Below are positions 1-36,061 of a stretch of 36,061 nt of DNA, piece after piece; positions within the stretch are counted from its first letter, which is position 1; each line of letters starts with the position of its first letter. This DNA is from a virus. Its lineage: Duplodnaviria > Heunggongvirae > Uroviricota > Caudoviricetes. The stretch spans positions 1 to 36,061 of the IMG/VR virus record IMGVR_UViG_2778261222_000004, one strand, 5' to 3'. Made by a program: the position numbers and the translations under genes. Under the pieces are notes generated by a model. It ran no database searches, was not told the origin of the DNA, and saw nothing but the letters and a program-made list of their open reading frames with translations.

Positions 1-1023
1 TTATGTGGATGAAATGTGGATGCCTCCTTTTAACGGATTAAGTGAAATTGCATCCTGGAGGAAATCAGGAGCGAGGTGCGCATAGGTCATAGTTTGCTGG
101 ATCGTGGCGTGCCCCATAATTCGCTGGAGCGTAAGTATATTTCCTCCATTAATCATAAAGTGAGCAGCAAAGGTATGGCGTAGAACATGTACAGCCTGTC
201 CTTTTGGTAGGTCTGGCTTAACACTGCGAAGCACCTTGCGATATTCCTCATAATTGACGTCAAACAAAAGGCCGGATTTCTTTGTTTTGATCTCACTAAC
301 AACTTCATCAGAGACAGGAATAATTCGAACTTTTCCGTTTTTAGTTTTGTTAAACGTCACGCGATTATTGATGATGTGTTCCGCGCGCAGATTTTTCGCT
401 TCTCCCCATCTCGCCCCAGTACTGAGACAAAGTAGCGTAATCCGCCGGGCATCACCGCTTACTGCATCCAGTAATTTGGCGATTTCTTCCATGGTGAGAT
501 ACGTCATTTCGGGTGATTTTCGTTTCAAAGAGGGGAGGGCGCGGAGCGGATTTTCTCCGTGAAATTCCCCGGCATTTGCCAGGAGTGTAAACATTCCTCC
601 GAGATCCGACTCATCACGCCGAACAGTAGACTCTTTTACTCCCAAGGATAAACGGGAGCTTCGATAAGCGGCCATGAAACGAGCATTAATCTGGCTAACC
701 CTTGGATCATTCATTTCTTTGATGATTTTTTTCAACCTGGTTAGAACGCCGTTAGCATATGGCTTATTGCGTCCACCCAATTCCCACCATAACGGAAGCA
801 GATCTGAGAGATGACGTTGCTCTGTTGGCTTTTCAAGCCATTCCTTATCGTGCATGTGGCTGAGAACATAACGCTCAAAGGCCACTGCATCTGCCTTTTT
901 CTTAAAAATCCGCTGAATCCGACGTCCACTTCGGCCACGCGGTCTAACATCCACTTTATACCGTCCACCATCGAGCGCTTTAATTGCCATTGGCAAGCCC
1001 TCCGGTGAAACGAGGAAAGACAT
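1..1023 (-). CDS. int: tyrosine site-specific recombinase (phage integrase, P2 Int-like)
   Basis: 340-aa ORF with ATG at 1023..1021; C-terminal catalytic region (HVLRHTFAAHFMINGG ... GHATIQQTMTYAHL) typical of tyrosine recombinases; lies immediately downstream of the C-type repressor as in P2; its stop codon is nt 1-3 of the window. Confidence 0.9.
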   Translation of the reverse strand: MSFLVSPEGLPMAIKALDGGRYKVDVRPRGRSGRRIQRIFKKKADAVAFERYVLSHMHDKEWLEKPTEQRHLSDLLPLWWELGGRNKPYANGVLTRLKKIIKEMNDPRVSQINARFMAAYRSSRLSLGVKESTVRRDESDLGGMFTLLANAGEFHGENPLRALPSLKRKSPEMTYLTMEEIAKLLDAVSGDARRITLLCLSTGARWGEAKNLRAEHIINNRVTFNKTKNGKVRIIPVSDEVVSEIKTKKSGLLFDVNYEEYRKVLRSVKPDLPKGQAVHVLRHTFAAHFMINGGNILTLQRIMGHATIQQTMTYAHLAPDFLQDAISLNPLKGGIHISST

Positions 1024-1056
1024 TTCCAGTTTGTAAAACGTAAGAATAATAAAGGG

Positions 1057-1359
1057 TTAGCCAATTTTCCTTTCGGATGGGGGTAAGTCCGTTGGCTCTT
1101 GCCCATAGTGTGCGAGAGCCGGAGCTATCTGCCCGGATTCAGGCGCAATTTTCCCAGTCATAAACCACAACGCATATTTCTCAAATCTGGGGTTGTTTAG
1201 TATTTGCTCAATTACTTCAGCATTAGGGATAGTTTTACCGCTTTCATATCTCCACAGAGCATCACGGTTTAAACCAAGCATTTTTGCTGTATCCGGGAGG
1301 CTAGTAAGTCTCTCGCTTTCACGCATGATTTTTATGCGCTCTCCAATAGTCATACGCAT
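1057..1359 (-). CDS. immunity repressor, P2 C-like (HTH)
   Basis: Small HTH protein divergent from the cox-like gene; C-terminal block FMTGKIAPESGQIAPALAHYGQ recalls the P2 C repressor; the ORF track starts at a TTG (1374) but the ATG at 1359 is preceded by GGAGA at about 8 nt, so that start is preferred. Confidence 0.8.
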   Translation of the reverse strand: MRMTIGERIKIMRESERLTSLPDTAKMLGLNRDALWRYESGKTIPNAEVIEQILNNPRFEKYALWFMTGKIAPESGQIAPALAHYGQEPTDLPPSERKIG

Positions 1360-1454
1360 GTTGCAATTCTCCAACGTCTGTATTAATGTTTATACAAATG
1401 AGTTTGATTTGGGGCATCCGTCGCAAGAAATACCCCAAACAGGGAGATTATCAC
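1360..1454. promoter_or_regulatory. divergent immunity-switch promoter/operator region between repressor and cox-like gene
   Basis: About 95 bp AT-rich spacer between two divergently oriented regulator genes; position equivalent to Pc/Pe of P2; individual operators not resolved. Confidence 0.4.
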
Positions 1455-1781
1455 ATGAATGAAGAACTATTGAGGGCATTGTTTAAGATCCCAGACCCCA
1501 TCACCGTCGATGAGTTTTCCCGCCGTACAGGTAAGACCGAATCAGCCGTAAGAAAGTTGGTAGAGCGTCGACTCATCCCTCTAACTACTGAGCGCGAGGT
1601 TTTAGGCGAGGAAGGGAGTTCGCGCCGTCTTCTCATCCTTTGGAATGAGTGGCTCGAAATGGTCTATGACGCAACGAAACAGCTTCCTCCTGAGCGTAAA
1701 GATTGGCGCAATCACTGGCTTAAGAAAGCCAAGAAGCTGGCGGAAGATTTGGGATTAGGCTTTCTTAATTTTGCTGCATGA
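1455..1781 (+). CDS. cox: Cox/Apl-like excisionase and transcriptional regulator
   Basis: ATG 1455 preceded by AGGGAG (1441-1446); HTH-like segment ITVDEFSRRTGKTESAVRKLVERRLIP; divergent from repressor as P2 cox; the ORF-track start at 1386 is probably an upstream extension. Confidence 0.7.
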   Translation: MNEELLRALFKIPDPITVDEFSRRTGKTESAVRKLVERRLIPLTTEREVLGEEGSSRRLLILWNEWLEMVYDATKQLPPERKDWRNHWLKKAKKLAEDLGLGFLNFAA

Positions 1782-1799
1782 GATGCAGGGAGTTTTGAT

Positions 1800-2141
1800 A
1801 TGAAACAGCAACGTAATTCACGCTTTCGTAATGGTGCTGAACGCCACGCTAACCGTTTCGCTACCAGTGCATCACGCAGCAACATCCGCTACAGCCTGAG
1901 TGATACACACGCAACGCCGGATGGCTACCCAGTAAAACAAATCGGCGAGCACGCTTGGCTGATTGAGAAAGCTGGAATCGTGATCCACAAATGCCCACGC
2001 AATCCGTTTACCGGAAACCGCATTTTTGCATTGAGCTGTGGCGACAATCAGTTTGGGCAGGATTTCACATTATACGAAGCACTTCGCACGGTTGATCGTC
2101 TGCTTCGCGGGCAAAGTTTTATTAAACAGGCTGATTTATAA
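1800..2141 (+). CDS. hypothetical early protein
   Basis: 113-aa ORF with RBS AGGGAG upstream, first gene after cox in the early operon; no recognisable motif. Confidence 0.5.
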   Translation: MKQQRNSRFRNGAERHANRFATSASRSNIRYSLSDTHATPDGYPVKQIGEHAWLIEKAGIVIHKCPRNPFTGNRIFALSCGDNQFGQDFTLYEALRTVDRLLRGQSFIKQADL

Positions 2142-2151
2142 CGGGTGCTTT

Positions 2152-2439
2152 ATGACCAAAGACCATGCACAAGGTGTATTTATCCGCTTTATTGATTTTC
2201 GCGGTGAACTGTTATTACGTGCATCCGCTATTGACGGAGTGACTCCGGCGGGTAAAAACGGAGCCGACGAAGCCACTTACGTTTATCTGAACGGCACGCG
2301 ACTGCTTGTGGAACTTCCGTACCAGACCGTACGAGAAATCATTAGCGAAGCTGAAAAGGCACGCCAAGTTAATGGCGATGAACCCTATATCGAAATTATT
2401 TGTATGGATTCAGAAGCTGAAATACAGAAAGCAGATTAA
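2152..2439 (+). CDS. hypothetical early protein
   Basis: In-frame ATG at 2152 just after the stop of the previous gene; the ORF-track start 2038 overlaps the upstream gene and is less likely. Confidence 0.45.
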   Translation: MTKDHAQGVFIRFIDFRGELLLRASAIDGVTPAGKNGADEATYVYLNGTRLLVELPYQTVREIISEAEKARQVNGDEPYIEIICMDSEAEIQKAD

Positions 2440-2447
2440 AGGGCGTT

Positions 2448-2693
2448 GTGATGGGCAAAGAATATAAAACTCTCATTAACAAAGCACTTGAGCGTTTTTA
2501 TTTTCGCTTAAGTGCATCAGGCGCTCATGCTGAACGTGCAGCCCGTGACTCATTGACCAGGGCAATCCGGAGTTTGTATGACGTCGCTTTTTACGCTGAT
2601 GATCTGGATGCACTTAACGAACTTTCCGAGCTGATCTGTGCCGCAGAATGCGGGGAACATATTGAACCGTATAAGCTGGGGAATATCGCATGA
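2448..2693 (+). CDS. hypothetical early protein
   Basis: 81-aa ORF, tightly packed in the early operon. Confidence 0.5.
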   Translation: MMGKEYKTLINKALERFYFRLSASGAHAERAARDSLTRAIRSLYDVAFYADDLDALNELSELICAAECGEHIEPYKLGNIA

Positions 2694-2803
2694 GTATATT
2701 TATCTCATGGCTTGTTCTGATTATTTCGGTGGCCTGCGCCATTGGAATTATGCGAATTATTCATTCAGTAAAAAAGATTGAACGTTTTTTCACTGGTGAA
2801 TAA
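2690..2803 (+). CDS. small hydrophobic peptide (37 aa, single predicted TM helix)
   Basis: ATG at 2690 overlaps the stop of the upstream gene (ATGA); translation MSIFISWLVLIISVACAIGIMRIIHSVKKIERFFTGE; not in the ORF track because it is under 60 aa. Confidence 0.3.
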   Translation: MSIFISWLVLIISVACAIGIMRIIHSVKKIERFFTGE

Positions 2804-2896
2804 CGATACAAATAAAACATCAAATTAAATAAGAAAACGTGAAAACCATCCGTATTAACGGAGGTATTCGCATACGCAAATAACGGAGATACAAAA

Positions 2897-3307
2897 ATGC
2901 ACGCAAAAGAAGAAGGTATCATCAGAGCACTGAAAGAAATTTCAAAGACAGAAAACGAAGTAGCGAAAAAAGCCATAGCAAATAATCATATGGACGTCGC
3001 AACCCACACACTGATAGTCGCAAGAGTCACGGCAGAAGCAGCCGAAATTATCGCAAAACAGGATGCTGAACTGGCGGTTCTCAGAACACAACCAGTCACC
3101 GGACTGGATTTGTCTAACACCGGACGCCTTATTTACACAATTGGCTCGGAGCTACAGCGATACACCATTATCGCCGGGTTACAGGATAAATACCTGATCA
3201 CTCCTCACCCCATAAGGGAATCAGAAATTCTGACAAATCTCCGCCTGATAGAGCGCTCTCAAGTCGCATTCATTGATGACGCACAGTGCACCGTATTTAA
3301 CGCATAG
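2897..3307 (+). CDS. hypothetical protein (possible moron with its own promoter)
   Basis: 136-aa ORF preceded by about 90 bp of AT-rich non-coding DNA and RBS GGAG; no recognisable motif. Confidence 0.5.
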   Translation: MHAKEEGIIRALKEISKTENEVAKKAIANNHMDVATHTLIVARVTAEAAEIIAKQDAELAVLRTQPVTGLDLSNTGRLIYTIGSELQRYTIIAGLQDKYLITPHPIRESEILTNLRLIERSQVAFIDDAQCTVFNA

Positions 3308-3330
3308 AGTTACTGGACAAAGGGGGCGCA

Positions 3331-3534
3331 ATGGCAATTAAGCATTTTCCCGTCGTTCGCTTTACCTCCAGAGGGCGCGAATACGAGGTCGACGAACGCC
3401 TGATTACCACTATCGACAAACATCGTTCGGAAAAGGATGCACACCACATCTACCTCACTGACGGCACTTACTTCTGCGCCACTAATGTGGCGCGGGTAAA
3501 CCTTATCCGACAGGTACAGGAGCCACGCAGATGA
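3331..3534 (+). CDS. hypothetical protein
   Basis: 67-aa ORF with RBS AAGGGGG; stop overlaps the next start (ATGA), suggesting translational coupling. Confidence 0.5.
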   Translation: MAIKHFPVVRFTSRGREYEVDERLITTIDKHRSEKDAHHIYLTDGTYFCATNVARVNLIRQVQEPRR

Positions 3535-3797
3535 CCATTCTGGACTACATCGCTACTCATCCGGGGTGTAGCGGCGGAGAGATCGCCGCAGCACTGAATA
3601 CTCCAACCACAGCCATTAATGCTGAGTTACGCCAACTTTGGCGCGGCGGCTTAGTCATCAGAACAAACCGCAGCACAGGTGGTCGCGCTCGCAAAACTGG
3701 AGGCCAGGCTTCTTACCACGTAAACCCGATGCCGTTCGGGTGTAGCAATCCACTTACTCACATGTTTAACCAGCTACTGAAGGAAGCCAGAACATGA
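3531..3797 (+). CDS. putative small winged-helix DNA-binding protein
   Basis: 88 aa; segment GCSGGEIAAALNTPTTAINAELRQLWRGGLVIR resembles a helix-turn-helix followed by a wing; assignment by eye only. Confidence 0.4.
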   Translation: MTILDYIATHPGCSGGEIAAALNTPTTAINAELRQLWRGGLVIRTNRSTGGRARKTGGQASYHVNPMPFGCSNPLTHMFNQLLKEART

Positions 3798-4093
3798 GCA
3801 CCATCAACCACCAGAAGCTACGCGAACTGGCATTTGCCCTGCAACGAATGGCAACACCTCAAAAATTACTGGCATTTCGCGCAATGCTCTCGCCGTCTGC
3901 TGTGCTGGCACTGCTGGATGAGCTGGAGCACGCCAGAACCATGTCTCCAGCCATTCGCCTGACGCTCCATCATGAAATCGCTGATTTCTGCGCACCACTG
4001 GGTTCGCCTGGTGAACCAGAAACGCCGGAAACAATGCAACGAGAGCTACTGCAACGCATCGACAAGGTTTTTGATTTTTTCCTTAACCAGTGA
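3794..4093 (+). CDS. Ead/Ea22-like early protein (tentative)
   Basis: 99 aa; motif SPSAVLALLDELEHAR resembles the conserved block of Ead/Ea22-like phage early proteins; start overlaps upstream stop. Confidence 0.4.
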   Translation: MSTINHQKLRELAFALQRMATPQKLLAFRAMLSPSAVLALLDELEHARTMSPAIRLTLHHEIADFCAPLGSPGEPETPETMQRELLQRIDKVFDFFLNQ

Positions 4094-4104
4094 AGGACCG
4101 CGAT

Positions 4105-4317
4105 ATGAACAAAAAGACCTGGTTTCGCGCATACATGTGGGCGCTGGTATGCGTCCTCGTTTCTCTCATTCTGTATGTGGGGCTACTTCCCAGAATGATT
4201 TCATCAGACAGCTCCTTCCTGGTATTGCTGGGCATTTTTGTCGCCTTGCTGTACCCGGCGGGCGTTGTTCGCTTTTTCAGTAACTACATCAAAGCAATTA
4301 TGGAAACCAAACAATGA
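4105..4317 (+). CDS. small membrane protein (two predicted TM helices)
   Basis: ATG 4105 with GAAGGA about 7 nt upstream; two hydrophobic stretches (WALVCVLVSLILYVGLL and FLVLLGIFVALLYPAGVV); stop overlaps the start of the SPFH gene. Confidence 0.5.
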   Translation: MNKKTWFRAYMWALVCVLVSLILYVGLLPRMISSDSSFLVLLGIFVALLYPAGVVRFFSNYIKAIMETKQ

Positions 4318-5138
4318 AAAAACTATTACCACTCATCCCTCTCCTGATGACCACACTTCTGGTTGGCTGTGACCGCGTGGAGCCGGGCAATGTAGGCATC
4401 AAAGTCAACAAACTGGGCGACGATAAAGGCGTCGGTGAAGTAGTTGGCGTTGGCCGCTACTGGACAGGCTGGAATACAGAGGTTTACATCTTCCCGACTT
4501 TCAAACAAATGAAGACTTACGATGAGCCGTTCAACTTCCAGATGAGTGACGGCACAACCATCGGCTATCACATCGGCGTGGCCTACAAAGTTGATCCATC
4601 CAAAGTTACCACTGTGTTTCAGACCTACCGCAAAGGCGTGGATGACATTACCGACACTGACCTGCGCCAGAAGATCGCCGATGCACTCAACCGACTGGCC
4701 AGCAAAATGACCACCGATAAGTTTATCGACGGTGGCAAGTCTGAACTGCTGGATTCAGCACTTAAAGACATTCAGTCAGAAATGACACCTATCGGCATTC
4801 AGGTCATGAGCCTCTCTTATGTCGGTAAACCGGAATATCCGCCAACCGTTATCGACAGCATTAACGCCAAAGTCACGGCAAACCAGAAAACCCTGCAACG
4901 CGAACAGGAAGTCAAGCAACGCGAAGCAGAAGCCAACATGTTGCGCGCAGAAGCTGCCGGACAGGCTGATGCCATTCGCACAAAAGCCCAGGCTGAAGCC
5001 GACGCCATTCGTTTACGCGGTGAAGCTCTGCGCCAGAATCCCGGCGTTATGGAGCTGGAAGCAATCAACAAATGGAACGGCACGCTGCCGCAATACATGA
5101 CCAGCAACACCGCTGTTCCGTTTGTTCCGGTGAAGTAA
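4314..5138 (+). CDS. SPFH/band-7 (stomatin/flotillin/HflC-like) lipoprotein
   Basis: N-terminal signal peptide with lipobox LLVGC; SPFH-like core; C-terminal Ala/Glu-rich coiled coil (QREAEANMLRAEAAGQADAIRTKAQAEADAIR) and WNGTLP terminal block typical of band-7 proteins. Confidence 0.75.
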   Translation: MKKLLPLIPLLMTTLLVGCDRVEPGNVGIKVNKLGDDKGVGEVVGVGRYWTGWNTEVYIFPTFKQMKTYDEPFNFQMSDGTTIGYHIGVAYKVDPSKVTTVFQTYRKGVDDITDTDLRQKIADALNRLASKMTTDKFIDGGKSELLDSALKDIQSEMTPIGIQVMSLSYVGKPEYPPTVIDSINAKVTANQKTLQREQEVKQREAEANMLRAEAAGQADAIRTKAQAEADAIRLRGEALRQNPGVMELEAINKWNGTLPQYMTSNTAVPFVPVK

Positions 5139-5144
5139 TTAAAC

Positions 5145-5190
5145 CCGGCCAGTGAAAATCGCTGGCCGGAGCAGTATCAGGATTTTTTTT
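5145..5190 (+). terminator. putative intrinsic terminator after the SPFH operon
   Basis: Perfect 8-bp stem CCGGCCAG / CTGGCCGG (5145-5152 / 5162-5169) with a 9-nt loop, followed at a distance by a T8 run (5183-5190). Confidence 0.4.
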
Positions 5191-5370
5191 AGTATGCCGT
5201 TCTCACAAAAAAACCGCTTGCCATGCCGCAATCAGTCAGGTTACATTTCCGCTGCACCTCATAAAACGGGTGCCGGGTTTCGCAGCCTGCTGACAACCAA
5301 AGCGCACAACCGCGCCAGCGGTTTTTTTGTGCGTACTGTATTGCCACGTCTTTTTCGCACACGAATTATG

Positions 5371-5444
5371 GCGGGGCGTACGGGGCCGACTTCGGTCGGG
5401 CCGGGTTCTTTGGTTGCCGGTACTGCGAACCCCGTACGTCTCGC
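5371..5444 (+). other. structured element: 15-bp long-range helix enclosing a UUCG-tetraloop hairpin (candidate ncRNA or RNA regulatory structure)
   Basis: 5371-5385 (GCGGGGCGTACGGGG) pairs with 5430-5444 (CCCCGTACGTCTCGC): 13 Watson-Crick plus 2 G-U pairs; inner hairpin CCGAC-TTCG-GTCGG at 5386-5399; sits in a 370-bp stretch with no convincing ORF. Confidence 0.35.
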
Positions 5445-5507
5445 CACCCACAGTTTCGCAGCTCTGGATGGTGAGTTTTCAAAACTTACAACCAAAGAGG
5501 CCACACC

Positions 5508-5738
5508 ATGGCAAACCGCAAACAGCACCGCGCTATCGCGGAGCGTCGTCACATCCAGACTGAAATCAACCGCAGACTTTCCCGCGCATTCCGCGTCGCT
5601 AAAATCATGCACATCAATATGCTGCATGAGCGTAGCTGCGAACTTTCAAACCTCTACTCATCCGCTGTTTTCAGTTATCTGGCGGATGATCTGCGCGAGC
5701 TTCAGCAGCTCATCCAGCAGCAAAACAAACTCCATTAA
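5508..5738 (+). CDS. hypothetical basic protein
   Basis: 76-aa ORF with RBS AGAGG upstream of ATG 5508; Arg/Lys-rich N-terminus; function unknown. Confidence 0.45.
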   Translation: MANRKQHRAIAERRHIQTEINRRLSRAFRVAKIMHINMLHERSCELSNLYSSAVFSYLADDLRELQQLIQQQNKLH

Positions 5739-5810
5739 TTCCTGTTCCGGGCCTTTCCTGCACCTTGCGGCGGGAGGCCTTCGCACATCTGTAACAAGAG
5801 GATTGCCGCA

Positions 5811-6176
5811 ATGATTCTCGCCAACGACTTTCTTGAATACCTGCTCAACACAGAGCGTGATCTTGCCGCTCGCGTGCGTGATCGTTATGACATGTACCTG
5901 AAATCCCTGCCTGTACCGCAGCTCGCTGACGGAAAGATTGTTATTGATGGTCGCTACATGATTGACAGCCACGAGGGAAATTACAGGCTTTCCCGCATTG
6001 AAGGTGGCACCCCGTCCGTTATTGGCATTTACCAGCGCCCATCCTCTGCAATCGTCGATGTGATTGCCGACAGCATCCGCATCACACATCGCCATGCCGA
6101 CACAGAAGACACCGTGCTGGAAATTCAGCGGCTGGCTACAGTCTGCCGCGACACCCTGAATGGCATGACGAAGTAA
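5811..6176 (+). CDS. hypothetical protein immediately upstream of the replication gene
   Basis: 121-aa ORF with RBS AAGAGGA; same strand and tight spacing with the A-type gene. Confidence 0.5.
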   Translation: MILANDFLEYLLNTERDLAARVRDRYDMYLKSLPVPQLADGKIVIDGRYMIDSHEGNYRLSRIEGGTPSVIGIYQRPSSAIVDVIADSIRITHRHADTEDTVLEIQRLATVCRDTLNGMTK

Positions 6177-6182
6177 ATCACT

Positions 6183-9005
6183 ATGACGGCAGAGTACATC
6201 AGGGACTGGCAACAACCGCGCCACGCAGTGGGGCGTGAAGGAACGGGGATCCCCGCTCCTGAATCCGCGCTTTCCTCCTGGCTGGATGCCTACCGGGTAG
6301 AGAACGAGCGCCGCCAGGAAATGGCTGATGCGGCGTTCTCCGCCACGCCGCTGGGCAACCTGATTAATAAAAGCCTGGACGCACAGGAAAAACAGGACAA
6401 AACCATCACACTGGCAGGAGACGCCAGAAAACAGGCACGCGGCGCAGTGGATGAAGCCATGACCTCGCTGCGCCTGCTGCCGTCCTATCTGCGCGATCCG
6501 CTTATTCGCCACCTCTCCTTCCTGCGCAAAAAACAGGAAGCCGATCGCCGGAAAGGCAAAAAGAGCTGGCAGGCTGAACGCTACGCGCGCGGAACCCTGC
6601 GCAAAATATTCGTACGTCTGGACCGCACCGACAGCCGTTGGCTGACACCGGGTTATCGGTCCCTTGCCGGACGTGAACGCCTGGACGATTTGCTTTACCT
6701 GCCGCAACTCAACAAACACCAGATACAGACGCTGGCCACCATGACGGCGGCGATGTTCAGCAGCACCTTCGAAAAACTCTGCGATGGTTTTGGCGCGACT
6801 GATGGCGAGCTGACCATGGATGTAACGCTGAAGGCGTATCAGATGCTGGCCCGCATGGCGTTACACTTGCACGCCATGCCTCCGCATTATGACGCACTGA
6901 CAACAGACAAAGACCGGAGGAACGAACCGGACACAGAACTGCTGCCGGGCGCAATCCTTCGCCTGACCTGTGCGGAATGGTGGAAACGCAAACTGTGGCT
7001 GTTACGTTGCGAGTGGAGAGAAGAACAACTCCGCGCCGCCTGTCTGGTTTCCAGAAAAACATCGCCCTATCTGAGCCAGGACGCGTTAAGCGAGTTTCGC
7101 GCACAGCGCGAGAAAACACGCGATTTCCTGAAAAGTTTCATGCTGGAAAACGAAGACGGGTTCACGATTGATCTCGAGACAGTGTATTACGCGGGAGTAA
7201 GTAACCCGGTTCACCGTAAGGCAGAAATGATGGCCACCATGAAGGGGCTGGAACTTCTGGCCGAAGCCCGTGGCGACAGAGCGGTGTTTCTGACCATCAC
7301 CTGCCCGTCAAAATACCACGCCACAACAGAGAACGGTCATCCGAATCCCAAATGGAATGGGGCCACCATGCGCGACTCCAGCGATTACCTGGTTAACACG
7401 TTTTTTGCGGCGGTCCGCAAGAAACTGAACCGCGACGGCCTGCGCTGGTATGGTATCCGCACGGTGGAGCCTCACCATGACGGCACCGTGCACTGGCATA
7501 TGATGGTCTTTGCTCATCCGGAAGAAATCGACACCATTGTGTCTCACACCCGCGATATTGCCATTCAGGAAGATCGTCACGAGCTGGGTGATGATATTAC
7601 CCCACGCTTTAAGGCGGAGTACGTCGACGGCTCAAAAGGCACGCCAACCAGCTACATCGCCACCTACATCGGAAAGAACCTGGACAGCCGCGCCGTAGAT
7701 GGCATCGACCCGAAAACGGGCAAGCCACGCGTTGACCACGAAACCGGAAAATCAATGGCCGAGAGCGTGGAACGCGCCATCGGCTGGGCGCGCCTTCACC
7801 GTGTCCGCCAGTTCCAGTTCTTTGGTATCCCCTCCCGTCAGGTGTGGCGTGAACTCCGCCGCCTTGCCAGCCAGATGGCACGCAACCCGGAAGGCCCGCA
7901 ACGGCTGAAGGATGACGCAATGGATGCGGTACTCGCTGCCGCTGATGCCGGATGTTTTGCCACCTACATAGAGAAACAGGGCGGCGTACTTGTTCCACGC
8001 AAAGACTACCTGATTCGCACAGCCTACGACCTCGCAGATGAGCTGAACGATTACGGCGAACAGAGCGTACAGATTTACGGGATCTGGTCACCACTCATCG
8101 GGGAATCCTCCCGTGTGTGCACGCATCCGGATAACTGGATGCTGGTAAGACGTAAACCGGAAGCGGAAGACAGCACCCGCGAAAATGGTTTTGACCTTCA
8201 GGGCGGCCCTGCCGCCCCTTGGACTCGTGGCAATAACTGTCCCCGTGTACAGGAAACAGGCAACAACGGGACAGAACAGCCGGAAGAACGGCCAGCACCG
8301 TGGCCGCAGATTCCTGACGGCGTTGAAGTGAATGAATGGATGCGCTCACTGAAACGGCACGAACGCCGGGCGCTGATGCGTTCGCTTCGTGACAAACAGG
8401 CAAAAAACAGCAGTGATGAAATGCAAAGCTGGACACAGAGCCGCAAACAGCAGCGGCCTTTGCCTGATAACCACGAATTACTCGCTAAAGAATGGCGGGA
8501 GTCTGCTGAATCTCTCGGCCTGCATATTGGTGAACAGCAGATGCAGCACCTGTTACGGGGCGGCAGTCTGTACGTTGACGGCAGCATCATTGCACCGCAG
8601 GGATTTGAAATTGTACGCAAACCGGATACCCGCCCGGACAGCCGAATCACGCAGCTCTGGCAGCGCCTGAGCCGTAATCACGGCGTAAGCAGCACGGAGA
8701 TCCGCCATAACCCGGCCGCCAGCTATCTGGAACAGCTGGGGGCATCAGACCCCGAAGCCGCCGCACGTCTGGCATCCACACTTCAGCAGGACCAGAACAC
8801 CATGAAAACCCCCGTTACCGTGCTTTCTGACATGCTGCGCGCCATCCGCGACGCAGAGCATGCACAGAGAATCAGTGAAACCACTGAACGCGCCCGCCGC
8901 AAAGCAGACCTGCTGCGGGGTGGCCTGACAAGTGGAAACAAAAAACAGACAGAAACGGGATTCACAAATCCCGTAAATGAGCAAAAAACGCGCCGCGATA
9001 TATGA
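6183..9005 (+). CDS. rolling-circle replication initiator endonuclease (P2 A / phiX174 gpA family, HUH superfamily)
   Basis: 940-aa ORF; HUH-type motif HWHMMVF and paired catalytic tyrosines YIATYIGK; position after the early operon as in P2; long hydrophilic C-terminal extension. Confidence 0.9.
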   Translation: MTAEYIRDWQQPRHAVGREGTGIPAPESALSSWLDAYRVENERRQEMADAAFSATPLGNLINKSLDAQEKQDKTITLAGDARKQARGAVDEAMTSLRLLPSYLRDPLIRHLSFLRKKQEADRRKGKKSWQAERYARGTLRKIFVRLDRTDSRWLTPGYRSLAGRERLDDLLYLPQLNKHQIQTLATMTAAMFSSTFEKLCDGFGATDGELTMDVTLKAYQMLARMALHLHAMPPHYDALTTDKDRRNEPDTELLPGAILRLTCAEWWKRKLWLLRCEWREEQLRAACLVSRKTSPYLSQDALSEFRAQREKTRDFLKSFMLENEDGFTIDLETVYYAGVSNPVHRKAEMMATMKGLELLAEARGDRAVFLTITCPSKYHATTENGHPNPKWNGATMRDSSDYLVNTFFAAVRKKLNRDGLRWYGIRTVEPHHDGTVHWHMMVFAHPEEIDTIVSHTRDIAIQEDRHELGDDITPRFKAEYVDGSKGTPTSYIATYIGKNLDSRAVDGIDPKTGKPRVDHETGKSMAESVERAIGWARLHRVRQFQFFGIPSRQVWRELRRLASQMARNPEGPQRLKDDAMDAVLAAADAGCFATYIEKQGGVLVPRKDYLIRTAYDLADELNDYGEQSVQIYGIWSPLIGESSRVCTHPDNWMLVRRKPEAEDSTRENGFDLQGGPAAPWTRGNNCPRVQETGNNGTEQPEERPAPWPQIPDGVEVNEWMRSLKRHERRALMRSLRDKQAKNSSDEMQSWTQSRKQQRPLPDNHELLAKEWRESAESLGLHIGEQQMQHLLRGGSLYVDGSIIAPQGFEIVRKPDTRPDSRITQLWQRLSRNHGVSSTEIRHNPAASYLEQLGASDPEAAARLASTLQQDQNTMKTPVTVLSDMLRAIRDAEHAQRISETTERARRKADLLRGGLTSGNKKQTETGFTNPVNEQKTRRDI
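8953..8977. repeat. 25-bp palindromic element, copy 1 (AAACGGGATTCACAAATCCCGTAAA)
   Basis: Inverted repeat ACGGGATT / AATCCCGT inside the last codons of the A-type ORF; matches copy 2 at 23 of 25 positions. Confidence 0.6.
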
Positions 9006-9025
9006 AGCGCGCATAAAACAGGCAA

Positions 9026-9050
9026 AAACGGGATTTAAAAATCCCGTAAA
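9026..9050. repeat. 25-bp palindromic element, copy 2 (AAACGGGATTTAAAAATCCCGTAAA)
   Basis: Perfect 9-bp inverted repeat ACGGGATTT / AAATCCCGT with 2-bp spacer, 73 bp downstream of copy 1 and about 30 bp upstream of parM. Confidence 0.6.
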
Positions 9051-9081
9051 CGATTAATTAATCAACATAAGGAAAAGCGAC

Positions 9082-10041
9082 ATGAAAATTTGTATCGACG
9101 ACGGCTCCACCAACATCAAGCTGGCATGGACTGAGAACGGCGAACGCCGCAACGCCATCAGCCCGAACAGCTTCAAGTCGGAATGGTCTGCGCCGTTCGG
9201 TGGCACGCAGCCCGCGAACTACATGCTTGATGGTGTGCGCTATGGTTTTGATCCGGTCAGCGATCGCTTTGTCCAGACGACCGACACGCAATACCAGTAC
9301 AGCGATGTGAATGTCATTGCCATTCATCACGCGCTGGTCAAATCAGGCATCACGCCACAGGAGGTGGATGTGGTTGTCACCCTGCCACTGAGCGAGTATT
9401 TCGACACAAACGCACAGCCGGACATGGCCAACATCAACCGCAAAAAAGCGAACGTTATGCGCCCGGTGGAGTACCAGAACGGCGAAGCATTCACTATCCG
9501 TAACGTGCGGGTTATGCCTGAATCCATTCCGGCTGGCTTTAAAGCACTGGCCGACATGAGTCCGTTTGAATCCCTGCTGATTGTGGATTTGGGCGGAACC
9601 ACGCTGGATGTGGCAAAGGTTCAGGGGCAGCTGGCAGGTATCAGCCAGGTGTTTTGCGATCCACACGTAGGCGTTTCTCTGATGGCCGATGCCGTGCTGT
9701 CGGTGATGGCCACCAACGGTATGCGCACCAGTCACCACATCGCCAATACCATTATCGAACATCGCCACGATGAAGCCTGGCTGCGCCAGCACATCCACAA
9801 TGACGCGCATTACGCCAGCCTGATGGCAGTTATTCGTGAAAAGGAAGAAACACTGAAACAACGCGTGATCCGCGCGCTGGCGGGTTTTTCGGGTTACGGG
9901 CGGGTGATGGTTGTAGGTGGAGGAGCGGAGATTGTGGCACCCGCTATCTGCGAAGCCTGCGGAGTTAATGCGACTTTCATCGCGGACGGGGTGCCACAGT
10001 TTGCTCTGGTTAATGGGCTGTACGCAATGGACCAGGAGTAA
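9082..10041 (+). CDS. parM: actin-like plasmid segregation ATPase ParM (StbA family)
   Basis: 319 aa; N-terminal phosphate-1 block ICIDDGSTNIKLAW, DVNVIAIHHAL, VMPESIPAG, LLIVDLGGTTLD and MVVGGGAE blocks align by eye along the whole length with plasmid R1 ParM. Confidence 0.9.
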   Translation: MKICIDDGSTNIKLAWTENGERRNAISPNSFKSEWSAPFGGTQPANYMLDGVRYGFDPVSDRFVQTTDTQYQYSDVNVIAIHHALVKSGITPQEVDVVVTLPLSEYFDTNAQPDMANINRKKANVMRPVEYQNGEAFTIRNVRVMPESIPAGFKALADMSPFESLLIVDLGGTTLDVAKVQGQLAGISQVFCDPHVGVSLMADAVLSVMATNGMRTSHHIANTIIEHRHDEAWLRQHIHNDAHYASLMAVIREKEETLKQRVIRALAGFSGYGRVMVVGGGAEIVAPAICEACGVNATFIADGVPQFALVNGLYAMDQE

Positions 10042-10045
10042 ATCA

Positions 10046-10360
10046 ATGACGACACCAACCAGACGGATAAGTTTCTATCTGAAGCCCACCGTCGTCAAGA
10101 GCGAACGGGAGGCGTGCAGTTACCTCGACAGCCTGCCAGCCTCCGAACGCAGCCGCGCACAACGCGCGGCTTTTCTGGCCGGACTGGCTCTTATAAAACG
10201 CACCCCCGCGTTGGCGTATTCGCTGGCAGAATGGTCAGAAGACGAAATACGGATGCCACCGCTACCAGTACAGCCTGAAAAACCGGCGCAACCAGCAGCA
10301 GACAGCGCCCCCCATATGCAGCAGGTGAAAAAGAATATTCAGGCGTTTTTCCCGAAGTGA
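10046..10360 (+). CDS. parR: ParR-like centromere-binding adaptor (ribbon-helix-helix)
   Basis: ATG 10046 with AGGAG about 7 nt upstream, 4 nt after the parM stop; N-terminal block ISFYLKPTVVKSEREACSYLDSLPASERSRAQRAAFLAGLAL resembles R1 ParR; the ORF-track start 9917 lies inside parM and is rejected. Confidence 0.7.
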   Translation: MTTPTRRISFYLKPTVVKSEREACSYLDSLPASERSRAQRAAFLAGLALIKRTPALAYSLAEWSEDEIRMPPLPVQPEKPAQPAADSAPHMQQVKKNIQAFFPK

Positions 10361-10374
10361 AAACAGGAGTAACT

Positions 10375-10662
10375 ATGTCCACCATTACCAAAGAATGGTT
10401 ACAACGTAAAATCACAGAGTTTAAATCGTGGCGCGAAGACATCCCGTTCGGTCTTGATGAAGACGATCACAATATGTTAACCGCACTGGAAATCGCACTT
10501 GCATCACTGGAAGCAGAGCCAGTGGCATGGATACACGCAAATAATCCTATTGGAATACCGGCGATAACAAGAAGTAAAGATGTTGCAGACAGCTGGCGCT
10601 CTAAGGGATGGAATGTATTGCCTCTTTATTCACTGACCCGCTCCATCAATTTATGCCATTAA
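10375..10662 (+). CDS. hypothetical protein (cargo gene)
   Basis: 95 aa from ATG 10375 with AGGAG 5 nt upstream; lower GC than the flanking core genes by eye; no recognisable motif. Confidence 0.45.
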   Translation: MSTITKEWLQRKITEFKSWREDIPFGLDEDDHNMLTALEIALASLEAEPVAWIHANNPIGIPAITRSKDVADSWRSKGWNVLPLYSLTRSINLCH

Positions 10663-10673
10663 TGGAAGTAATC

Positions 10674-11033
10674 ATGATGAAAGATAATTCCGGAAGCCAG
10701 CGTGCATCAGTTGCAGTTATGGTGATGATTAAATTTGTGAAACAGTACACCGGAAAGCCAATCTCGCTCCGGCAATTAAGCAAAGAAACCGTTTCACTGT
10801 CATATCTGGAGCAAATATTCAGATATTTACGGGAAAGTAGCCTGGTAAAAGCCACACGCGGCCCGGGTGGTGGATATATCCCAACAAAAGAAAATTACAG
10901 TGTTGGTGATATTGTCCGGGCAATGAAATGTTCCGGATTATATACACAGCACGTTATTCTGGCTGCACTGGATAATATTTCTTTAACCAGCCTGCAGGAA
11001 GACACAAATTATCAGTTGTCTGCCATTGAATAA
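10674..11033 (+). CDS. Rrf2/IscR-family-like winged-helix regulator (short form)
   Basis: Signature blocks ISLRQLSKETVSLSYLEQIF and RGPGGGY typical of Rrf2-family regulators; ATG 10674 preceded by GGAAG; the ORF-track start 10608 overlaps the upstream gene. Confidence 0.6.
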   Translation: MMKDNSGSQRASVAVMVMIKFVKQYTGKPISLRQLSKETVSLSYLEQIFRYLRESSLVKATRGPGGGYIPTKENYSVGDIVRAMKCSGLYTQHVILAALDNISLTSLQEDTNYQLSAIE

Positions 11034-11038
11034 GAAAA

Positions 11039-11079
11039 CCCGGAACGGGTGCGCAAATTCTTTGTGCGCCCGTTCCGGG
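11039..11079. terminator. bidirectional GC-rich hairpin terminator between convergent genes
   Basis: Inverted repeat CCGGAACGGGTGCGCA / TGCGCCCGTTCCGG with AAATTCTTT loop, between the Rrf2-like gene (plus) and the ogr-like gene (minus). Confidence 0.6.
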
Positions 11080-11101
11080 TTGGACAAGCGAAGCGCGTCA
11101 G

Positions 11102-11359
11102 CTATCCGGCCTGCAACAACTCCAGAGCCATTTGTTTTTCTTCCGGACGCATCCGCTCAATCAACAGCTTTAACACACCATTCTCCAGCCCGCTGGGCAC
11201 CAGTGTGTGCGAGTAGGTCAGATTCATCACCCAGGTATGCCCGCACTCAAGACGGGTGCAACGGTAATACACATCAGCAAACTGATCGGTTTTCCAGGCT
11301 GTTTTCTCAATCACTGCATGTGCACCGCAGCAATGACATCGCGCTTTCTGTCTGCGCAT
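11102..11359 (-). CDS. ogr: Ogr/Delta-family zinc-finger late transcription activator
   Basis: ATG 11359..11357 preceded by GGAGG; 86 aa with C-X2-C ... C-X4-C spacing (CHCC ... CTRLEC) typical of P2 Ogr / P4 Delta; the ORF-track start 11428 is an upstream extension. Confidence 0.75.
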   Translation of the reverse strand: MRRQKARCHCCGAHAVIEKTAWKTDQFADVYYRCTRLECGHTWVMNLTYSHTLVPSGLENGVLKLLIERMRPEEKQMALELLQAG

Positions 11360-11424
11360 TTTCCACCTCCCGGAACAGCGTTTTACTGCCACCGATTTTA
11401 CCCGCTCTTTCCCCATACCGCACA

Positions 11425-12459
11425 TCACTCCATGGGTTCATCAAAATCAAGAATAAATTTCACCTCCCCCAGTCGTCTGATATCCGGGTCGCTGTTGATC
11501 CCCTCCATAATCAGGCGGCGCATCGGGATAACCTCATCCCTGTAATATGCCTCGCGGGATTTCAGTGGGTCACCAAGCCCGGCCGTATTTGCGGGAATGA
11601 TGCCGGCAAGTCCGGGTGGGAAACGGTGCGCAACGAGCTGATCCTGGGCACTGATGGTTTTTATATTCAGGAACTCATCTTTTGTACCTGAATCCCCGAT
11701 AGGGATCACCTTAACGCCTTCTTTGTCTCCGCCCGGTATATTGATAAACATGGATTTAAAATTGCCCGCCCCTTTTGACGCCTCTATCTTTTTACGGAAT
11801 TCCGCCTCGAGCTCGGGATCCATGTCCGGGTCAGTGGAATACAGGATATAACCAAGATGTGCGCCGTTCTTGTAATACTTGCGGCGAAAGCGGGTGGCAT
11901 CCACATTCAGCATGGCGGATTCCATCCCGTGAATATAATCCGGGACACCGTAAACCTGCTGTTGCGGATCATAAATGGCCACGAACACCACTTCGCCTGG
12001 CGGGTAAACGAGATCTTCCAGTGCCGCCTGCACAATCACCGTGCCACCCTCGTTGTTACGCCGCAGGTACAGAGAAGGTAACGTATGCAGGCGCACCACT
12101 CGACCGAAGCCATTCCGCACTTTAAGCAACCCCATATCCCCGAATATCAGCAGATTGGTTACTGCTGCCGCCATGGCGGCGTGTGTCATACCACCACCAC
12201 CCCGAAAACCCTGCATGATCATATTGACGCGCGCACGCAATACCGCGCCGTGATACGGTGCGATATTGGACAACATGGCGAGATCCATGCGCTCAATGGG
12301 CGGCGTGTACCAGCCATTATAGCCATCCCAGAGCGAGCCGTAATAACAGCCCCATGCAGCGACCGGTTCCGGGTCACCAAATTCAATAAAAGTCATTTTG
12401 CTGGCTGTTTTTTTTGCCACGCCATCGTGTAACACGGGGTATTTTTTCTTTTTACTCAT
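11425..12459 (-). CDS. portal protein (P2 gpQ-like)
   Basis: 344 aa; conserved blocks RRKYYKNGAHLGYILY and GNFKSMFINIPGG seen in P2-type portals; start overlaps the terminase stop as in the P2 P-Q operon. Confidence 0.9.
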   Translation of the reverse strand: MSKKKKYPVLHDGVAKKTASKMTFIEFGDPEPVAAWGCYYGSLWDGYNGWYTPPIERMDLAMLSNIAPYHGAVLRARVNMIMQGFRGGGGMTHAAMAAAVTNLLIFGDMGLLKVRNGFGRVVRLHTLPSLYLRRNNEGGTVIVQAALEDLVYPPGEVVFVAIYDPQQQVYGVPDYIHGMESAMLNVDATRFRRKYYKNGAHLGYILYSTDPDMDPELEAEFRKKIEASKGAGNFKSMFINIPGGDKEGVKVIPIGDSGTKDEFLNIKTISAQDQLVAHRFPPGLAGIIPANTAGLGDPLKSREAYYRDEVIPMRRLIMEGINSDPDIRRLGEVKFILDFDEPME

Positions 12460-14239
12460 CTGACAGGATCCATGTTGATTTGCGCTTGTGCTTATAGTTC
12501 AGGGGTTCATTACTTGCGGCATGAGCTATGGCAAAGAAGATGTCAGCGTGCCCGGTTTCTTCGCTACGTTCGGCGGTGAAAGTGACTTTATTGCCGCTGT
12601 TGGTGGATTCCTGACGAATGGCCAGGAACGATGCCGGAATATCCGTGGCTTCTTCATCCCACTCAATACGGTTGGCGTAAATCAGATCCAGCATCTTCAT
12701 CACCAGGCGGTTTTTGGATTCCACGCTGTAATGAATGGCCACTGTTTCACGGCGGGCAAACCCCTGAACCAGCTCAAAGACACCGTAGCCAAGACCGGTG
12801 ACGTCAATGCCGATAAATGTCATGTTATAGCGCGCCTTAATGCTGCGGATACGCTCTGCCATAAACTGGAATGACATGCTGCGCCAGTGGTGTTTTTCCA
12901 GCACGCGGAATCGTTCTGCCGCAACCAGCGGCGGTGCCAGCACAACAAATGTGGCGTTATCGCCGGAGCGCGCAGGGTCAAAGCCGCCCCACACTTCACG
13001 GTTACCAAATGGCATGGGCTCTTCCGGGTGAAAATCCTCCCACGTACTGACATCAACACCACAACGCACAAGATCATCGAATTTAAAGACGCTCTCTTTG
13101 TCATCCACAAACACACACATAAACAGCATATTGAACGCTGTTTCGTTGTATCGCTCGCGCAGCTCGTTGATGTCAGCAAGGTTAAAGCCGCCAGCAATGG
13201 CATCTTCCAGCGTAACCACATAGCGCCACTGACCATCCGGACATTCACGCCCACCATCGCGCAGCTCATCAAAGGACGGAAACTCAACCCCTTTTCGTTT
13301 CGGATCGCCTTTGCGCCATTCATCGCCAGACCAGAACGGGTAACCCTGGTGTGTTTTGGATGACGGCGTGGAGAAATAGGTAATGCGCCAGTGTTTATGG
13401 GTGGCCATCCCTGATGCCACTTCATTGAGACGGCGAAAACCGGGGATCCACAGGTATTCATCAATATACAGGTGGCCGCTGTTTGACTGCGCTGTGTTAC
13501 TGTTGGTCGCCAGAAAATACAGTTCAGCCAGATTACTTAACTTAACCGGATTGCCTTTAATGGGAATGCCAAACTCTGTTTGTGCAATTTTTACAATATA
13601 AGTACGGAACACTTCGGCCTGACGTTTTGATGCCGATAAAAATATCTGTGTGTCGCCGGTTAATACTGCATCTTCAAATGCCTCAAACGCGAAGTAATAC
13701 GTCGCCCCAATCTGGCGGGATTTAAGCAGGTTGCGTACACGGCGGAATTTGTTTTCACGCAGATGCAACTGATAAGCAAACAACTTTTTCGTAAACGGCT
13801 CAAAACTTTCAGCAGTCAGTCCGGAAACGTCATTAGCTTTGCGGGGACGCTCTTTCTTGCCTGCACCTTTTTCTCCGCGTTCTTCTTTTCCATAACGGCC
13901 AGGTTGGGGAATGTCCACTCCCATTCGCGCAATCTCAGCCATTCGTTCCGTGTGCTTGTTTCTGACCGACATCAGTTTGACGTGATGACCAATCAGGCGA
14001 TCGAGCTCATCGTGTTCTTCCTGGGTCTTATGGTCACGTTCCGCCAGTACAGCGAGACGCCGGGCGATAACATCTTCCACGCCTTCCGTATTGAGCTGCA
14101 TGTACCACTCAAACTTTGTCGCCCAGTAATAAACAATTCGCGGGCTGTTCAGTCCGAGCTTCTTTTGTATTTCTTTTGGTGTGTGCCTTTTCAGATAGAG
14201 CGATTTTGCAGCAGCAATCACCTCGTCAGAATACGCCAT
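12452..14239 (-). CDS. terminase large (ATPase) subunit (P2 gpP-like)
   Basis: 595 aa, first gene of the leftward packaging operon, divergent from the capsid operon exactly as in P2. Confidence 0.9.
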   Translation of the reverse strand: MAYSDEVIAAAKSLYLKRHTPKEIQKKLGLNSPRIVYYWATKFEWYMQLNTEGVEDVIARRLAVLAERDHKTQEEHDELDRLIGHHVKLMSVRNKHTERMAEIARMGVDIPQPGRYGKEERGEKGAGKKERPRKANDVSGLTAESFEPFTKKLFAYQLHLRENKFRRVRNLLKSRQIGATYYFAFEAFEDAVLTGDTQIFLSASKRQAEVFRTYIVKIAQTEFGIPIKGNPVKLSNLAELYFLATNSNTAQSNSGHLYIDEYLWIPGFRRLNEVASGMATHKHWRITYFSTPSSKTHQGYPFWSGDEWRKGDPKRKGVEFPSFDELRDGGRECPDGQWRYVVTLEDAIAGGFNLADINELRERYNETAFNMLFMCVFVDDKESVFKFDDLVRCGVDVSTWEDFHPEEPMPFGNREVWGGFDPARSGDNATFVVLAPPLVAAERFRVLEKHHWRSMSFQFMAERIRSIKARYNMTFIGIDVTGLGYGVFELVQGFARRETVAIHYSVESKNRLVMKMLDLIYANRIEWDEEATDIPASFLAIRQESTNSGNKVTFTAERSEETGHADIFFAIAHAASNEPLNYKHKRKSTWILSDE

Positions 14240-14469
14240 AAAATACCTGTGATATTTGTTTTAACCAGTTTTCATCTTTTCCCGGTTCGTTCCGTAACGT
14301 TCCGTAATATCCCATTATTTGCTGCAGGCATTTTTTTAACGATTATCTGTTTTCGATATTTTTCGGATATATGCACATATCCGAAAGTACCGGAAATTAA
14401 TCAGATGACGACATTTTTATTTCTCCGTTAAATAACGCCAGTTTAATTTTTATCAGCGGATTAATTCAG
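14240..14469. promoter_or_regulatory. divergent late promoter region (terminase operon leftward, capsid operon rightward)
   Basis: 230-bp AT-rich spacer between divergent late operons; contains tandem 10-bp repeat CGTTCCGTAA x2 (14288-14307) and palindrome TTCGGATAT-N6-ATATCCGAA (14362-14385). Confidence 0.5.
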
Positions 14470-15366
14470 ATGACGAAGCAGAAAACAGACTGGGTTGTGG
14501 TTGCCACATCAGGCCCCACCATCGACGGTCGGGAAATTGATCCGAAGTGGCTGACAGATGCCGCCGAGGTTTACAACCCGGACGAGCGAGCCGCCATGCT
14601 CTGGCCATATCACGCCGATTCCGGATGGCGTGCCTTCACCAATAACTACGGCCTTGTTGATGCCCTGAAAGTCGAAAAATTTGGTGACAAGGTGCAGCTT
14701 AAAGCACGCCTGATCCCAAATCGCTTCCTGATTGAAGCCAATAAGGCCGGGCAGAAGCTTTTTACCTCCATTGAGGTGCGGGAAAACTATCTGGGCACGG
14801 GCAAATTCTTTGTGTCAGGTATCGCCGTGACGGATACCCCGGCCAGCGTTAACACCACACGCCTGCAGTTTTCCATGGGGGAAACCATCCATATGGGCAA
14901 CGCAGAGGCGCTGAATTTTACGCTGCAGTCTGATGATGAGCTGGCCAAGCGCAACTTCTTCTCCCGCTTCTTCTCATCTGACAACCACCAACAGGGAATC
15001 TACCAAGCCATGAACGAAGAACAGTTCAGCCAGTTAATGGGCGCTATTAATAAAACCAGCGAACGCCTGGACAAGCTGGAAGAAAACGTCGCGCAGTTCA
15101 GCGCGAAGGATGCCCCGAAAGATACTGGTGATAACAAGCCGGAAGGCAGCACCGGCGATCAGGGGCAGAACAACGCAGAACAGAACAACAAGGACGACAA
15201 AACCTTCACGCTGACCACTGAGCAGGGGGAAAAGCTGTTCTCCACGGTGAACGCCATCGCGGAGAAAGTCACCAGTATGGAAACCGCATTTGCTGAACTC
15301 AGCAAGGATGCCACGAAGCTGCCGGGTAACAATCCGGCCGGTGGCGAAACTTTTAACCTGGTGTAA
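14470..15366 (+). CDS. capsid scaffolding protein (P2 gpO-like)
   Basis: 298 aa, first gene of the rightward head operon; acidic, low-complexity C-terminal half typical of scaffolds. Confidence 0.85.
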   Translation: MTKQKTDWVVVATSGPTIDGREIDPKWLTDAAEVYNPDERAAMLWPYHADSGWRAFTNNYGLVDALKVEKFGDKVQLKARLIPNRFLIEANKAGQKLFTSIEVRENYLGTGKFFVSGIAVTDTPASVNTTRLQFSMGETIHMGNAEALNFTLQSDDELAKRNFFSRFFSSDNHQQGIYQAMNEEQFSQLMGAINKTSERLDKLEENVAQFSAKDAPKDTGDNKPEGSTGDQGQNNAEQNNKDDKTFTLTTEQGEKLFSTVNAIAEKVTSMETAFAELSKDATKLPGNNPAGGETFNLV

Positions 15367-15380
15367 CCGGAGAGAACACA

Positions 15381-16394
15381 ATGAACATGACACCAGAAGC
15401 ACAAAAGCTGGTTAATCAGTACATCAGCGAACTGCAAAAAACATTCAGTGACTGCGGAAAATCAAGCGATCGTTTCTTTTCGCTGACCGAGCCACGCAGT
15501 ATTGCTCTGCGTAAAGCCCTGCTGGAAAGCACGGAATTTCTGAGTTTCACCACCTGCATGGACGTTCCGCACCCGCAGGGGCAGGTCGTCACAGTGGGAG
15601 AATCCACGCTGCGCACCGGTCGCGTGAAAAGCGGTCGTTTCGCTAAAGGTTCGGGCATCAAAGGCAACGAATTTAAACTCGTTGAAACTGATTCCTGCTG
15701 CGTGATCACCTGGGAACAACTCGCCATCTGGGCGAATGCCGGCAGCCCGCAGGAATTTTTCAACCTGATGAACTCCGCCGCCGTCACCAACTTTGCGCTG
15801 GACATGCTGCGCATTGGCTTTAACGGCAAAGAGGCTGCTGAAAACTCTGACCCGGAAAGTCACCCGAACGGCGAAGACGTCAACATCGGCTGGCATGAAA
15901 TCGCCAAAAAGTGGGGAGAACAGCCCGGCAATACCTCCCGTATTCTGACGGACGCCGTTACCCTGGGCGAAGGCGGTGATTATGTCGGCCTTGATGCCAT
16001 GGCCTCAGACCTGATCCGCACTTATATCCCGGCGCAATATCACAACGATCCTCGCCTTACTGTGCTGGTTGGCGCAGACCTTGTGGCTGCTGAAGAACTA
16101 CGCCTCTACAACAAAGAGGACAAGCCCACCGAAAAAGTGGCCGCACAGTTGCTGACGAAGAACATCGCAGGCCGCAAGGCCATCATTCCGCCGTTTATGC
16201 CGGGTAAGCGTATGGTGGTGACCATGCTGCCAAACCTGCAGATCCTGACGCTGAAGGGTTCCCGCCGTCGTAAAGCGGAAGATGTGGGCGATCGCAAACA
16301 GTTCGAAAACTCATACTGGCGTTACGAGGGGTACGCCCTGGGCGATCCGGATTTATATGCTGCCGTGGATGAGTCTGCGGTCACCATCGCCTGA
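15381..16394 (+). CDS. major capsid protein (P2 gpN-like)
   Basis: 337 aa; block GEGGDYVGLDAM ... NDPRLTVLVGADL resembles the P2 gpN family. Confidence 0.9.
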   Translation: MNMTPEAQKLVNQYISELQKTFSDCGKSSDRFFSLTEPRSIALRKALLESTEFLSFTTCMDVPHPQGQVVTVGESTLRTGRVKSGRFAKGSGIKGNEFKLVETDSCCVITWEQLAIWANAGSPQEFFNLMNSAAVTNFALDMLRIGFNGKEAAENSDPESHPNGEDVNIGWHEIAKKWGEQPGNTSRILTDAVTLGEGGDYVGLDAMASDLIRTYIPAQYHNDPRLTVLVGADLVAAEELRLYNKEDKPTEKVAAQLLTKNIAGRKAIIPPFMPGKRMVVTMLPNLQILTLKGSRRRKAEDVGDRKQFENSYWRYEGYALGDPDLYAAVDESAVTIA

Positions 16395-16411
16395 TAAACG
16401 GAGCGCACGGT

Positions 16412-17122
16412 ATGCCAACGCCAATGCAGCGACAACGTGCCCGACAGATGGATGAGCGCCGTGCGGCGCTCATGACCACAACGGACGGACGCGCCATCAG
16501 CACAGAGAGTCAGCACATTAAGCTGCTGGCACTGGATAACGATGTCAGACAACTGCACAACATGGAGCTGCTGTCTGACAAGCTGGAATTCAAACGGAAC
16601 ACGCTGCTGCCCCGCTGGCTGCCACACGCACAGGCTTATCTGGAGGGGGAACGCGTCTATCAGAATCCCATTCTGGTGTACTGCATCATCTGGCTGTTCG
16701 ATACCGGGCAGTTTGAGATGGCGCTGCGGTGGGCTGACATTGCCATTGAGCAGGGACAAAAGACGCCGGAGAACTTCAAAAGCGAGCTGCCAACGTTTGT
16801 GGCCCATTTCATTCTTGAATGGGCAGAAACCGAAGCTGAACGTGGGAACAGTATCGCGCCATATTTTCAGCAGGTGTTTGAAAAAATCCGTGACAAATGG
16901 CGCGTGAATGAACGCCTTGCTGCCAGCTACTGGCGCTTTGCAGGCGTCCTGCTGCTGCGCGGCGATGACGGTAAACCGCTGGCCAGTGCAATTAACGATC
17001 CGGAGAGACTGCAACAGGCCGACCAGTGTCTGGAACGGGCTGCCTGGCTGCATCCAAAAATTCAGGTGAAAACCCTGCGCCAGCGCATTGCCGCAAGACT
17101 GCGCGCGTTGCAGGGCACGTAA
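16412..17122 (+). CDS. terminase small/endonuclease subunit (P2 gpM-like)
   Basis: 236 aa, position after the capsid gene as in P2. Confidence 0.7.
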   Translation: MPTPMQRQRARQMDERRAALMTTTDGRAISTESQHIKLLALDNDVRQLHNMELLSDKLEFKRNTLLPRWLPHAQAYLEGERVYQNPILVYCIIWLFDTGQFEMALRWADIAIEQGQKTPENFKSELPTFVAHFILEWAETEAERGNSIAPYFQQVFEKIRDKWRVNERLAASYWRFAGVLLLRGDDGKPLASAINDPERLQQADQCLERAAWLHPKIQVKTLRQRIAARLRALQGT

Positions 17123-17220
17123 ACGACTCCCAACAACCGGGCGGGCGCGGTGGAGGTGTGCCGGCAAAAGCCATCAGCACACTGCGGAAACCGGTCAGCC
17201 CGCCTTTCCCCGGAGTGAGC

Positions 17221-17715
17221 ATGTTTGACGGGAAAAGCATTCACTATCAGCAGGCCATTATTCAGAACGATGGATTCTGGCCGGATATTGATGCCGGCGA
17301 TTTTGAAAAGAGCCGCAGCATCCCCGCCGTCACGTCACACGAAACGGTGCTGACGGCACTGCTTTGCGCGGTAACAGAGATTAACACTGAACTGGCTGCA
17401 CGCCGTGAATACTGGCAGGAACAGGGCCACATCCGGGCCGCCGATATTCCGGGTTACACCGTGTTGCAACCAGAGCCGCGCAATACGGATGCACAACCTG
17501 AACGGATGCAGAACCACATTACAGCACTGTACACCAAGGCTGTGTATGCCCGCGCAAAGGCCGATCTTTTGCCGGAATCTGCCAGCGTGGGGCGACGCGA
17601 GGCGCAGCCCTCATCAGAAGCCAGCGAGAGCCGCCGGACGTTGCTGGCTGAAGCGGCCATGGCGGTGCGGGCGCTGCTGGGCCGACCGCGTGCATCCATC
17701 GCGCTGATTGATTAA
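17221..17715 (+). CDS. head completion/stabilisation protein (P2 gpL-like)
   Basis: ATG 17221 preceded by GGAG; position after gpM; the ORF-track start 17026 is an unlikely upstream extension. Confidence 0.65.
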   Translation: MFDGKSIHYQQAIIQNDGFWPDIDAGDFEKSRSIPAVTSHETVLTALLCAVTEINTELAARREYWQEQGHIRAADIPGYTVLQPEPRNTDAQPERMQNHITALYTKAVYARAKADLLPESASVGRREAQPSSEASESRRTLLAEAAMAVRALLGRPRASIALID

Positions 17716-17724
17716 GGAAATGGT

Positions 17725-18198
17725 ATGACGCAACTCGCCAGCCTGACGGCATTCATTGAAAACAATCTGCCGGCACGCGCACGCATTCCGTTCACCAGTG
17801 ACATGGACGACATCACGCTCGTTCCGTTTACGAAGTCGCTGGGGCACGGGCAGTTATGTACGCAGGTCCGAAAATATACGGCTTTTCTGCGATGGGACGC
17901 ATGGCCCTATCGTCAGCTCAATCCGGATTTGGTGTTTTCTCTGGTTGAAGCCTGGCTGGCAGACAACGGCGGCGACCTGCGCCAGCGCCTGGCACCGGAT
18001 GCGCCAGCCGTTGACGTCGAAGTGGATGATGAAAATGAAGTGGCATGGCTGGAAATCAGTCTGCCGCTGGTTGATCCCATCACCCTGGTTGAGGACGAAA
18101 ACGGCCCCATCCCCAGAGGCGGGAAACGTTACCAGCTGGAAAAGCCTGAAATCTGGGTGGCTCAGGCGCATCAGCTTCACTGTCAGGTGATGCCATGA
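17725..18198 (+). CDS. putative tail completion / head-tail joining protein (gpR-like)
   Basis: 157 aa, position and size only; stop overlaps the next start. Confidence 0.4.
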   Translation: MTQLASLTAFIENNLPARARIPFTSDMDDITLVPFTKSLGHGQLCTQVRKYTAFLRWDAWPYRQLNPDLVFSLVEAWLADNGGDLRQRLAPDAPAVDVEVDDENEVAWLEISLPLVDPITLVEDENGPIPRGGKRYQLEKPEIWVAQAHQLHCQVMP

Positions 18199-18908
18199 CG
18201 CGCCCAGTGATTAACGAGTCACAACTCCGGCAGGTTCGTCGCGCCATCAGAGAGGCAGAACTTCCGCCTGCAAAGGCCAGAAAGCTGCTGGTTCGCATTG
18301 CGAAATACGGCCTGATACCGGCTGCACGACGCAATGTGAAAGCACAGCGAACACCGGAGGGGGCAGCCTGGGCACCACGAAAAAGACCGGATAAAGCCAG
18401 CGGCAGGTATAAAAACAAAATGCTGCTGGGACTGCCGAAACTGCTGGCCATCAGGGTTGACGGCAGCGGGAAAAGTGTCCGCCTTTTCTTCAAAAAAGGG
18501 GCTTACAACACCGGCTCTCATGGTGGGGCGGTCGCGTGGGTGCAACAGCACGGCGCAACCATCAAAGGCCGCGCCACAAAGCGCCGGGACAGCGAAGCCA
18601 TGCGCACCCGTCCCGCCACACGACGGCAGGCAGAACGCCTTCTTTCTCTGGGCTTTCGCGCCCCCGTCGGCGCAGTCAGCAAAAAGACCGGGCGCAGGGG
18701 GCGCAGAAAACCTTCCCTGAAATGGATTATGGAAAACATGAGTATGGCGCAGGCCGGACTGGTGATCAGCATTCTGAAAGGCGAGCAGAAAAAACGTGTA
18801 TGGGAAATCAAAATCCCCTCCCGCGCATTTCTGGGAGCCAGCGATGCTGAATTTGCCCGCATTCTGGAAGCGCAGCTGCGCAGCCTGCATTACGGCGGCA
18901 CGAGATAA
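18195..18908 (+). CDS. putative virion morphogenesis / tail completion protein (gpS-like)
   Basis: 237 aa basic protein, translationally coupled to the upstream gene; assignment by position. Confidence 0.4.
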   Translation: MTRPVINESQLRQVRRAIREAELPPAKARKLLVRIAKYGLIPAARRNVKAQRTPEGAAWAPRKRPDKASGRYKNKMLLGLPKLLAIRVDGSGKSVRLFFKKGAYNTGSHGGAVAWVQQHGATIKGRATKRRDSEAMRTRPATRRQAERLLSLGFRAPVGAVSKKTGRRGRRKPSLKWIMENMSMAQAGLVISILKGEQKKRVWEIKIPSRAFLGASDAEFARILEAQLRSLHYGGTR

Positions 18909-18928
18909 CAAAAATCAGGAGACAAACC

Positions 18929-20077
18929 ATGACATGGCCATCTGTCACGATTGAACAGTACAACACATTCAGCAGTTCACCGGACGGCGTGGAAAATACG
19001 CTGCTGTTTGTGGGCAATGCACAAAACAACAAAGGTGAGGTTCTGCCGGTTAATGCCAACAGCGATCTGGATGAGCTACTGGGAAAGAACGCCAGCCCGC
19101 TGAAGAACTTCCTTCAGTCTGCACTGACCAATGCCGGACAGAATGCCTTTTTCTATGTTGCCGTTCTGCCGGAAGCCGGCAAAGGCAAAGAAGCAACGCC
19201 AGCCTGCCAGGTATGGCAGAACGCCATACTGGCGGCTCAGGAAACTGTTTCAGTTGAAGGCGTGGTGATCACCGAGCCGGTCAGCACGAAGGATGACATC
19301 AACGCCATACAGGCGTTACGTCAGACCATCATCAATAAATATCAGCGCCGCATCTGGTTCATCCTGACCATCGCCGCCAACGACAACAGTAAAACCTGGG
19401 CGGAATACGTTGCCGAACTGACCGCACTACAGAAAGGCATTGCAGCCCCGCAGGTCATGCTGGTTCCGGAGATTTTTGGATTTGAACCGGGCGTTCTTGC
19501 CGGTCGCCTGTGTAACAGCGCCGTCACCATTGCTGACAGTCCGGCACGTGTGGCAACCGGGCCCCTGTCCGCACTGAAAACCACAGAACGCCCGAAAGAC
19601 AGCACAGGGCAGGCAATTGATCTCGACACTCTGCAGGCGCTGGCAACCGCCCGCTACAGCGTGCCCATGTGGTATGCCGACTATGACGGCCTTTACTGGG
19701 CTGACGGTGTAACACTTGAGGTGGAAGGCGGGGACTACAACGTCATTGAGCATGTCCGCATTGCTGATAAGGTGGCGCGCCGCGTGCGGCTGATGGCCAT
19801 CCCCAAGATTGCCGACCGCTCGCTGAACAGCACGCCGGGCAGCATTGCCGCACATGAAACGCTGTTTGCCCGCCCACTGCGTGCCATGGCGAAATCCATG
19901 CAAATTAACGGCATCACGTTTCCGGGCGAAGTGAAATCGCCCCGGAAAGGCGACGTGGTTATCACCTGGCAGGACGAAAAGACGGTCAGCATCAGCATTG
20001 TCGTCCGCCCTTACGCCTGCCCTAAAACCATCAAAGTGGGCATTCAGCTGGATAAATCTCTGGAGGAAAACGCATGA
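18929..20077 (+). CDS. putative tail sheath-like protein
   Basis: 382 aa, immediately precedes a small tube-like protein; not similar to P2 FI by eye. Confidence 0.45.
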   Translation: MTWPSVTIEQYNTFSSSPDGVENTLLFVGNAQNNKGEVLPVNANSDLDELLGKNASPLKNFLQSALTNAGQNAFFYVAVLPEAGKGKEATPACQVWQNAILAAQETVSVEGVVITEPVSTKDDINAIQALRQTIINKYQRRIWFILTIAANDNSKTWAEYVAELTALQKGIAAPQVMLVPEIFGFEPGVLAGRLCNSAVTIADSPARVATGPLSALKTTERPKDSTGQAIDLDTLQALATARYSVPMWYADYDGLYWADGVTLEVEGGDYNVIEHVRIADKVARRVRLMAIPKIADRSLNSTPGSIAAHETLFARPLRAMAKSMQINGITFPGEVKSPRKGDVVITWQDEKTVSISIVVRPYACPKTIKVGIQLDKSLEENA

Positions 20078-20529
20078 CGACCCGCATTAACGGCATGGCG
20101 TTTGACACTTTTATCGGTGGAACGGATATCCATGTGAAAAGCATCTCACTGGACATCAGCGATGAAAGCGCCGTTGCCAAAACCCGTGGCATCCCTGACG
20201 GCAAACTGCGCGGCCCTGTCAGTGCCGAAGGTGAAATCGAAATGAGTACCCGCAGCTTTAACCAGCTCGGGGAAGTGGCTGCTCAGGCGGGATCGTGGCG
20301 TGACCTGCCGCCAATGGATTTTGTGTTTTACGCCAACACGGGAACCGAAGAAATCCGCGTTGAAGCCTTCGGTTGTGAGCTGATGCTTTCCGGCCTGTTA
20401 AGCATTGACACCGAGAGCGCAGATCTGACCACGCACAAAATCAAGTACGTGGTGGCAAGCCCTGACTTTGTGCGTATCAACGGCGTGCCCGTTCTCTCAG
20501 AGAACGACGTGCGCGGACTGATGGGGTGA
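20074..20529 (+). CDS. putative tail tube-like protein
   Basis: 151 aa, start overlaps the sheath-like stop; size and position consistent with a tube protein. Confidence 0.45.
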   Translation: MTTRINGMAFDTFIGGTDIHVKSISLDISDESAVAKTRGIPDGKLRGPVSAEGEIEMSTRSFNQLGEVAAQAGSWRDLPPMDFVFYANTGTEEIRVEAFGCELMLSGLLSIDTESADLTTHKIKYVVASPDFVRINGVPVLSENDVRGLMG

Positions 20530-20532
20530 ACC

Positions 20533-20829
20533 ATGCAGGAGCATGAGCGCACCATTATCACTCTGGGTATTCTGGGCGGAATCGCTGCCGCAAGTCGGGT
20601 GCTGGCTGGCGCAGAGCCGATTACGTTGCGGTTGTTTGTGGGCCGAACCCTGCTGGGGAGCGCGCTGGGTGTTTCTGCCGCTGCCCTGCTGGTTCGCTAC
20701 CCGAACCTTGACCCACTGGCCATTGCCGGCGCAGGCACCGCAATGGGCGTTGCCGGTTACCAGATTGTTGAAATCTTCCTGCGTCATATGCGCCGGAAGC
20801 TGGGCGAGAAAGAGAACAAAGAGGAGTAA
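20533..20829 (+). CDS. holin (P2 gpY-like class)
   Basis: 98 aa with hydrophobic segments (IITLGILGGIAAASRVLAG, TLLGSALGVSAAALLV, AIAGAGTAMGVAGYQIV) and a charged C-terminus; directly upstream of the endolysin. Confidence 0.55.
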   Translation: MQEHERTIITLGILGGIAAASRVLAGAEPITLRLFVGRTLLGSALGVSAAALLVRYPNLDPLAIAGAGTAMGVAGYQIVEIFLRHMRRKLGEKENKEE

Positions 20830-20834
20830 CAGCA

Positions 20835-20936
20835 ATGCTGTCCCGCAGGGAACAAAAAGCTGCCGCCATTGCCTGGAAAATTATCCGGGCACTGTGGTAC
20901 TGGCTGCGCAAACCTCAGCAACCTCATAAGGAGTAA
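20835..20936 (+). CDS. small cationic amphipathic peptide in the lysis cassette (33 aa)
   Basis: ATG 20835 with GAGGAG 8 nt upstream; MLSRREQKAAAIAWKIIRALWYWLRKPQQPHKE; stop 3 nt before the endolysin start, whose RBS AAGGAG lies inside it; absent from the ORF track (under 60 aa). Confidence 0.3.
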   Translation: MLSRREQKAAAIAWKIIRALWYWLRKPQQPHKE

Positions 20937-20938
20937 AA

Positions 20939-21280
20939 ATGAAACTCTCCGATAAGCAACAACAATTTACCGTCATGATCGGAAAACTCATCCAGTTTGC
21001 CCATCAGCGCGGTTATGGCCTGACGTTCGGTGAGGCGTACCGCACGCCAGAACAGGCAAAACTCAACGCACAAAAGGGATCCGGCATTGCCAACAGCCTG
21101 CACTGCCAGCGGCTGGCCGTGGATTTTAATCTGTTTATTAACGGTGAATATCAGACCCGCACAGAGGCCTACCGTGAGCTGGGCGAGTACTGGGAATCCC
21201 TTGGTGGCGCATGGGGCGGTCGTTTTAAAAACCGACCGGATGGCAATCATTTCAGCCTTGAGCACGACGGCGTGCGCTGA
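20939..21280 (+). CDS. endolysin, peptidase M15-like (D-Ala-D-Ala carboxypeptidase / L-Ala-D-Glu peptidase fold)
   Basis: 113 aa; blocks GEAYRTPEQAKLNAQKGSGIANSLHCQRLAVDFNLF and GGRFKNRPDGNHFSL match the His/Asp zinc-binding pattern of M15/VanY-like phage endolysins. Confidence 0.8.
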   Translation: MKLSDKQQQFTVMIGKLIQFAHQRGYGLTFGEAYRTPEQAKLNAQKGSGIANSLHCQRLAVDFNLFINGEYQTRTEAYRELGEYWESLGGAWGGRFKNRPDGNHFSLEHDGVR

Positions 21281-21287
21281 TTTTACG

Positions 21288-21317
21288 CTTAATAAGCCTT
21301 CCTGCAGGCTTATTAAG
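21288..21317 (+). terminator. perfect 12-bp hairpin after the endolysin (terminator or operator)
   Basis: CTTAATAAGCCT - TCCTGC - AGGCTTATTAAG; followed by a pyrimidine-rich stretch and a TTGACT hexamer ahead of the tail-chaperone gene. Confidence 0.4.
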
Positions 21318-21344
21318 CCCTCTTATTCTTGACTTTAAAAGGAA

Positions 21345-21638
21345 ATGATGATGAACGATAAAAACACACAGACTACCGCAGAGAACACCATCACTTTACA
21401 GGTCGGCGAGCATGAACTGACGTTTATCCCGACCGTAAAAGCCTACAACGACCTGCAGAACGACTTCATGCCGGATAACAAAATCGCGCCGCTGAAAAAC
21501 TACCTGCGCCGTATCGTGATTAAAGAGCACCGCGATCTGCTGAACCAGTTGCTGGAAAAACCAGGAATGCCGGCCAGCCTGGCAACAGCCGTGAATAACG
21601 AGTTTGTGCCGGAAGTGGAAATCACCGTAAAAAAATAA
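21345..21638 (+). CDS. tail assembly chaperone (gpE / lambda G-like), zero-frame product
   Basis: 97 aa directly upstream of the tape measure gene; ends ...ITVKK-stop on a run of A residues. Confidence 0.6.
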   Translation: MMMNDKNTQTTAENTITLQVGEHELTFIPTVKAYNDLQNDFMPDNKIAPLKNYLRRIVIKEHRDLLNQLLEKPGMPASLATAVNNEFVPEVEITVKK

Positions 21639-21826
21639 AAAGCCATCTGGGGGCCATTGATCGCAATGACCTGACCCGGATGCTGATTCTGCGCCGCCAC
21701 TGGCTGCCCGGCGAGGATGACTCGCCGCAGTCACTGGCTGCCGCCGTCTGGCTGGATAACCACTACTGGGAAAATATGAGCATCGCCGTCAATAACGGCA
21801 TTATCCGTGCTTTTAAGGGATCGTAA
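21345..21826 (+). CDS. tail assembly chaperone frameshift product (gpE-E' / G-T type), via -1 programmed frameshift
   Basis: Slippery heptamer A-AAA-AAA at 21629-21635; the -1 frame is open from 21629 to stop TAA at 21824-21826, which overlaps the tape measure ATG (21826). Confidence 0.5.
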
Positions 21827-23922
21827 TGTCACAACAGCGCCTTGAATTACTTCTTGAACTGACAGATCGCCTGACAAGGCCGTTGCGTGCAGCCGGGCGA
21901 CAGGTTCAGGGATTTGCTGCAACAAGTCGGGGAGCCTTTCGGGACATTGCTACCGGAGGCGCTGCGCTCTGGGGAGTGGGGGCAGCCATTCAGGGGGCAC
22001 TGATGCCAGCCATTGAAATGGACAGGGCGCTCGGTGAGGTGAAATCACTGGGCGTCGCAGAGTCCGGATTGCGTAAACTCAGCCGCGCCGCCGTTGATTT
22101 CACTATGGAATACGGCGGGGCTGCGCAGGATTTTGTGCGTGCTTCTTACGACATCCAGTCAGCCATTGCCGGGTTAACTGACGATGAGCTGTCCCGCTTC
22201 ACCACCGCATCAGCAACGGTGGCAGCAGCAACCAAATCCAGCAGCCAGACCATTACCGCCTACATGGGCACCATGTACGGCATCTTTAAAGACCAGGCTG
22301 ATGCCATGGGAAAAAGCAAATGGGTGGAGCAGGTCGCCGGGCAAACCGCCACCGCCGTGCAAATGTTTAAAACAACCGGCGATAACATGTCAGCGGCGTT
22401 CACCACGCTGGGTGCCAGTGCAAAAGCGGCCGGTATTGATGCGGCTGAACAGTTCGCCGTGCTGGGACAACTGCAGGCCACCATGAGTGGCAGCGAGGCC
22501 GGGACAAAGTACAAGGCATTTCTTGCCGCAGTAGGCAGCGCCCAGAAAAAGCTGGGGCTTAATTTCGTGAATAAAGACGGCACGATGAAAAGTGTTGTCG
22601 AGATCATGAAACTTATCAGGGGCAAATTTGGTGATCTGTCAAAAGTGGCTGATTCCGATTTGCTGAAAAGCGCCTTTGGCTCCGATGAAGCTGTGGCCAT
22701 GATTAAATTACTCAATGCGGACATTGGCGGACTTGAAAAGAATATCGCCACGCTGGGCAATATCAAAGGTATGGATAAGGCTGTCGAAATGGCGCAGGCC
22801 ATGGCTGATCCATGGGAACAGGCCGCCGCAATTATTAACGGCATTCGCATCGAAATCGGCACGCAGTTGCTGCCTGTTCTGTACCCGTTTATCCAGAAAA
22901 GCAACGAAGGCGGTAAATCCTTTGTTGCCTGGTTACGTCTGTATCCCAATATTACACGGGCCATTGGTTTACTGTCTGCCGCCCTGCTGGGCATTGCCGC
23001 AGTGGGTGCTGTTGTCAACATTATGGTGGGTGTGGCGAAGTTTGTCTGGACAGGACTGCGGCTGGTCTGGCTGGCAGCCGTTGCGCCGCTGAAGATTCTC
23101 ATTCTGCTGAAACGCACACTGACGGCTACCATGTGGGCGTTCACTGTAGTTGCCCGAACGGTCAGGGCGCTGTATCTGGCCATGTCCATTGCTATGGGAA
23201 CATACAACGTCAAAGCAAAAATTCAGCTGGCGCTGCTGAAATTACAGCGCGCCGGACTCTGGCTTTATTCTGTTGCGCTGGGTGCCGCCGGCATAGCAAT
23301 GAAAATCTACACCGCAGTCACCAGCGGAGCCGCAATTGCAACACAGTTACTTTTCAGCCCCATCACATTAATCATCCTGGCACTGGCTGCGCTGGGCGTG
23401 GGCATTTATTTCCTGATCACCCGCTGGGATGAAATCAAAGCTGCACTGATGGATACCGCTGCATTTCAGTGGGTTGCCGGCATCATTAACAGCATGGGGG
23501 CGTGGTTCGGCAATGCATGGAGTGCAATCAGGGATGGCTGGAATGCACTGGTTAACTATTTTTCCACCCATTCACCACTGGATGCCCTGAAGGATCTCGC
23601 CGGCGGCATACTGAAGATTTTCAGTAATCTCTGGGAACTGGTGAAACAGTCCTTCAGTGATTCATGGGGCTGGATTGTGGACAAACTCAACATGATCCCC
23701 GGCGTTAACATCGGCACATCAGAAAGCACAGGAAGTGGCGAAGGCTCCGTATTAACCGGCGGTAAAGCCATCAGCGCGGGGCCGGGTGGCATTGCGGCAG
23801 AAATGCAGAACAACAGCGAAAACCAGACCACAATCGACAACTCCCGTCGTGTAGTCAACGTCAATGTGCAGGATCCATCCCCTGCCCGTCTTAACGAGTG
23901 GATGGAGCTGCATGCATACTGA
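21826..23922 (+). CDS. tail tape measure protein
   Basis: 698 aa, Ala/Gly-rich with hydrophobic central segments, immediately after the chaperone and frameshift pair. Confidence 0.85.
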   Translation: MSQQRLELLLELTDRLTRPLRAAGRQVQGFAATSRGAFRDIATGGAALWGVGAAIQGALMPAIEMDRALGEVKSLGVAESGLRKLSRAAVDFTMEYGGAAQDFVRASYDIQSAIAGLTDDELSRFTTASATVAAATKSSSQTITAYMGTMYGIFKDQADAMGKSKWVEQVAGQTATAVQMFKTTGDNMSAAFTTLGASAKAAGIDAAEQFAVLGQLQATMSGSEAGTKYKAFLAAVGSAQKKLGLNFVNKDGTMKSVVEIMKLIRGKFGDLSKVADSDLLKSAFGSDEAVAMIKLLNADIGGLEKNIATLGNIKGMDKAVEMAQAMADPWEQAAAIINGIRIEIGTQLLPVLYPFIQKSNEGGKSFVAWLRLYPNITRAIGLLSAALLGIAAVGAVVNIMVGVAKFVWTGLRLVWLAAVAPLKILILLKRTLTATMWAFTVVARTVRALYLAMSIAMGTYNVKAKIQLALLKLQRAGLWLYSVALGAAGIAMKIYTAVTSGAAIATQLLFSPITLIILALAALGVGIYFLITRWDEIKAALMDTAAFQWVAGIINSMGAWFGNAWSAIRDGWNALVNYFSTHSPLDALKDLAGGILKIFSNLWELVKQSFSDSWGWIVDKLNMIPGVNIGTSESTGSGEGSVLTGGKAISAGPGGIAAEMQNNSENQTTIDNSRRVVNVNVQDPSPARLNEWMELHAY

Positions 23923-24262
23923 TAAACCGCTTTACATTGATTTGCTCATCACCGGCCGCAATCTCACGCTGAACAGCGCCAGTGAACCAGTGTTATGCAA
24001 CAACAGGGAAAGTATTGCCCAGGACTGCCAGCACGCCATCATTGAGAGCGGACTGGCAACGCGCCTGCTGGCTGAAAAAAGCCCGACGCTTCGTGCCGAC
24101 ATCATGATGCAGATGACACTGCTGATTGAAGATGATGAGCGCATCACACCTGGCACGGTCAGTGTGACAGAAGAAACCCCGCTTTCTGGTCGCCTGCTGA
24201 TTAGCGCCCACACCGAAGATTTTTTTGAACCCCTGACTTTTACGGTATCTCTTGATGATTAA
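23912..24262 (+). CDS. putative baseplate wedge protein (gpW / gp25-like)
   Basis: ATG 23912 overlaps the tape measure stop; 116 aa immediately upstream of the J-like baseplate gene; the ORF-track start 23864 is unlikely. Confidence 0.4.
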   Translation: MHTDKPLYIDLLITGRNLTLNSASEPVLCNNRESIAQDCQHAIIESGLATRLLAEKSPTLRADIMMQMTLLIEDDERITPGTVSVTEETPLSGRLLISAHTEDFFEPLTFTVSLDD

Positions 24263-25439
24263 CGGCAAACCTACCGCAGATTACGAGCGCATTCTGGCTG
24301 ATAATGGCATGCCGGTAACCGAAGAACAGGCACGTGCTGAATTTGAAGCCATTGTCAAAGACGAAGGGCTTATCACCAACACATCCCGCATGTCGCCGTT
24401 CTGGCGACTGATTACAGCTATCACCACAAAACCCGTGATGTGGCTGAAAGATGCGCTGGTTAATGTGGTGATGAAAAACCTGTTTCTGGCTGATGCCAGC
24501 GGTGTATTCGTTGATGTTTTTGCCTGGGCGGTAAACCTGCAACGCAAGGCTGCCACGCACGCAGCCGGCGTGATTCGTTTCACCAAAAACGACATTGATC
24601 ACGCAGTTACCGTGCCGGCCGGTACGCAGATTCAGACAGAACGCATTAACGGCGTGATTTATACGCTGACCGTTGTCAGGGATACCGTTATTCCGGCAGA
24701 AACACTCAGCATGAACATCGATGTTTCTGCGGAACAGGCCGGAGCCGGCTTTAACCTTGCGCCGGGATATTACCGCATCCTTCCGGTGGCGATTGATGGT
24801 ATTGCCGGTGTTGAGAACGATGAAAACTGGCTGACCACACCGGGAGCCAACGAAGAAAGCGATGACGAGCTGCGTGATCGTGTTCGCAATCAGTTTAATC
24901 TTGCCGGCGCTTATCACACCGATGCAGTTTACCGGGGATTAATTGCCGGCGTTGCCGGCATCAGTGCCGACCGCATCTATTTTCTGCATGACGCACCACG
25001 CGGCCCCGGCACAGCAAATGCTTACATTCTGCTGGATACCGGCATCGCATCCGAACCGTTCGTTGATGCAGTAAACGCATTCATTAACGATGAAGGTCAT
25101 CACGGACACGGTGATGATCTGCGCTGTTTTTCCATGCCTGAAACACGCCACACCCTGACCGTGACACTCTGGTTATATGCAACGCTGAACCTCAGCGATG
25201 GGGAAATTCAGACGTTATTGCGCAATGTGGAAAATCTGGTTCGCTGTGCATTTCGAGAAAACAGCGATTATGACGTTCAGAAAACATGGCCGTATAGCCG
25301 TTTCAGCATGTCCAGACTGGGCGAAGAGATCCACCAGGTATTTCCACAGGTGGAGTCGGTTACATTTTCTCTTCCGGATATTCTCAGTGATCTGGCTGTT
25401 CCTCGTCTGGAATCCCTTACTGTGGAGGTGAGCGCGTGA
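24255..25439 (+). CDS. baseplate J-like protein
   Basis: About 394 aa, size and position of P2 gpJ / Mu gp47-type baseplate proteins; ATG 24255 (the ORF track lists the TTG at 24252). Confidence 0.75.
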   Translation: MINGKPTADYERILADNGMPVTEEQARAEFEAIVKDEGLITNTSRMSPFWRLITAITTKPVMWLKDALVNVVMKNLFLADASGVFVDVFAWAVNLQRKAATHAAGVIRFTKNDIDHAVTVPAGTQIQTERINGVIYTLTVVRDTVIPAETLSMNIDVSAEQAGAGFNLAPGYYRILPVAIDGIAGVENDENWLTTPGANEESDDELRDRVRNQFNLAGAYHTDAVYRGLIAGVAGISADRIYFLHDAPRGPGTANAYILLDTGIASEPFVDAVNAFINDEGHHGHGDDLRCFSMPETRHTLTVTLWLYATLNLSDGEIQTLLRNVENLVRCAFRENSDYDVQKTWPYSRFSMSRLGEEIHQVFPQVESVTFSLPDILSDLAVPRLESLTVEVSA

Positions 25440-26056
25440 AACTTCCGGAGATCCCTGAATTCCCACTCCCCACCTGGATGAATAAAGGCGAGCCGTTAAC
25501 GCTGGCACATTCATCGCATCGCTACTGGGAAAAGGTATACAGCTGGCTGACGTGGCCACTACAGCAGATTGATGTCGACACCTGCGCAGAGCCTTTACTT
25601 AACCTGCTGGCTTATCAGCGCAATATCACCCGATTTAAAGGTGAGCCGGTTTCGTTATTTCGCTTAAGAGTGAAACACGCGTTTATTAACGCTCAGGACT
25701 CTGGCGAACGCGCCGGCTTCGAACGCATCTTTAAGCGTCTTGGCGTGGGAGACGTTAAAACACTGGAACGACAACTGCAGCATGACTGGGACGTTATTTT
25801 ACTGCGCATTAATGACACCCAGTTAAGTGAAAACAACGCGCTGATGATGCAGCTCGTGCGCCAGTATGGTCGTACCTGCAGGCGCTATTTCTTTCAGGTA
25901 ATCAATACAACCACTGCCCGGCTGACAGCCGGCACATTCGATGGCCATTACAGGTATCACACAGCAGAAGCAACGGTGAGAAAGGACACCATCTGGTTAA
26001 CCGCTTCGCTACAGGCAGGACATTACGGCCTGTCCGTGGAACATTACACATTATAG
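25436..26056 (+). CDS. tail protein I-like (baseplate)
   Basis: 206 aa; GTG start 25436 with GGAGG 7 nt upstream, overlapping the J-like stop; position as P2 gpI. Confidence 0.55.
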   Translation: MKLPEIPEFPLPTWMNKGEPLTLAHSSHRYWEKVYSWLTWPLQQIDVDTCAEPLLNLLAYQRNITRFKGEPVSLFRLRVKHAFINAQDSGERAGFERIFKRLGVGDVKTLERQLQHDWDVILLRINDTQLSENNALMMQLVRQYGRTCRRYFFQVINTTTARLTAGTFDGHYRYHTAEATVRKDTIWLTASLQAGHYGLSVEHYTL

Positions 26057-26067
26057 GCAGATGAAGC

Positions 26068-27768
26068 ATGAGCACGATTATTACTGAACAGTACGAACAC
26101 TGGTGCGCAAATCAAATCATCAGTGGAAAACCTGCGCGCCCGGATACATTTGTTTTTGCATATATTCCGGGACAGGATGAATCCGCAGAGATCCCCCGCG
26201 ATGAGATACTCCCTGATGAATCCATGATTCAGTATCGTGCGCCGGTCACCCAGTACGGCCACCTGTCGCCGAACGCGACCGCGTTTTCCATCATTCTGGA
26301 CACGACAGTCGGCGACTTCGAATACAACTGGATCGGTCTGCTGAACGAAGAAAGCGGCGTGCTCTGCATGATTGCACACACACCTCGTCAGCAAAAAATT
26401 AAAACAGCGAACGGCGTGCAGGGAAACAACCTGATCCGCACATTTTCCATGGAGTTTGACGGCGCAGCCGCAGCAATGCATATCGATGTCAGCGCTGATG
26501 TCTGGCAGATTGATTTCACTGCACGCCTTGCAGGAATGGATGAGGCCCGCCGGCTGCTGGCGTTTGATCACTACGGTGAAGCCGCTTTTCTGGGGGATGG
26601 TTTTCAGGTCAGCTATCAGGACGGTACCGCTACTGTTGCCGCCGGCGTGGGTTATGTGGGAGGTCTGCGCGTCAGTCTGCGCGAACCTTACAGCCTGCCG
26701 GCTGCGGTCGGGGATACCCTCTGGATTGATGCAAGCTGGCAGGGATTTGTTACTGGCGAATGGAATACCGTTTTTACGTTCTGCGCCCGCCAGGAACATG
26801 CGTCTTATACAGACGGTAACGGCTTCCGACACTTTGTCGCGCCACTTGCAAAAATGACAGGAGACGGCCCACAGGACCTGCGCCCGGAGACACCCGACGA
26901 AGAACAAAGCAATGCACTGGCAGAGCACGAAAAATCCCGCCATCATCCGGACGCAACACTGCAGGAGAAAGGCTTTGCGCAGTACAGCAACTCCACCGAC
27001 AGCGACGCAGAAGACCGCGCCGCCACATCAAAGGCAGTAAAAGCCGCAATGGATAAAGCAAAAGACGCTGTTGAGCGCGACGGCGACACCATGACCGGGG
27101 AACTGAAAATCCGTGGTGTTAATGCACTGAGGATTTTCAACGAAGCTTTTGGCCTGATTTTTCGTCGTTCGGAAGAGTGCCTGCACCTTATCCCTACCAG
27201 TGAAGGTCAGGGCGAGAATGGCGATATTGGCCCCCTGCGTCCGTTCACTATTAATTTGCGGACGGGTGAAGTTTCCATGTTACACGCAGTATCTGTTGGC
27301 GGTGGTTCGAAAGTTAACGGTGCGTTGGGTATCGGCGTTCAGAATGCGCTGGGCGGAAACTCAATTGCTTTCGGGGATAACGATACCGGCCTGAAACAGA
27401 ATGGTGATGGCCTGCTGGATGTTTATGCCAATAGCGTGCATGTGTTGCGTTTTCAGAGTGGCAGCATTCAGAGTAATAAACCTGTAAACGTTACCGGGCG
27501 GGTAACACCGTCAGACTACGGAAACTTTGATGCCCGTTACCAGACCAAAACAGGCGGCGTGCAGGATGTGCGTTATGGTTCCGAAATGTATTACAACCCG
27601 GGAGGTAACCAGATATCCTGGACATTTCGCTCACCTTCAGGCCATGGATTATCTGGTATTAATGTGCAGGAAACCGGAAGTAATTCGGCAGATAACATCG
27701 GCGGCGTGTATTACCGACCGCTTCAGAAACTGATTAACGGCACCTGGTATAACGTGGCGAGTGTTTAA
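26068..27768 (+). CDS. tail fibre protein 1
   Basis: 566 aa; N-terminal domain shared with fibre 2 (conserved ...PARPD...F... start), Gly/Ser/Asn-rich C-terminal receptor-binding region. Confidence 0.8.
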   Translation: MSTIITEQYEHWCANQIISGKPARPDTFVFAYIPGQDESAEIPRDEILPDESMIQYRAPVTQYGHLSPNATAFSIILDTTVGDFEYNWIGLLNEESGVLCMIAHTPRQQKIKTANGVQGNNLIRTFSMEFDGAAAAMHIDVSADVWQIDFTARLAGMDEARRLLAFDHYGEAAFLGDGFQVSYQDGTATVAAGVGYVGGLRVSLREPYSLPAAVGDTLWIDASWQGFVTGEWNTVFTFCARQEHASYTDGNGFRHFVAPLAKMTGDGPQDLRPETPDEEQSNALAEHEKSRHHPDATLQEKGFAQYSNSTDSDAEDRAATSKAVKAAMDKAKDAVERDGDTMTGELKIRGVNALRIFNEAFGLIFRRSEECLHLIPTSEGQGENGDIGPLRPFTINLRTGEVSMLHAVSVGGGSKVNGALGIGVQNALGGNSIAFGDNDTGLKQNGDGLLDVYANSVHVLRFQSGSIQSNKPVNVTGRVTPSDYGNFDARYQTKTGGVQDVRYGSEMYYNPGGNQISWTFRSPSGHGLSGINVQETGSNSADNIGGVYYRPLQKLINGTWYNVASV

Positions 27769-27770
27769 TA

Positions 27771-28322
27771 ATGTTGCATTTAAAAAATATTACTGCGGGC
27801 AATCCGAAAACCGCAGAACAATATCAGATGACAAAACAATATGGTGTCACCTGGCTTTTTTCGGAAGACGACAAAAACTGGTATGAAGAACAGAAGAACT
27901 TTGCCAGCGACACAATAAAAATGGTTTACACCGGGGACGGGCGCGTGGTGTGGGTCGGTAAGGATATGACAGGCATTGAACCCCGTAATGCCAGTGTTAT
28001 TGAAGTTCCGGATATTACCGCTAACCGCCGCATCACTGCACCGGGTTACTGGTTTTACCGCAATGATGAATTTGTCTTCGATTACAAATTAAAAGCAGAA
28101 GACGAGCGTGATGCCCTGTTAAAACAGTCCAGCATCATGACCTGCGAGTGGGAAAAAGACCTGCTGCTGGGATTAATCAGCGACGAAGACAGGGAAAAAC
28201 TGAAAGCCTGCCGTATTTATACAAAAAAGTTACGAGAGATGACATTCAGCCAGGTTACAGATAAAGCATCGTATGCCGCGATTGTATGGCCAGAATTACC
28301 GCAGAACATTAGCGAGAATTAA
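27771..28322 (+). CDS. tail fibre assembly chaperone 1 (gpG / Tfa-like)
   Basis: 183 aa immediately after fibre 1; C-terminal block AAIVWPELP typical of Tfa-type chaperones; AT-rich. Confidence 0.7.
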   Translation: MLHLKNITAGNPKTAEQYQMTKQYGVTWLFSEDDKNWYEEQKNFASDTIKMVYTGDGRVVWVGKDMTGIEPRNASVIEVPDITANRRITAPGYWFYRNDEFVFDYKLKAEDERDALLKQSSIMTCEWEKDLLLGLISDEDREKLKACRIYTKKLREMTFSQVTDKASYAAIVWPELPQNISEN

Positions 28323-28328
28323 GAAGTA

Positions 28329-30368
28329 ATGAGCGCACTGTTAACAAAAGCATTTGAAAAGTGGGTTGCTGAATGCACTGCCAGTAATTTACCTGCACGC
28401 CCTGACGCTATTATTTTTGCCCTGATGGAGCGGGAACCAACGCGCGAAGACAATACCGTTCCGGAAGACAGAATCACATACGCTGTGAATGAACTGACCT
28501 GTGGCCAGTTAAGCCAGGACACTATTGTGTGCAGCGCCGTTGTTCCTGATGACTGTGTTTTCAGTTATGACTGGATTTGTCTCATCCATCAGGCCAGTGG
28601 AACGTTATGCGGCGTAATAAAAACTCCCGTCAGACAGAAAACGACAGGTGAGTCACTCGTCCGCAATTTTACAATCACCTACAGAGGCATTGCTCAGTCC
28701 GCGCAAATCAGCGTCCCTCCCCAGAGCTGGCAGGTGGATATCACTCCGGAGCTGAAAACAGCACTGAAAACTCCTAATCACCTGTCAGAAATTGCAGCAG
28801 AAGGCGAAGAGGCGCAACAGGAATCCCGCGACAATCTGGGACTGAAAGTTTCAGCCATAATGGAGCCACAGGGTGATATTCGAGACCGGACTGAAGGTTG
28901 TCTGGCGATACCGGGCGCATTTGGTTTTGGTCATATTTTTATTCCGGGTGATGCTGTCAGGTTTAACAACGAGGCTGATTTGCTGGCATGGGTAAGATGT
29001 GTGGAACCCGGAGAATATTATGTGGAGGGGGGAAGCGGAGTACTTCCCGGCATCGCCTTCCGGGGGATGATAAGTATCCGCTGGCTGGAAGCAGAACGCT
29101 CCACACCTCTGCCACCACATACAGCAAAGGCCATTATTTTCTATGGCATTAACGGTGATATTTATTACAACCGTTACTGGAGTACAGGAAATGGATTGCT
29201 GACTGGCTGGGAAAACCTGAAAGTCAACGAGGCTTCACTCAGGGCGCTGATTGAAACCCGCGCGCCGCTGAACAGCCCGGCGTTCACCGGTACGCCAACC
29301 ACACCAACCCCACCGGATGATGCGGTCGGGCTGGAGATGGCGAACGCGGCGTTTGTCCGCAAACTGCTCGCTGCACTGGTTGGCTCATCTCCGGAAGCCC
29401 TTGACACACTGAATGAGCTGGCAGCGGCGCTGGGCAGTGACCCGAATTTTGCAACGACGGTCACTAACGCGCTTGCAGGCAAACAGCCACTTAGTGATGT
29501 TTTAACCGCCATCAGCAGGTTAAACGCTCAGGCAGATAATCTTCTGTACTTTGATTCGGACGGGAACGCATCGCTGACACGGTTGACGCCAGAAGCCCGT
29601 TCACTGCTGGCACAGGCCACACCGGAAGATATGCGCAGAGTGCTTGAGCTGGAAAGGTCAGACACTGTGGTGCCACAGAATAATATTTATGACCGCAGCG
29701 AAGGCGTGGTGGCCATTCCGGGGACGCTGGGATATGGAGGATATTACCGACATGAAGACAAAGTCATTTTCAGGGGAGAAAACGGCCCTGCTGATTTTAT
29801 TTCCTGGGTATCCACTACACCACCGGGCCGGTATGCGGTAGGAGACGGTACTTCATATAGCGCGCCTCAGATTATTGACAAGGAAAATCGTCTGGAAGGG
29901 ATTGTTGAAATTATTATTCCGGATACAGCCTCCTCGTCTTCGCAATCGCGTGCAGACAAGCTCATTATTTTCATGAGTAAGAAGGGAGAAATGTTTATCA
30001 ACTGGCTGAAATGGACCAGTGCCGGAGCCGGTCTGGCTGGCTGGGGAAATCTCAGCGCGAAGGGATTACGCTCTGCTGACTTCTGGGGAAACCCGGGGAT
30101 TGACGGAGTCACACTGGCAGCAATATCTGTCGCTGACCTTGCCTCACATAAGCGTGGGGACAGGATATCAGGCGAAAAGTTACGGCATGTATCGCTTATG
30201 TTTGAGAACAATGGTAATCCGTGCGCAGCGGCATCGGTTTACAACGTATCGATGATGTACGGGTTATTGCCGGGGTCCTATTTTATTCTGAATGGCTCCA
30301 GTCAGAGTCTGAACTGTGGGAATAAAGCCAATGCCTGGTGGATTTGCCTGGTGATGAGGGCAGAATAA
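28329..30368 (+). CDS. tail fibre protein 2 (P2 gpH-like conserved central motif)
   Basis: 679 aa; contains LNSPAFTGTPTTPTPPDDAVGLEMANAAFV ... SSPEALDTLNELAAALGSDPNFATTVTNALAGKQP, a block widely conserved in P2 H / Mu S / P1 S-type fibres. Confidence 0.85.
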   Translation: MSALLTKAFEKWVAECTASNLPARPDAIIFALMEREPTREDNTVPEDRITYAVNELTCGQLSQDTIVCSAVVPDDCVFSYDWICLIHQASGTLCGVIKTPVRQKTTGESLVRNFTITYRGIAQSAQISVPPQSWQVDITPELKTALKTPNHLSEIAAEGEEAQQESRDNLGLKVSAIMEPQGDIRDRTEGCLAIPGAFGFGHIFIPGDAVRFNNEADLLAWVRCVEPGEYYVEGGSGVLPGIAFRGMISIRWLEAERSTPLPPHTAKAIIFYGINGDIYYNRYWSTGNGLLTGWENLKVNEASLRALIETRAPLNSPAFTGTPTTPTPPDDAVGLEMANAAFVRKLLAALVGSSPEALDTLNELAAALGSDPNFATTVTNALAGKQPLSDVLTAISRLNAQADNLLYFDSDGNASLTRLTPEARSLLAQATPEDMRRVLELERSDTVVPQNNIYDRSEGVVAIPGTLGYGGYYRHEDKVIFRGENGPADFISWVSTTPPGRYAVGDGTSYSAPQIIDKENRLEGIVEIIIPDTASSSSQSRADKLIIFMSKKGEMFINWLKWTSAGAGLAGWGNLSAKGLRSADFWGNPGIDGVTLAAISVADLASHKRGDRISGEKLRHVSLMFENNGNPCAAASVYNVSMMYGLLPGSYFILNGSSQSLNCGNKANAWWICLVMRAE

Positions 30369-30940
30369 TGAAAATAATCGACATAAAGGCGATGAAATAC
30401 CTGGAAGACGGGTCTGTTTCCTGTGAAGTGTTGTTTGAAGGGCGGGCTGATTATATTCCTTATCGTGCAGTGGAAAATGATTCTGCTGCATCAGGCCAGC
30501 GGGTATGGGGAACACTGATGAGCGGTGAGTTTGGTGAAATCATCCCCTTCACTGTAACAGCAGAGATGCTGGACAAAGAAAAAGAACTGAAAAAAGAGGA
30601 AATCAGGCGCTGGCGAACAGAACAGGAGGCGCAGCCGTTCACATTCGAATGGAACAGCAGCACATGGAATGGAGGAAAATCCTCACTGGAACGCTTATTC
30701 CCGGCAGTGATGGCAGCAAAATCTGGTGTGGCACACAATGCCACAGTATGGAGTGATGCAAATAACCAACAAATTAAATTGTCACAACAAAAGCTGGAAG
30801 AACTACTTACGGCAATGGTGCAGGCTCAGGCTGCACGCAACGATGAGATTTACCTGCGCCAGCGTGAGATGAAAAACACGCTGGCCACACTGAATAACAT
30901 TGCTGCAATTAGGGCATTTCAGGTGGGCAAAGCAGAATGA
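30368..30940 (+). CDS. tail fibre assembly chaperone 2
   Basis: ATG 30368 overlaps the fibre 2 stop (TAATG), RBS GAGGG upstream; 190 aa; the ORF-track start 30338 is inside fibre 2. Confidence 0.55.
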   Translation: MKIIDIKAMKYLEDGSVSCEVLFEGRADYIPYRAVENDSAASGQRVWGTLMSGEFGEIIPFTVTAEMLDKEKELKKEEIRRWRTEQEAQPFTFEWNSSTWNGGKSSLERLFPAVMAAKSGVAHNATVWSDANNQQIKLSQQKLEELLTAMVQAQAARNDEIYLRQREMKNTLATLNNIAAIRAFQVGKAE

Positions 30941-31650
30941 AATGGAAAGAGGTAATTTTACGTCCGTCTGCCATAAACATTAAATGTTCTGTGGTTTGTC
31001 TTCATCCGTGGTCAGAAAATACCGGAAACATCAAACCATCGGGGCGTTATCTCAGCCCCGAAAATGCTGTATCTGCACTTTTACCCTACCTGAAAGAAAG
31101 CACAGAAAAAGACATTGTGGCGCTGTTGTTTTGCGCTCCTTCTGCTGGCGAGTTTTTATCACTCGCCAGGCAATTTTCAGGCGCATTTCCATTGCCAGAG
31201 GTGGGGCGAATGTCCCGCATGATTTCCAGTCAACTTTCACTGGCCATCAGCAGAATGCAAATCCCCGCCAGACCGGCAACATCACTTCCGGAACCGATAA
31301 TGCTGTCGACACAGACCACTCGCAGCATGTCGCTGGCAGCAACCATTGCACAGGCAGCCACTCCTGCCGCCACATCACCGGAAACATTGTCATCATCGCT
31401 GCATCAGTTCATGAATGCGAGAGATAAAGCCTTACAGGAAATCGCTGATCAGCAGGCCGCACTCCGGCAAAAAGTTTGCCCGGTGTGGCGCTTTTGCTAC
31501 AAGGGAGCCCTTAGCCAGGCTGCAGTGCTGATACAAAAAAACATCCCACACCCCGAGTGGGTTTTTACAGCAGTGATGCTGTTCGTCGGCGATAATCTCT
31601 CATCACTAAGGGAAGCACTACATGACCCAGATGATTGTCCTTGCGCTTGA
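30937..31650 (+). CDS. hypothetical tail-associated protein
   Basis: 237 aa, start overlaps the upstream stop (ATGA), so part of the late tail operon; Ser/Ala/Thr-rich low-complexity middle; function not recognised. Confidence 0.4.
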   Translation: MKWKEVILRPSAINIKCSVVCLHPWSENTGNIKPSGRYLSPENAVSALLPYLKESTEKDIVALLFCAPSAGEFLSLARQFSGAFPLPEVGRMSRMISSQLSLAISRMQIPARPATSLPEPIMLSTQTTRSMSLAATIAQAATPAATSPETLSSSLHQFMNARDKALQEIADQQAALRQKVCPVWRFCYKGALSQAAVLIQKNIPHPEWVFTAVMLFVGDNLSSLREALHDPDDCPCA

Positions 31651-32197
31651 CGGGGAAGCCATTCTGCTGCGTAACATCACCGTCAGCGCCACCATGCAAC
31701 TACCGGACAAAGATATGTCCGGACAGTCAACCAGCACCACGAGCGCCCAGCAGGGAAACAAGGCTAAAGAGCTGCGCGTGTCGGGGGTTATTGATTTTAA
31801 CGATGAAGCTATTCTGACCCGTATTTTTCAGCTTGCGGAGGCAACAGAAAGCAACGGTGCTAAAAAAACATATCGCATTGCTAACGCTACCGCGAAGGCA
31901 ATCAATATGCGACAGGGGGTGTTTTCTGGTGGCATTGATGCCACGGAACAACAGGGAAAAATGCACTGGCAGATCACCTTTACTCTCAGGGAAAAATTAA
32001 GCGTGCCAGAGAAAGCATCCGCACGCAGCGGTTCGCAGAAAACCATCGCCAGACAGCAGACCCAGAATGGCAGCGAACAGGTACCAGACAAAGGCATGAA
32101 TACGCAAAGTTCGTTCTGGAAAAAAATCAATGATGCCGTTGGCTCTGGTCTGGATGCTGTTGGCATCGGGAGCGTGAAAGAGGAAGGGAAAACATGA
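31622..32197 (+). CDS. hypothetical tail-associated protein
   Basis: 191 aa, overlaps the upstream ORF by 29 nt and the downstream start by 4 nt; function not recognised. Confidence 0.4.
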   Translation: MTQMIVLALDGEAILLRNITVSATMQLPDKDMSGQSTSTTSAQQGNKAKELRVSGVIDFNDEAILTRIFQLAEATESNGAKKTYRIANATAKAINMRQGVFSGGIDATEQQGKMHWQITFTLREKLSVPEKASARSGSQKTIARQQTQNGSEQVPDKGMNTQSSFWKKINDAVGSGLDAVGIGSVKEEGKT

Positions 32198-33891
32198 AAT
32201 TGATACAACGCTGCATGATTAATGGCGAACGGGTGGAAATTGCCGATATAAGCCTTGTTCTTACCCTGAATGCTGCCGGTCGTGGCTTCATTTCTGTTAA
32301 CAATCTGTCACCCGAACACAGCCTTGCCGGCGCAATGGTACAAATTGATCTCGGCCGTGACGGTGAAGCATGGCGCTATTTCTCCGGCTACATTGAGCGC
32401 GATCAACCTGCTGAAAATGGCTCACGTCGCCTTTTTATTCGTGAAGCGGCTGCTGTGCTGGATTTTGATTTCCCTTGCTCCATGCAACACCCGACGTTGC
32501 GGGGGGTACTCGATAATCTGGGGCGACAAAGCGGTATCGTTTTTATCACTCCGGATGCGGATTATGCCAGTATACCAACTCCCTACATCACCCACAGCGG
32601 CAGCGGAGCACAACTGCTCAGCCAACTGGGGCGAGCATTCAGTATCAGCGATTACGTCTGGCACCCTATGCCGGACGGTTCTGTATTTGTGGGAAGCGCA
32701 GCTGATTCACGATTTGCCAGTATTACAATGCCGGATATTCCGCAACAGTACACACTCGGGCAAAGCGGCGGAAACAGCATCGACATCATGTTTATGGAAA
32801 CTGTGCGACCGGGCGTGAACCTACCGGCCGGGCGCATTACCCGTGTAGCCCTCAACAACGAGAAAATGACCCTGACATGGGAGCGCCTTACCGCCACGGG
32901 TACCCCTGTTTCCAAATCACCATTACGCAGACAAATGGAAACACAGTTCCCAGAACTGGCCAGCGGTACGCTACATACCCGGCTGGCGCGCGTCATTGCG
33001 CCAACGGAGCCCACCACCCTGGGCGACGTGGCCGACAGTTTCCGCCCACGCTACGCCGTCGATGTGCAGTTGCTTGATGAGAACGGCAACGATAAAAGCG
33101 ACACGCCCGTTTACCCGGCAGTACCGCTCCCCGTCCCCATGGCTGGCAGTGAGGCGGGATGTTTTGCCTACCCACCGGCAGGCACCATCGTGGAAATATC
33201 CAACATTGAAGGACGTCCGGACAAACCCGTTATCAGGCAAATCTTACCCGCTGGCCATAACCTGCCTGATGTAAAGCCCGGCGAACAGCTGCAGCAACAG
33301 CGCGCAGAAGTGTTTCAGCGCGTCACGACTGACGGAAGCTGGCACAGAGAAACCGATCAGCAAATCAGGGAGCATTCAGCCAGACGAACCATTAACAGCG
33401 ATCAGGAAGAACGCACAACAACAACCAGAACAACAACAGTACAGGCAAACGACATAACCAGCGTTCTGGGAACCAGCAAGCTGATGACAGGCCAGACAGA
33501 ACACATTACTACTGGTCATTATGCGATCGCAGCCGGTGAGCATATCCAGATGGTAGCGCAGGATTTGCTGACTAAACTCAAAGGGGCGACATCCACGATT
33601 GAGCGCGACCTTACTGAAAACGTGGGAGGCCGCAGAACATGCCGGGCGGACGGTGGTCTGGAGTTTACAGCCCCGACAGTATTTATTGGTCGCGGTGGCT
33701 CACGGGAAAAATCCGGACTTAATCTGCTGACGTTGTTGATTGATATTCTGGATCTGGTTCAGTTGCTGGCCACACACACTGCAAACCACACCCACAGCAA
33801 CACCGGCGCACCAACAAACAACAGCGAACTTGCCGCAGACGCCAAACAGGCTACGAGCCTGCGCGAAAAATACGGTGACCTTATCGCCTGA
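32194..33891 (+). CDS. large tail/baseplate structural protein (possible hub / gpD-like; unassigned)
   Basis: 565 aa, last gene of the late operon, followed by an intrinsic terminator; in P2 the last tail gene is D, but similarity could not be confirmed by eye. Confidence 0.5.
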   Translation: MKLIQRCMINGERVEIADISLVLTLNAAGRGFISVNNLSPEHSLAGAMVQIDLGRDGEAWRYFSGYIERDQPAENGSRRLFIREAAAVLDFDFPCSMQHPTLRGVLDNLGRQSGIVFITPDADYASIPTPYITHSGSGAQLLSQLGRAFSISDYVWHPMPDGSVFVGSAADSRFASITMPDIPQQYTLGQSGGNSIDIMFMETVRPGVNLPAGRITRVALNNEKMTLTWERLTATGTPVSKSPLRRQMETQFPELASGTLHTRLARVIAPTEPTTLGDVADSFRPRYAVDVQLLDENGNDKSDTPVYPAVPLPVPMAGSEAGCFAYPPAGTIVEISNIEGRPDKPVIRQILPAGHNLPDVKPGEQLQQQRAEVFQRVTTDGSWHRETDQQIREHSARRTINSDQEERTTTTRTTTVQANDITSVLGTSKLMTGQTEHITTGHYAIAAGEHIQMVAQDLLTKLKGATSTIERDLTENVGGRRTCRADGGLEFTAPTVFIGRGGSREKSGLNLLTLLIDILDLVQLLATHTANHTHSNTGAPTNNSELAADAKQATSLREKYGDLIA

Positions 33892-33927
33892 TCACCGGGC
33901 ATACCCCCCCATAAACGCCCATCACGC

Positions 33928-33957
33928 AACGCACGGCTCCGGTCGTGCGTTTTCATA
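33928..33957 (+). terminator. rho-independent terminator of the late tail operon
   Basis: Stem AACGCACG / CGTGCGTT with 8-nt loop followed by TTTT, 37 nt after the stop of the last tail gene. Confidence 0.55.
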
Positions 33958-34013
33958 TCTGCCACCTGATTAATGCGTTCTGCGTGCCATTCTGGCGCTG
34001 TATGCGCACACCG

Positions 34014-34050
34014 CGTAAACGGTGTGACGTAAAGCGTGAGGTGACGTAAA
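34014..34050. repeat. three spaced copies of a CGTAAA-containing motif, including direct repeat GTGACGTAAA x2
   Basis: GTGACGTAAA at 34024-34033 and 34041-34050; CGTAAAC also at 34014-34020. Confidence 0.5.
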
Positions 34051-34156
34051 CCGCGCTACCCCCTCCAACCCGCGGGTTTTGTGTCGAAACAGTTTTTCAG
34101 TTTTCTGCCGTGCAAAAATGACCGCCAGCCCGCGCAGCAACTGAGGGAAAAGCGAA

Positions 34157-34414
34157 GATCTGAAATTTCACACTTTGAAATTTTTTTCAGTTTTCAGAGT
34201 GGTTTTTACGATCGCACAAATGGTAGGAACAATAAAACAGCATGATATTAAAAGAGTTTTCATACTTTACGCGAGACGAAAAACGATCACTAAAGGATCG
34301 CATCAAACAACCATCAAACAAAGAAGCCAGACGCGGCGCGGCCTGCGTAAAATCAAGAGCCAGAATTAAACTGAAAAAAGGATCAATGCCGCGCCTTGAT
34401 CGCGCATGACGATC
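34157..34414. promoter_or_regulatory. GATC-rich, repeat-rich non-coding region (candidate origin or methylation-sensitive control region)
   Basis: Seven GATC sites in 258 bp (34157, 34210, 34285, 34296, 34381, 34398, 34411); direct repeats TTTTTCAGTTTTC (34093 and 34183), TGAAATTT (34161 and 34176), tandem CATCAAACAA with 11-bp period (34301 and 34312). Confidence 0.35.
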
Positions 34415-34430
34415 TACGCAATAACAGGAC

Positions 34431-34455
34431 AAAAAACCGGCGCGAACGCCGGCGG
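34431..34455 (-). terminator. putative intrinsic terminator for a leftward transcript
   Basis: Stem CCGGCG / CGCCGG with a 4-nt loop; on the minus strand it is followed by a U6 tract (plus-strand A6 at 34431-34436). Confidence 0.45.
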
Positions 34456-34533
34456 AAGCATGTATCAAATGCGTGACTGAATAATGTCTGCGTTCAGGAT
34501 ATGCACAACAGAGTGTTGAAATTAGTCAACGTA

Positions 34534-34563
34534 TTGAAGCAAGAAAAAAAAGCAGGCTAGAAT
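34534..34563 (+). promoter_or_regulatory. candidate sigma-70 promoter upstream of the hok-like gene
   Basis: TTGAAG (34534-34539), 18-bp spacer, TAGAAT (34558-34563). Confidence 0.3.
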
Positions 34564-34719
34564 TCACGCGGACACCTTTCGACTGATGGCTGGACAGCAA
34601 ACACGAAGGCCAGATGTAAAAAGGCCCAACTAAACCTTATGTTCAACTCTGGGCGTTTCACAACGTAATCAATAAGCGGGCAAGAGCTTAGCGCCTTTGC
34701 AAAAAAAGGAGCAAGTGCT

Positions 34720-34860
34720 ATGTCGCAAAAATCGCTTATAGCCATCACGTTCTGCGTGACGGCAATCCTCATCATCTGGATGCTGCACGGTTCGCTGTGC
34801 GAGATACGGATGAGCTTCTGGGGAGCGGAGTTTGCGGCGTTCTTACAGTGTAAGCAGTAA
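34720..34860 (+). CDS. hok: Hok/Gef-family type I toxin (small membrane peptide)
   Basis: 46-aa ORF not in the ORF track; RBS AAGGAG 8 nt upstream; N-terminal TM helix (LIAITFCVTAILIIWML) followed by the Hok signature SLCEIR and a periplasmic tail containing ...EFAAF...C. Confidence 0.65.
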   Translation: MSQKSLIAITFCVTAILIIWMLHGSLCEIRMSFWGAEFAAFLQCKQ

Positions 34861-34869
34861 GGAAACCGC

Positions 34870-34891
34870 GACGGGGGAGTAATCCCCCGTC
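34870..34891 (+). other. strong 9-bp hairpin with GNRA-type loop immediately 3' of the hok-like ORF
   Basis: GACGGGGGA - GTAA - TCCCCCGTC; positioned like the 3' fold-back elements of hok mRNAs. Confidence 0.45.
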
Positions 34892-34947
34892 AATCGGTTG
34901 CTAAGGTTGGCTGAAGTGGCACCCTATCTCACAGACATGAACAACAA

Positions 34948-34980
34948 ACCCGCAGCGTAAAAACTGCGGGTTTTCTTTTT
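34948..34980 (+). terminator. rho-independent terminator of the hok-like transcript
   Basis: Stem ACCCGCAG / CTGCGGGT with 8-nt loop followed by TTTTCTTTTT. Confidence 0.7.
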
Positions 34981-35112
34981 GTTGCCCTCACAAATGAGGG
35001 TGACACTATTCGTAAGCAATAGGCATGACAGATCGATGCAATAAATCCGAACGATAAAAACGATCGATTTGTTATCATATCGGCAGCAGTAACCACACAA
35101 GAGGTGCCGCAA

Positions 35113-35325
35113 ATGACGCAAAATGTACGATGCAAAAATTGCAACAAACTACTTGCCCGCGCCTCATTTCACTACATTGAAATAAAATGTCCGCGCTGCA
35201 AAACACTTAACCAGATAACGAGAGCCATTGAGCACCCCACACACATGAGGAGTTATGACCGTGGGGATCGCAATCCAGCACCAACCAGCACATACACCGG
35301 AACACACCAAGGTTTATCAGACTGA
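35113..35325 (+). CDS. com: Com-like zinc-finger translational activator (Mu Com family)
   Basis: N-terminal RCKNCNKLL ... IEIKCPRCK matches the Mu Com zinc finger almost exactly; ATG 35113 with AAGAGG upstream; 3' end overlaps the methyltransferase start as com overlaps mom in Mu. Confidence 0.8.
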   Translation: MTQNVRCKNCNKLLARASFHYIEIKCPRCKTLNQITRAIEHPTHMRSYDRGDRNPAPTSTYTGTHQGLSD

Positions 35326-36061
35326 CAATGCCACGCTCTGTCGTGGGAATGCGCTGGAAATATTGCCGCTGATTGAGCCAGAAAGCATTGATGCCTTAAT
35401 CACTGACCCACCTTACAGTTCGGGTGCGACACACAAGGCCGGACGCACCAACCAGGGCAGCCATGCAAAATATCTGAACGGCGAGAACCTTCACCGCTTT
35501 GATGGGTTCGCGGGTGAAAACATGGACGCCCGTTCGTGGGCTTACTGGACACAATTATGGATGGCACAGGCACACCGCGCAGTCAGGCCGGGCGGTTATG
35601 CCCTGGTATTTACTGACTGGCGACAACTACCAGCTTTAACCGATGCGTTTCAGGCCAGTGGCTTTACATGGCGCGGCATCATTGCGTGGAACAAGGGGAG
35701 GGGGTCACGAACACCCCATACCGGGTATTTCCGGCATCAGTGCGAATACATTGTCTGGGGCAGCAAAGGCCATTTAGATAAATCGCCTTCGGGGCCGTTC
35801 GACGGCTGCATGACGTTCCCGGTTATCCCGTCAAAGAAAATGCACCCGACCGGAAAACCAGAAGAACTAATGGCAGAGCTGGTCAGAACTGCGAATAGTG
35901 GCGGAACAGTCCTTGATCCCTTTATGGGGTCAGGAACAACGGGTGTGGCTGCACTGAAAGCAGGGCGAAAATTTATTGGTATAGAAACCAGTGATCATTA
36001 TTTTGAGGTAGCAGCGCAGCGGCTTCGGGGGACTATTACCACAACCATTTCGACTACATAA
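35255..36061 (+). CDS. orphan DNA methyltransferase (beta-class amino-MTase, N6-adenine or N4-cytosine)
   Basis: DPPY motif (DPPYSSG) near the N-terminus and FxGxG (FMGSGTTG) near the C-terminus, i.e. motif IV before motif I; no adjacent restriction gene in the window; the start could be ATG 35255 or GTG 35261. Confidence 0.85.
   Translation: MTVGIAIQHQPAHTPEHTKVYQTDNATLCRGNALEILPLIEPESIDALITDPPYSSGATHKAGRTNQGSHAKYLNGENLHRFDGFAGENMDARSWAYWTQLWMAQAHRAVRPGGYALVFTDWRQLPALTDAFQASGFTWRGIIAWNKGRGSRTPHTGYFRHQCEYIVWGSKGHLDKSPSGPFDGCMTFPVIPSKKMHPTGKPEELMAELVRTANSGGTVLDPFMGSGTTGVAALKAGRKFIGIETSDHYFEVAAQRLRGTITTTISTT

Follow-up and report, generated by a model that had tools for sequence, protein, structure and literature searches.

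Is the pair of overlapping genes at the right end of this P2-like E. coli prophage a mom-type operon, in which Com controls a DNA-modifying enzyme other than Mom? In phage Mu, mom is governed by Dam/OxyR and by Com (PMC3378877), and a preliminary description of the window, i.e. of the whole stretch of 36,061 nt that was analysed, had drawn the analogy to the mom operon from a Com-like zinc finger, GATCGAT sites and an overlapping methyltransferase gene. The analogy has gained support, as a Com ribbon, a Com hairpin, a start-occluding stem-loop, a GATC cluster and a downstream methyltransferase have each been found. It is likely that the operon is a mom-type, Com-gated DNA-modification unit with an orphan beta-class amino-methyltransferase in place of Mom. 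What the analysis has established to this end is homology, motifs, covariation and conserved geometry.

Position of the operon

The operon consists of com and the methyltransferase gene and occupies the right end of the prophage, adjoining attR. The methyltransferase gene is neighboured by hok/gef and com on one side and, past the edge of the window, by attR and raiA on the other. Behind hok/gef, a bidirectional intrinsic terminator (34946-34973, no strand assigned) with a GC-rich stem of 10-11 bp and T-runs on both strands shields the com operon from upstream transcription; the features of the operon itself all lie on the plus strand. Compared over the whole 36 kb, the window and NZ_CM129880 differ by 9 mismatches and 1 gap.

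The Com protein

The first gene, com (35113-35325), encodes a CCCC zinc-ribbon protein of 70 aa that is predicted to be a translational activator, on the basis of Pfam and PHROG matches and of an alignment to Mu Com. It matches PF10122 (Zn_ribbon_Com) with 44.4 bits at a cut-off of 22.9 (E = 1.1e-11) and phrog_13819, 'gpCom control of modification', at 3.2e-16. The RCKNCNKLL and CPRCK finger that was said to be shared with Mu Com is indeed shared: including these motifs, 25 of 42 residues are identical (60% over the finger), and the zinc cysteines C7, C10, C27 and C30 (CxxC...CxxC) align with C6, C9, C26 and C29 of Mu, the zinc-binding residues of Com having been listed before (PMC3299994). 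A Shine-Dalgarno sequence AGAGGTG (35100-35106), read from the sequence, precedes the ATG at 35113 by 6 nt. PGAP names the product 'Com family DNA-binding transcriptional regulator', which is probably wrong; the Com of Mu acts as an activator of translation that binds to RNA (PMC6483171, PMC3378877). The RefSeq protein accessions are not mentioned in the literature searched.

An orphan beta-class methyltransferase

The second gene (35261-36061) encodes a beta-class N6A/N4C DNA methyltransferase of 266 aa if translation begins at a GUG codon, or of 268 aa if it begins at the ATG at 35255, as judged from profile, motifs and the start of its protein cluster. It overlaps com by 65 nt when counted from the GUG (65-71 nt over both start choices). 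The ORF matches PF01555 (N6_N4_Mtase) at 2.5e-33, and thus both profile searches that had been suggested at the outset, for this family and for Com, returned their match. Motif IV (DPPY, 35405-35416, residue 51) precedes motif I (FMGSGTTG, 35921-35944, residue 223), which is the beta-class order, and profile match and motif order together bear out that com overlaps a beta-class amino-methyltransferase instead of Mom. The catalytic DPPY and the SAM-binding FxGxG are intact, and a loss of catalytic residues, which the preliminary description had considered as a counter-argument, is therefore not seen. An identity of the protein as Mom, the acetamido-adenine enzyme, is ruled out by the PF01555 match, and a Dam/M1.DpnII-like (alpha, D12) architecture by this match and the order of IV before I. 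Structurally characterised relatives in the PDB are M1.HpyAVI/DpnA-like enzymes, CcrM, MboIIA, RsrI and PvuII, and the nearest named proteins carry only the generic label 'site-specific DNA-methyltransferase'; among close relatives, none that has been characterised was found.

Also the orphan status of the enzyme has been confirmed: there is no adjacent restriction endonuclease, and no restriction gene is found anywhere in the prophage of a 99.97%-identical E. coli record, in which the next annotated gene is the host gene raiA. A methylome paper on ST131 does not cover the methyltransferase of the window (PMC4659465).

The enzyme could also be an adenine methyltransferase without sequence specificity, in the manner of Hia5 or M.EcoGII, and its heavy regulation would then be due to a toxicity as with Mom. 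The com-linked enzymes Hia5, Hin1523 and Nme1821 are nearly sequence-non-specific, but those of the Hia5 type are in a different class and align with Dam and M1.DpnII (PMC3299994), whereas M.EcoGII is a beta-class enzyme that is prophage-borne, silent and deleterious (PMC5778455). The enzyme of the window is small and offers little space for a target-recognition domain. Homologues with 54-61% identity, however, occur in other phages without com, unregulated in their operons, which counts also against the Com-gated model, and the gene is intact in relatives that lack the GATC cluster described below. Orthology with M.EcoGII (349 aa) was rejected, as there is only 22-33% identity, limited to the motif regions, to the 352-aa methyltransferase of phage 1720a-02, which we take to be an M.EcoGII-like enzyme and which has about 85 extra residues. 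This phage is named in the M.EcoGII paper as the carrier of a very similar enzyme (PMC5778455). Taken together, a non-specific enzyme is unlikely here.

The GATC cluster and a putative promoter

The two GATCGAT sites that had been noticed upstream of com are confirmed in their positions: site 1 (35031-35037) begins at -82 relative to the com ATG and is kept in all relatives, and site 3 (35062-35068) lies 51 nt upstream of that ATG. The 36 kb window contains no others, with a chance expectation of 3.6 in total, so that their count is unremarkable; it is the spacing that is telling. The two correspond to the outer members, sites 1 and 3, of a GATC triple that has a spacing of 18/13 bp in every close relative, in Yersinia and in Mu, agn43 having 19/13, and in about 394 kb of scanned sequence, triples with 18-19/13 spacing were confined to agn43 and to positions upstream of com. 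The middle site is degenerate in the window (GAACGAT, 35049-35055) due to an A at 35051 in place of a T, while all relatives have GATCGAT; within the last 7382 nt, the window departs from NZ_CM129880 at this base only (T35051A). As read from these comparisons, a single T-to-A change at 35051 destroyed the middle GATC site in the window. Of the proposed Mu-like, Dam-sensitive control sites, the likeness to Mu thus stands, on account of homology and of the spacing in relatives, but not the view of them as a pair, which is in fact a triple minus a middle site that was lost to a SNP. Among the com loci of the set, the non-enteric ones have no GATC triple.

The cluster is part of a predicted OxyR-like binding region (35019-35068). 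Its homologue in Mu is the Dam/OxyR region of Pmom, and by our own reading the two are 74% identical without gaps. The OxyR consensus is matched with 15/20 at 35019-35055 and with 14/20 in the register of Mu and agn43 (35028-35064), with Mu reaching 13 and agn43 14; when 2000 130-mers were drawn at random from the window, only 9 scored at least 14. In three relatives (L035-L037), the whole GATC cluster is deleted and the methyltransferase is intact, which suggests that a control by OxyR/Dam is dispensable.

A putative extended -10 element, TGTTATCAT (35070-35078, hexamer TATCAT at 35073-35078), was read from the sequence, and transcription would start near 35085. At this position, Yersinia has TATCAT and Salmonella TATAAT, and every E. 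coli relative has TGYTATCAT, even where the GATC cluster is deleted. A sigma-70 scan, which needs a -35 match, returned no promoter in the stretch from the terminator to com. As to phage activators, the Mu C site TTAT-N6-ATAA is absent in 34974-35112, and the annotation of the 99.97%-identical prophage contains no Mor/C protein but lists an ogr/Delta zinc finger. The P2 Ogr site TGT-N12-ACA does not occur upstream of com either; there are 8 copies in the window versus 9.3 expected, the one at 35188 being inside com. A late-promoter inverted repeat at 14362-14385 is unique and is absent at the com promoter. From GATC site 3, the com ATG is 51 nt away in the window but 78 nt in Mu, and therefore the GATC/OxyR region of the window overlaps the core promoter, while that of Mu is located at -87 to -53.

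It is this overlap with an extended -10 promoter, which may be self-sufficient, that could allow the competition of Dam and OxyR to generate heritable ON and OFF lineages. The operon might then work in lysogens as a bistable switch of the agn43 type, not only late in the lytic cycle, with ON cells expressing Com and the methyltransferase, by which the prophage would give its host a second methylome that is phase-variable. At agn43, three GATCs are contested by Dam and OxyR, and the bistability springs from the same competition (PMC4872104). The GATC spacing of the window is close to that of agn43 with an OxyR score that is at least equal, the cluster covers -35 and spacer, unlike the far-upstream position in Mu, no phage late-activator site is recognisable, and the operon has a moron position by attR, beside the autonomous hok/gef cassette and with its own terminator in front. 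Yet the homologous element of Mu gates a late gene and is not phase-variable, the -35 of the com promoter is poor, methyltransferases of E. coli prophages are commonly silent in lysogens (PMC5778455, PMC4659465), and methylome evidence for the enzyme was not found in the literature, and a switch of this kind is thus quite unlikely. Very unlikely is also its consequence that an epigenetic switch controls an epigenetic writer, i.e. that Dam/OxyR bistability drives the Com-gated methyltransferase as a prophage-borne 'phasevarion' in E. coli lysogens; if it were true, the T35051A allele of the window would be a natural switch-bias mutant.

The predicted Com hairpin and the predicted occlusion of the start codon

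The experimentally defined target of Com is CC(N)2-3GAG in a hairpin loop of 5-6 nt, beside an inhibitory stem-loop that has the GUG of Mom in its stem (PMC6483171). A predicted Com-binding hairpin of this kind is found in the window at 35222-35235 (GAGC-CAUUGA-GCAC), with the motif CCAUUGAG at 35225-35232. Its second pair is an A.A mismatch, so that 3 of 4 stem positions are paired, and this mismatch is conserved as A.A or A.C in the clade of the window and as C.A in Yersinia and Salmonella; the stem is the weakest of the family. The Com motif is present in 27 of 27 distinct variants of the com locus at the corresponding position, 16-44 nt (usually 22-25) past the CPRC(K/R) codons, and the 4-bp stem covaries among them (AUGC/GCAU, GCAC/GUGC, AGGC/GCCU, GGAC/GUCC and others). 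In these stems, 96.3% of the cells are paired and 29 are changed on both sides, and none of 500 shuffles reached as high. The gene after com is of three types across the loci, coding for Mom, for a D12/alpha-class or for a beta-class methyltransferase; the D12-like proteins of other loci are characterised by PIIPWMGGK... and a DPPY near residue 175, and in two loci (L068 and L076) the automatic call of the downstream gene picked an ORF of low complexity, the frame of which is probably wrong.

Directly at the Com hairpin begins a stem-loop that is predicted to inhibit translation (35235-35266), with an outer stem CCCCAC/GUGGGG and an inner stem CAUGA/UUAUG, the GGAG of the Shine-Dalgarno sequence in the loop, and both the AUG at 35255 and the GUG at 35261 paired. 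It folds at -16.2 kcal/mol (z = -2.3), and a start-occluding hairpin, which the preliminary description had suggested to look for around 35240-35270, thus exists in the predicted fold, with Shine-Dalgarno sequence and start buried. The outer stem is invariant in the E. coli, Yersinia and Salmonella relatives, and as it never varies, it gives no evidence from covariation; the inner stem is not kept in five loci (L026, L027 and L035-L037). An extended inhibitory helix, in which RNAfold pairs the Com loop with 35271-35274, was dropped, as it is not conserved in relatives. An Rfam scan of 33500-36061 (E <= 1) yielded only a sub-threshold Leu_leader match on the terminator, there being no curated family for the Com element.

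The Shine-Dalgarno sequence of the methyltransferase, GAGGAG (35247-35252), is located 8 nt before the GUG, a layout that is kept in the Yersinia and Salmonella relatives and that is similar in Mu with 7 nt. The Salmonella relative has no AUG there and its annotated start is ATT, and the cluster representative (P0001, 1486 members) begins with MGIAIQ, which corresponds to a GTG start. The true start of the methyltransferase is probably the GUG at 35261 rather than the ATG at 35255, and the start codon is then probably mis-called in many records.

Ribosomes that translate com traverse the inhibitory stem, and plain translational coupling could therefore contribute to the expression of the methyltransferase. 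That Com is altogether irrelevant to it, with ordinary coupling in its place or with Com being a DNA-binding transcription factor, and that the GATCs are due to chance or bind e.g. SeqA, is highly improbable, since the PGAP product name, the ORF overlap of 65-71 nt, the mismatch in the hairpin and a GATCGAT count not above chance would fit such a view, but Mu Com binds RNA and activates translation (PMC6483171, PMC3378877), the hairpin with its defined motif covaries over the family, a conserved stem conceals both the Shine-Dalgarno sequence and the start codon, and the spacing of the GATC triple is kept in Mu-like and P2-like phages and is otherwise known only from agn43 in the scanned sequence.

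A model for the control of the methyltransferase

For a Com-gated unit, the following order of events can be proposed, for which we infer RNA binding, OxyR binding, the timing of expression, and activity and specificity of the enzyme. A weak promoter with the extended -10 would start the operon transcript near 35085, and the GATC cluster, which matches the OxyR consensus, would cover its -35 and spacer region. The homology to Pmom of Mu and to agn43 suggests that OxyR would bind and repress as long as the GATCs are un- or hemimethylated, and that methylation by Dam would relieve this repression. Com would be translated via its own ribosome-binding site, while the start of the methyltransferase (GAGGAG and GUG 35261) would be locked in the stem-loop within the com coding region. 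Com would then bind to the adjacent hairpin with its loop CAUUGA. The hairpin and the base of the inhibitory stem have C35235 in common, and binding of Com would open the inhibitory stem, so that the methyltransferase would be made only after Com has accumulated. The enzyme could modify replicating phage DNA, and host DNA as well, and thereby guard the progeny against restriction in the next host.

Comparison with known systems

The operon belongs to a class that is already described, as pairs of Com and a methyltransferase have been reported from Mu-like prophages and are part of the annotation of a P2-like Burkholderia phage. Like in the window, Mu has a Com hairpin whose 6-nt loop carries CC(N)3GAG and which immediately precedes the inhibitory stem, arms CCCAC/GUGGG with the Shine-Dalgarno sequence in the loop and the GUG start in the stem, a GATC(GA) triple with 18/13 spacing, of which the window retains sites 1 and 3, and an operon that is located at the very right end of the genome. 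Unlike in Mu, the gene of the window codes for a beta-class SAM-dependent methyltransferase and not for Mom, the hairpin stem has a mismatch, and the phage is P2-like, encodes an Ogr/Delta zinc finger and has neither a Mor/C protein nor a C-binding site.

Com-linked methyltransferases replace mom in FluMu (HI1522.1/Hin1523), Pnm1 (Nme1821) and Hia (ComHia/Hia5) (Drozdz et al. 2012, PMC3299994), and in these elements, Hia being that of H. influenzae biotype aegyptius, as well as in Pseudomonas phage B3 (ORF47/48), the gene in the position of mom codes for an adenine-methyltransferase and directly follows that of a Com homologue. Com-dependent control has been proposed for these operons, with the enzyme silent in the lysogen (PMC3299994), but their enzymes are Dam/M1.DpnII-like (alpha/D12 class), whereas that of the window is of the PF01555 beta class. 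Closer in this respect is the P2-like Burkholderia phage KS5, in which gp21 is a Com translational regulator and gp20 an N-4/N-6 DNA methylase (Lynch et al. 2010, PMC3091744). Its com gene overlaps that of a PF01555 methyltransferase with 40.6% identity to the enzyme of the window, and a Com hairpin AGGC-CACCGA-GCCU is followed by a stem that occludes the Shine-Dalgarno sequence. In contrast to the window, the KS5 pair, which is known by annotation only, is located between tail-fibre and sheath genes and not at attR, has no GATC cluster, and its inhibitory stem is formed by an anti-Shine-Dalgarno sequence that overlaps the 3' arm of the hairpin. With agn43 (flu), the window has in common the layout of a GATC triple in an OxyR site, with 18/13 (as in its relatives) in comparison to 19/13, the GATCGAT context, and a position close to or over the promoter, but agn43 is a chromosomal adhesin gene without a Com layer, and the window retains two of the three GATCs in an OxyR site that is predicted.

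The comparison indicates that the complete mom control cassette, i.e. the OxyR/Dam GATC cluster, Com, the Com hairpin and the start-occluding stem with its GUG, moves among unrelated phage lineages and has been joined to at least three unrelated DNA-modification genes. The gene com is a useful marker of tightly gated genes of this type, and the current understanding is not overturned by these findings. In a megablast search of phages, Chuche was the only one with the module. The operon of this window is already annotated by PGAP, and the orphan methyltransferase is carried by 171 of 5426 complete E. coli genomes (about 3%).

The com-methyltransferase module

The gene pair at the prophage's right end, the small zinc-ribbon gene com (35113-35325) and a methyltransferase gene that overlaps it and extends to 36061, is real, and its interpretation as an analogue of the mom operon of phage Mu is supported; every statement on the sequence in the preliminary description was correct on checking. 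The Com-like protein reaches 44.4 bits against PF10122 (cut-off 22.9) and is identical to Mu Com at 25 of 42 positions, a stretch that spans both CxxC pairs. The second product, described as an orphan beta-class amino-methyltransferase, matches PF01555 (N6_N4_Mtase) at 2.5e-33, carries DPPY on the N-terminal side of FMGSGTTG, as beta-class enzymes do, has intact catalytic and SAM-binding motifs, and is found without a restriction gene nearby. Its solved relatives are M1.HpyAVI/DpnA-like enzymes, CcrM, MboIIA, RsrI and PvuII, and of 33 close relatives three have truncated copies. The enzyme is not orthologous to non-specific methyltransferases of the M.EcoGII type, sharing 22-33% identity, in the motif regions only, with the 352-aa enzyme of phage 1720a-02 (taken to be of that type), and it does not belong to the Hia5 class. 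Because of the analogy with mom and with com-linked methyltransferases (PMC3299994), we infer that the enzyme may have an anti-restriction role in lytic growth.

The combination as such is known. A methyltransferase gene replaces mom behind com in FluMu, Pnm1, Hia5 and B3 (PMC3299994), com with an N4/N6 methylase is already annotated in the P2-like Burkholderia phage KS5, and also the present locus is already labelled by PGAP and Pharokka-style annotations. No statement was found in the literature examined that a complete Mu-type OxyR/Dam GATC cassette moves together with com into P2-like prophages of enterobacteria, that it overlaps the core promoter there, or that the Com hairpin covaries across the family; these three points are incremental additions.

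GATC sites and the putative promoter

The two GATCGAT sites that had been described upstream of com are indeed the only ones in the window (35031 and 35062; the com ATG follows 82 and 51 nt later), but the notion of a pair has to be revised. Three GATCs at offsets 0, 18 and 31 precede com in all 30 close IMG/VR relatives, in the phage Chuche, in other E. coli genomes and in a Yersinia kristensenii prophage. In the window the middle site is GAAC, with A at 35051 where MB07081, the 30 relatives, Chuche and Yersinia have T; the window differs from MB07081 in the final 7382 nt by this base alone, and at ten places in all over the whole prophage. The pair is therefore a triple that lost one Dam target by a recent point change. 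A35051, which lies in the presumed -35 region, abolishes the central Dam target of the OxyR-like cluster; it could be a switch-biasing mutation, a chance SNP or a sequencing error.

Mu has three GATCs upstream of com at the same offsets (positions 660, 678 and 691 of the Mu sequence), and over the 39 nt that span them it is by our count 74% identical to the E. coli clade without gaps. In E. coli K-12 the regulatory region of agn43, the textbook switch by Dam/OxyR competition (PMC4872104), also has three GATCs, 19 and 13 nt apart, largely in the GATCGAT context. Such triples occur 40 times in about 394 kb of sequence compared, always upstream of com or at agn43. On the OxyR consensus ATAGnTnnnAnCTAT-N7-ATAGnTnnnAnCTAT the region in the window scores 15/20, or 14/20 in the register common to Mu and agn43, which themselves score 13 and 14; nine of 2000 random 130-mers from the window score at least 14. 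In three IMG/VR relatives (L035-L037) the entire cluster is deleted, leaving a tight palindrome, ATAACAAAT-CA-ATTTGTTAT, with com and the methyltransferase gene intact, and these are natural variants that lack the presumed OxyR/Dam control.

A sigma-70 scan from the terminator to com found nothing. From its sequence and conservation, TGTTATCAT (35070-35078) can be read as an extended -10 element; at this position there is TATCAT in Yersinia, TATAAT in Salmonella and TGYTATCAT in all E. coli relatives. If transcription starts near 35085, the spacer would contain GATC site 3 and the -35 region site 2, with site 1 at about -54. This is unlike Mu, where the cluster is roughly 55-87 nt upstream of the start with the C-protein site in between; site 3 is 51 nt from the com ATG in the window and 78 nt in Mu. 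Upstream of com, neither a Mu C site nor a P2 Ogr site (TGT-N12-ACA) was found, nor does the inverted repeat of the phage's own late region recur there. This perfect repeat, TTCGGATAT-N6-ATATCCGAA, lies at 14362-14385 in the divergent terminase/scaffold intergenic region and occurs once in the window, with 0.02 copies expected. That intergenic region has no canonical P2 TGT-N12-ACA site, and the repeat is a candidate target of the Ogr-like late activator that the phage encodes.

Predicted translational control

The published target of Com is a short hairpin with CC(N)2-3GAG in its six-nucleotide loop, directly 5' of a translation-inhibition structure whose stem contains the GUG start of Mom (PMC6483171). 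The window has a predicted counterpart, GAGC-CAUUGA-GCAC at 35222-35235 (motif CCAUUGAG), immediately followed by a stem-loop in which CCCCAC (35235-35240) pairs with GUGGGG (35261-35266); Mu has AUGC-CUGCGA-GCAU and then CCCAC...GUGGG. A start-occluding fold is thus predicted (-16.2 kcal/mol, z = -2.3), with the AUG at 35255 paired in the inner helix CAUGA/UUAUG and GGAG of the Shine-Dalgarno sequence in the loop. For 82 com loci the motif that comes first downstream of the CPRC codons was taken, a selection in which the flanking 4-bp stem played no part, and this gave 27 distinct hairpins. Among these the stem is paired in 96.3% of cells and both sides have changed at three of the four pairs; none of 500 shuffles scored as high, and shifted registers reach at most 53% of cells. 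The unpaired cells belong to the window clade only (A.A or A.C at pair 2); the Yersinia and Salmonella relatives have C.A there. In several com loci the 3' arm of the hairpin doubles as the anti-Shine-Dalgarno strand of the next stem; one such case is KS5, with AGGC-CACCGA-GCCU, then CCUC pairing with GAGG.

Judging by comparative sequence, the methyltransferase most likely starts at the GUG at 35261, with a 65-nt overlap with com, because a Shine-Dalgarno sequence 8 nt before GUG is common to the window, Yersinia and Salmonella (the gap is 7 nt in Mu), because Salmonella has no AUG, and because the representative of the 90%-identity cluster (1486 sequences) begins with MGIAIQ, which corresponds to a GTG start. 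In the two Salmonella loci the annotated start is a downstream in-frame ATT; about 40 nt before it, the conserved stem contains a GUG from which the frame is open, and this is likely the true start.

Distribution and genomic context

The gene after com in IMG/VR loci encodes Mom, a Dam/D12-like methyltransferase, the beta-class enzyme (window clade) or another methyltransferase. Homologues that are 54-61% identical to the window enzyme reside without com in Mu-like and other prophages; closer ones (67-73%; Yersinia, Salmonella) retain com. The module is present in 171 of 5426 complete E. coli genomes. In two IMG/VR loci (L068, L076) the automatic ORF call downstream of com probably took the wrong frame, since its translation is of low complexity and rich in Ala, Ser and Pro; Com might gate a modification gene of another class there.

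As a whole the window represents a complete P2-related prophage, with the integrase gene at one end (1-1023, minus strand) and the methyltransferase stop codon at the other (36061). It encodes a portal, terminase, capsid and replication nickase of P2 type, a P88-like tail and, on the minus strand at 11102-11428, an Ogr/Delta zinc-finger regulator. It is 99.97% identical to the prophage between pheA and raiA in E. coli MB07081 (9 mismatches, 1 gap). The last 1.4 kb hold, in this order, a toxin gene of the Hok/Gef family (34720-34860; Pfam 2e-07, phrog 'MokW-like host killing' 8.5e-23), a bidirectional terminator (34946-34973), com and the methyltransferase gene. The hok gene adjoins the com operon upstream, and the trio hok-com-methyltransferase is found also in Yersinia kristensenii; near it are a further terminator (34869-34892) and a promoter-like site (34534-34563), and Rfam detected no Sok antisense RNA. 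The stretch of ~830 bp that separates hok from the baseplate gene (33892-34719) is free of annotated genes in the near-identical record of E. coli. It contains small ORFs without Pfam match, has no Rfam match and no megablast match in the phage collection, and includes seven GATC sites within 258 bp (34157-34414); the leader of the hok mRNA (mok/sok region) may account for part of it.

A 679-aa ORF (28329-30368) is split by RefSeq (28825-30336 in the MB07081 record) into a truncated tail-collar fibre pseudogene and a partial 'shikimate transporter' pseudogene; its PHROGs matches are tail-fibre families only (residues 1-460), and either the fibre gene is chimeric or its annotation is odd. ParM-like and plasmid-partitioning proteins, annotated by RefSeq in the same record (9578-10856, about 9082-10360 in the window), are unusual for a chromosomally integrated P2-like phage.
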